Shown here piece after piece: positions 1 through 64,000 of a stretch of DNA of 64,000 nt. Origin of the DNA: a bacterium (GTDB lineage Bacteria > Bacillota_I > Bacilli_A > RF39 > UBA660); NCBI GenBank assembly GCA_019423565.1, contig JAHZBE010000002.1, positions 83,692 to 147,691 of the forward strand, given 5' to 3'. The position numbers were made by a program, and so were the translations under genes. Each line of letters begins with the position of its first letter. Positions within the stretch are counted from its first letter, which is position 1. The notes below the pieces were generated by a model. That model saw nothing but the letters and a program-made list of their open reading frames with translations, did not search any database and was not told the DNA's origin.

Positions 1-275
1 ATAATTATACAACAAAAAAAACATTTTTTTAGTACATAACTTAATAATTCTGATAGAAATGTTATAAATATAAATTAAAATTAGCATCCTTATTCTCTTG
101 ATAAATACCCAAATGTGTTATTGTTTATTTTATTTTAAATGAAAAAATCAGACTTATTTAAAAGATAAGAAGATGATTACTAATGAATAAAGAAAATGAC
201 CCAAGATATAGAATTATTGTAAGGAACTTGAAAACAAATGATACAATATCATTAAATTTATAAAAACCTATCAAT

Positions 276-306
276 AAAAAAAGACTAGTTATTTTTCAAA
301 CTAATC
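276..306 (-). terminator. Rho-independent terminator downstream of the TetR gene
   Basis: On the minus strand the stem is GATTAGTT/AACTAGTC (one G-U pair) followed by a 7-T run, 30 nt after the stop at 336. Confidence 0.6.
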
Positions 307-335
307 TCCTCATCAAATTACTATTTTATACTTTT

Positions 336-890
336 TCAATTTACAGATAAACATGCATGATCAATCGTACCGGTAATAAGACTACTTACTTTAGCAACAA
401 TTAGTTCAGGATTTTCATGCATTCCATTATCTATCCAATTTAAAACTATAGAAACAAAAGAATATTTATAAAAATCTGTTATAAATTTTTTATCTTCTTC
501 TCGCAAGTCTTTACCTTTAGATTTTTCAACTATTTCATTATATATTATAGGATACACTAATCTATACAAATTACTTCTTAATACTTCTACGGAAACAGAA
601 TTGTAAATATTATTTATAAAAATTTTTTCTTGTTCCATTATTTTAAAAATAAGTAAAAATTTATCTTCCCATTTTTCACATTCATCTTTTTTCTCTAATA
701 AATTATCAACTTCATCTATACAAATCCACTCAATTAAATCTCTTATATCTTGAAAATGATAATAAAATGTTTGTCTATTTATATCACATTTATTTGCAAT
801 ATCATTAACTGTTATTTTATTAAAAGGTTTTTCTTTTAATAAATCTTTAAACGTATATGCTATTGCTTTCTTTGTAGTTAAACTGCTCAT
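336..890 (-). CDS. TetR/AcrR-family transcriptional regulator
   Basis: 184-aa ORF with an N-terminal TetR-type HTH (KPFNKITVNDIANKCDINRQTFYYHF). It lies directly downstream of and co-oriented with the oleate hydratase gene. Confidence 0.8.
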   Translation of the reverse strand: MSSLTTKKAIAYTFKDLLKEKPFNKITVNDIANKCDINRQTFYYHFQDIRDLIEWICIDEVDNLLEKKDECEKWEDKFLLIFKIMEQEKIFINNIYNSVSVEVLRSNLYRLVYPIIYNEIVEKSKGKDLREEDKKFITDFYKYSFVSIVLNWIDNGMHENPELIVAKVSSLITGTIDHACLSVN

Positions 891-955
891 TATTTATCAC
901 CTATTATATATTATACATTAAAAAAAATATGAAATAAACATTTCATATTTAATTT

Positions 956-2746
956 TTATTTAAATAAACCACTTTCTTTAAATAATATTTCAAGATCAGT
1001 TCCTTTAATTTTCTTTTCAACTATTTTTATAGCTTGTTTTTCAGCAAATGTTAATGGAAGTTCATCAACTGACTTTTTATCTACAGCGTAATAACATGCT
1101 TTTAATAGTTCTCTAACATCATATTTACTACCCCAAACTTCAGGCACAGCTCTATCAACTTTTAAAAGTGTATAAACAGCTTCCATACCTGTACGAATAG
1201 AATATTCTGTAGTAAATATTGTATCTCTTGGTGTTTCTGCAAATTGTCCAACAAATGCAAAGTTAATTGATTCTTTTGGTACTACAAGTGGTCTATCTTT
1301 TTCTTCACGTGGTTGGAAAAATGCATTTATATATGGCATATAACATGTTGTTGTATTACATTTATCAGCATACTTTTCAATTTCATTAGTTGGAATTCCT
1401 ATATGATATAACCATTCTTCACATATTTCTTTTCCTGTACATGTTTTTATTGCTTTCTCTATAAAGTTACCTGGTTTATTAGTATTTAAAGCATATACCC
1501 AAACTAAAATACTATTTTTATTTTGAGATTTAAATTGTGGTTGTCTATTAATTGTCCAAGATAAATACCAATTTTCTGTACTATCTTTTACAGTTACAAT
1601 TCCTCCTGTTGTAACCTTTCCTTTTCTTGGATCACGTTTACATATATTTATAATATGTTTAATTATATTTTCATCACTTACTTCTATAGTCGCACTCATC
1701 CAGTTTGTTAAATCTACATTACCACAGAATTTATCTGGATTACCAAATTCACCATTAGAAGCCTGTGAAGCAATATTTTTCCATAAATTCCATGATTCAC
1801 CATTTCCATTTTTTATTTTTGATAAATCTGGTGCATTATTTTGATCTCCATAACAAGATGTATCTGTACAACAGCCATTTGTAATAAATACTAAATCGTC
1901 TTCTATTAAATCTATTGTTTTTTCTTGTCCATTATTTTCATATATAATTTGAGTTGCTACTTTTTTATTTTGTTTAGATTCAAATATAACATTTTTAACA
2001 TCTATTCCATATTCAATTTTTACACCATTACTTTCTAAATATTTTGTAAGTGGTAAAATCATTGATTCATATTGATTATATTTTGTGAATCTTAAAGCTG
2101 AAAAATCTGGTAATCCATCTATATGATGAACATATCTACATAGATATCTTTTCATTTCTAATGCAGATGACCATTTTTGAAATGCAAACATTGTTTGCCA
2201 ATATAACCAAAAATTTGTTTCCCAAAATGAGTCTGGCAATACATCTGATATTTTTTTATTTTCTAAATCCTTTTCTGGTGTAATAAATAATTTGGATAAT
2301 GCAATTGCTGATTTTCTATCAAGTTTAAACATTTTATCAGTATGTGCATCTTCACCACAATTTATAGTTGCTCTGCATAGTGAATAATTTGGATCATGTT
2401 TATTAAGCCAATAATATTCATCTAATACAGAAACATTTGGTGTTTCAATTGATGGAACACTTCTAAACATATCCCACATACATTCGAAGTGATTATCCAT
2501 TTCACGTCCACCACGCATATAAAATCCTTTAGTGACATCTTTTCTTCCATCACATGAGCCACCGGCTAAATCTAATTTTTCTAACAAATGAATATGTTCA
2601 CCTTTCATTTGTCCATCTCTTACTAAATAGAATGCTGCTGAAAGTCCTGCTAAACCTGTACCAATTATATAAGCAGATTTTTTATCTACTCCTTCTGGTT
2701 TTTCTGGGCGAGCAAAAGCTTCATATGTTCCTGATCCATAATACAT
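956..2746 (-). CDS. ohyA: Oleate hydratase (MCRA family, FAD-dependent)
   Basis: 596 aa. N-terminal FAD fold motif IIGTGLAGLSAAFYL, then the GGREMDNHFECMWDMF stretch typical of the myosin-cross-reactive-antigen/oleate hydratase family. Confidence 0.85.
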   Translation of the reverse strand: MYYGSGTYEAFARPEKPEGVDKKSAYIIGTGLAGLSAAFYLVRDGQMKGEHIHLLEKLDLAGGSCDGRKDVTKGFYMRGGREMDNHFECMWDMFRSVPSIETPNVSVLDEYYWLNKHDPNYSLCRATINCGEDAHTDKMFKLDRKSAIALSKLFITPEKDLENKKISDVLPDSFWETNFWLYWQTMFAFQKWSSALEMKRYLCRYVHHIDGLPDFSALRFTKYNQYESMILPLTKYLESNGVKIEYGIDVKNVIFESKQNKKVATQIIYENNGQEKTIDLIEDDLVFITNGCCTDTSCYGDQNNAPDLSKIKNGNGESWNLWKNIASQASNGEFGNPDKFCGNVDLTNWMSATIEVSDENIIKHIINICKRDPRKGKVTTGGIVTVKDSTENWYLSWTINRQPQFKSQNKNSILVWVYALNTNKPGNFIEKAIKTCTGKEICEEWLYHIGIPTNEIEKYADKCNTTTCYMPYINAFFQPREEKDRPLVVPKESINFAFVGQFAETPRDTIFTTEYSIRTGMEAVYTLLKVDRAVPEVWGSKYDVRELLKACYYAVDKKSVDELPLTFAEKQAIKIVEKKIKGTDLEILFKESGLFK

Positions 2747-2985
2747 AAATATCCCTCCTCATATGATCATTAATTAAATTGTATTATTTTCAACATTTTT
2801 ATTCAATAATCAATTTTTGAGGTATGTAAAAATATTAATACACTAAAATAAAATTGGAGTAATATCTATACATTAACGTTCAATTGTAATAATTTTATAT
2901 TATATAGTATTTCAATTCAAATTACTATTTATCTATTTAATATTATAATATTTATTTTTTTATTAATTATCATATTCACTAGAAC

Positions 2986-3013
2986 AAAAAAAATGAATCA
3001 TTAATAATTCATT
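2986..3013 (-). terminator. Rho-independent terminator overlapping the stop of the 62-aa ORF
   Basis: Stem AATGAAT/ATTCATT (2992-2998 / 3007-3013) followed on the minus strand by an 8-T run. Confidence 0.55.
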
Positions 3014-3189
3014 CTAAACGATACAACTATATGTATTGATTTTCTCAATATTATATGATCTCCATAAATATAAGTAATTTTAGGAAGTACTGCTTTTTTA
3101 TCTTCTTCAAAACCAATTATTTCATTAATTTCTTCAATAGAATTTTCTTTTTCATAAAATTTCCCTCCTAAAAAAACTGCTTGAAACAA
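3001..3189 (-). CDS. Hypothetical small protein (62 aa)
   Basis: ORF only, with no recognisable motif. Its 3' end plus terminator is repeated at 4400-4460, which suggests a real or formerly real gene. Confidence 0.25.
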   Translation of the reverse strand: MFQAVFLGGKFYEKENSIEEINEIIGFEEDKKAVLPKITYIYGDHIILRKSIHIVVSFRMNY

Positions 3190-3221
3190 TTATAACATAT
3201 GATTTATATACTTACAATTTG

Positions 3222-3668
3222 TTATTTATTTTTTTTAGATTTAGTATTATCTTCTTCTATTACAGTATTTTTGCATTCTAGTTTCTTTAATACACCATTA
3301 ATAACTAAATTGATTCCATATCCAATCGCTATACCTCCAATTATAATTAAAACAATTTCATGTAAATTAAATCTATTTGCAGTAAAAGACCATATTCCTG
3401 CGATAGTTCCACAAACAATCATTGAACCAGAGGAAATATAATTTGTTTTTTCATTGCTATCTTTAAAAATCATATCATTACCCAATAGATTATCAACGCT
3501 TGTTTCAAGAGTTTTTGAAAGTAATAATAATTGTTCTGGATTAGGGGATGTTTCACCTAGTTCCCAGTTTGATATTGTTTGTCTTGATACATTTATTTTT
3601 TCTGCCATATATTCTTGTGAAAAACCTCTTTCTTTTCTTAAATTATAAATATTTTTATTAAGTCCCAT
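3222..3668 (-). CDS. XRE-family HTH regulator with C-terminal transmembrane segments
   Basis: 148 aa. N-terminal Cro/C1-type HTH (RKERGFSQEYMAEKINVSRQTISNWELGETSP) and a hydrophobic C-terminal half (IVCGTIAGIWSF..., LIIIGGIAIGYGINLVI). Confidence 0.75.
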   Translation of the reverse strand: MGLNKNIYNLRKERGFSQEYMAEKINVSRQTISNWELGETSPNPEQLLLLSKTLETSVDNLLGNDMIFKDSNEKTNYISSGSMIVCGTIAGIWSFTANRFNLHEIVLIIIGGIAIGYGINLVINGVLKKLECKNTVIEEDNTKSKKNK

Positions 3669-3776
3669 AATTTTTCTCCTTCCACAAAAATTGTAATATA
3701 AATAGTATTTGCATCTCTACCAAAGATATTTATAACAATCGCAAAGATATTTAACATTTTAACAATTTTTATTTGT

Positions 3777-4327
3777 CTAATTTATATTTTTACCTAAATT
3801 ATAAGCATCTTGATATGCCTTTGTTTTTTCTATTTCCATACTTGCCATATTATCACCTATAATAACATTCTTTTCTGTGGCATTTGGTAAACACTTAATA
3901 AATCCTCTAAAAGTGTTTATTGCAATATCTAAATCATCTTTATATAGATCTTCATAAGGAGCAGCACAAGACAATATAAAATAAAACTCTTTATTACTTA
4001 ATAAATTAAACTTTGCATAACTTCTATCAATTAAAGTTTTCATTTGACCTGTAATAGAATAAAAGTATATTGGACTTGCTAGAACAATGATATCTGCCTT
4101 AATCATCTTTTCTAATATTTCTGATACATCGTCTTTGTACACACAAGTACCTCCATTTTTTTGACAGGTATTACATCCTAAACAATAGTTAATTTTTTAC
4201 CCTTTAATTCTAATAATTCAACATTATTTAAAGAATCTTTTGCTCCTTTTTCAAACTGTTCACATAACTTTTTTGTATTTCTTGTTCCACTCATTGATGA
4301 AGATATAATTAATATATTTTTACTCAC
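3777..4327 (-). pseudogene. Flavodoxin-like / NAD(P)H-dependent FMN reductase family gene, frameshifted
   Basis: GTG start at 4327 with a GGAGAG RBS gives MSKNILIISSSMSGTRNTKKLCEQFEKG...LKGKK. The frame breaks in the T6 run at 4193-4198. It resumes as KINYCLGCNTCQKNGGTCVYKDDV, joining the 121-aa ORF 3777-4142. One extra base in the run restores a single ORF. Confidence 0.7.
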
Positions 4328-4399
4328 TAAAATCTCTCCTTTATAAATTACTATCTATATAATTATACCATTTATTGATTTATTAATCATAATATTCAT

Positions 4400-4430
4400 A
4401 AAAAAGAATGAACTATTAACAATTCATTCT
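4400..4430 (-). terminator. Rho-independent terminator
   Basis: 8-bp stem AGAATGAA/TTCATTCT (4405-4412 / 4423-4430) with a T-run on the minus strand. It is part of a repeat shared with 2986-3043. Confidence 0.5.
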
Positions 4431-4645
4431 AAACAATATAGCAACATACTATTTTAATTTTACGCATATTCATATTTATTCTTATTTTTTATAAAATACA
4501 TTATACTAATAATTGTTGATCTACAAATATTTCTAAGCATACAAATAATACTCTTACATTTTAGGTTAATTATCTTACATAAAATTATATTATATTTTTT
4601 ATAATTACATAACAACTCGTTTAAAATAATTAATAAAGATTGTAA

Positions 4646-4675
4646 TAAAAAAACCAACATTAGTTTATGTTGGCT
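4646..4675 (-). terminator. Rho-independent terminator of the transporter gene
   Basis: Stem CCAACAT/ATGTTGG (4654-4660 / 4667-4673) followed on the minus strand by an 8-T run, about 10 nt after the stop at 4684. Confidence 0.65.
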
Positions 4676-4683
4676 CTATAAAA

Positions 4684-5850
4684 TCAGTTGATAAATTTTT
4701 TCTTACAATATTTATTATATACTAACATTTGTAATAATATACTAAGTGATAAAATTGCAGCGACTATTCTTAAATTATTTAAATTAAATGCATATACAAC
4801 TGGTATTAATAAAATTAGTTCACTGAATGCTTTTCCAAATCCATGGATAGCTTCACCTAAAAATGTATATTCTAATTGATATTTAGTTAAAGTTTTATTT
4901 GAACTTATATTAAATACAGCAGTATCTACTAAAATTTGAGTAATTTTATACGCAATATTAAATACAATATTATAAATTATAAATACTGTAAATGAGTTTG
5001 TAAAAATAATTGGTATTGTTACAATTAAGATTGCTAGTGCTGAAATTAAAAAGGCATTTTTGTTTCCTTTTTCTTTTAAATATTTTTTAACTAGTAAAGA
5101 AGTAATTAAACCTAAAAGAGCAAAAACCGCATTTAAATTTCCTAAACTTGACTCTGAACCTAATGTTAAGAAAATTATAAAAGTAATAGTAGTATCTAAT
5201 CCACCTCTAAATCCCATACCTTCAAAGAAAACAATTTTATATATTTCTTTCGCTTGTTCATCTTTAAGGGCATATTTAATGTTTGATAATTTTATAGGAT
5301 TAATATCAAATGTATACTCATCCAAGTAAAAAGTAGAAATAACAGCAATAAATACTAATGAAATGATTATAGTTAACAAAATAGCATATGATGTATTTAC
5401 TATTACATAACCCATTCCAATTGTTGAGATAATTGATATTATACTTGTTACAACACTATTATAAGAAAATATTTTTTTAAATTGATCATCATTTTTAAAA
5501 TTATATAAAATCATTTTATATGCTGACCAATATAACAAACTTGTAGCACAATCTAAAACTGCAAAAAGATATATATAATTTTTAACATTACTACCTAAAA
5601 ATAATAAAACTAATAAACATAATCCATTTGAAAGTAAACCAATACGGTATACATTTAATACATTATTTTTGTTTAACAATTTTAAAGATAAAAAAGAAAA
5701 AATCCAATTTAATGAATATTTTAATGTATAATATAGAACTACACTAATAAAATTACCACCTGTTATTTTTAAAAAATATATAGCTAAAAATAGTGATGTA
5801 AATTTACTTACGATACTATTAATAGAATGTGTAAATACAATTTTTTTCAT
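4684..5850 (-). CDS. Polytopic membrane transporter (MFS-like)
   Basis: About 12 hydrophobic segments. I prefer the ATG at 5850 (MKKIVFTH...), which has a GTGGGAG RBS at 5858-5864, over the track start at 5898. Confidence 0.5.
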   Translation of the reverse strand: MKKIVFTHSINSIVSKFTSLFLAIYFLKITGGNFISVVLYYTLKYSLNWIFSFLSLKLLNKNNVLNVYRIGLLSNGLCLLVLLFLGSNVKNYIYLFAVLDCATSLLYWSAYKMILYNFKNDDQFKKIFSYNSVVTSIISIISTIGMGYVIVNTSYAILLTIIISLVFIAVISTFYLDEYTFDINPIKLSNIKYALKDEQAKEIYKIVFFEGMGFRGGLDTTITFIIFLTLGSESSLGNLNAVFALLGLITSLLVKKYLKEKGNKNAFLISALAILIVTIPIIFTNSFTVFIIYNIVFNIAYKITQILVDTAVFNISSNKTLTKYQLEYTFLGEAIHGFGKAFSELILLIPVVYAFNLNNLRIVAAILSLSILLQMLVYNKYCKKKFIN

Positions 5851-5940
5851 ATTTTTACTCCCACTTTTATTATACTTAATATTGTAATTATACATCAAAT
5901 TTTAAAAAGATACTATAAATTAATATAAAAATTAATTAAA

Positions 5941-6419
5941 TTATGCTTTTGGACCTTTCCAGTTTTCAAATTTATCTTTTAATTCTTTTAACTGTTTTGT
6001 ACCAATAGTTATAATTCCATCTTTAATTTGTTTATCTTCTATAGCTATTGGGTTACAACCATCTTCTATAAGATTATCAAGTTCATCAATTGCAAACATA
6101 TTACCACAATTTTGGCATTGAATTTTATTTCCAACTTGTACGAAATATGCATATGGAGAACCACCACATGATTGACAAGTATTTATAACCACCTTTACAT
6201 TTTCATTTGAATCCTTAACTGCAAGTAATCCGATAGTTACTCCTTCATATTCATAACTAATATAAACACTTTATCTGTAATATCATTTTCTTTAATTATA
6301 ATATTCCCATCTTTATCCATATTAGACTTTACTATTTTTCCTGTTATTTTTTGTAATCTTGCTGGGGCATTAGAATCAGTAACATTTTCTTTCGAAGTAC
6401 AACCAGTTAGCATAAACAT
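5941..6419 (-). pseudogene. DUF2318-like Cys-rich lipoprotein, frameshifted
   Basis: ORF 6237-6419 has a lipobox (MLTGCTS). ORF 5941-6192 carries CxxC...CxxC (CQSCGG...CQNCGN...DGCNP). The downstream frame is open back to 6270 (SVYISYEYEGVTIGLLAVKD...), so a 1-nt indel between about 6256 and 6272 splits one gene. Confidence 0.6.
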
Positions 6420-6457
6420 AGTTACGAATATTATTAATACAGCATATACTTTTTTAA

Positions 6458-6691
6458 TTATTCTTTTTCTCCAATATTAACAATTTTATAATCTAATTTA
6501 CTAATTGAATTTTTTATATCATCATTACTAATACTTTTTGTAGAATAAATAGTTGCTGTTTTATTCTTTAAATTTACTTTTACTTTAGAAACACCATTTA
6601 ACTCTGATAAAGCCCTTTCAACTTTCATTTTACAATGTTCACACATCATTCCTTCAATAGTAATTACTTTCTTTATTTTTTTATTAAACAT
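6458..6691 (-). CDS. copZ: Heavy-metal-associated (HMA) copper chaperone
   Basis: 77 aa with the GMMCEHC metal-binding motif and an HMA-fold-length protein. Confidence 0.8.
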   Translation of the reverse strand: MFNKKIKKVITIEGMMCEHCKMKVERALSELNGVSKVKVNLKNKTATIYSTKSISNDDIKNSISKLDYKIVNIGEKE

Positions 6692-6694
6692 ATA

Positions 6695-6787
6695 TTATCT
6701 CTCCTTCCATCTTTTTAATCTTAATGCATTTATTATAACTGTAAAACTAGATAATGTCATTGCTAGTCCCGCAATCATTGGGTTCAT
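6695..6787 (-). pseudogene. copA: 3'-terminal remnant of a P-type heavy-metal ATPase (copA-like)
   Basis: 30 codons, MNPMIAGLAMTLSSFTVIINALRLKRWKER*, match the conserved C-terminus of P1B ATPases (NPxIAxxAMxxSSxxVxxNALRL). The stop of the upstream unrelated ORF (6788-6790) abuts it. The rest of copA is absent. Confidence 0.7.
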
Positions 6788-7327
6788 TTAAATATTAATT
6801 GACTCTAATAATCTACACTCATCAGAATCCTGTACACACATAAAACTTTCTAATTCTATTTTCTTAATATGATTCTTATCAGATGAATTTGTAAAATACA
6901 ATTTTATTAGATATCCATTTAATTCTTTTACATTATTTCCATATGGCTCAATTAAAATATTTGCACCATAATCCAATTTGTGATGTGTAACCCAAATAAT
7001 TTTAGTGTTATTATTGTGTTTAAATGATGCTTTAAACTTATTTTCTAACTGTATAAAATCTGTTGTTTCTAACAAATCTTTTTTCAATAATTGCTCACTT
7101 ATATTATTTGCTTTTTTGTTTGCCAAATGGGCACAATTCCTAAAATTATTGTACCAAAAAAAGATAAAATCCCAGCATAGAAGTTTAAAGCATCTCCAGC
7201 TGACCATTCACTTTCCAACCACCAAATATTAAAATCATATTTAAATAATATATTTATCATTAGTGGAACAAAAAGAATTATTAAAATTATGAATATTAAC
7301 AACAAAATTTTAACAATTTTTTTTCAT
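6788..7327 (-). pseudogene. Membrane-anchored hypothetical protein, two homopolymer frameshifts
   Basis: ATG at 7327 followed by an A8 run (plus-strand T8, 7317-7324). One base fewer gives MKKIVKILLLIFIILIIL..., joining ORF 7099-7305. A second break in the T6 run 7112-7117 joins it to ORF 6788-7207. Confidence 0.55.
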
Positions 7328-7354
7328 AAAAACTCACTTCATGTATATTATATC

Positions 7355-7386
7355 ATCAAAAAAATACTTTCGTTAAAAAGTATTTT
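7355..7386 (-). terminator. Rho-independent terminator of the lipoprotein gene
   Basis: 9-bp stem AAATACTTT/AAAGTATTT (7362-7370 / 7378-7386) and a T-run on the minus strand. Confidence 0.6.
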
Positions 7387-7403
7387 TCTTGCTTATCACA
7401 TTT

Positions 7404-8231
7404 TTAATTTTCATGTGTTTCTAAATAAATTGTCGCGCTATATTTATTAGTAGATGTGTATGCACTATTACTGGAATATGAAATACAATATTTTGATACT
7501 ATATAACACATGCCGTCTTCTGATGCTTTTTCTAATGCCTTAGAGACATTGTATGTATTAATACTTTCTGACAATGTAAGCAATGCCAAACTAAATGAAC
7601 TTTTAAATTCTTTCAACTCATCTTCTGTATCATAATATATTTTTGCTATATATTGTTCTAATTCACTATTATCAACAGAATATATTTCTAAAATATCGAT
7701 ACTAACATTTTCCTTTACAACATTATTATATATATGAATTTTATCATCCTTATAACTAATACTTTTTATATATGGGTAACTATTATTATCTGAATATTTT
7801 GTTAAAAGGGAAAGGTTAAATAAAGTATGATTATCATAGATATCTTCAAAATAATCCTTTAAATCATCATTAGATATATCATCACCATTTTTAAAATTCT
7901 TTTCTTCTAATGTTGGTATTTTTGTATATTCTAATTTTTTTATTTTTACATCATATGACTCTTTCCCATAATATGCAATACAATCTATATCCTTAGTTTG
8001 ATTAGGATCTAAATTTATTTGACATGAATCTCCTTCAACTAATGAACCACTCTTTAATTTAAAATAAACTGTTATTTTGTATTTATTATCTGTTGTATTT
8101 TTAACCTTTCCAACAATATAATTATCTTTGTATTTTAAATCTGAAAATTGAAATTTATTCATCCAAGAAATTTTACAACCACATAGTAACATTATCAATA
8201 TAAATAAAACAAATATCTTATCTTTTTTCAT
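7404..8231 (-). CDS. Lipoprotein, unknown function
   Basis: 275 aa. Signal peptide with lipobox LLCGC. No other motif recognised. Confidence 0.6.
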   Translation of the reverse strand: MKKDKIFVLFILIMLLCGCKISWMNKFQFSDLKYKDNYIVGKVKNTTDNKYKITVYFKLKSGSLVEGDSCQINLDPNQTKDIDCIAYYGKESYDVKIKKLEYTKIPTLEEKNFKNGDDISNDDLKDYFEDIYDNHTLFNLSLLTKYSDNNSYPYIKSISYKDDKIHIYNNVVKENVSIDILEIYSVDNSELEQYIAKIYYDTEDELKEFKSSFSLALLTLSESINTYNVSKALEKASEDGMCYIVSKYCISYSSNSAYTSTNKYSATIYLETHEN

Positions 8232-8249
8232 ATTTTTACCTCTCTCAAA

Positions 8250-9599
8250 TTATAAACCTGCTTGAGACACACCATATTCTGCTTGTTCTCTGGTGAATTT
8301 TTCATACATCAATTGCTTAACTAATCCTGAATGTGAAAAACTCATAACACTTAAATATTGTTTTGCTTTTTTTACTGCTTGTTCATTCCAATCCGCACCA
8401 CAATTATCAACAGCATATACTGCAGCATCATGTGGATAATTTTCATACTCGAGTTGATGAATTAAACCTAAATATGAAAATGGCATAACACTTAAATATT
8501 TTTTTGTACTACTTAATGCATTTTTATATTCTAAAGAGGGCTCTTTACCCTTTGAATAAATAAGTACAATTTTTTCATCCTTTTTTATGACTTCATTTGC
8601 ATTTATACTTTGACTAATTAATTGTCCGTTTGCTATATAGTTTGAATATTCTAAAGAGACAGAACAAGATTTTAAATTGTTTACATTACACCAATTAACA
8701 GCATCATCATATGAGATATTTTTAAAATCTATAACAGAAATCATAACTTCGTTATATTTATTTTTAACTTTTTCAATTTCATCATTAAATAAACCATACT
8801 TTTCATATGCAGTTACATATTCATAATATTTTTTACACATTTCCCTTGTACATGAATCAAATCTATTTAAATAATCTAAAATATCATTTTTTGCTTGTTC
8901 TATTTTTTCATCGGGAAGTTTCTTATATTTTTTAGATATTTTATCAAGTTCTGAATTCCAATACTTATCAAGTTTTCCACTTGATGGTTCATTTTTTGAC
9001 TTTTTCGTTTTTTGAATATTTTCTACTATAAAACTTTTTAACTCCTTATAATATGATGAATATTTTTCATTAATTTCAATTACATATGAATCAACATTAA
9101 AAATATAATTTTTTTCATTAGTAAATAAAGATTTATATTCATCGTACTCTGATAAAAATGTATTATCAATATATTTATGCAATATTTTATATTTACTATT
9201 AATAAATTTGATTTTTGCTTTTGCTTCATTTTTCGAATTATATTTGTAAACACCTATTTCAATTTCAGTATTAAAACTACTTTTTGAAGGTATTTCTATT
9301 AATGATGCTTCTACATATGAATAGTCATAATTAACATCTTTTGATTTTTCAATAATTGTTACCTTATTTCCATTTTCACCATCAAATATATACTTGTATT
9401 GATATCTATTTAAAATTTTTTCAGCCAGTATATATGTATCATTCATATTGTTTTTACTATTTAAATACATTAATAATGAAACTAAAAAGATAAAAATACT
9501 TATAGACAAAGATATGATAAATATTTTTTTACTTTTATCATTTTTTTCCCTTTCTTTATTTTTATTACTACTAACTTTCCCTTTTTCCATACTTGACAC
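8250..9599 (-). CDS. Membrane-anchored surface protein with a PASTA-like domain and two C-terminal Ltp repeats
   Basis: 449 aa with an N-terminal TM (IFIISLSISIFIFLVSLLMYL) and a PASTA-like segment (...LISQSINANEVIKKDEKIVLIYSKG). Two Ltp repeats follow: KKYLSVMPFSYLGLIHQLEYENYPHDAAVYAVDNCGADWNEQAVKKAKQYLSVMSFSHSGLVKQLMYEKFTREQAEYGVSQ. Confidence 0.7.
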   Translation of the reverse strand: MSSMEKGKVSSNKNKEREKNDKSKKIFIISLSISIFIFLVSLLMYLNSKNNMNDTYILAEKILNRYQYKYIFDGENGNKVTIIEKSKDVNYDYSYVEASLIEIPSKSSFNTEIEIGVYKYNSKNEAKAKIKFINSKYKILHKYIDNTFLSEYDEYKSLFTNEKNYIFNVDSYVIEINEKYSSYYKELKSFIVENIQKTKKSKNEPSSGKLDKYWNSELDKISKKYKKLPDEKIEQAKNDILDYLNRFDSCTREMCKKYYEYVTAYEKYGLFNDEIEKVKNKYNEVMISVIDFKNISYDDAVNWCNVNNLKSCSVSLEYSNYIANGQLISQSINANEVIKKDEKIVLIYSKGKEPSLEYKNALSSTKKYLSVMPFSYLGLIHQLEYENYPHDAAVYAVDNCGADWNEQAVKKAKQYLSVMSFSHSGLVKQLMYEKFTREQAEYGVSQAGL

Positions 9600-9710
9600 C
9601 TCTTATGGTGATTATATCACAATTTTGACACTATGTATAGAACTTTTTTCTATTATATATCAGTAATAATATTCTATGATAAGTGAGAAAATATATATAG
9701 GTGATGATTA

Positions 9711-9980
9711 ATGAATTTTAATAAAGATGATGATAGATATATTTATGAAATAGTAAGTGAAAATATTAAATATTTTAGAATGCATAATAATAGCAAATAT
9801 AGTACATATGGAAAACTAACACAGGAAAAACTTGCAGAATTATGTGATATCAGTCATAGTTTAATTAGTAATATTGAATCAAAAAAAGTTCAACAATCAT
9901 TTAGCATTGCAGTTCTTTATAGAATTTCAAGAATATTAGAAGTTGACATAAAAGAATTTTTTATAAAAAGGAATCTTTAA
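9711..9980 (+). CDS. XRE-family HTH protein
   Basis: 89 aa with a Cro/C1-type HTH (LTQEKLAELCDISHSLISNIESKK). Divergent from the Ltp-repeat gene. Confidence 0.7.
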   Translation: MNFNKDDDRYIYEIVSENIKYFRMHNNSKYSTYGKLTQEKLAELCDISHSLISNIESKKVQQSFSIAVLYRISRILEVDIKEFFIKRNL

Positions 9981-10074
9981 AGTCAAAAAAGAGAGAATAT
10001 ACTTTTAAATAGTTTCTCGCTTTTATTTTGAAATGATAATACAATTTTTAATTAGATTTTATCATTAAGATTAT

Positions 10075-10659
10075 TTATTTTTTATAAAAATGAAAATCAC
10101 AACAGTCTCCGCCATAACCTAATGTTGTTGTTCTTTTAAATCCAATTTTCTTAAGTCCACCATATGTTACATCATCTACATCGCAAAAAAGACAACACAA
10201 CTTTTCACAATCATTTTCTACACAAGCTGTATGCCAAAGACATTTTTTCATTGTAACATCAAAAGAATTCTTGTCGTGACTTTGTTCACTTTCCCATAAA
10301 TCAGTTTTTCGTACAACTTTAAGAAATATTTTGCTATAAATTGAATAAAAGCATGGTACTTTTTCCATTTTTACCATAGATAAATGTTTTTGTTTAGCAA
10401 CTATATCAATCATATATTTTTTCATATATTTATATATTTCATCATTTGCTAAATCACTTTTTAACATTGCTTTGTATAATGCTATGCGAGGAAGAATTGT
10501 TTGAACTAATGTCTTAATTTGATTTTCAGATTTATTCTTTGTATTTTTAATAAGTTCATCAAGCATTTTCTCTTGCTTATCAAATAATACATTACCTTTA
10601 TCTAAACCAAATTCTTCTATTAGATATTTCCTTATTTGTTTTTGCTGTTTTATTTTCAT
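10075..10659 (-). CDS. Cys-rich protein resembling the L-2-amino-thiazoline-4-carboxylate hydrolase family
   Basis: 194 aa. The C-terminal Cys cluster (CLWHTACVENDCEKLCCLFCDVDD...GGDCCDFHF) is typical of that family as I recall it. Confidence 0.45.
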   Translation of the reverse strand: MKIKQQKQIRKYLIEEFGLDKGNVLFDKQEKMLDELIKNTKNKSENQIKTLVQTILPRIALYKAMLKSDLANDEIYKYMKKYMIDIVAKQKHLSMVKMEKVPCFYSIYSKIFLKVVRKTDLWESEQSHDKNSFDVTMKKCLWHTACVENDCEKLCCLFCDVDDVTYGGLKKIGFKRTTTLGYGGDCCDFHFYKK

Positions 10660-10802
10660 AATTATAATACCTCCATAATAACTATTTACTTCTACATAAA
10701 TATTATAACACGCTCTTAAAGCATAGTATGAAATGAGTTAAACTAATTAATATGCTTTTATTATTTAAAACACTTTAATACAACTCCATTTGTGTATCAT
10801 AT

Positions 10803-11452
10803 TTATTTTTTTAGTACTTTTTTCTTACTATTTTCTTTTCTTAATACTTCATAATTGCCTGTTTTACTATAAACTTTATATCCATGATTTATTCTCCATG
10901 CTTTTCTTTCTTCGGCAGGCATTTGATACACTTCTTCTGCTATATCAATATGTAATATACCATCTAAATGATCAATTTCATGTGATAATACAGTTGATTC
11001 AAATCCTCAAAAGCTTCTTGTTTTTTAGTACCTTCAACATCATAATATTCTAATTCTATTTTGTAAGGTCTTAAAACTCTTCCAAAATTATCTAGACAAC
11101 TAGCACATGCTTCCCAATAATCAGTTAATCCTTCTCTTTTTGTTATAACAGGATTTATTAATACTTTTGCTTCATTATAATTTTTTTCTTCTTCACTTAC
11201 AGTATTAGCTTGCATCTTATTTATAATATCTAAATTAGTATTTTTTAAATATATCATCCTTTTAGGTATACCAAGTTGAACAGCAGCCATTGCCATTACT
11301 GCATTTTCTTTACAATACTCATCTAATACACTTATATCGTTCATTAATTCTTTATCATTTTTAATATCAACTTCTTTTGATATTTGTCTTAAATATTCTT
11401 CATTATCCCCTATTGTAATTGATTCTATTTTTTTCATTTTTATTTCCTCCAC
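10803..11452 (-). pseudogene. def: Peptide deformylase, frameshifted
   Basis: ORF 10964-11452 carries the first two PDF motifs (AMAAVQLGIP; EACASC) but ends before the metal-binding motif. HEIDHLDG is encoded in the adjacent frame (10959-10982), which stays open to the stop at 10803-10805. The frames meet at the CC at 11005-11006 (AFE|GFESTVLSHEIDHLDG). Confidence 0.75.
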
Positions 11453-11510
11453 ATCATTATCTTATTATTACACATATGCCTATCAATAGCAAAAAAACAA
11501 CTATTTCTAG

Positions 11511-11945
11511 TTATTTTTCTTCTACTGCTTTAAACCCACAATCTAAACTTACTTGTACATTATAATTATTTTTACCATATGGACTAGTTGGATAAACAAT
11601 TACCATAGTATTTGTTTTATCACAAGACTTATCTCCATTTTTAAAATTCTTTATCTTATTAGAAAAATCTTCACTATATTTTTCAAGTTCAGTCAAATTA
11701 AATTTTAAACCAATTGTTTCATATTTTTGTAAAAATTCCTTTGTTTCATCTAAGTTTTTACCACTTGAAACTGATGGATAGTAATAACTCATATATATTT
11801 CATTACCCATATTTGTTAAATCATTTACTATTTTTTCTTCTTTTGAAAGTCTTAAGTCCTTAGTAAAGAACCATATTAATAATCCAACTACTATTAATAA
11901 AATTAATAATAAAATAACAAATAATATTTTTTTACTCTTTTTCAT
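11511..11945 (-). CDS. Membrane-anchored hypothetical protein
   Basis: 144 aa with an N-terminal TM helix. No motif recognised. Confidence 0.5.
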   Translation of the reverse strand: MKKSKKILFVILLLILLIVVGLLIWFFTKDLRLSKEEKIVNDLTNMGNEIYMSYYYPSVSSGKNLDETKEFLQKYETIGLKFNLTELEKYSEDFSNKIKNFKNGDKSCDKTNTMVIVYPTSPYGKNNYNVQVSLDCGFKAVEEK

Positions 11946-11954
11946 TTTATTCTC

Positions 11955-12461
11955 CTATTCAATTATAAAGTCTTCACTTTTATGAGGTTCTTTAAATAAT
12001 AAACCTTCATAATTTTGTTGCCTTAATACTTCATATATTACAATTGCTGCACAATTTGATAAATTAAGCGCTCTTACTTTATCTGTCATTGGTATTCTCA
12101 TACATCTATCTAAATCTTCTCTTAATATTTCTTTTGGAATACCTGTACTTTCTTTTCCAAATATTAAGTATATATCTTCTTTAGTATTAGAGTAATCAAA
12201 TGAAGTATGAGGCTTTTTACCATATCTTGTAAAATAATAATATGTTCCTTTGTTTTTTGATTTAAAATCTTCAAAATTTTCATATACTTCATAGTTTAAA
12301 TTTTCTATATAATTTACGGCACTTCTTTTTAAATGACTTTCATCTAAAGAAAAACCTAATGGTTTAATCAAATGTAATTTAGTATTAGTTGCGACGCATG
12401 TTCTCATTATATTTCCTGTATTACCAGGTATTTCTGGCTGATACAAAACTATATTATTCAT
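11955..12461 (-). CDS. trmL: tRNA (cytidine/uridine-34 2'-O)-methyltransferase, SpoU/TrmL type
   Basis: 168 aa. IVLYQPEIPGNTGNIMRTC...KPLGF, with a C-terminal SPOUT knot region (IPMTDKVRALNLSNCAAIVIYE). Confidence 0.8.
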   Translation of the reverse strand: MNNIVLYQPEIPGNTGNIMRTCVATNTKLHLIKPLGFSLDESHLKRSAVNYIENLNYEVYENFEDFKSKNKGTYYYFTRYGKKPHTSFDYSNTKEDIYLIFGKESTGIPKEILREDLDRCMRIPMTDKVRALNLSNCAAIVIYEVLRQQNYEGLLFKEPHKSEDFIIE

Positions 12462-12462
12462 A

Positions 12463-13002
12463 TTAGTAATTTTCTTTTAATTCTTCGAAATAACTTTGTG
12501 GATGAGCACATACTGGGCAAACTTTTGGAGCTTCATCTCCTACATAAACATATCCGCAGTTACGACAAATCCAAACTGTTTCTTCTCCCTTTTTAAATAC
12601 TAAATCATCTTCTATATTACCAATTAATTTCATATATCTTTCTTCATGTCTTTTTTCTATTTTTCCAACTTCTTCAAATAGTTTTGCAATTCTATCAAAA
12701 CCTTCTTCTTTTGCTTCTTTTGCGAATGTAGCATACATATCTGTCCATTCATAGTTTTCACCTGCTGCGGCATCTTTTAAATTTTCTATTGTACTTGGAA
12801 CGCTTCCATTATGTAATTCTTTAAACCATATTTTAGCGTGTTCTTTTTCATTACCTGCAGTTTCTTCAAATATTGCTGCTATTTGTTCATATCCTTCTTT
12901 TTTTGCTTTTGAAGCATAGTATGTATATTTATTTCTTGCCTGACTTTCTCCTGCGAAAGCTGCAAGTAAATTTGCTTCTGTTTTACTTCCTTTTAATTCC
13001 AT
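12463..13002 (-). CDS. rbr: Rubrerythrin
   Basis: 179 aa. Ferritin-like EXXH pairs (NEKEHAKIW; IEKRHEERY) plus a C-terminal rubredoxin CxxC...CxxC (CRNCGY...CPVCAHP). Confidence 0.9.
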
Positions 13003-13062
13003 AATTTTCTACCTCTCTTTCACAAATAATTATACAATATTTTTTTATTTTTTTCTATCTAT

Positions 13063-13620
13063 TTATCTTAAAATTTCTACATTATCTCCTGTAAATAATT
13101 TATATTCTTTTGAATCTACTGTATCAATATGAAGTTCTGGATAATCACCTATACTTATTTTTATATGTACATTATCAATAATAGTATTATCACTTAGTTT
13201 AACACTAACAATATCATCATTTTTAAAGCCTTCTTTTTCTGATATTACTTTAGTCATATGAATATGTCTATTTGATAATATTACACATTTTCTTTTTATT
13301 GAACTTTTTTCTGATTCAATAATTATTTCTTCAGCGTTAGTTAAATCTCCTGAATTTCTATATGGAGGATTAATACCTAATACTCTCGCATCTTCTTTTG
13401 ATATTTCTACTTGTGTATATGTTCTTTCTGGTCCAATTACTCTTACATTTTCTATTTTTTTATCACCATTTATTAAATTAACTGTTTCATAGCATGCATA
13501 ATTATTATCTTGTGATAATCTTCTTTTTTCTCTTAAAATATAATCGTCACCAAATAAAATATTTTTATCTTCTATACTTAAGTGTATATGTCTATTTGAT
13601 ACACCAACTTTTACTTTCAT
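13063..13620 (-). CDS. pduL: Phosphate propanoyl/acetyl-transferase PduL
   Basis: 185 aa with duplicated PduL repeats (VGVSNRHIHLS and ILSNRHIHMT). Confidence 0.8.
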   Translation of the reverse strand: MKVKVGVSNRHIHLSIEDKNILFGDDYILREKRRLSQDNNYACYETVNLINGDKKIENVRVIGPERTYTQVEISKEDARVLGINPPYRNSGDLTNAEEIIIESEKSSIKRKCVILSNRHIHMTKVISEKEGFKNDDIVSVKLSDNTIIDNVHIKISIGDYPELHIDTVDSKEYKLFTGDNVEILR

Positions 13621-13688
13621 ATATGTCCTCCTAATATAATTATATACGAATATTTTACTTTTTCAAATAATATAATTTTGTAGAAAGG

Positions 13689-14063
13689 ATGAATTTTATG
13701 AATAATAATGGATATTATACTGGTTATCAAAATACAAATATAGGAACTAGTTCTGGTTATCCTAATCAACAATATGCTCCAACAGTTGGTACAACAGAAT
13801 TTCCTATGGAACAATCTTATGTTGAAAACATTTTAAGATTAAATAAAGGAAAATATGGCAAATTTTATGTATCATTCCCAGATTCAATTGAATGGAAAGA
13901 TAAAATATTTACAGGTGTTGTTGAACAAGCAGGAAGAGATCATTTAATAATAAGTGATCCATCTACTGGAAAATGGTATCTTATATTAATGATTTATTTA
14001 AATTATGTTGAGTTTGAAGAGAATATTAATTATAGTCCTGATTTTACTTTAAAAGGATTGTAA
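13689..14063 (+). CDS. gerQ: Spore coat protein GerQ-like
   Basis: 124 aa. Q/N/Y/G-rich N-terminus followed by SYVENILRLNKGKYGKFYVSFPDS...GVVEQAGRDHLIISDP, typical of GerQ/YwdL. Confidence 0.6.
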   Translation: MNFMNNNGYYTGYQNTNIGTSSGYPNQQYAPTVGTTEFPMEQSYVENILRLNKGKYGKFYVSFPDSIEWKDKIFTGVVEQAGRDHLIISDPSTGKWYLILMIYLNYVEFEENINYSPDFTLKGL

Positions 14064-14110
14064 TATTCTTTTTATTTTGCTATAATTTTTTTATAGTAGA
14101 AGGTGAATAT

Positions 14111-14656
14111 ATGAAAGCAAGTGTTATTATTTTAATTATAATTGTAGTTATTTTTTTACTATTTATTGCTTTTAGCATTATATATAATAAATTTCAAGAT
14201 TACATTATAAGAATTAATGAAGTTGAAGGAAAAATTGATGAAGCAATTAGAGAAAAGTTTGATATTATTATTAAATTAAACAATATTATAAAGGAAAAAA
14301 TAAAAACTAAGAAAGTATTAGTTGATGATATTTCTAAGTTAAAAGATAAAAAGATAAGTAGTTTTGAAATTGATAGAAAATTAGTTGAGGCACTTAATAA
14401 AATTAACTTTGTTAAAAGTCAATATACTGAACTTGAAACTGATGAAGATGTTATTAAATTAACTTATGATATTGAAGATATTGATGAATCACTTAGAGCT
14501 TTTAAAAAATTCTATAATGAAACTATTGTATTTTATAATAAACTAATTAGAAAGTTTCCTTATAATATAATGGGAAAAATACTTAAATATAAAGAAAAAA
14601 CATTCTTTGATGGCAAAGATATGAATGATGATGATATAAAAGATTTTAAACTATAA
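14111..14656 (+). CDS. lemA: LemA-family membrane protein
   Basis: 181 aa. N-terminal TM and a C-terminal FYNETIVFYNKLIRKFPYNIMG motif characteristic of LemA. Confidence 0.65.
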   Translation: MKASVIILIIIVVIFLLFIAFSIIYNKFQDYIIRINEVEGKIDEAIREKFDIIIKLNNIIKEKIKTKKVLVDDISKLKDKKISSFEIDRKLVEALNKINFVKSQYTELETDEDVIKLTYDIEDIDESLRAFKKFYNETIVFYNKLIRKFPYNIMGKILKYKEKTFFDGKDMNDDDIKDFKL

Positions 14657-14667
14657 AATTAACAGTA

Positions 14668-14694
14668 TAAAAACTCTCACATTGAGAGTTTTTA
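14668..14694. terminator. Bidirectional terminator between convergent lemA and rmuC
   Basis: 9-bp stem AAACTCTCA/TGAGAGTTT (14671-14679 / 14683-14691) flanked by an A-run and a T-run. Confidence 0.7.
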
Positions 14695-15762
14695 TTATTC
14701 TATTAAATTCGTATCATCTAATTCTACACTATTAATACTGTTAAATCTTTTAGTTATTTTATCAGTTGTAGTATGTATATCTTCAACATCTTTACTAACT
14801 GTCTGAATACTTCTAGAAAGCTTGTCCCATCTATCTTTATATCTACTAAATTCTACAGATAATTTAACAAGTTCTTCTCTTATTACTTTAGCATATTTAT
14901 CTCTTTCAGCATTCTTAATAATTACTTCAATTGTAGTAAGAGTACTCATTAATGTTGTTGGAGAAGTTATCCACACTCTTTTTTTATAAGCATATTCAAT
15001 TATATCACTATGATATGCATTAAGTTCTGCAAATATTGCTTCTGCTGGTAAAAACATTATTGCTTGGTCACTTGTTACGCCTTCTATAATATATTTATTT
15101 GCTATCGCATCAATATGTTTTTTAACATCACTTTTAAATAATTTAGCGGCTGTTTCCCTATCAGAAACGCTATATCTTTTGTCAACCATTATCCTGTAAT
15201 GCTCAAGTGGAAACTTAGAATCTATTCCAACGAGTCCAAGTGGTTCTGGTGCGAATAACGCAGCATCTACTATTGTACTATTTGGAAGAGTATATTGTAA
15301 ACGATATATCTTATCATTCTTTTCTCCAAATACACTTGTTAATATATGTTTTAAATTTACTTCACCATATATACCTCTACTCTTTTTATCAGTTAATATT
15401 CCTTGAAGAGAAACTATATCATTAGATAAAGTATCTATTTTCTTTTGTGCTTCATCTATTTTACTTAATCTTTCAAGTACCGATGTAAATGTTTTATTAG
15501 TTTTTTCAAAATTTTCATCTAATCTTTCATTTACTTTATCATTTATCATGTTTAATCTTAGCTCTATCTTATCATTTAATGCATTAATATCTTCATTAAG
15601 ATTTTTATTAATATCATTTTTAAAATCATAAAGATCTCTTGTTACATTATTTTCAAGTTTACCTAGTCTTTCAGTAATATTTCCTTCATTAATATTTTTA
15701 AATAAACTTATTGTTACAAGTATAACAAGTAAAATAAGTATTCCAATTATTATATATTCCAT
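14695..15762 (-). CDS. rmuC: DNA recombination protein RmuC
   Basis: 355 aa. N-terminal TM, coiled-coil region and the conserved C-terminal RmuC nuclease-like region (...VDAALFAPEPLGLVGIDSKFPLEHY...AIMFLPAEAIF...). Confidence 0.8.
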   Translation of the reverse strand: MEYIIIGILILLVILVTISLFKNINEGNITERLGKLENNVTRDLYDFKNDINKNLNEDINALNDKIELRLNMINDKVNERLDENFEKTNKTFTSVLERLSKIDEAQKKIDTLSNDIVSLQGILTDKKSRGIYGEVNLKHILTSVFGEKNDKIYRLQYTLPNSTIVDAALFAPEPLGLVGIDSKFPLEHYRIMVDKRYSVSDRETAAKLFKSDVKKHIDAIANKYIIEGVTSDQAIMFLPAEAIFAELNAYHSDIIEYAYKKRVWITSPTTLMSTLTTIEVIIKNAERDKYAKVIREELVKLSVEFSRYKDRWDKLSRSIQTVSKDVEDIHTTTDKITKRFNSINSVELDDTNLIE

Positions 15763-15774
15763 ATCTCGTACCTC

Positions 15775-16341
15775 CTATTTTATAAATTTATTTGCAAGCT
15801 TGCTTACTAAATACGCAATTAAAACCATAAATACAACCTGTACAATTGTATATGGATCTGTTATACTTTCAAGTAAGCTTTTACCTATAAATCCCCAAAA
15901 ATATACCATTGGTAATTTACCTATCATGAGTGCTGAAAAATATTTTTTAGCATCTATATCAGTTAAACCAGCTGCTATATTAACCGCAAATGCTGGTGTA
16001 AATGGTAAAGCAATTAATATAACTAAATTACTGTATGATAATTTATTAATATACTTTTTAAATTTTTTAACATTTTCATTTTTACCATATTTCTTTTCAA
16101 ATTTATCTCTTAATTTTCTGCATAAAGTGAATGAAATCATGCATCCAATTACAGTTGCTATCCATGATATTAAAAAACCAAAAAGACTACCAAATGTCAT
16201 TATATTAAGTGCTATAAAAACTGCTAGTGGAAGAATTGGAATTATTGATTCTAATATTATAAGTAAGAAACCTGATATAAATCCCATACTTCCCATTAAT
16301 CCAGTTATTTTATCTATTAATTCTGTTATAATTGTCTCCAT
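15775..16341 (-). CDS. TVP38/TMEM64 (DedA-related) family membrane protein
   Basis: 188 aa, polytopic. The LPFTPAFAVNIAAGL motif is typical of the family. Confidence 0.7.
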   Translation of the reverse strand: METIITELIDKITGLMGSMGFISGFLLIILESIIPILPLAVFIALNIMTFGSLFGFLISWIATVIGCMISFTLCRKLRDKFEKKYGKNENVKKFKKYINKLSYSNLVILIALPFTPAFAVNIAAGLTDIDAKKYFSALMIGKLPMVYFWGFIGKSLLESITDPYTIVQVVFMVLIAYLVSKLANKFIK

Positions 16342-16413
16342 TTTTATCCTCCATTAATATTATAAACCATTTTATTCATAAAAAAAATAAGTTTTTCAAA
16401 CTAAACTTATTTT

Positions 16414-16683
16414 TTAAATAAATCCTTCATATCCATCTATTACATTTACCACGTTATATCCCATTACTTCTAAGAACTTACAACATCTTTTACTTTTAAA
16501 ACCTTCTGTACAATATATATAATATGTTTCATTTTTATCTAAATACATATGCGGCATATCAGTTAAATTATTCATATCAATATTTTTAGCATTGTATATG
16601 TGTCCTTTCATATATGCACCTTTAGTTCTTAAATCAATTATGTTATACTCTTTTTTTAAATCACATGCTTTTATATTTTTCAT
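16414..16683 (-). CDS. Rhodanese-like domain protein
   Basis: 89 aa, single rhodanese fold with active-site-loop Cys (YIYCTEGFKSKR). Confidence 0.7.
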   Translation of the reverse strand: MKNIKACDLKKEYNIIDLRTKGAYMKGHIYNAKNIDMNNLTDMPHMYLDKNETYYIYCTEGFKSKRCCKFLEVMGYNVVNVIDGYEGFI

Positions 16684-16750
16684 ATTTTCACCAGTCCACT
16701 ATATAATATGAAAAAAATTATTTACTCGTCACTATAATAGCCTAATACAA

Positions 16751-16836
16751 AAAAATGCACAAAATATTCAAAATATTGTGCATTTTCACTTTTTTTAAAC
16801 CCTATTTTGCACAATCATTGTGCATTTTTTATTCTT
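16751..16836. repeat. Direct repeat copy 1 (3' flank of fic): imperfect 27-bp palindrome + perfect 17-bp palindrome + stop codon
   Basis: 16756-16782 is TGCACAAAATATTCAAAATATTGTGCA. 16808-16824 is TGCACAATCATTGTGCA, followed by TTTT and the stop. It aligns without gaps to 17949-18034 at an offset of 1198 bp, with about 14 mismatches in 86 positions by eye. Confidence 0.85.
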
Positions 16837-17911
16837 TTCCCACAAATACATTATATATTTCACTATATCGATATGCAAGTTTAGCATAATTATCATCAAT
16901 TTCTAATATACCTATTTTTACAAGTTCATCAATTAAAGTCGAAACTGTATTTCTTGATACACCAGATTCTTCCTCTATTTCTTTTTTTGTAAATACAATT
17001 TGATGGATTAATGATGGCATAATTCTATAAACCGCATTACTATTTAGTGTTTTAATTTTTTGCATATCTTTATTATATATTTCTTTAATCCTATTTATTT
17101 TAGCAATATAATTATTACACTGTTCAATAACACATTGTAAAAAGAATTTAATAAATCCAGACATATTACCCTTTCTGCTTTCATTTAAATATTTATGATA
17201 ACTTGGTTTATATAGTTCAATTACTTCTGATAAGAAAAGTATTGGTTTGTCATCCGTTAGCATTGCAAGTTGTATTGGAATAAGAGCTCTACCTAATCTT
17301 CCATTTCCATCTCTATATGCATGTATCGTTTCAAACTGTGAATGAGAAATAGCCATATTTACAAATATTGGATCAATAAACTCATCATTCATATATTTAA
17401 ATAAATTATCTAAAAGAAGCGGAACATCCTCTGGAATAGGTGGAACATAGATGGCTTCTTTAATTGTACAACCTCTTGGACCAATCCAATTTTGAATATT
17501 TCTGATTTTTCCAGGTTCTTTATTTTGACCTCTAACGCTATCTAGTAATATTTTATGAATACTATTTACAAAAACTAAATCTATTTTTTTATTTTTTTTA
17601 ATATAATTTTCAGAATATTCAATTACTTCTTTTAAATTTTGTATCTCACTTTTTTCATCATTATTTGGCATATATTTTATATAATACATATCATCCTGAG
17701 AAATTTGTGTACCCTCAATTTGCGTAGATTTTAAACTTTCACTTAAAATGATTGAATCTAAAAAATATTTTGAATCAAAATCAATGTTTTTTAAATATGT
17801 TTTATACTCTCCATATTTTTCATTTGCTTCAGACAATAATTTTAATAATTCTTTATCAATTTTATATTCAATTGGTAACTCTTTTACTTTAATTGGTTCC
17901 ATTTCCATCAC
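16829..17911 (-). CDS. fic: Fic-family protein (AMPylase-type) with autoinhibitory helix and C-terminal winged-HTH
   Basis: 360 aa. Canonical Fic motif HAYRDGNGRLGR (encoded about 17290-17325). N-terminal inhibitory motif S-T-Q-I-E-G, matching [S/T]xxxE[G/N]. C-terminal HTH-like segment (SGVSRNTVSTLIDELVKIGILE). The true start may be the ATG at 17902. Confidence 0.85.
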   Translation of the reverse strand: MMEMEPIKVKELPIEYKIDKELLKLLSEANEKYGEYKTYLKNIDFDSKYFLDSIILSESLKSTQIEGTQISQDDMYYIKYMPNNDEKSEIQNLKEVIEYSENYIKKNKKIDLVFVNSIHKILLDSVRGQNKEPGKIRNIQNWIGPRGCTIKEAIYVPPIPEDVPLLLDNLFKYMNDEFIDPIFVNMAISHSQFETIHAYRDGNGRLGRALIPIQLAMLTDDKPILFLSEVIELYKPSYHKYLNESRKGNMSGFIKFFLQCVIEQCNNYIAKINRIKEIYNKDMQKIKTLNSNAVYRIMPSLIHQIVFTKKEIEEESGVSRNTVSTLIDELVKIGILEIDDNYAKLAYRYSEIYNVFVGKE

Positions 17912-17948
17912 CTACAGTGATATTAACATTTTTTTCTTCAAAAGTAAA

Positions 17949-18034
17949 GAAAATGCACAATATTTGCGATATTTTGTGCATTTTTACCTTTTTTAGACAT
18001 TGTTTTGCACAATGATTGTGCATTTTTTATTCTT
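17949..18034. repeat. Direct repeat copy 2 (between the virD4-like stop and the fic start)
   Basis: 17954-17980 is TGCACAATATTTGCGATATTTTGTGCA. 18006-18022 is TGCACAATGATTGTGCA, followed by TTTT and the stop. Internal spacing (25 nt) is the same as in copy 1. Confidence 0.85.
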
Positions 18035-20258
18035 CAAAGAAGAAATCATCAAAGAAGTCATCATAATCTGTATTACTTGTATTTTCTCCATTAGATGTTT
18101 CTTCTTGTTTAATATCCTTTTTATTATCTTCAACTTTAACTTCTTCTTTTGAATTTTCCTGTGGTTCTTCCTTCATCTTAAAATTATTAAAATCAACCAT
18201 ATTACTATGAACAACTTCATCAATTTTTGGATCTTTTGAAATTGTTTTTGTATCAAATAATTTTTCATCCGAATTATTAAATATATTATTCTGTATAGTT
18301 GTTTCTTTAGATTCTTCAATTTTGTTTTTTTCTGTTTCTTGTTTCTTCTTTTCTTCCTCTTCTTCTTTTTCAAGTTCTGCTATTTTAGCATCTATTTCTT
18401 TTATCATTTTATCAATGTCCATATCAGGACTCATACCTGGCATTCCTCCACCACCAAATGGATTCATACCGAATGGTGAACCTCCACCAATAGGTGAAGA
18501 ACTACCGTCCATACCAGCATTTTTTAACTTTTCTTGTTTTTGTTTTCTAACAAATTCTTTCAAATCAAATGTTTTAATCTCATCCATAGTTCTTTGTGGA
18601 TAAACAACATTTTTTCCATAGTGATCTGTACCTCTACCAAAACCGAAGTCTGTATCCCAATCCATCTTTAATTTGCCTCTAAATGGCGCACATCTTTGTT
18701 TAATTAATATGATTTCATCAGGCTTCATTCTTTGAAGTTCTGATACAGTTACAAGAGGTCTTGTTTCCTCCTTTTTATCCTTACCAACTCTAACAAGTTT
18801 ATCACCACATAATTTACTAATTTCTTCCAAAGCTGATAATTCACCTGTTAATAAGTATATTAGGTTACCACAGTTACCACGAATAGTTTCTGCATCATGA
18901 TCACCATAATTTTGTTTTAACTGGGCAAAGTTCTGGATAATAAATGTAAATCTTATTTGTCTTGAACGAGCTGCAGTAACCATTGTTGTAATATCTTTAA
19001 ACTTAGGCATGTTAGCAAACTCATCAAGTAAGAAGTTTGTTCTTACTGGAAGTTTTCCACCATGTTGTTGTGCAACATTTATTAATGCTTCATAACATTG
19101 TTTAACAAATATAGTAGCAAGTGAATGGTATGTTGTTTTTTCATCTTGTATAATCATAAATACCGCTGTTGGTTTTTCACCTATACTATCCATATCAAAA
19201 TCACTCTTAGAAAGCATTTCTGATAAGTTTTTAGTAACAGCTAGTGTTTTAACCTTATCCTTTAATACAGATACGATACCACCCTTTGTTTCATTTGGTG
19301 CATTAACTGTACCTAAAGCATTTACACATGCTGGCGAAGCTGGATCTTTTGCATTAAAATATTCTTTTAAATAATTTGATGCACCGTACTTATCTTCACC
19401 AGTTGTCATCATCAAATTAATACTATTTATATTTATTTCTTCTTCCGGAGCATCTTCAAATAACGCAAGTGATAAACCTGTTAAATAACTTGCAGCTGAA
19501 TTTTGCCAGAATGGATCATTTCCTTGACCATCAACAACTATATTAAGTGATAAGTCATTTAAAAGTTCATTTGCTTTATCAAAATTTCCTTCTTTTTGAT
19601 ATTTATATGGTAAATGATATGGATTCCAGCAATTACCTTTTTGTGGATCACGGAAATTAAGTATTATAATTTGATATCCAAGTTCTCTCATTATTCCAGA
19701 ATTATCGTTATATATTTCACCTTTAGGGTCAGATATAATCATTGATTCTCTACCTTTTATAAGCATTTGAACAGTTGGATTAATTATACCTTGAGTTTTA
19801 CCTGAACCAGTCGCACCAATAACAAGTGTATGACTTTCACCATTATCTACATAAGCAGCTTCTTTATCATATACTAAAGGTGTACCACCTGCTTTTGCTT
19901 CTTTTTCAACATATGGAACTCTTACAACACCTTTAGCAGATTTAATCTCCTTATCTTTAGCCCATCTAGCATAACCATCTTCTTTTTTCTCACTAGTATA
20001 ACCAAAGCCTTTCTCTCTAGTAAAGAAATATGATGATGTTGTACCAAATAAAAAACCTATAGTAGCAATCCATAAAATCAGAGTTACACCTATATATCTT
20101 GGTGTAAATGCGTAAAATGGATTTAATCCCCATGGTGTACCTTCATCTAATAAGGATGAAAAGTTAAGTATACAAACACATATTAAATATAAGATAAATA
20201 TTGATACCACTGCAAACGCAATTACATCTTTTTTTTCAGCTCTAAACTTAAGTTTCAT
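18027..20258 (-). CDS. virD4: VirD4/TraG-type type IV coupling protein
   Basis: 743 aa. Two N-terminal TM helices, Walker A VIGATGSGKTQG, Walker B-like FLLDEFANM. Long low-complexity C-terminal tail (G/P/M-rich, then E/K-rich, ending DYDDFFDDFFFEE). Confidence 0.85.
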   Translation of the reverse strand: MKLKFRAEKKDVIAFAVVSIFILYLICVCILNFSSLLDEGTPWGLNPFYAFTPRYIGVTLILWIATIGFLFGTTSSYFFTREKGFGYTSEKKEDGYARWAKDKEIKSAKGVVRVPYVEKEAKAGGTPLVYDKEAAYVDNGESHTLVIGATGSGKTQGIINPTVQMLIKGRESMIISDPKGEIYNDNSGIMRELGYQIIILNFRDPQKGNCWNPYHLPYKYQKEGNFDKANELLNDLSLNIVVDGQGNDPFWQNSAASYLTGLSLALFEDAPEEEININSINLMMTTGEDKYGASNYLKEYFNAKDPASPACVNALGTVNAPNETKGGIVSVLKDKVKTLAVTKNLSEMLSKSDFDMDSIGEKPTAVFMIIQDEKTTYHSLATIFVKQCYEALINVAQQHGGKLPVRTNFLLDEFANMPKFKDITTMVTAARSRQIRFTFIIQNFAQLKQNYGDHDAETIRGNCGNLIYLLTGELSALEEISKLCGDKLVRVGKDKKEETRPLVTVSELQRMKPDEIILIKQRCAPFRGKLKMDWDTDFGFGRGTDHYGKNVVYPQRTMDEIKTFDLKEFVRKQKQEKLKNAGMDGSSSPIGGGSPFGMNPFGGGGMPGMSPDMDIDKMIKEIDAKIAELEKEEEEEKKKQETEKNKIEESKETTIQNNIFNNSDEKLFDTKTISKDPKIDEVVHSNMVDFNNFKMKEEPQENSKEEVKVEDNKKDIKQEETSNGENTSNTDYDDFFDDFFFEE

Positions 20259-20296
20259 CTAATCCACTTCTCCCTTTTAAATCTATTTATATTATA

Positions 20297-20326
20297 ACAA
20301 AAAAAAAGGTATTTTTAAATACCTTT
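20297..20326 (-). terminator. Rho-independent terminator between the hydrolase and virD4-like genes
   Basis: 8-bp stem AAAGGTAT/ATACCTTT (20305-20312 / 20319-20326) plus a T-run on the minus strand, 5 nt after the stop at 20332. An extended -10 TGtTATAAT (20291-20299) follows immediately and could drive virD4. Confidence 0.7.
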
Positions 20327-20331
20327 AATAA

Positions 20332-23148
20332 TTATTTTGCATATGTATTGTATATTCTTTGAGCGTTTGCTGTTCTGTTTCTTATTTCTTTATTACAATC
20401 TGTTTGTTGATTTCTACAATGTGTTCTACCACCATATTCATATACAATAAGAAATTCTGATGCAGCTTTTGATACATCATCTGTAGATTTTAAAAGTTTG
20501 TATAATTCTTTATATTCACCACCTGGACTAATTCCATGCGTTTCAGGTTCTTTCATTGATATATCCAAAAACAATAATTGAGTCTCAAGATCAGCGACAT
20601 ATTCTTTTCCTTTAAAATCATATAATGCTTCTTTTAGTGTACACCAAGTAAATCCAGCAATTCCAAATCCACCATCACCAGGTGCATAATTTGTACAACT
20701 AGTTCCAACCAATGTACCAGTAAATTTTTCTTTTGATATTTCACCTGAAGCAACTTTTTTAGCGTATTCTGTATTTAAATGGTCCTCATCACCATTAACT
20801 ATATCAGGATAATATGTCGATTCTTGGAAAAAGTTTCCCATCATTCCTGCTGCACCTGCTTTAGTATATCCTAGAGATAATAAATAATTCCATATATCCG
20901 GTTCTGCTTCTGGACCAACTCTTTTAAGTGAACCTGTTAATGCACCACAAGGAATAAATAAATTTGTTGGATCAATTGCAGTTCCATTTGAATCCTGTAA
21001 TGCATCCATAAATGTAAAATGCAATCCTTCCGTATTATATTCACTTGAATCTATAGATGCAATTGCATCACCCTTATTAACCGTAAGCCCCTCTTTCAAA
21101 GTAGATATTGGCTTAACATTTGAATATATTGTTATAAATTTATATTCTTTTTCATTTATAGTTACATCATGACTTATTTTTACAGATTTTCCACAAGTAT
21201 TCTCGCCACATTTAGCATCAGTAATTGATTCAACTTTACCTTTAGCAACAGAATAAACACTATCACCTGCTTTAACACCTGCAGTAGTTTCATTCAAATC
21301 TACACCATTATGATTTTTACCATTAACTATACCATATGAATAATTTGTATCAAAATTAACAGTAGTTCCATCAGGTATATTTACCGGTTTACCTAATTCA
21401 GACACTAGTGCACTATCTATTGCTCCAACACAAGTTTCAGAATATTCTTCACTAGAACCACTTGTATTCCTTAAAAATATATCTCTAAATAAACCTTCAT
21501 TAGCTACAATATCTTTATATAACATTTCTTTCTTTTGTTCTAAAGCATCATCAGTTAATCCACCTATATAATTATGAAATTCAGGCATATTCATAAAATA
21601 ATAATTCATTAAATAATTCTTATAATTATCTTCATCAAATACATATGTATCATAATAAGTAACTGTAATTTTTAAGCCACTTCTATCAACTGACACTATA
21701 TCATATATTCCATAAAATAAATCTCCTACTAAACTAGCCAGAGAGGAAACAAAATCTTCTGCAACTAATCCTTCGTTTTCAAAAAATGAACCAGAATATT
21801 CAGATCCCAATAATAAAGCCGTTAACTCTTTAAATGGTGCAGTAATAACACCCCATGAAGCACCCAAAATATCTGTTAATACATCTGACGTATCACTGGC
21901 AATCAATTTAGCATTATTTTTTATAAAATCGAGTAATGAAACAGTTATTGGAGTACCAGATCTTGTCGCATTTCCAAAAAAATCTGTACTAAACTGATTC
22001 CTTGCAAGTTTCCTTAATCTATATATCTTACCAGTATTATAAACAAGTCCATCAGAATCAACAGTTTGTTGTGCCTCATCAAATTTATCTCTCATCCATT
22101 CTTTTGCTCCCTGAAAATATCCTGAATTTGAAGATTGGCTATTCATAGAATTATCCACAGCACTTTCGTCCTCAATATTTTGATATTTAGTATCATATCC
22201 AGCACCCTCTGTATAAAAAAGTGTTGAAAGAAGAAGAGGAACATTTAATCCTTCACCATTATTGTTATTATCACAACCATACCTATCACATAAATCATCA
22301 ATTTCGTCATAAAACGCTTCCTTTGAATCTTGAAAACCAAAACCGCTATAAAAGTTTGATAACTTTTCACTAAAATTGGCTACTCCAGTTATAGCTTCAT
22401 CAATATTTCCCCAAACTTCCATTAAAGGTCCAAGAATTAATTCAACAACAAAAAGAATTAATAATGGTCCAAGTGCTAGCAAAACTAGAAAAAGAGCTAA
22501 TCTCATTTTCATTTTCTTTATAAATGCACTTGAAATCATAGCTAAAGCATCGCTAGGGTGAGTTGCAGCATACGCTTTTGATTTTAAATGATCCTTTTTA
22601 ATATTTCTAAGATTTTTTTTGTCTTGTTTAAGTTTGTTTTTTTCGTCATTTAATTTGTTTTTAGCTTCTTTATCTTCTTTTTTTGCAGAATCCAAATTAT
22701 TCTTATCATCTAAATTTCTTTGACTCGTAGAAACCATTCTATTATCGTTTCTTACTTTTTTTAATCTTTCTGCACTTTGGTCTTTATTATTACTTGCCTT
22801 TTTTATATTTTCTTTAGTATCATTAATTCTATCCTGTGCATCTTTTTTTAAATTATTGTAATGATTTTTATCATTTAATCCTTTTTTAAAAGCTTCTCGA
22901 CCACTACTTGCCTTATTATATTTTCCATTTTTTACGTCGTCTATCTTTTTTTCATCATTATCCGTAGTTCCGCTTATCTGTTCACTTTCACTGTTTTCAA
23001 TATTTGATGATATAGAAGATGTATCAGCTTTTTTTTCATCATTTTCTGTAATACCATTTACAGACTCATTTTCACTATTTTCATTGGTTGATGAAACGGA
23101 AGATGAATCATCATTTCCAACTTCTTTAAAATCTTCTTCATTTTCCAT
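20332..23148 (-). CDS. T4SS-associated bifunctional cell-wall hydrolase (M23 peptidase + lysozyme-like domain)
   Basis: 938 aa. Charged N-terminus with a duplicated about 25-aa S/N/E-rich unit and one TM (LALFLVLLALGPLLILFVV). M23 motifs (GKNHNGVDL ... GLHFTF). The C-terminal IWNYLLSLGYTKAGAAGMMGNFFQES...GFGIAGFTW resembles the phage-tail-lysozyme type domain. Confidence 0.75.
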   Translation of the reverse strand: MENEEDFKEVGNDDSSSVSSTNENSENESVNGITENDEKKADTSSISSNIENSESEQISGTTDNDEKKIDDVKNGKYNKASSGREAFKKGLNDKNHYNNLKKDAQDRINDTKENIKKASNNKDQSAERLKKVRNDNRMVSTSQRNLDDKNNLDSAKKEDKEAKNKLNDEKNKLKQDKKNLRNIKKDHLKSKAYAATHPSDALAMISSAFIKKMKMRLALFLVLLALGPLLILFVVELILGPLMEVWGNIDEAITGVANFSEKLSNFYSGFGFQDSKEAFYDEIDDLCDRYGCDNNNNGEGLNVPLLLSTLFYTEGAGYDTKYQNIEDESAVDNSMNSQSSNSGYFQGAKEWMRDKFDEAQQTVDSDGLVYNTGKIYRLRKLARNQFSTDFFGNATRSGTPITVSLLDFIKNNAKLIASDTSDVLTDILGASWGVITAPFKELTALLLGSEYSGSFFENEGLVAEDFVSSLASLVGDLFYGIYDIVSVDRSGLKITVTYYDTYVFDEDNYKNYLMNYYFMNMPEFHNYIGGLTDDALEQKKEMLYKDIVANEGLFRDIFLRNTSGSSEEYSETCVGAIDSALVSELGKPVNIPDGTTVNFDTNYSYGIVNGKNHNGVDLNETTAGVKAGDSVYSVAKGKVESITDAKCGENTCGKSVKISHDVTINEKEYKFITIYSNVKPISTLKEGLTVNKGDAIASIDSSEYNTEGLHFTFMDALQDSNGTAIDPTNLFIPCGALTGSLKRVGPEAEPDIWNYLLSLGYTKAGAAGMMGNFFQESTYYPDIVNGDEDHLNTEYAKKVASGEISKEKFTGTLVGTSCTNYAPGDGGFGIAGFTWCTLKEALYDFKGKEYVADLETQLLFLDISMKEPETHGISPGGEYKELYKLLKSTDDVSKAASEFLIVYEYGGRTHCRNQQTDCNKEIRNRTANAQRIYNTYAK

Positions 23149-23182
23149 TTTATCACCACCTTTTACTTCAAATATTTATATA

Positions 23183-24973
23183 TTATAATCCGCCTCTTGT
23201 ACCAAACGAATCAAGTTCTGCATCTGTTGCTATTACACTTATTTGCATACGTTTACTACCACATACAAATAATGCATCTCCTTGATTATATCTCTTAATA
23301 CCTTCTTTTTCATTATCATTTAAATCAATTAATTTTGATAAATCTTCAACAGCTTGCTTTTTAAGTCCCATAACAAGATAATATGAAGCATTATCAAATA
23401 TTGCTTTACCCTGCATTAATACATTTGGAGCAGCAAAGTCACTTGGTTGTTGTGTTATAATTATTGTTCCACTATTATATTTACGCGCTCTTCTTTGTAC
23501 TTGGGCTAAGAAATCTGCACCAAGCATATTATTATTTCCAAGTAAAATATGAGCTTCATCTACTTGTAATACTGTGTTTTGACTAGGATCAAGACATAAT
23601 CCCCAAGCATATTTTAATATATTAAAGAATAAGGCATTTTTTATATTTACTTCCGCATTTATTAATTCTCTAATATTGAATACAATAAAATTTGATTTTG
23701 GACTTATTGTAGTATGTCCATCAAAATAATGTTCAAGTCCACCAGAAATTAATGGTCTAACTTTTAATTCAAGTTTTTCCATTATATCTCTTTCCCTAGT
23801 AGCTTCACCATATGAAAGTATTCTTCCACGGATAGTTGTATAAACATCACTAAATGTAGGAAAATCTTCACTTGTTAATGTTGTAAAGTCAGTTTTAACG
23901 TTAATATTAAATCTTTGATATGTTTCAACAACAACCTCATTAAATAATGTTAATACATCCTCTTCAATTGATGGATCATAATATTTCATAAATGCTTTTA
24001 AAGTTTGAAGAGTCTTAGCTAAAACCGCATAACCAAGTCCTCTTGACGATTCTTCTTCGTCAGCATCTGGAACTATTTCAAGTGGATTAATCATACCAAA
24101 TTCTCCACCACGTCCTAAATCTATAAAGTCACCATTATAAAGTCTCGCCATTGGTTCAAGTTCACCTTCTGGATCTATTGCAATTATTTTATAACCATTT
24201 CTTACATGTGATCTCAAAAGTAATTTAGCTGCAGTTGATTTACCTGATCCAGAAGTACCAAGAATAATCATATTAGCATTATTTCTATTATGTTCTTTTT
24301 TTATTTGATATAAGAATTGATTAAATAAAATTATACCACCAGAAAAATCTACACCAAGTAAGCAAGATAATCCCTGATCCTTAATACTATCAAATACAAA
24401 AGGATACATAGCCGCAAGTGTTGGTGATGGAATTGGTGTTCCAATTCTATCTTCAATATCTTGCTTACCAAATATAGGTAAACATGATTTTAATACTTTT
24501 TCCTGTTCAAATCTAAGAGGAATAGCTCTCATTTCCATGGCTTCTAATGTTGATTTTAAAGATACCTTTGTTCTTTCAAGTTCTTCCTTCGTATCAGCTG
24601 TAATCATTATATGCATCTGAAAATCAAATACCTTTGATTGATTTGTAGTAATAACTTTAATAAATGATTCAAGTGATTCATAATCTTGTCTTATTCTTTC
24701 TTGATATGTTACATCTGGTTCTTTTTGATACTTATCGTATAAATCTACTAATTGTTTATTTAGCATTTTAGAAACAACTTCAAATGCAACAGGTATATGT
24801 TTAATAACTATTTTTACTCCCGCCATACCAGAAGTTAAGCTTGATAAATAACCCGCTGTAATATATTTTGGATATGATAAAACAGTAAGTATAGTTGCAA
24901 ACTTATCGCTAACAATAAAATCTGATGTATTAAATGTTAATCCCTTTGGAGCAAGTTCAGTTTTAATCCCCAT
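23183..24973 (-). CDS. virB4: VirB4-like conjugal transfer ATPase, ATPase body
   Basis: 596 aa. Walker A ILGTSGSGKSTAAK, Walker B VLQVDEAH. Confidence 0.85.
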   Translation of the reverse strand: MGIKTELAPKGLTFNTSDFIVSDKFATILTVLSYPKYITAGYLSSLTSGMAGVKIVIKHIPVAFEVVSKMLNKQLVDLYDKYQKEPDVTYQERIRQDYESLESFIKVITTNQSKVFDFQMHIMITADTKEELERTKVSLKSTLEAMEMRAIPLRFEQEKVLKSCLPIFGKQDIEDRIGTPIPSPTLAAMYPFVFDSIKDQGLSCLLGVDFSGGIILFNQFLYQIKKEHNRNNANMIILGTSGSGKSTAAKLLLRSHVRNGYKIIAIDPEGELEPMARLYNGDFIDLGRGGEFGMINPLEIVPDADEEESSRGLGYAVLAKTLQTLKAFMKYYDPSIEEDVLTLFNEVVVETYQRFNINVKTDFTTLTSEDFPTFSDVYTTIRGRILSYGEATRERDIMEKLELKVRPLISGGLEHYFDGHTTISPKSNFIVFNIRELINAEVNIKNALFFNILKYAWGLCLDPSQNTVLQVDEAHILLGNNNMLGADFLAQVQRRARKYNSGTIIITQQPSDFAAPNVLMQGKAIFDNASYYLVMGLKKQAVEDLSKLIDLNDNEKEGIKRYNQGDALFVCGSKRMQISVIATDAELDSFGTRGGL

Positions 24974-25514
24974 TATTGATCACCGTCCCACTTTCATATT
25001 TAACACCACCATTTAAGAAATTATCTATAATCATTCTTAAATCATCATTAGATGTTTGTGATGCAATTAAACCACAATTAGCAAGTTCACTAATTAAACT
25101 TCTAATTCTCTTTTGTATTACATCATTATCTTTCGATTTAAACAAAATGAAATACTCAGTATCCACTATACCATTATTAACAAATAATTCAGCCTTCGCA
25201 ATATCATCTGATAGTAATTTTCTATATATAGGACTCTGTGCATCATTTAACTGAAGTTGAAGTTGTGATACATATAAATTTATATCAACAGGCCTATCAG
25301 CTATAATAAGCCAAAATTCATAATCAATCAAATTATAAAAAGTTCTAAAAGATTCTATTATTTGATCTCTATAATTTTCTTCAAGTATAAAAATATTTCT
25401 AGGTTGTACTTTTACACCCGTAACCATTTCTTTATTATCAAGTAAAATAACATTATTATTAATATCCTTAACAGGAATCCACTTTTCAGTATATATACTA
25501 CTATTTGTACTCAT
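24963..25514 (-). CDS. virB4: VirB4 N-terminal domain encoded as a separate overlapping ORF (probable frameshift)
   Basis: The 183-aa ORF (WIPVKDINNNVILLDNKEMVTGVKVQPRNIFIL...) resembles the N-terminal domain that is fused to the ATPase in Gram-positive VirB4 homologues such as Tn916 ORF16, as I recall it. The overlap falls in the C4 run 24968-24971. One base fewer fuses the two as ...VINNG-IKTELAPKG... Confidence 0.65.
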   Translation of the reverse strand: MSTNSSIYTEKWIPVKDINNNVILLDNKEMVTGVKVQPRNIFILEENYRDQIIESFRTFYNLIDYEFWLIIADRPVDINLYVSQLQLQLNDAQSPIYRKLLSDDIAKAELFVNNGIVDTEYFILFKSKDNDVIQKRIRSLISELANCGLIASQTSNDDLRMIIDNFLNGGVKYESGTVINNGD

Positions 25515-25806
25515 TCTTATAACACCAACCTTCCCATTTATAATTTCTCCTTCCGTAAAAGAAATCTATTATCTCTCTTATTAACGTTAATATATTATGA
25601 TAATTTGGTATTGGAACAACTAAAAATCCTGTAACTAGTAATGGTATTAAACATATTAATGAGAGATTGAAAGTAGTAGGAGCAATTATCAAAAGTAATA
25701 ATACAGATAAAACTACTCCACTACCAAATAAAATTAAATCAAATTTCGTAAATAATCCAAATATTAACGTACCTTTTTTGGCATTTGCAGGTATTAAATA
25801 ATTCAC
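25501..25806 (-). CDS. PrgI/VirB3-like small two-TM T4SS protein
   Basis: 101 aa with two hydrophobic helices, positioned immediately upstream of virB4 as in Gram-positive conjugation modules. Confidence 0.6.
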   Translation of the reverse strand: MNYLIPANAKKGTLIFGLFTKFDLILFGSGVVLSVLLLLIIAPTTFNLSLICLIPLLVTGFLVVPIPNYHNILTLIREIIDFFYGRRNYKWEGWCYKNEYK

Positions 25807-25824
25807 TATGTATCACACTCCCTT

Positions 25825-27885
25825 TTATTTGACATTTTCTTTATTAACTTCATTTCCAACTTTAACATATGCTTTCATTCTTGTCTTATCATTTTCTCCC
25901 ATCTTATCAAGCATAGCATTATATGCTGACTCCGCTGTTGAGAAAGCAATGTTAGCATCATTAATTTCGTCGGCAATTTCTTGTTTAGACTTTGTCATAC
26001 CTTTATCTGCGAAATCAACCGAATACTGAATCAATCTTTGAGCTGTATCAGTTAATCCACCACTATCTGTAACAAAGGATGAAATACCACTATTTGATAA
26101 ATTGGACATCAATTGTTTTGTATTAATTTGTCCTGAATCAAAATTAGTTTGCATTTCCAATATTTTTTGTTTTTCATCATTCGAACTTGCAGCTTTCATT
26201 GCATTATTCAATATTTCCCCTACAGAATTATAACTATTCTGTGCATTTTCAGCCTGTAACAACTTAAATTTCTTTTCCATATAACTATTTGCTGTTGCCT
26301 TTTGATTCTTTTTAAATGGAGATTTATCCATAATCGATTTTGATTGAACACCTTGTGCAATTTTTTTATCTATATTTCCTTCTGCATCATATAAATTACC
26401 TTTAACACTGTTTGCAATAGCTTGTGCTTCTGCTTTAGCCTTATCCTTAAGCTTATTAATTTTATTTTGTTCTTTTTCATATTGTCTAGTTGGATTAGCA
26501 TTTTCGTTCCACGTTTTAATTGCATCCTTCGTACCTGCAATTCCATTTGTAGATCTGAAGAATGCACCTGCTGTTTTTGTTAATCTACCTGGTGTTCTAT
26601 CTTTCCAAGCACCTTTTCCTCGGAATCCTTTATTCCAACCATAAGCACCAAATCCTCCAACTAGTCCTGCACCTAGTGCAACTGGCCAATGAGATAACGC
26701 AGCTGCTCCTAATAATCCTGCACCTGCACCAACTTCTCCAACTTTTTTTACAGCTCCCCAAGCTTTTTGTGCCTGTTTTCCAACTGCGGCCATTTCTCCA
26801 AGTCTTCCACCAATACCACCTTTAAGTTTGATATCAGTACCAAATACTTTATTTATCAAATCTGGTAATTGTTTAACAAATATAAGCATTCCAACAATTA
26901 AAAATGCTTTTAAAACAAAACTCCAATCTTCACCTTGAAATGGTTTTAAAAATGATGATAAATTTGATATTAAAAACAAGTAAAAAGCAATACATGCTAT
27001 TCTTATAAATAAATCCATATAAGTTTTTACTAATTCTTGAAACCAAGATGATAAAATTTTATCACCAGCTGCTATATAACCAACAATAGATATAGGCGCA
27101 GTTAATTCCATAAATGCAAGTTTAAATACTCTTACTGCAACATCCATAGAATAAATTACAAGTATATATACACACCCAAGACCACATACAATTGCAAGTA
27201 ATCCATTAAAGTCAAAAGCATATTTTGTATCAGCACCTGCAATCCAACCAGCATTTTCATTATCTGTCGTCGTATTAATATGTTCAGCAAAATTTCCAAT
27301 ATGTTTAATATCTTCGGCAATCATCGCGTTGTAAGATTCTTGAACATCCTCATCAACTTGAATCGTTCCATCATCAACAGGAACAACTACTGATGAAATT
27401 AATGTACCCGCAATAACTTGACCGCCATTACCACCAGATTTACACTTTTCTTCTGCATTTTCTGTTGCTTCGTCACCCTCAACACCACCATCAACTTGAC
27501 AACTTATACCCGTTCCAACAATTATCTTTTCTATCAAACTATTATCCATTATATTTGCTTGTACTGCGTACAAAATATCAAATAATAACGGAACAGCAAC
27601 CATCATAACTAATGCCAAAATAGATCTTTTAAATAATGCCGTTACGCCTTTCTTGTTATCACCTAATAAATCTGGATTTACAATCGCAGATAAAATAACA
27701 ACTGAAAAAGCAAATAGCATTACCACACTTACTAACACATAAATATTAGAAGAAAATTGACTAATAATTTCTGAATCTAAAAATCTTGTGTTAGCTAAAT
27801 TATAAAAAATATAGTATATATACTTTATCAATCTATAAATTGGAATACATATATATATAGCTAGCTTTCTTAATAATGCACTCAT
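25825..27885 (-). CDS. VirB6/TrbL-like polytopic T4SS channel protein
   Basis: 686 aa. Multiple TM helices in the N-terminal two-thirds, a Gly-rich segment (GGIGGRLGEMAAVGK...GAGAGLLGAAAL) and a hydrophilic K/N/Q-rich C-terminal third. Confidence 0.65.
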   Translation of the reverse strand: MSALLRKLAIYICIPIYRLIKYIYYIFYNLANTRFLDSEIISQFSSNIYVLVSVVMLFAFSVVILSAIVNPDLLGDNKKGVTALFKRSILALVMMVAVPLLFDILYAVQANIMDNSLIEKIIVGTGISCQVDGGVEGDEATENAEEKCKSGGNGGQVIAGTLISSVVVPVDDGTIQVDEDVQESYNAMIAEDIKHIGNFAEHINTTTDNENAGWIAGADTKYAFDFNGLLAIVCGLGCVYILVIYSMDVAVRVFKLAFMELTAPISIVGYIAAGDKILSSWFQELVKTYMDLFIRIACIAFYLFLISNLSSFLKPFQGEDWSFVLKAFLIVGMLIFVKQLPDLINKVFGTDIKLKGGIGGRLGEMAAVGKQAQKAWGAVKKVGEVGAGAGLLGAAALSHWPVALGAGLVGGFGAYGWNKGFRGKGAWKDRTPGRLTKTAGAFFRSTNGIAGTKDAIKTWNENANPTRQYEKEQNKINKLKDKAKAEAQAIANSVKGNLYDAEGNIDKKIAQGVQSKSIMDKSPFKKNQKATANSYMEKKFKLLQAENAQNSYNSVGEILNNAMKAASSNDEKQKILEMQTNFDSGQINTKQLMSNLSNSGISSFVTDSGGLTDTAQRLIQYSVDFADKGMTKSKQEIADEINDANIAFSTAESAYNAMLDKMGENDKTRMKAYVKVGNEVNKENVK

Positions 27886-27901
27886 TTCTTACCTCCTATT
27901 C

Positions 27902-29401
27902 TCATTCCCCATTTATAATACAATCCATCAAGCTATAATCACCACCAAATATACTTAATAATAAGCTTATAATTAGTGGTATAGTAATGAACAATATAAG
28001 TAATATCAATCTTTTTGGGAAATTCTTCTTTGATTTATTCATTTTTTCTACATCCGATGCAATTACAGCTTTTGCATAGTCTAAAGTTCCAAAAAATATT
28101 ACAGCAACTGGAGCTAAAATTCTAAGTACCACATAAAACCAGTGGAAAAAACTAACATCATCACATGTAAGTTCATAATGTTTATCAAAATTAATATCTA
28201 AAGTGGGGGCAGAAATACCTGAAAAATTTTTCCATAACTTTTCCTTATTATCCTCTAATTCCTTTTCAAGTTCTTCCTCATTTCTTTCTGCTTGTTTTTT
28301 ATATTGTTCTAAGCACTTGTTTTTTTCTGCATCTTGCGGTATTGAATAGCAATATTTACAATGATTAAAAGCATCGGAACTTCTACAGAATTTTTCCGCA
28401 TCTCCGTTTTCATTTTTACAATAATAATTACAAATAGGTATTTTTTCTTCTCCATCATCTTTATTGTTATCATCATACTTATCTTTTTTATCTTCAATTT
28501 TTTTAACATCAACTAGACTTTCTAAAAATGAAACGCAATTTTCATAATCAGTATTATCATCTAAACTATGATAAATTTTTTTATAAAACCACAGTAAATA
28601 TTCTGGATCATACTCAAGCATTACATATGAAGTAATGGTATACCAATTCATATAACGAACACGTAATAAACCAGCATAACTAGGATCAACATTTTCATCT
28701 TCTAATCCATAATTTTTTGTTGTTTTAGTTACATCACTTTCAACATTTTTTTTCGTCTGTTGATAATATTCTAGAGCTATGCCGCCTTCAGAATACTTAA
28801 TATCACAAGCTGCTAATTTTGCTTTTACGTCATTTTCACTCCCGTTAGAAACGAGTTCATTATAAACATCATGCTTATATTGAAATGTAGGATCATCTTT
28901 TTCTAAATTTTCTTTAAACATATACAGTTGTACACCTGCTTTAATAGATTTTTTTAAATCAATATAATATCCTTCATCCTCATTTGCACTAGATAATGGA
29001 TTGTAAATTAAATTGCCATTATAAAAAACCTCAGAATTTTTATTTGTCCTTTTCGCTTCAAATCCCGAACCTATGCCGTCATAATATACAATTATAAAAC
29101 TAGGACATCCATTATTCTTTACTTCAGATTCAAAACTTAAAGAAGAAAAAGATAAACCTGTTGGTGATGTAAATTTCATATTATAATCTAAAAAATTTTT
29201 AGAATAATCAAGTCTAATAGCAATGCCTTCATAAACAGCAGCTGTTCCAGTACCGGTACCAGCTCCGTATAATACCTTACCATCACGAACAGGTTCGGAA
29301 TACGTATAGTATTTACAATTTGCCTCAACTTTTTTATTAACAAACGTTGATATAAATACTATAAAAAATATTACTAAAATATTTAAAATTTTTCTTTTCA
29401 T
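27902..29401 (-). CDS. Secreted Cys-rich protein with C-terminal pilin-like (VirB2-like) two-TM module
   Basis: 499 aa with a signal peptide and a Cys-rich central region (CNYYCKNENGDAEKFCRSSDAFNHCKYCYS). The C-terminal about 95 aa (about 27902-28190), LRILAPVAVIFFGTLDYAKAVIASDVEKMNKSKKNFPKRLILLILFITIPLI, is paralogous to the 135-aa protein. Confidence 0.6.
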   Translation of the reverse strand: MKRKILNILVIFFIVFISTFVNKKVEANCKYYTYSEPVRDGKVLYGAGTGTGTAAVYEGIAIRLDYSKNFLDYNMKFTSPTGLSFSSLSFESEVKNNGCPSFIIVYYDGIGSGFEAKRTNKNSEVFYNGNLIYNPLSSANEDEGYYIDLKKSIKAGVQLYMFKENLEKDDPTFQYKHDVYNELVSNGSENDVKAKLAACDIKYSEGGIALEYYQQTKKNVESDVTKTTKNYGLEDENVDPSYAGLLRVRYMNWYTITSYVMLEYDPEYLLWFYKKIYHSLDDNTDYENCVSFLESLVDVKKIEDKKDKYDDNNKDDGEEKIPICNYYCKNENGDAEKFCRSSDAFNHCKYCYSIPQDAEKNKCLEQYKKQAERNEEELEKELEDNKEKLWKNFSGISAPTLDINFDKHYELTCDDVSFFHWFYVVLRILAPVAVIFFGTLDYAKAVIASDVEKMNKSKKNFPKRLILLILFITIPLIISLLLSIFGGDYSLMDCIINGE

Positions 29402-29440
29402 AAGTAAACCTACTTTCTCACTATAATAATAACATAAATT

Positions 29441-29467
29441 AAAAAAAAAAGAAACATATATTTTCTT
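29441..29467 (-). terminator. Intra-cluster terminator/attenuator immediately after the pilin-like gene
   Basis: On the minus strand: AAAGAAA-atatatg-TTTCTTT followed by an 8-T run, 3 nt after the stop at 29470. Confidence 0.55.
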
Positions 29468-29469
29468 TT

Positions 29470-29877
29470 TTATTTATCATATCTATCGCTTTGGTCCAAC
29501 TTAGGCCCATGAGTAGCTGCATCCCAGCATGCTGCAAAATTACTTTTTGGTGCCGCAAAAGTTATTACCGCTTCAACTATTGTTGGTATTAAGAATACTA
29601 TAACTGCTGCAATTATTCTCTTTACAAAAGGTTTTTGAGCTTCTTTAATTTTCTTCTCATCACCAGCTATAACAGCTTTTCCCATATCTAATGTTCCAAA
29701 TAAAATCAATCCAAAAGGTACAGCTATTCTTAATATTCTTATAGCTAATTTTACTAAATATAGAATACCAAGAATTGTTTCTGTTGGATCCTCACCGTTT
29801 CCTGTAGCAAAACTACATTCACCATCTAAAAAATCCAAAACATTTAATAAGTTCAACATAATTAATCCTCCTAACAT
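29470..29877 (-). CDS. VirB2/TrbC-like pilin-like small membrane protein
   Basis: 135 aa. Hydrophobic leader and two TM helices around LRIAVPFGLILFGTLDMGKAVIAGDEKKIKEAQKPFVKRIIAAVIVFLIPTIV. AGGAGG RBS at 29867-29872. First gene of the T4SS cluster. Confidence 0.55.
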   Translation of the reverse strand: MLGGLIMLNLLNVLDFLDGECSFATGNGEDPTETILGILYLVKLAIRILRIAVPFGLILFGTLDMGKAVIAGDEKKIKEAQKPFVKRIIAAVIVFLIPTIVEAVITFAAPKSNFAACWDAATHGPKLDQSDRYDK

Positions 29878-29890
29878 TTCTTATAAACTT

Positions 29891-29940
29891 ATTTTATAAT
29901 TATTAACATAAATTGTCAATAATTAATGAAAAATTTATGT
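29891..29940 (-). promoter_or_regulatory. Sigma-A-type promoter of the T4SS cluster, embedded in a 9-bp inverted repeat
   Basis: On the minus strand: TTGACA (29914-29919), 17 nt, TAAAAT (29891-29896). The inverted repeat ACATAAATT/AATTTATGT (29906-29914 / 29932-29940) brackets the -35. Confidence 0.55.
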
Positions 29941-29962
29941 CAAATGAATCAAATTAGTTTAA

Positions 29963-32647
29963 TTACTTTATTATTTCATCAAGAATATTTCTTATTTTAT
30001 CTTCTTCATTTGATCCATTTGTTTTTAATCTTACTAGTGGTATACCACATTTTTTTAAAATATTATTCTTTTTTTGATCTCTAATTTTTTGTATTTCTTT
30101 ATTATGAAATTTATAACTATCTACTTCAACTGCTAAAACAGGAGTTTTATCAAATTTATTATATATTAAAAGATCAATATGTGAATTTGTATGAATAAAT
30201 TTAATTTCTTCATCATTTAATATTTCCTCATCTTTTACTATTTTTATGAGTGGATAATGATTATTTAATACATCATAAACATTATATTTTTCTTTTTTTA
30301 ATATTTTCTTTAACATGTAATATGTAACATTCTCTGAATTAAAATTGAATATTTTAGGGTATTTACCTAAAAATTCTTCTAATTTTGTTTTATTTACTTT
30401 ATATAAAAGATCATAAATAGAATTTATATTACTTTGTATTTCTTCAAAATTATTATAATTTATATATTTTATTAAACTTGATATATTTGAATTATCATTT
30501 GACTTATATTCATATGGCGTTACTAAATATAATTTATTTACTGCTCTTGATATTGCAACATTAATTGAATTTGGATTATCTAAAAAACTATCTATATCAT
30601 TTGCGACAGTACTAAATATTATTAAATCTTTTTCACTACCTTGAAATCCATGTACAGTATCTATTTGAACATTTTTACAATCAATTCTATCAATCAGATA
30701 TTCTTTCTGTGGTCTATATGGTGTTACTAAACCAATAGAATCTTTATATATATTTATATTTTCATTTGGAATTAATTCATTTATAATTACATCTGCTTGT
30801 CTTTCATTATACCAACTTGTATTCTTTTTTCTAGCATGATTACCTTTTACACATTTATATCTTTTAATTGGTGACTCAACAGTATTCTTAGTTAATATTA
30901 TTAGTTCATTATTATAAAACATTTTATTACAAAATTCTATTATTTTAGGATGACACCTATAATGTTCTCTCAATATCGTTATTGGCATATTATCATATAT
31001 CTTTTTAGTTAAATCAAGCAAATTATTTTCCGTATAATTATATTTTTTATCTATTTCGTATTTATTAAATATATTATTATATTCATTTACTTTTTTTGAA
31101 TTCACTATATTGGGTAATTGCTTAGAATCACCTACTATAACAACATTTTTAGCGGAAGATAGAGCCAAAAATGCAGATGCTAAATCAACTTGTGAAGATT
31201 CATCTATTATTATATAATCAAATACATATCCACTAGAGATAGAGTTTAATAATGAATATGTTGTACTTAAAATAATTGGATAATCCTTTATTAATTTATT
31301 TGTATTTTTTACAGTTGTATTATTATATATATTTTTATTATTGTAATTTTCATAAACATAATTTTTAAAATATTTCATTGACAACTTTGTATAATTATCA
31401 AATTTATCTTCTAAATCAAATTTTGAAATAAAATTTTCTTTTTCTTTTATAATTCCATCTAACTCTTTTATCTTTTTTTCATAGTATAACTTTTCTATAT
31501 TTTCTAATATATCCTTTATTTTGTTATTATAAAGTTCTGGATTAAAAAATTTATATTTAATTTGTGATATAACTTGAACTTTTTTATTAAAATATTCTGT
31601 CATATTTTCCTGTTTATTCAAATAAAGAAAAAATTGATGAAGTCTTTCTGTTGATAGATTAGGCAACTTTATTTCTTGTATATTTGATATATTTTTATCA
31701 TAATGTTCATACTCTAGTTTTAATTCATATAGTTCTTGATTAAGTATAGCAATATCATTTTTATACTCTAAATATAAATCAATATCTTTTTTCATTATGT
31801 GTAAATCATTTATAATTTCTTCTTTTTTTCCATTATCAATATACCAAGAATTAGGATATGGTTTTATTTCAATTTGACTTTCAATAAATTTATCTATATT
31901 AGAAACTCTCCCTAATCTTGCACATAATGAAGATAAACCATTTTTTTCTAATTTTTCATACACATTTTTAGTCGCAGCATTATTATTTGAAACAACTGCA
32001 ACTGTTTTTTCATTAAGAATTATATTAGATAACATATTTAATATAGTTTGTGTTTTCCCTGTTCCTGGAGGTCCTTCTATAACACTTATTTTATTAGAAA
32101 GTGCATTTTCAAGTGCTTTTTCTTGACTAGAATTAAAACTAAATGGAAATATAATATTATTATCGCTAAAATCCATATCAGAAATAAATTCTTTTTCCCC
32201 TGAAATATAATTTTTCAAAACAGATTCTTCACTTATAAAAGTTAATTTTTCATATGCTTTTTTTAATATCTTATCATTTTTACCTCTTAATTCCTCATCA
32301 TGTTTTATATCATCTACAGTAATAGCATTTGATAATTCTTTAAAATAATCAAATATTTGTTTATTCTCTCTAGAGTTCAATAAAGTTTTTTCTATTTTTA
32401 TATTTTCTTTTTTATATATTTTACTTGTCCCATTTTCAAAAAATATTTTAATATATTCTTTAAAATCAAGAGCTTTTTTTACATGTGTTAAGGCTCTTGT
32501 AGTTACAAATCTATCTCCTGTTATATCAATTGGATCCTTATATATTATTAATTTATTTAAATCATAATCATCTATATTTTCAATAACTTTTTTAGTAATA
32601 TCTTTTTTCCACGAATCTAAAAACAAATATTTTTCTTCAAAATTCAT
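29963..32647 (-). CDS. SF1B (Upf1/DNA2-like) helicase fused to a C-terminal DUF2726-like nuclease-fold domain
   Basis: Walker A IEGPPGTGKTQT, Walker B IIIDESSQV, then VIVGDSKQLP, LREHYRCHPKIIEFCN, VHGFQGSEKD, NVAISRAVNKLYLV. C-terminal HIDLLIYNKFDKTPVLAVEVDSYKFHNKEIQKIRDQKKNNILKKCGIPLVRL. I prefer the ATG at 32647 (MNFEEKY...) because the track TTG at 32662 lies only 4 nt from the predicted TSS. Confidence 0.8.
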   Translation of the reverse strand: MNFEEKYLFLDSWKKDITKKVIENIDDYDLNKLIIYKDPIDITGDRFVTTRALTHVKKALDFKEYIKIFFENGTSKIYKKENIKIEKTLLNSRENKQIFDYFKELSNAITVDDIKHDEELRGKNDKILKKAYEKLTFISEESVLKNYISGEKEFISDMDFSDNNIIFPFSFNSSQEKALENALSNKISVIEGPPGTGKTQTILNMLSNIILNEKTVAVVSNNNAATKNVYEKLEKNGLSSLCARLGRVSNIDKFIESQIEIKPYPNSWYIDNGKKEEIINDLHIMKKDIDLYLEYKNDIAILNQELYELKLEYEHYDKNISNIQEIKLPNLSTERLHQFFLYLNKQENMTEYFNKKVQVISQIKYKFFNPELYNNKIKDILENIEKLYYEKKIKELDGIIKEKENFISKFDLEDKFDNYTKLSMKYFKNYVYENYNNKNIYNNTTVKNTNKLIKDYPIILSTTYSLLNSISSGYVFDYIIIDESSQVDLASAFLALSSAKNVVIVGDSKQLPNIVNSKKVNEYNNIFNKYEIDKKYNYTENNLLDLTKKIYDNMPITILREHYRCHPKIIEFCNKMFYNNELIILTKNTVESPIKRYKCVKGNHARKKNTSWYNERQADVIINELIPNENINIYKDSIGLVTPYRPQKEYLIDRIDCKNVQIDTVHGFQGSEKDLIIFSTVANDIDSFLDNPNSINVAISRAVNKLYLVTPYEYKSNDNSNISSLIKYINYNNFEEIQSNINSIYDLLYKVNKTKLEEFLGKYPKIFNFNSENVTYYMLKKILKKEKYNVYDVLNNHYPLIKIVKDEEILNDEEIKFIHTNSHIDLLIYNKFDKTPVLAVEVDSYKFHNKEIQKIRDQKKNNILKKCGIPLVRLKTNGSNEEDKIRNILDEIIK

Positions 32648-32672
32648 ATAATCACTTCTCAAACTTAAGCGT

Positions 32673-32701
32673 ATTATATCATTACTTATTTTATTTGTAA
32701 A
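32673..32701 (-). promoter_or_regulatory. Sigma-A-type promoter of the helicase gene
   Basis: On the minus strand: TTTACA (32696-32701), 17 nt, TATAAT (32673-32678). Confidence 0.55.
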
Positions 32702-32713
32702 ATAAATAATAAT

Positions 32714-32742
32714 ATAAAAACCACTTAAAATTTTAAGTAGTT
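32714..32742 (-). terminator. Rho-independent terminator of htrA
   Basis: On the minus strand: CTACTTAAAATTTTAAGTGG hairpin followed by TTTTTAT, about 13 nt after the TAG at 32755. Confidence 0.6.
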
Positions 32743-32754
32743 TCTATTGTTATT

Positions 32755-33834
32755 CTAATTTTTTTCTATTAACTTCATATCAAGTGTACTTTCTTTTCCA
32801 TCTCTTATATATGTTACTTTAATAGTATCACCTGTTTTATGCTCGTATAAATAATATCTAAGTGTACTAACGTTAGTTACTTTATTATCATCAAATTTAG
32901 TTATTACATCGCCAACTTTTAATCCTGATTTTTCTGCTGAATAACCATTTTCTAATTTTACTATTACAACACCTGATTTTATATTACTATCTAAATTTAT
33001 GTTATATCTATATAAACTATATTTATTACTTGCTTCTATTACTGATATTCCTATTGATGGTCTTTTTATTTCTTCACCTTTTTCTAGATATGTAACATAA
33101 TTTTTAACATCATTTATTGGTATTGCAAATCCCATACCTTCTATTTCTTCTGTTGCAAGTTTCATAGATGTAATACCTATTACTTCACCAGCCAAATTAA
33201 CAAGTGGACCACCACTATTACCAGGATTTATTGCAGCATCTGTTTGTATTACCTTTGCTATTATGGAATCTGTTTCTATCATTCTATCTTTACCAGATAT
33301 AATACCTCTTGTTATAGAACCACTATAATCTGATCCCATAGGACTACCAATTGCTATTACTGTTGATCCTAAATTAATATTATCACTATCGCCTAAAGTA
33401 GCAACCTTTTTAACTTTACTTTTATCTATTGAAAGAACAGCTATATCAGTATATTCATCACTACCAAGTAATTTAACCTCTACTGTTTCATTATCTGATA
33501 AAATAACCTCTATTTTATCTGCAGAATCTATTACATGGTGATTTGTAAGTATGTAACCCTTATTATCATCTACTTTATATACAAATCCTGATCCACTACC
33601 TATATTTTGATTATTTTTATAGCTTTCTACAGTTACAACAGAATCATATGCTTTATCTATTGAATCTTCTATTGCTGTTTCACTTAATTTTGTTTCATTA
33701 ACTGTTTTCTTTTCTGTTATTACTTTTGACTCTACTGGAAAATATTTTAAATATATAATAACTGCAAATACAGCACTAAATATTGTAAATACATAAGCTA
33801 AAAAATATTTAAATAATCTTTTCCTATCTTTCAT
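32755..33834 (-). CDS. htrA: HtrA/DegP-family serine protease with PDZ domain
   Basis: 359 aa with an N-terminal TM. Catalytic triad contexts TNHHVI, DIAVL, GNSGGPLVN. C-terminal PDZ-like region. Confidence 0.9.
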   Translation of the reverse strand: MKDRKRLFKYFLAYVFTIFSAVFAVIIYLKYFPVESKVITEKKTVNETKLSETAIEDSIDKAYDSVVTVESYKNNQNIGSGSGFVYKVDDNKGYILTNHHVIDSADKIEVILSDNETVEVKLLGSDEYTDIAVLSIDKSKVKKVATLGDSDNINLGSTVIAIGSPMGSDYSGSITRGIISGKDRMIETDSIIAKVIQTDAAINPGNSGGPLVNLAGEVIGITSMKLATEEIEGMGFAIPINDVKNYVTYLEKGEEIKRPSIGISVIEASNKYSLYRYNINLDSNIKSGVVIVKLENGYSAEKSGLKVGDVITKFDDNKVTNVSTLRYYLYEHKTGDTIKVTYIRDGKESTLDMKLIEKN

Positions 33835-33845
33835 ATTATCATCCT

Positions 33846-34781
33846 CTATTCTATATTTATCAAATCCATATAATTTTCTGGAAAACCTAATGTATCATAT
33901 ATTTTATTAATTTTAACTGATTTTATTTGCCATGTTAAATCTTGAAGTTTAAGATTTATTTCATCCATCATATGCATAAATTCATCTTTTGTAAGCATTT
34001 GTTTTAATATTATTATTAACGCAAATATATCATTTTTTCCTTTTATGTATTCACCAAATTCATCTTGCTTTATTTTTAGTTCATTATGATATTTAGTATT
34101 AGAAATATATTTTTGTGTTCTATGGTCAAATACTATATCTTCATGTGCACACAAATTTCTATAATTTGCAAGTAATGATAAATATACTTCCATATCTTCC
34201 ATTTCAATTCCATAAAGATCTGCAATTTCTTTTTGGTCCTCTGGTTTTAGTATACCATAAAGTTCATTTATTAAACCAAATGACAGCACTTTTACAAGTA
34301 CCCATAAAGGAATATAACCATAATTTGTTATATAATGAAGAGTTGCACTATGATTTTGACTATTTACTCTAATTTGCCTTTTCATTTTATTTATTACATC
34401 ACTAACTCTTCTTTTATCTTTATTGTCAGTTGTAAAATTTGATTCCTTTAAGTAATTTTTCTCTTTATAACCATATTTAATAGATAACTTATATGATATT
34501 ATACTTTTAATATTATTTTCTATTATTAATAAATTTTTAAATAATATATTTCTAAGTTCTCTATCAAATATAAAAATTGCATATAATTCATCAAAGGTTG
34601 CACCTTTTACAAATTTCTTTTCTTTTGATGAAACCATTAATACTCTTCTATATCCATTTATAAAAAAGTAATTTTCTTTTAAAAGTATATTTCTTGCTTC
34701 TTCTTCATCGTTTATAGTAAGACCCTTACTTTTAAATATTCCAAGTTGTTCATCAAGAGTTTTAAATTCTTTTTTATTCAT
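33846..34781 (-). CDS. Abi_2 (AbiD/AbiF-like) abortive-infection family protein
   Basis: 311 aa. Family-typical segments IENNIKSIISY..., PLWVLVKVLSFG and YRNLCAHEDIVFD (the RNxxAH motif). Confidence 0.7.
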   Translation of the reverse strand: MNKKEFKTLDEQLGIFKSKGLTINDEEEARNILLKENYFFINGYRRVLMVSSKEKKFVKGATFDELYAIFIFDRELRNILFKNLLIIENNIKSIISYKLSIKYGYKEKNYLKESNFTTDNKDKRRVSDVINKMKRQIRVNSQNHSATLHYITNYGYIPLWVLVKVLSFGLINELYGILKPEDQKEIADLYGIEMEDMEVYLSLLANYRNLCAHEDIVFDHRTQKYISNTKYHNELKIKQDEFGEYIKGKNDIFALIIILKQMLTKDEFMHMMDEINLKLQDLTWQIKSVKINKIYDTLGFPENYMDLINIE

Positions 34782-34903
34782 ATTTAAATCACCCTACTAT
34801 CATAAATTATAACATAATTTTTTTTAGACTTAAAGTATTTAAGTTTATTTCTACAACTTAACACTTTTTTCACATATTTTCACATTTTTAGTTATATTTT
34901 TTC

Positions 34904-34936
34904 ACAAAAAAAGAACACATATATATGTGTTCCTTT
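34904..34936 (-). terminator. Rho-independent terminator of the rplM-rpsI operon
   Basis: Perfect 20-bp palindrome GAACACATATATATGTGTTC (34913-34932) followed on the minus strand by a 9-T run. Confidence 0.8.
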
Positions 34937-34947
34937 CCATTACAATA

Positions 34948-35364
34948 TTAACGTTTACTGAATTGTGGTGCCTTACGTGCTTTCTTAAGACCTGGTTTCT
35001 TACGTTCTTTAATTCTTGAATCTCTTGTAATAAATCCTTTAGCTTTTAATATTCTTCTAAATGAAGTTTCGCTTGATGGATCTGTATTTTTATCATATTC
35101 TAATAATGCTCTTGTAATTCCTAAACGGATTGCTCCTGTTTGTCCTGAGAATCCTCCACCTTTTACTTCTACATCGATATCAAATTTATCTAATGTATTA
35201 GTTGCTTCTAGTGGTTGTTTTAAATCCATAACTAATGTTGGAAATGGTAAATATTCATTAACATCTCTACCATTAATAGTGATATTTCCTTTACCAGATG
35301 TCATTCTAACCTTTGCTATTGAAGATTTACGATGACCTGTACCATAATAAATTTTATTTGCCAT
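34948..35364 (-). CDS. rpsI: 30S ribosomal protein S9
   Basis: 138 aa. [16 protein letters not shown]... with C-terminal [17 protein letters not shown]. Confidence 0.95.
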
Positions 35365-35375
35365 AATTTTCCTCC

Positions 35376-35807
35376 TTAGTCTACTTTCATTTCTTTTGGT
35401 TGTTGAGCAATATGTTTATGTTCGTTTCCTCTATAAACAAATAATTTTTTACCCATTTTACGACCAAGTCTATTATGAGGAAGCATTCCCTTAATAGCTC
35501 TTTCCATCATTTCTTCAGGATATTGTTCAAGCATTACTTTAGCTGTTCTTTCTCTTAATCCACCAGTGTAGCCACTGTGATTATAATACATTTTTTGATC
35601 AAGTTTATTTCCTGTAAGTTTAACCTTATCCGCATTGATTACTATTACATAATCTCCACAATCAACATTAGGTGTATATATTGCTTTGTGTTTTCCACGT
35701 AATACATTAGCAGCTTTTGTTGCAACTCTACCTAAACTGATACCTGTTGCATCAATAACATACCAATCACGTTTGATTTCGGCTGGTTTTGCCATAAATG
35801 TTTTCAT
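35376..35807 (-). CDS. rplM: 50S ribosomal protein L13
   Basis: 143 aa. [30 protein letters not shown]... Confidence 0.95.
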
Positions 35808-35886
35808 AAATTTCTTCCCTTTCTCTCATAGATTAACCTCCCACAGTCAATCTATATGTGGGGTTTTTATAAATGTACCAATTAAG
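35808..35886 (-). ncRNA. Candidate ribosomal-protein L13 leader (5' UTR with hairpin)
   Basis: An about 80-nt leader lies between the predicted promoter and the rplM ATG. It contains the hairpin CCCCACA...TGTGGGAG (about 35838-35863) just upstream of the RBS. L13 leaders are described upstream of rplM in Bacillota. Confidence 0.35.
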
Positions 35887-35915
35887 ATTGTACTAGAATT
35901 TATATATAAAGTCAA
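35887..35915 (-). promoter_or_regulatory. Sigma-A-type promoter of rplM-rpsI
   Basis: On the minus strand: TTGACT (35910-35915), 17 nt, TACAAT (35887-35892). Confidence 0.6.
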
Positions 35916-35942
35916 TAAAGTAAAATTAAAATTTTAATATTT

Positions 35943-35972
35943 TTCAAAAAAAATTACAAGTTTCCTTGTAAT
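35943..35972 (-). terminator. Rho-independent terminator of cdaA-cdaR
   Basis: On the minus strand: ATTACAAG-gaaa-CTTGTAAT followed by an 8-T run, starting right at the stop codon. Confidence 0.75.
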
Positions 35973-37307
35973 TTATTGTTTTTCTGCTATTTTAATTACT
36001 GTTTCAGTAACTTTAGGAGAATATATTACTCTCGAGTCATTTCCAGTAGCAGTAATTTTAACTTTTTGTTCTCCTACGCCTAAATTATCTAAGTCAACAT
36101 AAGCTTCAACATCAGTTGCAGATATATTTTTAATTATTGATTCAACACCTCTTAAAATTACAGTTACTTCTGTAGAACTTTCACTTGTTGCTTGTACTGT
36201 ATAATTTGAACCAAGATTTATATATCTTAATTTAACACCAGATAATTCTGTAGTTGCTTCATCATCAAGTTCAACTTTTGCTGTTACAACTTTTTCAGAT
36301 ATTTCTCTAATACCCGATGGTTTCTTTATTGTTACAGTATAATCTTTATTTGATTTTAAATTATTAACATCTATTTTTACCTTAATACTATTTGTATTAT
36401 CAAGTACTTTAGAGCTACCATAAATTGTAACTTTTTGAACAGTTGAAGTGATACTTTTTATAGCTTTACCGAATACAACATTTCCATCTGGAACTATTTC
36501 AAGTGGTACTGTTTTACTTGGAGATTCGATTTCGATAGTTGCATTTACCTTTGATGGAACCATTTCAACATCAACTTTAGCACCATTTTCATCATAAGCA
36601 ATTAAAGGAATATCTTTTAAAATATTTGTTCCTGCAGTAGGAGCTGCCATTTTACTGACATTAATAAGTGCTTTAATTTTTGACACCTTAGCAATATTCT
36701 CTTCAGTTCCCTTTATAATAACATCATCTGAATCCAATTTAGTGCTATTAATTGCAAGTTTAGAATCTAATTTATTTAAGTTAACTACATCTGATTCTAT
36801 ACTACGAGTTTCTGATTTTTTAGGACTTACAACAACTGTTACCTCTGATGGATCAAGTTTATATTCAACAGATGTTATTGATTGTTTATATTTTAAATTT
36901 ACTTTATGAACACCTGGTTTTAAATCACTTAAATCAACAGTTACATCTTGTGTTGGAAGCTGTTTAGCTAAATAAAGATTTGCTTTTGTACCAATTAATG
37001 TTATATCAACTTTTTTTGGTAATCCTTCTATAACGTACTCTTCATCATTATATGTCGCAGTAAGTGGTATATCATACAAAACCTCGGCATTTGTTTCAAG
37101 TAATGTAGTATTTTTATTATCTATAACTATAAATACAATTATCGCAAATACCAAAGATAAAATAATAATACTACTTTTTTTAGTTAATGCCCTTTCAAGT
37201 GGTTTGTCTGTCATTTTTATTTTATCACCAATTGAAACAAAAAACTTTGTTATAGGAACTATTATTTTTTTATCTATTAATCTAAAAAATCTCTTAATTA
37301 ATCTCAT
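35973..37307 (-). CDS. cdaR: CdaR (YbbR-domain) regulator of diadenylate cyclase
   Basis: 444 aa. N-terminal TM and repeated YbbR-like beta-rich modules. Overlaps the cdaA stop by 14 nt. Confidence 0.75.
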   Translation of the reverse strand: MRLIKRFFRLIDKKIIVPITKFFVSIGDKIKMTDKPLERALTKKSSIIILSLVFAIIVFIVIDNKNTTLLETNAEVLYDIPLTATYNDEEYVIEGLPKKVDITLIGTKANLYLAKQLPTQDVTVDLSDLKPGVHKVNLKYKQSITSVEYKLDPSEVTVVVSPKKSETRSIESDVVNLNKLDSKLAINSTKLDSDDVIIKGTEENIAKVSKIKALINVSKMAAPTAGTNILKDIPLIAYDENGAKVDVEMVPSKVNATIEIESPSKTVPLEIVPDGNVVFGKAIKSITSTVQKVTIYGSSKVLDNTNSIKVKIDVNNLKSNKDYTVTIKKPSGIREISEKVVTAKVELDDEATTELSGVKLRYINLGSNYTVQATSESSTEVTVILRGVESIIKNISATDVEAYVDLDNLGVGEQKVKITATGNDSRVIYSPKVTETVIKIAEKQ

Positions 37308-38118
37308 CTATGTCATCCTCCTCTTCACTTTCAACAACAAAAGAATCAGATTTTGGCATCAATTCATCTAATATCATAATTTTTAGTTCATCTACAGATA
37401 GGTTATAATTTAATTTCCCACCAACGGCTAATGAAACTCTACCTGTTTCCTCTGAAACTATTATTGCAAGGCAATCAGATTCCTCTGATATTCCTATAGC
37501 AGCTCTATGACGAGTACCTAATCTTTTACTAAATTTCATATCAACTGTCGTTGGAAATACTGCTCCAGCACAAGATATTTTATCACCTTGAATTATTACA
37601 CCACCATCATGAAGTGGATTATCTGGGAAAAATATTGCGTCTAACAATTCATTTGAAATTTCTGCGTATAATTTTTTACTTCTTTCTATATATTCAGACA
37701 ATGATGTATCTCTTTCAATAACAATTAATGCACCAATTCTATTTTTTCTTAAATAATCAATAGATAATCCAATTTCTGATACAATTTTTTCTCTTTCAGT
37801 CATTGATAAAATTTTATGTCTGCCAAGTAAATGTGTTTTACCAAGTTGTTCAAGAACATTTCTAATTTCTGGTTGAAATATTATTATTACCGCAATTGGT
37901 CCCCAAGAAATTATATATTCAAATAATAATCCAACGGTCGTTAAACCAAATACATCACTTACAACTTTTATTATAAATATAGCTAAAATTCCCTTAAATA
38001 AAAGTGAAAATTTAACATTTTTTCTAACGTTTTTTAAAATATAATAAAATATAATCCATACAAGGCAAATATCTATTACTTTTTTTAATATTGTTACAAA
38101 ATCTAAATTCATAAACAC
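37294..38118 (-). CDS. cdaA: Diadenylate cyclase CdaA
   Basis: 274 aa with three N-terminal TMs. DAC domain motifs HDGGVII and GTRHRAAIGISEESD. Confidence 0.9.
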   Translation of the reverse strand: MFMNLDFVTILKKVIDICLVWIIFYYILKNVRKNVKFSLLFKGILAIFIIKVVSDVFGLTTVGLLFEYIISWGPIAVIIIFQPEIRNVLEQLGKTHLLGRHKILSMTEREKIVSEIGLSIDYLRKNRIGALIVIERDTSLSEYIERSKKLYAEISNELLDAIFFPDNPLHDGGVIIQGDKISCAGAVFPTTVDMKFSKRLGTRHRAAIGISEESDCLAIIVSEETGRVSLAVGGKLNYNLSVDELKIMILDELMPKSDSFVVESEEEDDIDEIN

Positions 38119-38185
38119 CTCTTAATATATAGTTACTGCAAGAGAGATATTGCAATATATAACTATTATTTTTTATTTCTCTCAT

Positions 38186-38887
38186 TTATGACATTGCATT
38201 ATTTTTCTTATTCTTAATATATATAAATAAAATAAATAATCCAATAATTACTATCGTTGAAATTAAAATTATAATTCCATAATTTATATTGTATGTTTTT
38301 TTATTAATATTAACATTCAAACTATCCACTTTAGTTTGATTTTTATAGGAAAATTTTATAGTTTTATAAGTATCTGATTTTTTTATTTTCCATATATAAG
38401 TATTCTTATTAACTTCATCAGCATTAGAATCAATAACTTTAAATGGTATTTTTATATATACAGTTATATCATCATAAAGCAAATTATAATTACCACTGTT
38501 TGATAACAATTCACTTTGAGTAGCTTCAAAATAAACATTGTTACCATCTTTAGTTACATTCACATTTTTAAATACATCACTACGGAAATTAGATGCATAT
38601 TCATTTATATCACTATATGATGTAGTTACAGTAGAATATGTCGTATCATTTTTTTCTCTAGTTATTATGCTATAATTTATTCCTTCTAATTTATATATAT
38701 TATATAGATATGAAACAGCTTGATCACCTTTCATTCTAGTATATGCTTCCATTCTTTTTGTTTTTTCAGATGCAACTACTTTTTCACTTACAGTCATATC
38801 CTCGTTAAGTGTAAGATTATAATTAACACTACATCCGGAAATAATAAAAAGTATAAAAAGCAAAGCAATTTTTTTTATATTTTTCAT
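38186..38887 (-). CDS. Lipoprotein with C-terminal TM anchor, unknown function
   Basis: 233 aa. Lipobox IISGCS and a C-terminal hydrophobic helix (IIILISTIVIIGLFILFIYI). Confidence 0.55.
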   Translation of the reverse strand: MKNIKKIALLFILFIISGCSVNYNLTLNEDMTVSEKVVASEKTKRMEAYTRMKGDQAVSYLYNIYKLEGINYSIITREKNDTTYSTVTTSYSDINEYASNFRSDVFKNVNVTKDGNNVYFEATQSELLSNSGNYNLLYDDITVYIKIPFKVIDSNADEVNKNTYIWKIKKSDTYKTIKFSYKNQTKVDSLNVNINKKTYNINYGIIILISTIVIIGLFILFIYIKNKKNNAMS

Positions 38888-38941
38888 AGTTCACATCCAA
38901 TCCAACTAGAAAGTTACAAAATAAAAAGGCATAAATCCTTT

Positions 38942-39739
38942 TTAAAATATATTTGTATAATCATCTTCATCACTATTGTTGTTACTATTTATTGAATTAA
39001 GCCTCTTCATTATATTATCTAACTCATCTTCTGAAGAATATTTTGGTTCAATATCAACCTTTGTTTTTTCTACGTCTGTATTTATTTGAATATCTGGTTT
39101 ATTACCAAATATATTGTCATTTAAAATAGGAATATCTAAGTTCACTTTTGGTTTTTCTTTATCTACTTCTGATAAAATCTCAAGTAATGATTTTGAATTA
39201 CTATATGAATTATTCTTCATTATATCCAAATCTGGGTCACTGCTTAAATCTTCAGTTGTATTTACCAAATCAATATTACCAATATTAGAATCAATTAAGC
39301 CGTTGTCATTCACATCGTCCTTTTTAACATCAAATTCTTTTAAAACATCATCAAGGTGAGGATCAGTAATATTTTGAGACATATCTAAATCTAAACTACC
39401 TTCTAGTTCATTAGGAATAACTTCTTCTTTATTATCATCAACATTCAAATTTTGTGGTTTATTAATAACTAAATCTTCATTTTGAACTTGATTATTAGAT
39501 ATTTCATCATTTTCTAAAGTAACATTTTCTTCATTTGTATTATTTTGTATAATTTCACTCTCTGGTTGACTATCTTCTGTATCAATTTTGTCATTTTTTA
39601 TTACATTTTTTTTCTTTATGTTATTATCAATTAAGTATCCAATCAAAACAAATATCATAAAGACACAAATACAAATAAGCAAAACAGTATTTTCATTAAT
39701 AAATGACATTAAACTTTTTAAAATGCCGTTAACATCCAT
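38942..39739 (-). CDS. Membrane-anchored, highly acidic D/E/N-rich protein
   Basis: 265 aa. One N-terminal TM, then low-complexity acidic sequence. Confidence 0.5.
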   Translation of the reverse strand: MDVNGILKSLMSFINENTVLLICICVFMIFVLIGYLIDNNIKKKNVIKNDKIDTEDSQPESEIIQNNTNEENVTLENDEISNNQVQNEDLVINKPQNLNVDDNKEEVIPNELEGSLDLDMSQNITDPHLDDVLKEFDVKKDDVNDNGLIDSNIGNIDLVNTTEDLSSDPDLDIMKNNSYSNSKSLLEILSEVDKEKPKVNLDIPILNDNIFGNKPDIQINTDVEKTKVDIEPKYSSEDELDNIMKRLNSINSNNNSDEDDYTNIF

Positions 39740-39822
39740 CTTTTTGCCTCCTTTTTATTCTAAATACATTTTAACATTAATAAATTAAATTGTAAATAAA
39801 AATCAAAAAAAAAGAGATTAAA

Positions 39823-40356
39823 CTAATAAGACATATACTCATCCATAAGTATAACCTTATTATTTTTTAAACTCTCTTTAACATTTATTATTCTTTGATT
39901 TGATGAGCCTCTAAATTTAAGTTTAAAATTTTTCTTATCTATTTCAAATTTACCATCTACTAAAACATCTATATATGATATTAATTCTTTTGTTTCTTCA
40001 TATTTATTACACATATCTTCTAATATATCAGTATCAAAGGTATAGCCTGAAAAACACCATATTGTTTTATTTGGTAATTCTTTTCTTATTCTTCTTAAAA
40101 GAGGTAATATCCCTTTTTGATTAACATATTCAAATGGTTCACCACCTAAAATAGTTATTCCTTCTATATAATCTGGTTTTAAAAGTTCAATTATTTTATC
40201 TTCTTCTTTTTGTGTATATTCATGTCCATATTTAAAGTCCCAAGCCTCTTCGTTAAAGCATCCTTTACATTTATGAGTACATCCACTTACAAATAAGGAT
40301 ACTCTAACGCCTGGTCCATTTGCAACATCAACTTTTTTTATATCTGCATAATACAT
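39823..40356 (-). CDS. nrdG: Anaerobic ribonucleotide reductase activating protein (radical SAM)
   Basis: 177 aa. CxxxCxxC cluster (GCTHKCKGCFN). Start overlaps the nrdD stop. Confidence 0.9.
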   Translation of the reverse strand: MYYADIKKVDVANGPGVRVSLFVSGCTHKCKGCFNEEAWDFKYGHEYTQKEEDKIIELLKPDYIEGITILGGEPFEYVNQKGILPLLRRIRKELPNKTIWCFSGYTFDTDILEDMCNKYEETKELISYIDVLVDGKFEIDKKNFKLKFRGSSNQRIINVKESLKNNKVILMDEYMSY

Positions 40357-42482
40357 TATAAGTGTGTTACCCTTGCCTTAATTTCTTTTGTTTTTCCAAC
40401 ATTCCAGAAATTTTCACCTAAATATCCGCATGTTCTTCTTGTAACATTCATCTTAGTTTTATCTTTGTTACCACAGTTAGGACATTCCCATTCGTTATCA
40501 TCATTTATAATTATTTCACCATCAAAACCACATACATGACAATAATCTGATTTAGTATTAAATTCTGCATATTGAATATTTTCATAAATAAATTTAATTA
40601 ATTCTCTTAATGCATCTAAGTTCTTTTCCATATTTGGAATTTCAACATATGAAATACATCCACCTGAAGATATTGGTTGGAATTGACTTTCAAATTTTAA
40701 TTTTTCAAAAGCATCAATTTTTTCTCTAACATCTACATGATATGAATTTGTATAGAATCCTTTATCTGTTACATCTTTAATACTACCAAATCTTTCTTTA
40801 TCTATTCTTGCGAATCTATAGCATAAACTTTCTGCTGGTGTTCCATAAAGAGCAAATCCAAGATGCGTTTCTTTTTTCCAAGTATCACATGCTTTTCTTA
40901 AATATTTCATTAATTTAACTGCGAATTTTTCTCCTTCTTCAGTAGTATGAGATACGCCTTTAACTAACATTGTTGTTTCATAAACACCAATATATCCAAG
41001 TGATAATGTTGAATATCCATCTTTTAGTAATTTATCTATTTTTTCGCCTTTTTCTAGTCTTGCAATTGCACCATATTGCCAGTGTACTGGTGAAATATCT
41101 GATGTAATTCCTAAAAGTGCATGGTGTCTACACATTAATGCTTCTTTACATAATTCTAGTCTTTCATCAAGTAATTTAAAGAATTTTTCTTCATCATGTC
41201 CTGATAAAATACCTATTTGTGGTAAGTTTATTGATACAACACCTTGATTAAATCTACCTTCCCATTTATAGTTTCCATTTTCATCTTTCCAAGGAGATAA
41301 GAAACTTCTGCATCCCATAGGGCTAAATACATTACCTTCATATATTTCTCTCATTTTCTTAGCTGAAATATAATCTGGATACATTCTTTTTGCAGAACAT
41401 TTACATGCAAGTTCTGTTAAATAATCATATTTACCACCTTTTAAGCAGTTGTTTTCATCAAGTACATAAACTAGTTTAGGAAATGCTGGTGTAACATAAA
41501 CACCTTTTTCATTCTTAATTCCTTCAAGTCTTTGATTTAATATTTCTTCAATAATCATTGCATTTTCTTCAATATATGGATCTTTTTCATCTAAACATAG
41601 GAATAATGTTACGAAAGGAGATTGTCCATTAGTAGTCATTAATGTATTTATTTGATATTGAATTGTTTGTACTCCTGATGCTAATTCATCTTTTAATCTA
41701 TCCATAGCAAGTTCTTCGATTTGTTCTTTACTTAATTCTTTACCATGTTTTTCAGTTATTTTCTTAATAAATTTTTCTTTACTTTTTCTTAAATATTTAC
41801 CTAAGTGTCTCATATCAACAGATTGTCCACCATATTGGTTAGATGCAACTGCTGCGATTATTTGAGTTGTAACAGTACAAGCAACCTGAAATGATTTAGG
41901 GCTTTCAATAAGTTTACCATTCATAACTGTACCATTATCAAGCATATCAGCAATATTTATTAAACAACAGTTAAATATTGGTTGAACAAAATAATCCATA
42001 TCATGGAAATGTAATACACCTTCTTCATGTGCTTTACTTATTTTTTCTGGAAGTAAAATTCTTCTAGTTAAATCTCTTGATACTTCACCAGCAATATAAT
42101 CTCTTTGTGTTGAAGCATACATTGTATTTTTATTTGAGTTTTCTTCAGCAAGTTCTTTGTTTTCATTTCTAATTAATCTTAAAATTGATTCATCAGTTGT
42201 ATTTGCTTTTCTAATTAAAGCTCTATTATATCTATAAACAATATATTCTTTTGCTAATGTAAATTTCTTATATTCCATTAATTTCTTTTCTATTTCGTCT
42301 TGTATATCTTCAACAAGCATTCTTTTCTTTTTTAAGTCTTCAATATGTTTTGTTATATTCTCTATTTGTTTTTCTGTTGCTCTTTCTTTAGGCTCTACTT
42401 CTTTATTAGCCTTTTCTATAGCTATTTTTATTTTAGCTCTATCATAATCAACAATTTTTCCATCTCTTTTAATTACTTTCAT
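40356..42482 (-). CDS. nrdD: Anaerobic ribonucleoside-triphosphate reductase
   Basis: 708 aa. N-terminal ATP-cone, C-terminal Zn-ribbon (CHVCGF...CPNCGN) and glycyl-radical tail (RRTCGYLG). Confidence 0.95.
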   Translation of the reverse strand: MKVIKRDGKIVDYDRAKIKIAIEKANKEVEPKERATEKQIENITKHIEDLKKKRMLVEDIQDEIEKKLMEYKKFTLAKEYIVYRYNRALIRKANTTDESILRLIRNENKELAEENSNKNTMYASTQRDYIAGEVSRDLTRRILLPEKISKAHEEGVLHFHDMDYFVQPIFNCCLINIADMLDNGTVMNGKLIESPKSFQVACTVTTQIIAAVASNQYGGQSVDMRHLGKYLRKSKEKFIKKITEKHGKELSKEQIEELAMDRLKDELASGVQTIQYQINTLMTTNGQSPFVTLFLCLDEKDPYIEENAMIIEEILNQRLEGIKNEKGVYVTPAFPKLVYVLDENNCLKGGKYDYLTELACKCSAKRMYPDYISAKKMREIYEGNVFSPMGCRSFLSPWKDENGNYKWEGRFNQGVVSINLPQIGILSGHDEEKFFKLLDERLELCKEALMCRHHALLGITSDISPVHWQYGAIARLEKGEKIDKLLKDGYSTLSLGYIGVYETTMLVKGVSHTTEEGEKFAVKLMKYLRKACDTWKKETHLGFALYGTPAESLCYRFARIDKERFGSIKDVTDKGFYTNSYHVDVREKIDAFEKLKFESQFQPISSGGCISYVEIPNMEKNLDALRELIKFIYENIQYAEFNTKSDYCHVCGFDGEIIINDDNEWECPNCGNKDKTKMNVTRRTCGYLGENFWNVGKTKEIKARVTHL

Positions 42483-42550
42483 ACTACTTATCTCCTAATC
42501 TGTCATTTATTTTTTACACCCTCATTATAACAAATTTTTTAAAAATATAG

Positions 42551-42566
42551 TGTTGCATTTGCAACA
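42551..42566. promoter_or_regulatory. 16-bp perfect palindrome TGTTGCATTTGCAACA shared by divergent nrdD and crp/fnr promoters
   Basis: On the minus strand, the extended -10 TGtTATAAT at 42524-42532 places the palindrome centre near -41.5 of a predicted nrdD TSS. On the plus strand, TTGCAT (42553-42558), 17 nt, TATAAT (42576-42581) places the regulator's own -35 inside the palindrome. Confidence 0.5.
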
Positions 42567-42629
42567 AAAATGAAATATAATTAAATTAATTATTTTGGTT
42601 TTTTTCTAAACCTTTGGGAGGCCTTATAA

Positions 42630-43262
42630 ATGAACGAAATAAGCATATTTAAAGGAATTGACGAACAAAATGTAAAGTCAATGCTTAAATGTTTTGAAGC
42701 AAAAACTATTGTATATAAAAAAGACACAACTGTAATTTCTAATCTCGCTAATACAAATATAATTGGTATTATTATTGATGGCACTGCTAACTTAGTTAAA
42801 AGCGATTATGATGGAAATAGAGTTATACTTGAAAAATTAGAAAAAGGTTCTATTTTTGGAGAAGTATTTACTTCATATTCTGATGAATTATCTGTTATTA
42901 CGACAAGTACTTGTACTGTTACTACATTTGATTATGATCATATTATTAAAAGATGTAAAAAATCTTGTCCATATCATAATGATGTTATTAACAATATGCT
43001 TCAATTGCTTGCTAAAAAAGTTGTAGTTATGAATAATAGAATTGATGTACTTACTAAAAAAACAATTAGAGAAAAATTACTTGAATATTTTAGAGCTGAA
43101 GAAAAGGAAAACTTATCAAAAGTTTTCTATCTAAAATTAAATTATACTGAACTTGCTGACTATCTTGGTGTTGATAGAAGCGCTCTTATGAGAGAACTTA
43201 AAAATTTAAAAAATGAAGGATTTATTGAAACTAAACAAAAAAGAATTAAATTAAATTTTTGA
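42630..43262 (+). CDS. Crp/Fnr-family transcriptional regulator
   Basis: 210 aa. N-terminal cNMP-binding-like beta-roll (GSIFGEVF), C-terminal HTH (YTELADYLGVDRSALMRELKNLKNEG). GGGAGG RBS. Confidence 0.8.
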   Translation: MNEISIFKGIDEQNVKSMLKCFEAKTIVYKKDTTVISNLANTNIIGIIIDGTANLVKSDYDGNRVILEKLEKGSIFGEVFTSYSDELSVITTSTCTVTTFDYDHIIKRCKKSCPYHNDVINNMLQLLAKKVVVMNNRIDVLTKKTIREKLLEYFRAEEKENLSKVFYLKLNYTELADYLGVDRSALMRELKNLKNEGFIETKQKRIKLNF

Positions 43263-43766
43263 TTTAAATGCATATGTACAAATTATATCTATAATAAATA
43301 AAATGCATAAAAAATAAGTTAACCATTTAGGAATTTTATTTACAATCTTATCCATCCATGGTTTAACTAAATATATTAAAATGATAGAACATATTCCCCA
43401 AATTAATGATATATCAAGTGCAACATATTTTCCAAAATGATATTTATGATTTGAATAATCCCAAAATACTCTATCAAAAGTAACTTCTAGTAGTATTCCA
43501 CCTGCATATTCTATAAATGTTAATGTTAAAACTATTATTATTAAGAATATTATTATTTCTAAGAATTTACTTAATTTTAATTTTTTAAATATACAGTTAG
43601 ATAAAAATAGTATTAAAATAGCTCCTAATCCATATACTGGTGTCCAATACCCATAAAGAAAACCACTTTCTAAGTTCCAATTAAATATTTTATACATAAT
43701 AGTTTCAAGTAAATGACCAAAAATACTAAAAATAAAAAAATAGTTTAAATAATACATAATATTCAC
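43251..43766 (-). CDS. Polytopic membrane protein (DUF1113 / putative ABC-transporter type IV family)
   Basis: 171 aa. N-terminal FFIFSIFGHLLETIMYKIF...GFLYGYWTPVYGLGA is typical of that family as I recall it. Confidence 0.5.
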   Translation of the reverse strand: MNIMYYLNYFFIFSIFGHLLETIMYKIFNWNLESGFLYGYWTPVYGLGAILILFLSNCIFKKLKLSKFLEIIIFLIIIVLTLTFIEYAGGILLEVTFDRVFWDYSNHKYHFGKYVALDISLIWGICSIILIYLVKPWMDKIVNKIPKWLTYFLCILFIIDIICTYAFKSKI

Positions 43767-43788
43767 CTAGTATTATTTTTTTCTATTT

Positions 43789-44970
43789 TTATTTTTTTAT
43801 TCGTCTTAAATTAATAAATAAAATAACTATTGTTACTATAAGTGTTAAAAGTACAAACTGTGCTTTATGCTCTTTTACAAAAAATTTAAAATCAAATTTT
43901 ATATCTTCTGGTGATGTTATATTTATTGTATCTAGTGTTTCATTATTATAATTTATATATAATGTTCCTATTTTAGCACCTTTTTTTGTACCTTTTTGTA
44001 TATTTTTTTTGCCTTTATATTCATATTTTAAATCATCTTTACTAACAGTTTTTTTCAAATATTCTTTTACACTTCTATCAGATTTTATATTATATTCTTT
44101 GCCATATTCACTTTTTAAGTTAACTAATATATCACCTTTATCTAGTATTTTTACATAATCATAATTATCAAAATAATATTCATATAAATTTTTCGTATCA
44201 ACTATATTTTCATTTTTTTCTTTATATGGTGCACCTATTGTTACTGAAATAAATTCTGTTGTACCATTATTTGCATACGTAGCAAGGCAAAGTCCAGCAT
44301 CATCTGTAAATCCTGTTTTAGCACCTTTTACATAATCCATATTAAATGTACTACTATCTGTTATTCTTTTAAGTGGTCCATTCATATTTTTATATGTTTT
44401 TGTTCCAAATACCTCTTTAAATTTTTTATTTTGTAATGCATACTTAACTAACTTCATAACATCCCTAGCTGTCGAATGATGATTATCTCCTTCAATTCCT
44501 ATTACATTTGAAAAGTGGGAATTATTCATACCTATTTCTTTCGCTTTTTGATTCATTAGTTTTACAAATTCTTTTTCTGAACCACTAATACTATAAGCTG
44601 CAATTTCTGTCGCATCCGCACCTGACTTTAATATTATTCCATAAAGTATTTCATCATATGTAAGAATATTTCCTACATTAAATCCAGCGACTGACAAATC
44701 ATATGTAACATCTTTTAACATATCGCTTGTTACAACTACCTTTTGATTAAAGTCTTTTATATTTTCAATCGCAACTAATGCGGTCATAATTTTTGTTAAA
44801 CTTGCTATATAAACTTCTTGATCTGCATTTTTTTCATAAAGTACTTTATCATCAGTCATGTTATATAAAACTGCACTTTTAGATTTTAATTCTATATCAT
44901 CCGCATATACATTTAAGTTAAAAATAAAAAAGGACATAATAAAAATTATAACACTTAATATTTTTTTCAT
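43789..44970 (-). CDS. dacB: D-alanyl-D-alanine carboxypeptidase (S11 PBP)
   Basis: 393 aa. Signal peptide, SxxK (ASLTKIM), SGAD-type and KTG (GAKTGFT) motifs, C-terminal TM anchor. Confidence 0.8.
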   Translation of the reverse strand: MKKILSVIIFIMSFFIFNLNVYADDIELKSKSAVLYNMTDDKVLYEKNADQEVYIASLTKIMTALVAIENIKDFNQKVVVTSDMLKDVTYDLSVAGFNVGNILTYDEILYGIILKSGADATEIAAYSISGSEKEFVKLMNQKAKEIGMNNSHFSNVIGIEGDNHHSTARDVMKLVKYALQNKKFKEVFGTKTYKNMNGPLKRITDSSTFNMDYVKGAKTGFTDDAGLCLATYANNGTTEFISVTIGAPYKEKNENIVDTKNLYEYYFDNYDYVKILDKGDILVNLKSEYGKEYNIKSDRSVKEYLKKTVSKDDLKYEYKGKKNIQKGTKKGAKIGTLYINYNNETLDTINITSPEDIKFDFKFFVKEHKAQFVLLTLIVTIVILFINLRRIKK

Positions 44971-45053
44971 ACTTTTCTCCTAAAATAATTATATACCAAA
45001 ACAGAATAAAATATCAATATTTGTTAACAATATATATGAAGGAGGAATAAAAA

Positions 45054-45266
45054 ATGCAAAATGTACCTAATATAATATCAACTAAAGATTTATCATATAT
45101 TTGTGATATGTTTAATTGGAATTTTACTACTGCTAAAAAAGCATTGCACTATAGTAATAATGTTACTGATAATGAAATAAAGGAAGAATTGTTAAATATA
45201 TTTGATATGCATAAACAAATTTGTAATGGCTTATTAAATATATTAAATGGAGGAGAAAATGAATAA
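45054..45266 (+). CDS. Small hypothetical protein co-transcribed with the CotF-like gene
   Basis: 70-aa ORF with a GGAGG RBS upstream. Overlaps the next gene. Confidence 0.45.
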   Translation: MQNVPNIISTKDLSYICDMFNWNFTTAKKALHYSNNVTDNEIKEELLNIFDMHKQICNGLLNILNGGENE

Positions 45267-45570
45267 TAAAATACAAAATTCAAAAATAGAACTTGATAGT
45301 TCTATAGAAATGAATGACGAAAATTATTTAAATGATATTCTTGAAACAGAGAAAAATATGAGTGTTAATTTTACATATGCTTTAAATGAAGCAAGTAATG
45401 AAACATTATTTAATGAAATATATGAAATGTTTAAACAAATTAAGGCATCTCAAAGAAACCTTTTTGAACTTAGTTTTAGAAAGGGATTTTACACACTTGA
45501 AAAAGCTGAAACAAATAAAATTAATGAAGAATATAATACACTTTTAAATAAATTTAATGAAATTGAATAA
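45259..45570 (+). CDS. Coat F domain spore coat protein-like
   Basis: DENYLNDILETEKNMSVNFTYALNEASNETLFNE...FRKGFYTLEKA resembles the Coat_F family. I prefer the ATG at 45259 (RBS GGAGGAG 4 nt upstream) over 45247. Confidence 0.55.
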   Translation: MNNKIQNSKIELDSSIEMNDENYLNDILETEKNMSVNFTYALNEASNETLFNEIYEMFKQIKASQRNLFELSFRKGFYTLEKAETNKINEEYNTLLNKFNEIE

Positions 45571-45571
45571 A

Positions 45572-45596
45572 AGGATCACCAAAGATTCTTTTTTTG
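45572..45596 (+). terminator. Rho-independent terminator of the CotF-like operon
   Basis: Stem AGGATC/GATTCT (one G-U pair) followed by a 7-T run, right after the stop at 45570. Confidence 0.55.
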
Positions 45597-45734
45597 AATT
45601 TATCATAATAATTATATAATACATATTTTAGGCAGAAAAATAGGGCTCCACCGTTAGATAGTGCCCTTGCAAAAACGATTTAACGTTTTTTTCTTGCATA
45701 AACAATATACCACAAAATGTATATTTATGTCAAA

Positions 45735-46742
45735 CTATTTATCAACATTCATATAGTTTTTTTCAATTATATTTTTGAAATATGAATATATTGATTTTAA
45801 TAGTTCATTATTATTATAATATTCTTTATGTAAAATTATTCTATAAAAAAATAAATTATTAATTTCTTTATTCACATTTTGTTTTATACCATCACTTGTT
45901 ACTATTTCATTAAACATATAAAGTGTAGATGTAATTTGTCTGATTCTCGAATTACTAAGTTTATTATTTCTTGTTACTTTTCCTATATCACAATTTTTTA
46001 AATATTGTACAATTTTATATGGAGCTGGATAAACATTGTCTTTCTTATTTAATTCACTTAATACACATGTATTATGTGCAACAGCATTTCTTAATTTTAC
46101 AATATCTCTCAATATATATACATCTCTATTTTCATCTACTAAATTATATTCTTTAGTATAAAAATCATAGAAATTAACCAATTCACCAAATGTTATAATT
46201 TCAAGAAATTCCCATATCGGTATATTTTCTAACTTTTTATCTTTATCAACATCATATTTAGAAAATATTTTTTGATAATATTCATTACCAACTTTTTTAA
46301 AAATACTATTATGAACTTTTTTAGGAAACTTTTCATCATTGAAATCTTTCTCTAAATATAGATTAACTATTTTATACCCATCCTCATACTCTATATTTTC
46401 TATTGTATTTAATATTTTTATTTTTAAATAATGTTCAATATCAATTATCATTTTAAATAATAATAATCTTAATCTATGATCAATAATTGCCATATCTTTC
46501 AAATATGCAAAATCTAAATCTTGATATAGTCCCTCATATTTTCCTGCTGGTGACGGATATTTCTGAAAATTATTTTTATATGCAGTAATATTATAATAAT
46601 TATTATTGTACTTTAAATATTTTTCCGCATCATTCTCTGAAATCAAATTAAATTTTACATTTTTTCGTTTTAAATATGGAACCATTTCTGATATATTCAT
46701 CATAGGTTTTAAAGAATTTACAGTTCTAGAATTATTATCCAT
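45735..46742 (-). CDS. Abi_2 (AbiD/AbiF-like) abortive-infection family protein, second copy
   Basis: 335 aa. IDIEHYLKIKILN..., IPIWEFLEIITFGELVNFY, IVKLRNAVAHNTCVL (the RNxxAH motif). Confidence 0.65.
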   Translation of the reverse strand: MDNNSRTVNSLKPMMNISEMVPYLKRKNVKFNLISENDAEKYLKYNNNYYNITAYKNNFQKYPSPAGKYEGLYQDLDFAYLKDMAIIDHRLRLLLFKMIIDIEHYLKIKILNTIENIEYEDGYKIVNLYLEKDFNDEKFPKKVHNSIFKKVGNEYYQKIFSKYDVDKDKKLENIPIWEFLEIITFGELVNFYDFYTKEYNLVDENRDVYILRDIVKLRNAVAHNTCVLSELNKKDNVYPAPYKIVQYLKNCDIGKVTRNNKLSNSRIRQITSTLYMFNEIVTSDGIKQNVNKEINNLFFYRIILHKEYYNNNELLKSIYSYFKNIIEKNYMNVDK

Positions 46743-46908
46743 ATACCCACCCTCTTACCAGTACACATAGTATATCATAATAAATTCTATATATTACAAA
46801 TATTTAATAAAGTTTTAACAATTTTCTTCAAAAATAATTAAATATGTTAAATTTTTTTGATTTTTTTAACATGTTTTAGTTATATGTTAAATTATTTAAC
46901 TTTTTTAA

Positions 46909-47859
46909 CTAAACATCAAAAGATGTTTCATCTATAAATTTATAATTTGTCTTGTATTTAAGTTCTCTAACTAATCTAAATAAAGCATCATCTTTTGCTT
47001 TTGCCTCAATCATAATATCAATATCAACATTATACTTTTTTATCTTTTCTATAAACTGAATAAAATCATCACTATTAATATAATCATGGTGAGATCTAAA
47101 ATCTCTTTTTGTTTTATTTTTAGGAGATGAAAAGTGAACCTTTGGTCTAGTATCTTTCCATGTATCAAATATTTCCGCTAATATTTCATCAATATTATCA
47201 CATGGATTACATATATGATGATGATAATCTAAAACCATAGGTCTATTTATTTTTTTACATAAACTAAGTACATCTTTTGCATTATATATTTTATCATCAT
47301 TTTCTATTACTATAGAATTTTTAATATTATCTGGTAATTTATTAAAATTATTTACAAACCTTGTGATTGATTTTTCTTTTCCAAATACGCTGCTTCCAGT
47401 ATGTAAAACTATTACTGGATTTTTTATTTTTAATGCTTCTAATATATTTATATGATATTTAAGAATTTCAATTGAATTATTAATTGTTTCTTTATTAATA
47501 CTATTAAGTACACAAAACTGATCCGGGTGTACATCAACTCTCATATTATTTTTGTCTATAATTTTTGATATTTTATCATAATAATCTTTATACGTATTTA
47601 TATATTCAAAAGATACATTTTTATGTGTTGCGAGTGGAATTAATTTTGATGTTAATCTATAAAAATGAATATTGTTTTTTACATTATAATTTAATATTTT
47701 TTCTAGATTTTCTAGATTTGATTTTATAATTTTATCTAATTTTTCATTTTTATTTTCTTCTTTTAAATAATTTGTATATGTTATTGTACCGGAAGATGTT
47801 ATATCAAGTGCTTTACTAATAGCAACATATCCAAGTCTTATTATCATTTTATTCACCAT
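46909..47859 (-). CDS. uvsE: UV damage endonuclease UvdE/UvsE
   Basis: 316 aa. RLGYVAIS..., HFYRLTSKLIPLATH, VHPDQF..., TIM-barrel endonuclease family pattern. Confidence 0.8.
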   Translation of the reverse strand: MVNKMIIRLGYVAISKALDITSSGTITYTNYLKEENKNEKLDKIIKSNLENLEKILNYNVKNNIHFYRLTSKLIPLATHKNVSFEYINTYKDYYDKISKIIDKNNMRVDVHPDQFCVLNSINKETINNSIEILKYHINILEALKIKNPVIVLHTGSSVFGKEKSITRFVNNFNKLPDNIKNSIVIENDDKIYNAKDVLSLCKKINRPMVLDYHHHICNPCDNIDEILAEIFDTWKDTRPKVHFSSPKNKTKRDFRSHHDYINSDDFIQFIEKIKKYNVDIDIMIEAKAKDDALFRLVRELKYKTNYKFIDETSFDV

Positions 47860-47885
47860 TTATATTATTAACAAAAAAAGAAGAC

Positions 47886-49262
47886 TTATTTGTCTTCAAT
47901 TAATTTTTTAGCAATTTTTGTTACATTGCCTGCACCAAGTGTTAATATTATATCGTTTTCTTTTACATGTTTCCTTAAATAATCTACAATTTCATCATAA
48001 TCACTTATATAAATTGCATCAACATTATCTTCTTTTAATTTATTTACAATTTGTTCTTCTGATACACCATATATATTTTTTTCTCTAGCTGCATATATAT
48101 CAATAACTATTACATGGTCAAAATTCATTAATGATTCTGCAAAAGAAGATAAATGTTCTTTTACTCTACTATATGTATGTGCTTCAAATATTACCCATGA
48201 TGAATTAAACTTCTTTTTTAAAATAGAATCTGCAGTTGCTTTTATTTCTGTTGGATGATGTCCATAATCATCATATACATCTGCGCCATTAAATTTACCT
48301 TTATATTCAAGTCTTCTACTTGCTCCAGTAAATCCTATTAATCCCTCTTTTATCATATCAATTGGTAATTTATACCATAAACATAGCGCTATACATTCTA
48401 ATGAATTTGAAACATTATGTGATCCTGCAACGCCTAAAGTAATTCTATCTATTTTTTCATTATTATGCATTAAATCATAACTTGCACAGCCTTCATCATT
48501 ATAGCTTATATTTCTTGCATAGTAATCTGCTTTTTCATTTGTCATACTTGTAGTTAAAACACTAGCCCTAGTATGATTTCTTAAGTTATAACATCTTTCG
48601 TCGTCCATATTAACAACTAATAATCCATCACTTGGAAGCATACTTACATACTTTTGAAATGACTTTTCTATATTATCAATATTTTTAAAATAATCTAAAT
48701 GGTCATTATCAATATTAGTAACAATTGCACTTCTTTGTTTAAAATTTAAATAACTTTCACAATATTCACATGCTTCAATTATGAAATAATCGCTATTACC
48801 TACTCTATAGTTTCCATCTATACATCTAAGATTTGCACCAATTTGAATGCTTGGATCTAAATTAGCACTCATAAACGCACTTGAAACCATAGATGATGTA
48901 GTTGTTTTACCATGTGTTCCAGCAACTCCAATTACATCTTTAAATAACTTAGTAATTTCACCTAAGAATTTTCCTCTTTCTACTGTTTCAATTTCAAGGT
49001 TTCTTGCTTCCACTAATTCTGGATTGTCACTTTTTATTGCAGCTGTATAAACAACTAAATCTATATCTTTTGTTATATTTTCTTTTACTTGACCAATATT
49101 AACATTTATACCATTACTTCTTAATTTTTCTGTCATAGCACTTTCAGACATATCTGAACCGCTCACTTTAAATCCCCAATTAACAAGTATTTCAGCAATA
49201 CCACTCATGCTAATACCGCCAATACCAATCATGTATATATTTTTATAATCTCTTATGTTCAT
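47886..49262 (-). CDS. murC: UDP-N-acetylmuramate--L-alanine ligase
   Basis: 458 aa. IYMIGIGGISMSGIAEIL, GVAGTHGKTTTSSM. Confidence 0.9.
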   Translation of the reverse strand: MNIRDYKNIYMIGIGGISMSGIAEILVNWGFKVSGSDMSESAMTEKLRSNGINVNIGQVKENITKDIDLVVYTAAIKSDNPELVEARNLEIETVERGKFLGEITKLFKDVIGVAGTHGKTTTSSMVSSAFMSANLDPSIQIGANLRCIDGNYRVGNSDYFIIEACEYCESYLNFKQRSAIVTNIDNDHLDYFKNIDNIEKSFQKYVSMLPSDGLLVVNMDDERCYNLRNHTRASVLTTSMTNEKADYYARNISYNDEGCASYDLMHNNEKIDRITLGVAGSHNVSNSLECIALCLWYKLPIDMIKEGLIGFTGASRRLEYKGKFNGADVYDDYGHHPTEIKATADSILKKKFNSSWVIFEAHTYSRVKEHLSSFAESLMNFDHVIVIDIYAAREKNIYGVSEEQIVNKLKEDNVDAIYISDYDEIVDYLRKHVKENDIILTLGAGNVTKIAKKLIEDK

Positions 49263-49265
49263 TTT

Positions 49266-50594
49266 TTATCTTTCCCTTACTAAATTTTTAAATTCGTCTC
49301 CTCTATCTTCGAATCTATCATATTGATCCCAAGAAGCACATGCTGGACTAAGTAATACAACATCTCCAGGAGTACATATATCTTTTACCACATTCATTGC
49401 TTCTTTTAATGTATCATTTTTATAACATTTAATATTTAAATCATTACAAAATTCTTCTATTCTATTTTTTGTTTCTCCAAAACAAACAACACATTTAACA
49501 TTTTTCATTGAATCATCTAAATCATGAAATGAATGTCCTCTATCATATCCACCTAATAATAAAATTGTTGGTTTATCAAATGAATTAAGTGCAGTAATGG
49601 TAGACACACAGTTTGTTGCTTTTGAATCGTTATAATATGTTACACCATTTATTGTATCAACATATTCAAGTCTATGTTCAACACCTTTAAATTCTTTTAA
49701 AACATTTTGTATAACTTCATCTGTCACACCATATTTTTTTACTGCTATAATTGCGCCCATTATATTTTGGTAATTATGTTTTCCTTTTAATATTATGTCA
49801 TCTAGTTTTATTACTAACTTACCATCATAATAAATTCCCTCTTCATCATAATATGCAAGATTAGTTTTATCATGTCCATAATAAACTTTTGTACTTTTTA
49901 TATCATCTGTAATCTTCATGCTTACTTCATCATCTTTATTTATTACAGCCAAATCATCACTTGTATGATTATTAAATATTTTCTTTTTTGTCATTTGATA
50001 TACTTCATATGATTTATGAAAATCAAGGTGTGTAGGAGTAATATTTGTAAGTACACTCACATTTGTTTTAAAATCATACATATCACATAATTGATGATCA
50101 CTTATTTCAAGTACTAAATAACTATTTGGTTTAATATCTCGTACAAAATTTGATAAAGGAATTCCAATATTCCCTCCTAAATATACGTTATCAAATGAAT
50201 TTTTCATAAATTCACTTATAAGAGTTGTTGTTGTTGTTTTACCATTTGATCCAGTAACACCAATAATATTTACTGATTTATCTAGAAATGAGTATGCCAT
50301 TTCTATTTCATTTATTACTTTTATTCCAAGTTCTTTTGCTTTTACTACTACAGGATTGTCATATTTAATTCCTGGATTTTTAATAACATAATCAAAACTA
50401 TCATCAAGTAATGATAATTGATCACCTGTTATAACAACTTTAGCACCTAAAGATTCAAGTTCACTAACAAGTTCCTCTTTTTGTTCTTTACCATCAGTTA
50501 CAATTATTTCATTATTATAATCACTAAGTAATTTAGCAGCTTCATATCCACTTCTTGCCATACCTAGTATAAATATTTTCTTATTTTCAAACAT
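49266..50594 (-). CDS. murD: UDP-N-acetylmuramoylalanine--D-glutamate ligase
   Basis: KIFILGMARSG..., GVTGSNGKTTTTTL. I prefer the ATG at 50594 (RBS GAAGGTGA). The track TTG at 50630 lies inside a predicted extended -10 promoter (TGtTATAAT, -10 at 50613-50618). Confidence 0.9.
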   Translation of the reverse strand: MFENKKIFILGMARSGYEAAKLLSDYNNEIIVTDGKEQKEELVSELESLGAKVVITGDQLSLLDDSFDYVIKNPGIKYDNPVVVKAKELGIKVINEIEMAYSFLDKSVNIIGVTGSNGKTTTTTLISEFMKNSFDNVYLGGNIGIPLSNFVRDIKPNSYLVLEISDHQLCDMYDFKTNVSVLTNITPTHLDFHKSYEVYQMTKKKIFNNHTSDDLAVINKDDEVSMKITDDIKSTKVYYGHDKTNLAYYDEEGIYYDGKLVIKLDDIILKGKHNYQNIMGAIIAVKKYGVTDEVIQNVLKEFKGVEHRLEYVDTINGVTYYNDSKATNCVSTITALNSFDKPTILLLGGYDRGHSFHDLDDSMKNVKCVVCFGETKNRIEEFCNDLNIKCYKNDTLKEAMNVVKDICTPGDVVLLSPACASWDQYDRFEDRGDEFKNLVRER

Positions 50595-50744
50595 ATTATC
50601 ACCTTCAACAACATTATAACATGTATTCAATAAATAAGTAAAATAAATTAAGTATTATTCTTACCCATTAACATTTTATAAACATCTAAATTTTCTTTTA
50701 AAACTTTAAATATTTTTCCAATTGATATATCCACTAATAATATA

Positions 50745-50771
50745 TTAAAAAAATGCACTTTTTTGTGCATC
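50745..50771 (-). terminator. Rho-independent terminator of the surface-protein operon
   Basis: On the minus strand: ATGCAC-aaaaaa-GTGCAT followed by a 7-T run, 4 nt after the stop at 50775. Confidence 0.7.
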
Positions 50772-50774
50772 TTT

Positions 50775-53222
50775 TTAAAAATCATCATCGTCAAATGTAT
50801 CATATCTTGATGACTTATTTTGTTTTTCTTTTATTTCCTTTTTTAATCTATTTACTTCTTCTTGTTTAAGAAGCATTTTTAATTTATCTGGATTATTAGT
50901 TTCTAAACTTTCTTCTAATGCATCATATAATTCATCTTTTGTTACCACATCATCATATAAATCATATTTTTCTTTGTAATCTGCATCTATAGAATCAGAA
51001 TCTATTACATTTTTTGGCTCATTTATTTGCTTTGGTACTTCAGTACTTAATTTACTATCTTGATACAAATTTCCATTAGGATAAACTACATCATCATCTG
51101 TACCATTTCTTGAACCAATATTAATTTCAGGTTTAAATTCTATTTTAGTTCCTTCTGATATTTTTTGAATATCTTCTTTTTGTTTATTTTTTCTTTTAAT
51201 TAAAATTATAAGCATTATAATGATTGCAAGTAATAGTAATAAAAGTGATAATAATGCAAAGAATTGTCCTAAAGTTAATCCTAAAATTTTCTTACTTTTC
51301 TTTTCAACATCTATTTGGTAACTTTTTGTAAAACCATTTTCATCTGTAACTCTAACCATTACAACATTGTTACCTTCTTTTAAATCTTTATTACCTGTTA
51401 TTTCTACTTTCGCATTAGGATTTTTAGTAATTGCTTCTACATCTAGGGAATCAGTATTTCCATCAACAGTTAATTTATAATTTAATTTATCTGGATCAAA
51501 ATTATCATCTAATTTTTTACCATCAATTTTTATATCTGATAAATCATTATTACTTTTAAGTGGACTTCTTTTTACATTTAAAGTATAAATTCTTACGCTT
51601 CCATCTTCTGCGATTACTTTAATTGTTATAGGGGTTGTTTCTCCTACTTTGAAATCTTTATTACCCATTACTTCTACTTTAGCTTTATCTGATGCTTTAT
51701 AAGTTAAATCAAGTTTATTACTTTCATATGGTACTGTAACTTCATAATTACTCATATTTTTATCAAATTTAGGACTTATTTCACCATTACCTATTACTAA
51801 ACTTTCTAGATAATTTTCATTTGATTTTTTTTGTTCTTCTTTTGTACCAGAATTAGAACTTGTGCTTGTACTTGCTTTCTTTTTAGTTACATTTACTGTA
51901 TATGTATTTTTATTACCATTTTCTGCAGTTACTGTAACTGTAATATAATTCATACCTGGTTTTAGGTTACTATTACCACTTATTGTAACCTTAGCCTTAC
52001 TACTTGATGCAATTGCTTGTACTGTTAAGTTATCAACATTACTTGGTACTGTTATAGAATAAGAGAACTTATTTTTATTAAATGCTGGGCTTAATGTATA
52101 ACCACCTACATTTAATTTACTTAATGTTGCATCTGAGTCAAGAACAGGCTCATTTTTCTTTTCTTCCTCTCTTGTTACAGTAATTTTATATGTTTTTTTA
52201 CTTCCATCTTCTGCGGTTACTTCTACTGTTACTACATTGTTTCCTACCTTTAAATCTGTATTACCTACTATTTTAACGCTTGATTTTTCATTATTTGTTA
52301 TTGCTTTAACATCTATTTTAGTCGCATTATTTGGTACCTTTAAAGTATAATCTAAATTATCTTTATTAAATACTGGACTTAATGTATAACCTGGAACTGA
52401 TAAATCTTTTAGGGAATTATCACTTGATTTTTGTATTGCAGACTGTCTTGTTACAGTTATTGTATATGTTCTTTTATTTCCATTTTCTGCAGTTACTACT
52501 ACTGAAATATTATTAGCGCCTACACTTAAACTTTTATTTCCTGTTCCAGTAAGAGTTGCTTTAGCACTTTCTTTTGTAGCATTTAATGTTACACTTGAAA
52601 CATTATTTGGAACTGTTAAACTATAACTAGTTGTATTTTTATTAAATGCTGGACTAATTGTATATCCTGTAATACTTAAAGCAGATAAATAATTATTAGA
52701 ATCTTTAATAACAGGAGTTCCTATTGTTATTGTTTTTGAAACTGGCGTTACTGATAATTTATTATTATTACAGTCATTTAATAATACATTTGTCAAAGAT
52801 AAAGTTGTTGAACCAGTTTTTAATGTTTTAAATTTTAATGTAATTATATCTGTTGCTGAACTAAATCCATTTGATAAGGTAAAATCAATACCTGCAAATT
52901 TATAATTATTATTTTTATTTACAGATACAGCGTATGGAGAACTCATACCAGTTGCAGATATAAATTCTAAATAATCACTATCAAATGATATGTTTCCTCC
53001 TACACCACATATACCAATATTACTTGAATCAACATTAACATTGTTAACATTTACTTTAGCAGTTATTTCATCACCAATATTAGCATTATTATTTACTGTA
53101 TAACCAATACTAGCAGATCCTACTGTACTTGCAGCATTTGCTTTAATATATATTGCAAATATAGATGCTACTACTATTAAAATTATAATAAGTTTATTTG
53201 TTATCTTTCCATTATTCTTCAT
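50775..53222 (-). CDS. Membrane-anchored cohesin-like + cadherin-like beta-sandwich repeat protein (candidate anchoring scaffoldin)
   Basis: 815 aa with a signal peptide. N-terminal cohesin-like module (about 52727-53120: IGDEITAKVNVNNV...GNISFDSDYLEFISA...ITLKFKTLKTGSTTLSL). About six repeats of the form L..L.V.GY.LSP.F...YS..VP...TV.AENG..TYT..VTR. One TM (about 51230-51314), then an about 150-aa charged tail. Confidence 0.7.
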   Translation of the reverse strand: MKNNGKITNKLIIILIVVASIFAIYIKANAASTVGSASIGYTVNNNANIGDEITAKVNVNNVNVDSSNIGICGVGGNISFDSDYLEFISATGMSSPYAVSVNKNNNYKFAGIDFTLSNGFSSATDIITLKFKTLKTGSTTLSLTNVLLNDCNNNKLSVTPVSKTITIGTPVIKDSNNYLSALSITGYTISPAFNKNTTSYSLTVPNNVSSVTLNATKESAKATLTGTGNKSLSVGANNISVVVTAENGNKRTYTITVTRQSAIQKSSDNSLKDLSVPGYTLSPVFNKDNLDYTLKVPNNATKIDVKAITNNEKSSVKIVGNTDLKVGNNVVTVEVTAEDGSKKTYKITVTREEEKKNEPVLDSDATLSKLNVGGYTLSPAFNKNKFSYSITVPSNVDNLTVQAIASSSKAKVTISGNSNLKPGMNYITVTVTAENGNKNTYTVNVTKKKASTSTSSNSGTKEEQKKSNENYLESLVIGNGEISPKFDKNMSNYEVTVPYESNKLDLTYKASDKAKVEVMGNKDFKVGETTPITIKVIAEDGSVRIYTLNVKRSPLKSNNDLSDIKIDGKKLDDNFDPDKLNYKLTVDGNTDSLDVEAITKNPNAKVEITGNKDLKEGNNVVMVRVTDENGFTKSYQIDVEKKSKKILGLTLGQFFALLSLLLLLLAIIIMLIILIKRKNKQKEDIQKISEGTKIEFKPEINIGSRNGTDDDVVYPNGNLYQDSKLSTEVPKQINEPKNVIDSDSIDADYKEKYDLYDDVVTKDELYDALEESLETNNPDKLKMLLKQEEVNRLKKEIKEKQNKSSRYDTFDDDDF

Positions 53223-53235
53223 TATGTACCTCCTA

Positions 53236-56200
53236 CTAATTCTTCAAATAATATTGTAATGCACTTATCGCATCGCTTATATCTATTTCACTATCTTCTA
53301 CCATATCACCAGCAACAAAATATGCTCCTGTTAATGCTTTAGAACTATTTTCACCATTTAAATAATGACCTAGTATACCAATTGAATCACTGATATCTAT
53401 TACTCCATCACCATTAACATCACCTTTTATTACAATAGTTTTTCTATCTTTTTCTTCTCCATTAATCATTAACTTAACTATATATCCTGTTGCAACTATA
53501 TCACTATCTGATATAACACTTGTTTCATCACTATTTACTATTTCTAAATATTCATTAGGGTTATCTAATTGATCTTTTAATTCAAGTGCTGTTGTATTTA
53601 CTTTTACTGTTTTTATATAACCATTTGCTATTGTATGACCATATTTAACAGATGTTATTACTTCTGATATATTTGCTTTTTTCACAAATGTTACTTTATA
53701 TGTTAAGAATGTTCCATCTTCCGCTGTTACTAATATTACAACTTCTGTATTACCTACTTCTAGTGGCGAAATTGTATATGTATGTGGTGATGTATATGTT
53801 GTTCCATTTATTTTCATATTAGATTTATTATCTTCAAGTACACTTGTTAAATCAACTTTATTTACATCACTATCTATATTTACTATATAAGAATATTTTG
53901 TTTTATTAAAACTTAATTCTCCAGAGCTTACTCTTAAATCACTTAAGTATGCATTATTTGATGCTTGTTTTGAATATGTTATTTTATAGTTTTTAACTGT
54001 TTTACCATCTTCTGCAGTTACTTGAACTGTAATTGCACCATTACCATTATTTTTTGGAATATCAACAACATTACTACTTTGTTTATTACCATTTACTAAA
54101 TATGTAAGTGTTGATGTATCAATATTTGGTGTTGCATTTATTGTTAATTTTTCTAAACTATATGGTATTTCTCCAATACTATATTCTGTTTCATTCATAT
54201 TGAATTCTTTATCTAGAGTTTGTCCATTTACTGATAAACTACTAAGGTTAGCATCACTACTTAATTCTTTACCAAGTCTATGAATAATTACACTATATGT
54301 TTTTGTATTTCCATTTTGTGCGACAACTATAATTTCAAGTGTTGTGTCACCTTCTTTTAAATTATCAACTGTAATTGTTTTAGGTGTAAAGAAATTTTCT
54401 GAAAGAACTTTAATACTTGCATTTTTATCTTCTGTTTCTATATCAAAACTTATTTTATCAATATTATTTTCTACATTTATATTATATAAGAATGTAGTTT
54501 TATTAAAATCTATTTTACTTAATGATGGCGTTAATTTACTTAAGTAAGCATTATCTGATTTTACTATATTGTATGTTACTGTATATAATTTTTTACTTAT
54601 TCCATCTGCTGCGGTTACTTCTACTGTTATTATATTTTCACCAAGAAGTGTTGGTATATCTACTATATTACTATCAAAGGAAGTTGTTCCTACATAATAT
54701 TTTATAGTTGAATCTGAATTTGTTGGAGTAGCATTTATTTTTAATTTAGTTGTTCCATAAGGAATATCTCCAATACTATAATCTAGTGTTGTTGATGTAA
54801 ATGTTTTATCTAAATTATATCCACTTACACTTAAATCATGAAGTGTTGCATCATTACTTAATGCTTTTACAACATTAAATACATATACATCCATGCTTCC
54901 ATCTTCCGCAATTGTTGTAAGTCTTACTACTTTATCATCTTTTGAATATGTACCATTACCTGTTACTGTTGTAGTAGGAACAGTTGGCACGCCTTCTATA
55001 TTAAATTCTGTACTTCCATATGGAATTGTAAGTGTATATTCTCTTTTATCTTTTGATAAAGATGGAGATAACACTGCATTTGTTAAATTAACTTTTGATA
55101 AAGTTGTATCGCTTGATTTTGGTCTATTTACTTTTATTGTATATATTTTTATAGTTTTTCCATCTTCTGCTGTTACTGTTACTTTATAAATATTATCTAC
55201 TGTTGTTGATAATTCTATATTATCTTGTTTTGAAATAGATGCATTTTTATCTTCTGCAACCGCAGTTACTTCTTCTTTTGTAAGAATACTTTTTTCTTCT
55301 TCAACTGTTGTTTCATAATATAAAGTATCTTTATCAAAATCTGGTGTTAATGTATAACCCATTACTGATAATAAACTAAGGTTTGCATTATCATTTTTTA
55401 TTCTATTTACATGTAATTTATATGTTTTTTCTTCTCCATTTTGCGCTGTTACCGTAAGTACAATTTCATTATCTCCTGTTTTTAAAGATATTTCTCCATC
55501 ACCTTTTACGCTAGAATCAACATCTTTTAATACTGCTTCTACATTTATTTTTGTCTTACTATAATTTACATCACCTAAATCATATTCAAGTGTATCGGAA
55601 CTAAAGTTTTCTATTTCTTTTCCATCAACTTTTATCATTGATAAATCATTTATATTCTTCTTAGCTCTAATTACATTTATATTATAATCAAGTATTGAAC
55701 CTGATTCACTTTCTACTCTAATAACTATGTTATTATCTCCTACATTTAGTGAATGAATACCTGTTCCTGAGATAATAGTTGCTCTACTATCTGTTAGGGT
55801 TGCGGATACATCTATTGATGATATATTTCCATCAACATTTACTGTATAACTTGTTATATTTGAATTAAATTCTGGTGTTAATGTTCCTTCACTAACAGTT
55901 ATATCTGATAATGTATTTATACTTGATTTAGTTCTCTTTATATTTAATATATATGTATTTGACTTAGTCTCATCTTCACTTACTACAGTTACTTCTATTT
56001 GTTTTTCGCTTGTTGAAATATTATAGTGTCCTTCTCCTGATGTTACTTTTGAATTTGGTTCTAATTTAGTAGCAGTTACATTAAATTCTGTTACATCAAC
56101 AGGTACTGTTACTTCATATTCAAATACATTTGATGAGAAACTTGGTAAGAAACTACCATTAGTTACTGTTAAATTTGATAAAAGTGCAACATCTGATTTT

Positions 56201-59200
56201 TCTCTTGTTACTATTAATGTATATGCTCTTACGCTTCCATCTTCTGCAGTTACTAATATATTTATCTCATTATCACTTGTTGTTACAAGTTCAGTATCAT
56301 TGAATATATATTCTGCTTTTTTATCTGTTTCTACTTTTGGATCATTTACTGTAACTATTAAATTTGTTTTATCTGCTTTTGTCACTTCATTTGGTACAGT
56401 AACTTTATAATTTAATCCATCTTTAACTGCTGGAACTCCCGCAAGAGTTATACTCTGAATACCTGTATCATCATTTAATTTTCTTTTAACAGTAATTTTA
56501 TATATTTCACTTACACTAGTATCATGTGCTTTTACTGTTAATGTAATTGTATTTGATCCAGTACTTAAATTTATAAGTCCATTACCTAATACAGTTGCAA
56601 GTTCATCTTCAGCAATTCCTTCTACTTTTAGAGCAGTTGTATTATAATCAACTTCTCCTAAATCATATATTGTTTTACTTTTATTAAATCCTGTTATAGT
56701 CTTATTATTAATTTTTAAATCTTTTAAATAAGCATTTACTCTTTTACTTCTTTCAATAAATAAAGTATATGTTTTTAAATCTCCATTTTCTGCTGTTACA
56801 ATTATATCTATTTGATTACTTCCAAAGTTCAAATTAAATTTATTACTTAAATCTGTTGTTATAGTTGCTTTTCCTGTATCTTCTACAACTGCACTTACAC
56901 TTACACTATCAGTTGCACCTGGTACAGTTAAATTATAAATTAATTTGTCTTTGTTAAAACCTGATACGCTTACATTATCTACTTTTATATCACTTAAATT
57001 ATTATTTGATGATTTTTCTCTTTCAACTGTAACTGTATATTCATTTTGTGTTCCATCTTCTGCAATTACTGTTAAAGTTATATCTTTTATTCTTTCTGTT
57101 GATGGCATATTATATTCTGTACCATTTGCAGGTGTAATAACACTTTCACTATTTATTTCAGAAGATAAAGAGAACTTAGTTGTATCACTTGGTACACCAA
57201 TTTTACATTTATTATCAGTTAATAAACAATATCTTGATGAATCTGTTCCAATTGTAAGTGTTACCTTTTTTATACTTGTATCATTAGATTTTGTTCTTGT
57301 TACTTTTATAGTATATGTTTTTTCATCTCCATTTGCAGCAGTTACTTTAAATGTATATATGTTATCATTTTTAGTTGTTAAACTAATTGCTGGGCTTTTT
57401 TCTATGCTAGCGTCTTCACTTACAGTAACATCTACATCACTAGGTGTTAATGTTGTCTTATTATTTGGAAGTGTTACGCTATATGTCCCATCAGCATTTA
57501 ATGTTGGTGTTACTCCTGATACATTTATACTTTTTACTTTATTATCACTATTCTTTTCTCTTCTTACATTAATAATATAATTTTTTACTACTGATGTATC
57601 ATGTGCTGTTACTGTAATAATTATTTTGTTATCACCAGTTTTTAGTTTTATATTTCCTGTACCTGATACTTTAGCTAAAGTATCTTCCGCTATTGCAGAT
57701 ATATTTAATTCAGTTTTATTAAAAGGTACATCATCTAAAGTATATTCTGTTTTATCTTTATTAAAATCAGTAATTGTTTCATTATCTACTTTTAAGTCTT
57801 TTAAATTTGCATTTATTCTTTTACTTTTTTCTATATATAAAGTATATGTTTTTAGTTCATCATTTTCTGCTTTTACTACAATTTCTATTTTATTACTTCC
57901 AAAGTCTAAATTAAATTTATTACTTAAATCTGTTGTTATTACTGCTTTTCCTGTATCTTCTACTGTAGCAGATACAAGTACACTACTTGTAGTTCCTGGG
58001 ACTGTTATATTATAAGTTAATTTATTTTTGTTGAAATCAGATAAACTTACATTATCTACTTTTATATCGCTTAAATTATTATTTGATGATTTTTGTCTTT
58101 CAACTGTAACTGTATATTCTTTTTTAGTATCATCTTCTGCAGTTACTGTTAAAGTTATATCTTTTATTCTTTCTGTTGGTGTCATAGTAAATTCTGTACC
58201 ATTTACAGGTGAGATAGTACTTTCACTATTTATTTCTGATGTTAAAGAGAATTTTGTTGTATCGCTAGGTACATTAATTTTACATTTATCATTTTCCATT
58301 AAGCAATATCTTGATGAATCACTTCCTATTGTTAATGTTACTTTACTTAGTGTTGTATCATTAGATTTTGTTCTTGTTACTTTTATAGTATATGTTTTTT
58401 CGTCTCCGTTTTCAGCAGTTACTTTAAATGTATATATGTTATCATTTTTTGTTGATAAGTTTATTGCTGGACTTTTTTCTATACTAGCATCATCACTTAT
58501 TGTAACATCTACATCATTAGGTGTTAATGTTGTCTTATTATTTGGAAGTGTTACACTATATGTTCCATCATCATTTAATATTGGTGTTACTCCTGATACT
58601 TTTATACTTTTTACTAAATTATCACTATTTTTTTCTCTTTCAATATTTAATTTATATGTATTTTTAGTTGTACCATTATGCGCTGTTACTTCTATTACTA
58701 TTTGATTATCACCAGTTTTTAGTTCTATATCTCCTAAACCTTTTACTGTTGATAACTCATTTGTTTTAGTTGCATTTACATTGATTTTATTTTTACTAAA
58801 TGGAACTTTATCTAAAGCATATTCAAATGTATTTTTATTAAAATTGTCTATACTTACGCCATCTACTTTTATATCATCTAATAAAGCAATGTCATATTTC
58901 TTTCTTTCAACATTTATTGTATATGTTACTGTATTTCCGCTTTCTGCTCTTACTACTACTTCCACTTGATTATTTCCAAAGTTAAGATTTGTATTTCCTG
59001 TAATACTTTCTACTTTAGCATACTTTGATAGAGGTGTTGCATTAACATTTATACTTGTTACACTTCCATCTACAATTACATTATAATTTCTTGTTTCTTT
59101 GCTGAACACTGGAACAAGTTCTCCAGGATTTACTATTAAACTAGATAAATTTGCATCTGTTGATTTTGCTCTTACTAAGTTTAAAGTATAGTTTTGAATA

Positions 59201-61020
59201 CTTCCATCTTCTGCAGTTACTACAATTGTTACATTACTTGTATTAGTTGTAAATGTTTTAGATGCAGTATTTAATGTACTAGTAAGTGTTTCAGAACCAT
59301 TTGCATCTACTATTCCAACCATTGCTTTATCTGTATCATTAACAATTGCTTTTACATCTATAGAACTTACATCTTCTGTATAATTATAGTTATAATCTCC
59401 AAAGAATGTACTTGTAAAGGCTGGTGATAAACTAGCACTTGGTGTTGATTTAACTTCTAAGCTTTTTAATTTGTTATCATTTGATAATCTTCTAACATGT
59501 AATTTATATGTTTTTTCGTCTCCATTTTCTGCCTTTACAACTATATTTAATGTATTATCTCCAATATTTAAATTAACTGTTCCTGTTCCACTTTTTATTT
59601 GTGCTTTATCTGTATCTTCTACTACTGCTCCTACTAATAAACTTGTTGTTTCATTAGATACATTTGGTAAAGTATATTCTAAAGTATTTTTATTAAAATT
59701 AGTTACTGTTTTATTATTTACTGTTAAATTACTTAAATTATTATTACTTGATGGAGAAGTTCTAGTAACAGTGATTGTATATGTTTTGCTTGTACATGTA
59801 TTTCCTGGAACACTTGCATATTTAGAATCACAATTTTCTGCATTTACTACAATATTATGTGTATTTGTTGTTGCCCCATAATTTGTAAAATCAAATGTTC
59901 CTGTACCACTTGTTATAACTGCATTTGAATCATTTGTTAAAGCAGTTACTTCTGATGATTTAGTCTTATATGGAACAGTTGCTGTATATGATGTTTTAGC
60001 GCTACTAAATGTTCCAATATTTACACCATTTGTTAATGTTAAACTTTTTAGTGTCGCATCATTATTTAATCTATATACTGTTAATCTATATATTTCTTGT
60101 GTACCATCTTGTGATTGAACAACTAAATTAAAATTATTTTCTCCGACATTTAAACTTTTTGTTCCAAGACCACCAGGTAATACTTTTCCAGATGTATCAG
60201 ATGCTGTTGCAGATATATCAACACTTGTTATATTATTTGGTACTGTTGTTTGATAATCTCTTACTGTTTCTGAATCTGGTACAAATGTAGGATTTAATGG
60301 ATACTCTTGTGTACCATTTTTTACTGATAATGATTTTAATAATGTATTTGCGGACATTTTTCCGAAAACATTTAAGTTTATTCCTTCTGTAATAACTGGT
60401 CTTTCTGTACCATTGTCATATTTTGTTAATTTTGTACGAGAATTATCATATTCAAATGTTATTACAGAACCTGCTTTTGCAGTATCTTTTATTTTAAAAT
60501 ATACACTTGCGATTACGCCTTCCGTTGTAAGTGCTTTTGTTTTTGCTTGATCTTCTGCCAAAACACTAATCATACTATAACTTGGTGCATCATTTGCCGA
60601 TACTGTCCAATTTGTTTTCTTTTTATTGTCTGGTGACTTTCCAACTGCAGGCCATATACCTCCTTGATAAGTTGTTGACATATCAGCCTCTAAATATAAT
60701 GAACCTTCATCATACATGGGCTCAACTAAATTACTATCATATTTTATAGCCATCTGCATCATCATATCTGGGTCTATACCTGGTATATAATAAATTGAAA
60801 GTTGAATTACTTTTCCAGGTTCTACATCGGCATTATTTATAAGCTCATCACCTGTTCCAGATCCTTCCCAATCATTATCAAATGCATTCCAATCATATGC
60901 TTTTAATAAAAACTTGTGTTCACCATCTGCATGTACGCTAATTATGTTTAATGAAAATGATGAGATAAATACTGAAAATATAAGCATTAAGCTTAGTATT
61001 TTATAAAAAAACTTTCTCAT
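53236..61020 (-). CDS. Giant secreted protein: cohesin-like N-terminus, roughly two dozen cadherin-like beta-sandwich repeats, C-terminal dockerin
   Basis: 2594 aa with a signal peptide. Cohesin-like region about 60375-60920 (GKVIQLSIYYIPG...AIKYDSNLVEPMY...VIASVYFKIKDTAKAGSVITFEYD). About 90-aa repeats end ...YT(I/L)xVxR. C-terminal dockerin (about 53236-53450) has two Ca-loop repeats, DVNGDGVIDISD and DMVEDSEIDISD. Confidence 0.75.
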   Translation of the reverse strand: MRKFFYKILSLMLIFSVFISSFSLNIISVHADGEHKFLLKAYDWNAFDNDWEGSGTGDELINNADVEPGKVIQLSIYYIPGIDPDMMMQMAIKYDSNLVEPMYDEGSLYLEADMSTTYQGGIWPAVGKSPDNKKKTNWTVSANDAPSYSMISVLAEDQAKTKALTTEGVIASVYFKIKDTAKAGSVITFEYDNSRTKLTKYDNGTERPVITEGINLNVFGKMSANTLLKSLSVKNGTQEYPLNPTFVPDSETVRDYQTTVPNNITSVDISATASDTSGKVLPGGLGTKSLNVGENNFNLVVQSQDGTQEIYRLTVYRLNNDATLKSLTLTNGVNIGTFSSAKTSYTATVPYKTKSSEVTALTNDSNAVITSGTGTFDFTNYGATTNTHNIVVNAENCDSKYASVPGNTCTSKTYTITVTRTSPSSNNNLSNLTVNNKTVTNFNKNTLEYTLPNVSNETTSLLVGAVVEDTDKAQIKSGTGTVNLNIGDNTLNIVVKAENGDEKTYKLHVRRLSNDNKLKSLEVKSTPSASLSPAFTSTFFGDYNYNYTEDVSSIDVKAIVNDTDKAMVGIVDANGSETLTSTLNTASKTFTTNTSNVTIVVTAEDGSIQNYTLNLVRAKSTDANLSSLIVNPGELVPVFSKETRNYNVIVDGSVTSINVNATPLSKYAKVESITGNTNLNFGNNQVEVVVRAESGNTVTYTINVERKKYDIALLDDIKVDGVSIDNFNKNTFEYALDKVPFSKNKINVNATKTNELSTVKGLGDIELKTGDNQIVIEVTAHNGTTKNTYKLNIEREKNSDNLVKSIKVSGVTPILNDDGTYSVTLPNNKTTLTPNDVDVTISDDASIEKSPAINLSTKNDNIYTFKVTAENGDEKTYTIKVTRTKSNDTTLSKVTLTIGSDSSRYCLMENDKCKINVPSDTTKFSLTSEINSESTISPVNGTEFTMTPTERIKDITLTVTAEDDTKKEYTVTVERQKSSNNNLSDIKVDNVSLSDFNKNKLTYNITVPGTTSSVLVSATVEDTGKAVITTDLSNKFNLDFGSNKIEIVVKAENDELKTYTLYIEKSKRINANLKDLKVDNETITDFNKDKTEYTLDDVPFNKTELNISAIAEDTLAKVSGTGNIKLKTGDNKIIITVTAHDTSVVKNYIINVRREKNSDNKVKSINVSGVTPTLNADGTYSVTLPNNKTTLTPSDVDVTVSEDASIEKSPAISLTTKNDNIYTFKVTAANGDEKTYTIKVTRTKSNDTSIKKVTLTIGTDSSRYCLLTDNKCKIGVPSDTTKFSLSSEINSESVITPANGTEYNMPSTERIKDITLTVIAEDGTQNEYTVTVEREKSSNNNLSDIKVDNVSVSGFNKDKLIYNLTVPGATDSVSVSAVVEDTGKATITTDLSNKFNLNFGSNQIDIIVTAENGDLKTYTLFIERSKRVNAYLKDLKINNKTITGFNKSKTIYDLGEVDYNTTALKVEGIAEDELATVLGNGLINLSTGSNTITLTVKAHDTSVSEIYKITVKRKLNDDTGIQSITLAGVPAVKDGLNYKVTVPNEVTKADKTNLIVTVNDPKVETDKKAEYIFNDTELVTTSDNEINILVTAEDGSVRAYTLIVTREKSDVALLSNLTVTNGSFLPSFSSNVFEYEVTVPVDVTEFNVTATKLEPNSKVTSGEGHYNISTSEKQIEVTVVSEDETKSNTYILNIKRTKSSINTLSDITVSEGTLTPEFNSNITSYTVNVDGNISSIDVSATLTDSRATIISGTGIHSLNVGDNNIVIRVESESGSILDYNINVIRAKKNINDLSMIKVDGKEIENFSSDTLEYDLGDVNYSKTKINVEAVLKDVDSSVKGDGEISLKTGDNEIVLTVTAQNGEEKTYKLHVNRIKNDNANLSLLSVMGYTLTPDFDKDTLYYETTVEEEKSILTKEEVTAVAEDKNASISKQDNIELSTTVDNIYKVTVTAEDGKTIKIYTIKVNRPKSSDTTLSKVNLTNAVLSPSLSKDKREYTLTIPYGSTEFNIEGVPTVPTTTVTGNGTYSKDDKVVRLTTIAEDGSMDVYVFNVVKALSNDATLHDLSVSGYNLDKTFTSTTLDYSIGDIPYGTTKLKINATPTNSDSTIKYYVGTTSFDSNIVDIPTLLGENIITVEVTAADGISKKLYTVTYNIVKSDNAYLSKLTPSLSKIDFNKTTFLYNINVENNIDKISFDIETEDKNASIKVLSENFFTPKTITVDNLKEGDTTLEIIVVAQNGNTKTYSVIIHRLGKELSSDANLSSLSVNGQTLDKEFNMNETEYSIGEIPYSLEKLTINATPNIDTSTLTYLVNGNKQSSNVVDIPKNNGNGAITVQVTAEDGKTVKNYKITYSKQASNNAYLSDLRVSSGELSFNKTKYSYIVNIDSDVNKVDLTSVLEDNKSNMKINGTTYTSPHTYTISPLEVGNTEVVILVTAEDGTFLTYKVTFVKKANISEVITSVKYGHTIANGYIKTVKVNTTALELKDQLDNPNEYLEIVNSDETSVISDSDIVATGYIVKLMINGEEKDRKTIVIKGDVNGDGVIDISDSIGILGHYLNGENSSKALTGAYFVAGDMVEDSEIDISDAISALQYYLKN
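56480..58650. repeat. Tandem duplication, period 1077 bp (359 codons, four repeat domains), inside the giant gene
   Basis: Nucleotide register 56969 <-> 58046. Protein REKNSDNLVKSIKVSGVTPILNDDGTYSVTLPNNKTTLTP... recurs 359 aa later as REKNSDNKVKSINVSGVTPTLNADGTYSVTLPNNKTTLTP..., clearly more similar than other repeat pairs. Confidence 0.85.
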
Positions 61021-61373
61021 TTACTACCTCCTAAGGATAGACTCCTATTATTAATATCAATTATATCAAATTTAATTAATTTTGTGAACGAAAATTCCAT
61101 AATTTATAAGAAAACTATTATTTATAGGTTGTCTAAATATTATAAAATAGTCTTTTAAATGTCATATAAAAAATGACATTGAAATTTATTACAAAAAAAG
61201 TAATGAAGGAAAATATCATTACGTAGCAATTATTGTATGAATAACTAAATTTTTCAAGTAAATTTTTGTTTTATATAAGAAATTAAATAAGTAATTATCA
61301 CCACATAACTACATTATAATTATATACATTATTAACAACCCTTGGAATGTTATAATATATTTAAGGCAATGAA

Positions 61374-62033
61374 TTATTTTATCATTAATAATCTTGGCAT
61401 TTCAGACATTTTTTTTACATCAATTTCCCTATTAACGCCTTCTGACATCTCTCTCATTTGTATATTTCTATTATGTCTTAATATTTCTTTTGACATCATA
61501 ATAATTTGATTATATTTATTTATAGCACTAAAAATAAATTCTCCATCTTTTTTACTTAAATTGTTTATATAATTTATAATTCTAATATCAGCAGATACAA
61601 TTTTATCACTGGTTATTTTATCTCTTGATATAAATTCGTTCCCATAATGAATTGTATTTCTAACAGTTTTAATATTTTCATCTACTAAAAAATCAACAAT
61701 GTTTGATTGACATGGATCAAACTCATCTTCATTTTTGTATAAATCCGTTAAACCTGTTACTGACAAAGATATTCCATCTTTACCATTTACATGTGATTCT
61801 ATATCATCAATAAAATTTAAATATTCTTTTGAATATGATCTTATTCCTAAACTATTAAGTTCCATCATAGATAATATTCCATGTTCTATTATTGAAGGTG
61901 CATATTCATAAGCTGTATTATGATGATATTGATAAGTTTTATCACCCTTATTTTTTATGGCATATGAACATGCATATAACATATCTCTTATATATTTTAA
62001 TACATATTTTTCTTTAATAATTACTTCATTCAT
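61374..62033 (-). CDS. Hypothetical protein (219 aa)
   Basis: Intact ORF, no motif recognised. Confidence 0.45.
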   Translation of the reverse strand: MNEVIIKEKYVLKYIRDMLYACSYAIKNKGDKTYQYHHNTAYEYAPSIIEHGILSMMELNSLGIRSYSKEYLNFIDDIESHVNGKDGISLSVTGLTDLYKNEDEFDPCQSNIVDFLVDENIKTVRNTIHYGNEFISRDKITSDKIVSADIRIINYINNLSKKDGEFIFSAINKYNQIIMMSKEILRHNRNIQMREMSEGVNREIDVKKMSEMPRLLMIK

Positions 62034-62204
62034 TTACTGCAACCTCTTATGTAAATAATAAATATTTATTATTTAAAACACATTTATATATTTTATCATA
62101 ACGATAAAAGAATAACAATAACAAAAAAATCACAATTTTTCAATATAATTATACTATAAAATTGTTTTATTTTATAGTAAATTATTCAATAAAAAATAAA
62201 AGAA

Positions 62205-62230
62205 TAAAAAAAGAGCATATTACTGCTCTT
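62205..62230 (-). terminator. Rho-independent terminator
   Basis: Stem AAGAGCA/TGCTCTT (62211-62217 / 62224-62230) plus a T-run on the minus strand, just after the stop at 62238. Confidence 0.6.
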
Positions 62231-62237
62231 CAAAATT

Positions 62238-62473
62238 TTATTCATCAGTTTCACTATTAATTATTAGTAAAAGTTCTTCTATTTTATTTTCTTTTTCTAT
62301 AATTTCCAATTTTAATTGATCTATCATATATTTTATATGTTCAATACTTAATTTATTTTCCATTAGACTTTTTTTCCAATCATTTCATCAACTCTTTGTT
62401 GAAACGTATTTATTTGTTAATCTAAATTATCTTTTTGAGCAGTTAACTGTTTTATCTGTTCTTTTAAATACAT
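62238..62473 (-). pseudogene. Decayed small coiled-coil gene (in-frame TAA plus homopolymer frameshift)
   Basis: The ATG at 62473 overlaps the upstream stop (TAATG). MYLKEQIKQLTAQKDNLD-TAA(62417-62419)-QINTFQQRVDEMIGKK, then the frame breaks in the T7 run 62369-62375 and continues MENKLSIEHIKYMIDQLKLEIIEKENKIEELLLIINSETDE. Confidence 0.5.
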
Positions 62474-63102
62474 TAATGTATATGTATCTGTTTCTTTTTC
62501 ATATTTTTTATTTTTTTTACTTCCAAATAATTTAGATAATATTTTAAAATATTTGAATGTCGTATACTTAAATCTGGAGTAAATAAATTTATATTATCTA
62601 ATTCATCTACTTTTTCTTTATATTCAAATTCATCTATCTCTTCTGAAATATATAAATCATGTATTTTTCGTCTAGCTTTACGATTCTCGTTTTGTTTATA
62701 TAATCTTTCTATTATCATTTTCATTGAAAATTTATCAGTATTTAATATTGCTTTATTATCTTTTTCCCATACTTTCATATCTCTAGATAAACTTCTAAAA
62801 CTACACCCTTTATCTACTAATCCAAATTTAATATAGTCTTTTGCAAAATCTTCAAATCCTTTTTTATTAAAATTGTATTCTTTTTCTAATAATACATCAT
62901 AAATTAATTCTTGATTTAAATAAGCATGTCTAAAAATATGTTGTATAGCAGGATAATAATTACTTCTTGTTACAGGGATATCGTTTTCGTTTAATTTTAA
63001 AAATTCTTCAATAGTATAAATACCCTTTAAATTTTAAAATTTTTTTGTTTCTAATGAAATTCCAAGAACTTTATCATCTTCTAATTTTGTTTTAATATCC
63101 AT
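62473..63102 (-). pseudogene. Hypothetical gene interrupted by one in-frame TAA
   Basis: ATG at 63102 with a GAGG RBS. 22 codons (MDIKTKLEDDKVLGISLETKKF), then TAA at 63034-63036. The same frame stays open for 186 more codons into track ORF 62473-62778. Confidence 0.6.
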
Positions 63103-63172
63103 TTTTTACCTCACTTGTATATAAATCCTATTTATTATACTATATATTTTATATTTTATATTTTTGCTGATT

Positions 63173-63619
63173 TTATTTTACTTTTTTTCTATTTTCAATA
63201 TTATATAAATCTTTATAATCTCTAAATTTAACCGTTATTATTTCAATAGGTGTTATTTTTTCATGACATCTATATTGTAAAGATCTTCCTCCATTATGTA
63301 TAAATTTATCACTATTCTTTTCAAAAACATAAATATAGCCAATTTCTTCTTCATCTAAATTATCATTTTCAAAAAAAACATAAGGATTACCATCAATTCT
63401 GTCAGTTTCAAAACTACCAGAATATTTTTCATTTTTACCAAAAGAATATGCAGATGCTATAATCCATGAAGATGTTAAATATACAGCAGTATCTTCATTT
63501 AATGGATTATGATTTTCATCATATGCTTTTCTTGGCTCCAAATACTCTAATAATAATGGACTTCCTGCAAATAGATATTTAGGATTATCTAAATTATTTT
63601 CAATATATTCATTTTTCAT
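63173..63619 (-). CDS. Hypothetical protein (148 aa)
   Basis: Intact ORF. Its ATG directly abuts the stop (63620-63622) of the upstream gene. No motif recognised. Confidence 0.45.
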   Translation of the reverse strand: MKNEYIENNLDNPKYLFAGSPLLLEYLEPRKAYDENHNPLNEDTAVYLTSSWIIASAYSFGKNEKYSGSFETDRIDGNPYVFFENDNLDEEEIGYIYVFEKNSDKFIHNGGRSLQYRCHEKITPIEIITVKFRDYKDLYNIENRKKVK

Positions 63620-64000
63620 CTATAAAATACCTTTCTCTTTTAATTTTTCTATAATTAATTCATTTTGATTATTATTACCTAAGTCATCATTCTTAAATTC
63701 AATAAAATATAAATCTTCAATATGATAATAGGTTAAATCATCATAGCTACCATCAAAACCAGTACAACTTGAAATTATTTTTTCAGCATCATAAATTTTA
63801 ATAATATTTTCTGTTTTATCTAATAATTCTTAAAACATTATTTCTGATAAATGCATTTCATTATTCTTTTTATATTTTACAATTTTATATTTTCTATATA
63901 AATCACCAAATGCTTTTACTTCTAATATTTTTAAATCAAATTTTTCTTTTGATATTTGACATTCTAATATTTCGTTAAAAAAGTCACTTTTTTCTTCAAT
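63620..64000 (-). pseudogene. Partial hypothetical gene (continues beyond the window) with an in-frame TAA
   Basis: The frame is open from the window edge to TAG at 63620-63622, apart from TAA at 63830-63832 (...EMHLSEIMF-TAA-ELLDKTENIIKIYDAEK...). Confidence 0.5.

Follow-up and report, generated by a model that had tools for sequence, protein, structure and literature searches.

Cohesin-dockerin pairing is, to our knowledge, known almost entirely for organising enzymes. Which structure, then, is built by two neighbouring genes that encode cohesins, a dockerin and long arrays of cadherin-like repeats? The genes lie in a 64-kb stretch of DNA, here called the window, from an uncultured low-GC human-gut bacterium whose closest genomes carry the NCBI labels 'Clostridium sp. 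CAG:433' and 'uncultured Tenericutes UMGS855'. Our analysis indicates that the gene pair probably encodes the two inner tiers of a non-covalent, enzyme-free cell-surface fibre.

The two genes and the signals around them are arranged as follows.

61060..61088, minus strand: best sigma-70-like promoter match upstream of the giant gene (TTCACA-17-TATAAT with TG extension)
53236..61020, minus strand: giant gene, 2594 aa (signal peptide, cohesin, 24 cadherin-like repeats, X module, dockerin)
50775..53222, minus strand: anchor gene, 815 aa (signal peptide, cohesin, five cadherin-like repeats, TM helix, cytoplasmic tail)
50745..50778, minus strand: intrinsic-terminator-like hairpin and T-run directly after the anchor stop

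Both open reading frames have the coordinates and lengths first given for them in a reading of the letters alone (the sequence-only reading), and the pair occupies 10,246 nt or 16.0% of the window, where about 16% had been estimated. The giant stop is followed by the anchor start after 13 nt, and AGGAGG precedes the ATG of each gene, with a spacing of 8 nt at the giant. The promoter candidate matches at 11 of 12 positions and is a consensus match only; this AT-rich region has no excess of promoter-like sites (64 found versus 87 expected). Consistent with the shared terminator proposed earlier, the coding strand between 50500 and 61500 contains a single terminator-like site, 3′ of the anchor gene, and none between the genes. 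Because of the short gap, the one terminator-like site and the one good promoter match, the giant and anchor genes look like one transcription unit. Plus-strand open reading frames within the giant gene (56945-57580 and others, with TTG starts) were rejected as antisense artefacts of an AT-rich repeat gene. With Rfam, no match was observed in the window or in the related locus L002.

The anchor protein was divided into the following parts.

53133..53222, minus strand: signal peptide, aa 1-30 (...IKANA/AST), from the translation
52698..53132, minus strand: cohesin, 'class A', aa ~31-175, from Pfam and a family profile
51300..52688, minus strand: five cadherin-like repeats, aa 179-641, from Pfam PF12733 and a self-built HMM
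51198..51287, minus strand: single TM helix, aa 646-675, followed by KRKNKQK (positive-inside)
50778..51197, minus strand: cytoplasmic tail, aa 676-815, with motifs EFKPEINIGSRN (aa 695) and YDLYDDVVTKDELYDAL...DKLKMLLKQEEVNRLKKE (aa 753-796)

The corresponding parts of the giant protein are listed below.

60928..61020, minus strand: signal peptide, aa 1-31 (...ISVHA/DGEH), from the translation
60355..60927, minus strand: cohesin, 'class G', aa ~32-222, from Pfam and a family profile
53680..60339, minus strand: 24 contiguous cadherin-like beta-sandwich repeats, aa 228-2447, from a self-built HMM
53428..53679, minus strand: X module, aa ~2448-2531, a small alpha/beta domain adjoining the dockerin, from alignments and an AF2 model
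53239..53427, minus strand: dockerin, aa 2532-2594, with calcium-loop/helix segments DVNGDGVIDISDSIGILGHYL and DMVEDSEIDISDAISALQYYL, from Pfam, a lineage HMM and Foldseek

Both N-terminal modules had been taken for cohesins, and both assignments were borne out. The Pfam cohesin family PF00963 is reported for neither protein at full length and passes only when the N-terminal module is scanned alone, where the anchor module scores 30.2 bits and the giant module 32.9 bits against a gathering cut-off of 24.1. A profile of 13 anchor-cohesin orthologues matched the NagJ cohesin of C. perfringens in the PDB (2w1n, 2jh2, 2o4e, 2ozn) with E-values of 1.2e-10 to 2.5e-10, in an alignment that spans the whole domain (positions 3/4-135 of 137). 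The NanJ cohesin 2vo8 was also matched, and 23 of the 25 PDB matches were cohesins, the other two being weak SoxZ matches. By this profile match, the anchor cohesin belongs to the same subfamily as the NagJ cohesin. A 25-sequence class-G profile matched 23 PDB chains, all of them cohesins (best 1aoh, E=2.3e-4); divergent members of the class-G family drop below Pfam detection. No mutual similarity between class A and class G was observed in sequence comparison. Judged by their sequences, the two cohesins are different, mutually unrecognisable classes, and in known systems unrelated cohesin sequences go with different specificities.

Repeats were counted with an HMM built on the repeats of both proteins. 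In the anchor, PF12733 (Cadherin-like) scored 200.9 bits; the repeats are indeed cadherin-like, but the HMM counts five contiguous copies and not the 'about six' first suggested. In the giant, PF12733 reached 554.4 bits over 21 stretches, and the 24 repeats of the HMM agree with the earlier 'roughly two dozen'. Part of the giant gene, at about 55.4-59.7 kb, consists of about four copies of a 1077-nt four-domain super-repeat, seen as direct repeats spaced 1077/1083 nt and, in off-diagonal blast, as units 79% identical at the nucleotide level. TRF missed this super-repeat because of its period limit of 500 nt. The N-terminal signal-peptide pattern of the giant recurs among family members.

The signal peptide, single TM helix and charged tail of the anchor were likewise found as described before, the tail containing 35 acidic and 25 basic residues among 140 aa. 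The TM helix is at the equivalent position in every anchor orthologue, and the tail motifs are kept in 11-13 anchor orthologues from different species; searches of Pfam, NCBIfam and PDB sequences gave no relative of the tail. The anchor lacks an LPXTG ahead of its C-terminal hydrophobic stretch and has the TM helix and the 140-aa tail instead. The five anchor repeats presumably serve as a spacer through the cell wall.

The C-terminal dockerin of the giant scores just below Pfam detection, with Dockerin_1 (PF00404) at 22.6 bits for the full-length protein, 0.3 bits under the cut-off of 22.9, and at 21.6 bits for the C-terminal fragment. Yet a lineage dockerin HMM scored 68.5 bits, and the predicted structure superposes on solved dockerins, in accordance with the earlier assignment. 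The orthologues P0005-P0007 are annotated with PF00404, and the orthologues bear clean duplicated dockerins. The duplication is also present in the giant (DVNGDGVIDISD plus helix and DMVEDSEIDISD plus helix). Its first calcium loop is canonical; its second is non-canonical, with V at ligand position 3, and the same loop is found in a 76%-identical relative. The AF2 model of X module and dockerin had a pLDDT of 95.7 and a pTM of 0.89 when a 49-sequence alignment was used, whereas a 4-sequence alignment gave a pLDDT of only 41.7. Helices span 97-109, 119-125 and 135-145 of the model. In Foldseek, its dockerin part matched 8ajy_B, 2ccl_B, 4uyp_B, 1ohz_B and 2vn5 over about 62 residues with an rmsd of 1.8-2.3 Å, target TM-scores of 0.66-0.86 and probabilities of 0.94-1.0. 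The E-values were weak (≥6e-3) because the domain is short.

X module and dockerin are predicted to pack together as a single compact unit. Throughout the family, the ~84-aa X module directly adjoins the dockerin, and in the alignments it is the more conserved of the two; no Pfam or NCBIfam match to it was found. With Foldseek, no good match of the X module to known X modules was observed: 4wkz_A, 4iu2_B, 4iu3_B and 5k39_B gave an rmsd of 8.5-15 Å and TM-scores of 0.25-0.39, and the type-II X-dockerin 5k39_B was a poor structural match (probability 0.21). On the model, the X module appears to be new; homology to the X of CipA or of R. flavefaciens was not found. The two dockerin halves are near-identical within species and their recognition positions vary between species, which is the pattern of functional dual-binding dockerins.

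One explanation for these parts would be an ordinary enzyme-organising system, similar to a cellulosome or amylosome, in which the two proteins act as scaffoldins and the genes of dockerin-bearing enzymes lie at other places in the genome. The relationship of the anchor cohesin to those of C. perfringens, which are located on glycoside hydrolases, is in line with this. However, each protein has one cohesin and no cohesin array, and Pfam gave no match to a GH or CBM family or to an SLH module in either of them. No further cohesin, dockerin or cadherin-like open reading frame was found elsewhere in the 64-kb window, and no dockerin was detected in its other 54 kb. In 1.23 Mb sampled from 80 related genomes, only two dockerin open reading frames were detected, neither of them on an enzyme and both within similar surface-protein clusters. 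The cargo in related clusters is all adhesin-like (cadherin-like, Big_2, LRR, Flg_new and glycine-rich). The combination of cohesin array, CBM and dockerin-bearing GHs that defines a cellulosome or amylosome was absent from the window and from the sampled related genomes, and we regard an enzyme-organising role as very improbable. With real cohesins, a real dockerin and neither enzyme nor CBM, the idea of the sequence-only reading that a cellulosome-style principle is reused without enzymes is supported.

Does the giant bind the anchor? When 16 species-level genomes were scanned with the X-dockerin profile, each gave one locus, and the order giant-then-anchor was observed at all 14 loci that reach far enough and on two metagenome contigs. 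There, the gene immediately 3′ of the X-dockerin giant codes for a protein that begins with a signal peptide and an N-terminal module, continues with cadherin-like repeats and ends with a TM helix and a conserved tail of 115-185 aa, and the gap between giant and anchor is about 0-20 nt in most related loci. In CAG:433, an apparently ORF-free 5 kb downstream of the anchor proved to be a giant open reading frame running off the locus. The conserved order fits docking of the giant on the anchored protein, as had been proposed earlier. In known cellulosomes, X-dockerins attach a scaffoldin or adhesin to a cell-bound cohesin: in C. thermocellum CipA to SdbA/OlpB, and in R. flavefaciens ScaB and the adhesin CttA to ScaE. 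From gene order and this analogy, we infer that the giant binds the anchor.

Not every part of the related loci is as simple. In the anchors of five relatives (L003, L004, L010, L013 and L016), the N-terminal module was not recognised as a cohesin by Pfam or the lineage HMMs. Relatives also encode extra parts, namely small cohesin-Big_2-dockerin adaptors and second TM-anchored cohesin proteins, and because of these the wiring may be more complex. It is conceivable that giant and anchor are independent adhesins that do not bind each other, have partners elsewhere or bind glycans, and are adjacent for co-regulation only. The further cohesin- and dockerin-bearing proteins would agree with this, as would the repeats themselves, since PF12733 is a family that we take to be proposed as carbohydrate-binding in its Pfam description. 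Nor does the co-evolution test speak against it. In a Mantel test on distance matrices over 12 species, the dockerin correlated with the anchor cohesin (r=0.62) and with the anchor tail (r=0.67), and in Mantel and partial-Mantel tests every segment pair was correlated (r 0.46-0.67). These values show shared phylogeny rather than specific dockerin-cohesin co-evolution, and they do not tell which dockerin pairs with which cohesin. On the other hand, three observations speak against independent adhesins: the strict gene order at every assessable locus, the presence of a single X-dockerin giant of this type in each scanned genome, and the movement of the pair as one cassette. We consider independent adhesins unlikely.

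The movement of the cassette was seen by comparison with a sister genome.

50610..61351, no strand assigned: ~10.7-kb segment missing from the same site in sister genome UMGS855

This segment comprises the cassette plus about 237 nt and about 130 nt of junction sequence present in neither context, and the cassette of the window occupies a chromosomal site different from that in sister genomes. Nucleotide identity to sister genomes is 97.5-98.3% for the cassette and 94-97% for the backbone. Neither an integrase nor a transposase was found in the cassette, and no clear target duplication was seen. A mobile-element or foreign origin was rejected on these grounds and on the backbone-like similarity, and the relocation looks like an intragenomic rearrangement rather than the arrival of foreign DNA.

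In most strains of the species, a gene for a protein of about 5855 aa lies directly upstream of the giant; with the commonest anchor variant, a 5857-aa gene was present there in all 8 places of 8, and with a common giant variant in 3 of 3. In the strain of the window, the cassette does not adjoin this gene; a 149-kb scaffold of ERZ28593521 has the arrangement of the window. The full protein was reached by stepping through the encoding contigs and related loci. It contains a Dockerin_1 match (29.4 bits in Pfam), an X-like module, three glycine-rich domains (239.6 bits), about 47 cadherin-like repeats and Big_2, and no cohesin was found in it. A homologue search with its X-dockerin was swamped by generic cadherin-like proteins. 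The recognition-helix residues of the two dockerins differ (LIDVTDKSKLKDHIL against VIDISDSIGILGHYL).

These observations bear on the suggestion of the sequence-only reading that the giant polymerises with itself. Its dockerin would then also, or instead, bind the giant cohesin and form head-to-tail chains or an S-layer-like lattice that is primed by the anchor. In favour of this, the giant unites a cohesin with a dockerin, its neighbourhood in the strain of the window encodes no second dockerin protein, and the relocated cassette can function away from the ~5855-aa gene. Against self-assembly, the two cohesins are unrelated in sequence, and the separate, cohesin-less X-dockerin protein upstream, with its different recognition residues, is a dedicated candidate partner for the class-G cohesin. 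We consider self-assembly of the giant unlikely. With two cohesins of different classes and two dockerins with different recognition residues, a serial three-tier chain is favoured over a lattice, and the data suggest the order anchor, giant, super-giant.

In the enzyme-free fibre that we propose, both proteins would be exported by Sec. The anchor would be a type-I membrane protein, with its cohesin borne outward through the wall on the five cadherin-like domains, and the X-dockerin of the giant would bind this cohesin in a calcium-dependent manner. Once docked, the giant would project as a stalk about 100 nm long, and its distal, different cohesin would recruit a further X-dockerin protein, in most strains of the species the ~5855-aa upstream protein. 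The assembly would serve adhesion to host mucus, food particles or other cells and not catalysis, and the conserved anchor tail would bind an intracellular partner.

In plan, the proposed system resembles CttA/ScaB-ScaE of R. flavefaciens (4iu2/4iu3), where a non-enzymatic protein is likewise held on a cell-bound single cohesin via a C-terminal X-dockerin; both organisms are gut or rumen Firmicutes. However, ScaE is sortase-anchored, whereas the present anchor has a TM helix and a conserved cytoplasmic tail. The ~84-aa X module, as predicted, could not be superposed on that of R. flavefaciens. Also unlike CttA/ScaB, the present stalk consists of 24 cadherin-like domains with a second cohesin, and no enzyme-bearing scaffoldins are linked. 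The hierarchy resembles that of CipA-SdbA/OlpB/Orf2p in C. thermocellum, in which an X-dockerin plugs into a cell-bound cohesin and another cohesin type recruits the next tier. There, the anchors are SLH-bearing, CipA has nine cohesins and a CBM3, and the cargo is enzymatic, whereas the present pair has one cohesin per protein, neither CBM nor SLH, and adhesin-like cargo. Non-cellulosomal use in gut-associated Firmicutes is shared with the C. perfringens NagJ cohesin/NagH FIVAR-dockerin (2ozn) and NanJ 2vo8, but those modules are on secreted glycoside hydrolases and link enzymes, while here they are on a membrane anchor and repeat-only stalks. Long fibres of Ig- or cadherin-like repeats with a presumed role in adhesion are also formed by Ebh, SiiE and LapA-type adhesins and by sortase-assembled pili. 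These are one chain or covalently polymerised, whereas here two to three separate proteins with cohesin-dockerin plugs are proposed.

The family to which the giant belongs is large. An exhaustive HMMER search gave 338 representative clusters with E≤1e-10, of which 68 reach E≤1e-30; about 85 full-length giants have an N-terminal module, 6-29 cadherin-like repeats and a C-terminal X-dockerin of about 146 aa. No enzyme modules were found in the family, and most of these full-length giants have no stretch long enough for one. Near-identical metagenomic copies of anchor and giant number more than 1000 each, on contigs of up to 753 kb, and word-index searches with the X-dockerin and the anchor cohesin returned only fragments of close relatives. 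Database names of family members say only 'cadherin-like beta sandwich domain-containing protein', and our literature searches turned up no description of the X-dockerin giant family. A family widespread in metagenomes is without a name, in poorly known uncultured low-GC gut bacteria in which the giants are among the largest genes.

The assembly principle itself is already known; its proposed use for an enzyme-free fibre is new. In the present system, the cohesin-dockerin pair appears as the joint of a modular adhesive fibre without enzymes, probably for adhesion. New parts are the X module and a cohesin protein that is TM-anchored and has a conserved cytoplasmic domain. A further new part is a set of putative orthogonal cohesin-dockerin pairs, with recognition residues that vary between species; these could be used as mechanically strong connectors in protein engineering. 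A bolder and improbable extension is that anchor, 2594-aa stalk and 5855-aa distal adhesin place more than 9000 residues in series over hundreds of nm, and that the anchor tail signals to the cytoplasm when the tip is bound or under tension. If true, bacteria of a little-known, uncultured gut lineage would have their own equivalent of outside-in adhesion signalling.

The two open reading frames described in the sequence-only reading were recovered at exactly the same positions on the minus strand, which carries nearly every gene of this strongly AT-rich window (GC ~0.20-0.32). The gene of the 2594-aa protein (the giant) is transcribed first and that of the 815-aa protein (the anchor) second. 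They are separated by 13 nt, AGGAGG precedes both ATGs, and the top promoter-like match lies 40-70 nt 5′ of the giant ATG. A terminator-like hairpin directly 3′ of the anchor stop is the sole such site on the coding strand and can be regarded as the single terminator earlier proposed for both genes. These sequence features make it plausible that the pair, here called the cassette, forms one two-gene transcription unit.

Features of the gene pair (window positions)
53236..61020, minus strand: giant gene, ORF of 2594 aa
50775..53222, minus strand: anchor gene, ORF of 815 aa
50778-50745, coding strand: terminator-like hairpin 3′ of the anchor stop

Scanning of the full-length giant and anchor with Pfam did not report Cohesin. 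When the N-terminal modules were scanned singly, both exceeded the curated cut-off of 24.1 bits (anchor 30.2 bits, giant 32.9 bits). A profile of 13 anchor-type modules retrieved from the PDB the cohesin of Clostridium perfringens NagJ (2w1n, 2jh2, 2o4e, 2ozn) over the whole domain at E ~1e-10; besides the cohesin of NanJ it matched cellulosomal ones, and cohesins made up 23 of all 25 matches. With a profile of 25 giant-type modules, all 23 matching chains were cohesins (top match the CipA cohesin 1aoh, 2.3e-4). Both modules are cohesins, as had been proposed, and similarity between the two was undetectable in sequence comparison. By its profile matches, the anchor cohesin belongs to the non-cellulosomal NagJ subfamily. 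Non-cellulosomal cohesins and dockerins have reportedly been catalogued by Peer et al. in 2009, as cited in PMC6487960. In five related loci (L003 2082-3323, L004 1334-2404, L010 6482-8638, L013 6447-8810, L016 6628-9009), the anchors carry a different N-terminal module with the pattern AAVGT..I.G......G.T...V.....ADG.I.S.D.SCV... and conserved cysteines. It was matched neither by Pfam nor by our own cohesin HMMs, and represents a cohesin that has diverged very far or else a module put in its place.

The C-terminal dockerin of the giant falls 0.3 bits short of the Pfam cut-off, while clean duplicated dockerins are found in its orthologues. An AlphaFold2 model of the last 148 residues, based on a 49-sequence alignment, reached a pLDDT of 95.7 and a pTM of 0.89. 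Its final ~62 residues overlay on solved dockerins at 1.8-2.3 Å, which supports the original assignment. The preceding ~84 residues form a conserved small alpha/beta module, whose conservation in family alignments exceeds that of the dockerin. It matched no Pfam or NCBIfam family, and a structural search against known X modules gave nothing convincing. We call it a new X module, distinct from those of CipA and Ruminococcus flavefaciens, and refer to both parts together as the X-dockerin. Across species, the dockerins are internally symmetric and their recognition residues are species-specific.

PF12733 was found by Pfam in both proteins. An HMM built from their own cadherin-like repeats revealed 24 contiguous copies in the giant (aa 228-2447) and 5 in the anchor (aa 179-641), so that the earlier estimate of roughly two dozen is retained and that of about six is lowered. 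A unit of four domains (1077 nt, 359 aa) occurs in ~4 tandem copies in the giant gene (window ~55400-59750, minus strand) and gave rise to ~16 of the repeats. Adjacent units are ~79% identical in nucleotides, which points to a recent expansion of the stalk. The anchor ends, as previously described, in one TM helix (aa 646-675), followed by a positive-inside cluster and a 140-aa tail; SLH, LPXTG, GH and CBM were all absent from it. Anchor tails of different species share the motifs E[FV]KPEFNFGSKN and PYDPYDE.VTK.E.IDAI...DP.KLKMLL.Q..LN, and no known relative of the tail was found in Pfam, NCBIfam or PDB sequences.

The genomes closest to the window are those of 'Clostridium sp. CAG:433' and 'uncultured Tenericutes bacterium UMGS855'; at the protein level they are 96-98% identical to it in the cassette and in one backbone gene alike. 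Remoter relatives, from guts of human, mouse, rabbit, ruminant and chicken, are MAGs that carry labels such as Bacilli, Tenericutes or Bacillales. When a single genome of each species was scanned with the X-dockerin profile, 16 loci were found, exactly one per genome. The gene following the giant was anchor-like in all 14 loci reaching beyond the giant stop and in 2 metagenome contigs, mostly after a gap of 0-20 nt. Each of these neighbours begins with a signal peptide and an N-terminal module, continues with 2-6 cadherin-like repeats and a TM helix, and ends in a tail 115-185 aa long. An exhaustive HMMER search with the same profile yielded, as representatives after clustering at 50% identity, 4382 matches at E<=1e-3 (mostly generic dockerins), 338 at E<=1e-10 and 68 at E<=1e-30. 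The ~85 full-length members are built alike: a signal peptide is followed by an N-terminal module, in most of them ~230 aa long, then by 6-29 cadherin-like repeats and, at the C-terminus, by an X-dockerin of ~146 aa. Most leave no room for anything between these parts; a few have extended uncharacterised regions, N-terminal or internal. Our giant-type cohesin HMM recognises roughly half of these N-terminal modules, and the remainder are too divergent for Pfam. The two cassette proteins belong to clusters (90% identity) that count 1057 and 1617 members, none of them named; relatives, if named by sources, are called 'cadherin-like beta sandwich domain-containing protein'. A complete giant-anchor-second-anchor cluster (L019, WRFU01000011.1) lies on a contig that binning assigned to 'Candidatus Saccharibacteria'. 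Its GC of 0.44 is far above that of the other loci, and either mis-binning or transfer could be the cause.

The absence of enzymes claimed in the sequence-only reading was borne out: no GH or CBM was found, and none of the cohesin- or dockerin-bearing proteins observed in related clusters has a catalytic domain. Their cargo is cadherin-like, Big_2, LRR, Flg_new or glycine-rich. The 64-kb window contains no other ORF of the cohesin, dockerin or cadherin-like kind. Only 2 ORFs matched the dockerin HMM in 1.23 Mb taken from the surroundings of mur genes in 80 related genomes, a weak and biased sample. Neither encodes an enzyme; both encode an LRR-Big_2-Flg_new protein with an X-dockerin, between two TM-anchored cadherin-like proteins. 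For a cellulosome producer, one dockerin per few tens of kb is expected. The system is not a cellulosome: each protein has a single cohesin, CBMs and an SLH or sortase anchor are lacking, and no enzyme was seen in the window or in related clusters. A sortase gene is present in one related cluster. A rumen survey credited Tenericutes with 1.5-1.8% of cohesins and did not follow these up (PMC6487960). Our literature search found no published account of the giant-anchor architecture.

In two remoter relatives, the stretch immediately 5′ of the MurD-like gene (L045 3351-9155, L034 3411-9192) encodes a 1098-aa LRR, Big_2, Flg_new protein. Its X-dockerin is matched by the lineage HMM only, and it is flanked by two proteins with signal peptide, N-terminal module, cadherin-like repeats and TM helix. 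This surface-protein theme occupies a chromosomal neighbourhood equal to that of the window. Related clusters also encode small (~260-300 aa) secreted cohesin-Big_2-dockerin proteins (Dockerin_1 32 bits), and L008 has one Big_2-dockerin protein without cohesin (36 bits). With or without cohesin, these are possible adaptors.

Small secreted cohesin/dockerin proteins (positions in related loci)
L007 8964-9878
L008 8654-9571
L008 9929-10756
L016 9013-9915
L008 10760-11479

The window differs from its sister genomes in the place of the cassette. Homology to the cassette of the sister genomes extends only from 94 nt 5′ of the giant ATG to the anchor stop (97.5-98.3% nt), and the terminators after the anchor are not the same. 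In UMGS855, the 219-aa ORF (window 61374-62033) and the MurD-like gene (window 49266-50630) are adjacent, ~45 nt apart, and the cassette is kept at another chromosomal place.

Cassette insertion/deletion polymorphism
Window 50610-61351: cassette present
L021 9958-10004 (UMGS855): empty site

The junctions of ~237 nt (61115-61351) and ~130 nt (50610-50747) match neither context; the cassette contains no recombinase gene and its junctions no clear target duplication. Since the arrangement recurs in a 149-kb metagenome scaffold and a Logan contig, it is probably real, but a minority. The ORFs 5′ of the cassette (61374-62033, 62473-62778 and 63173-63619, minus strand; 219, 101 and 148 aa) belong to no Pfam or NCBIfam family. 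On the 3′ side lie two Mur ligases, UvdE, an Abi_2 gene, a PBP5-type carboxypeptidase and NrdD, and a peptidoglycan wall is therefore probable. The Abi-like (PF07751) segment (45594-46900, Abi_2 ORF 45735-46742) is missing at the matching site in CAG:433, where L048 goes from window 46901 to 45593, and is present in UMGS855. By its family match, this is a strain-variable gene of the abortive-infection type.

In most strains, the cassette lies between a 5857-aa gene on the 5′ side and the gene of a 3.6-3.8-kaa Listeria-Bacteroides-repeat protein on the 3′ side (8 of 8 places for the commonest anchor variant, 3 of 3 for a common giant variant). The 3′ protein has neither cohesin nor dockerin. 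The 5′ protein, which we call the super-giant, was fully recovered from CAG:433.

Super-giant gene
L114 2315-19879 (CAG:433): 5855 aa; also in L103-L113, L115 and L116

The protein opens with a signal peptide, and three glycine-rich domains of the ALK_LTK_GRD type (239.6 bits) lie near its N-terminus. It further comprises ~47 cadherin-like repeats, one Big_2 domain, one X-like module and a dockerin, which at 29.4 bits passes the Pfam cut-off. No cohesin was detected with Pfam or with either of the two lineage cohesin HMMs. In CAG:433 and a Hadza MAG (L116), a ~1.5-kb insertion carrying a 275-aa ORF on the opposite strand (L002 790-1617, minus; no Pfam family) separates the 5855-aa gene from the giant.

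The sequence-only reading had the giant dock onto the anchor and perhaps onto itself, forming chains or a lattice. The helices of the super-giant dockerin (LIDVTDKSKLKDHIL / LIDVSDNSRIADYIL) differ from those of the giant (VIDISDSIGILGHYL / EIDISDAISALQYYL), so that two distinct cohesins and two distinct X-dockerins occur in this species. The wiring that these sequences suggest as simplest would be serial, with the giant X-dockerin on the anchor cohesin and the super-giant X-dockerin on the giant cohesin. It takes the place of self-polymerisation, for which the giant has both a cohesin and a dockerin, but which is a less economical and less likely reading. The observations behind the earlier reading stand, and its interpretation is supported in part, with docking onto the anchor kept as a proposal.

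We consider the docking model as a whole somewhat favoured. Giant and anchor would be exported by Sec, and the anchor would adopt a type-I topology with its five repeats as a spacer across the wall. By analogy with the CipA X-dockerin on SdbA and the ScaB and CttA X-dockerins on ScaE, the giant X-dockerin may plug into the anchor cohesin in a calcium-dependent manner. Such a system would act as the anchoring tier does in a cellulosome, with CttA, the R. flavefaciens adhesin that docks on ScaE, as its nearest likeness. The 24 domains of ~4 nm each would give a stalk of ~100 nm, at whose end the giant cohesin may recruit a distal adhesin. The conserved anchor tail would engage a cytoplasmic partner, and the assembly as a whole may have an adhesive role.
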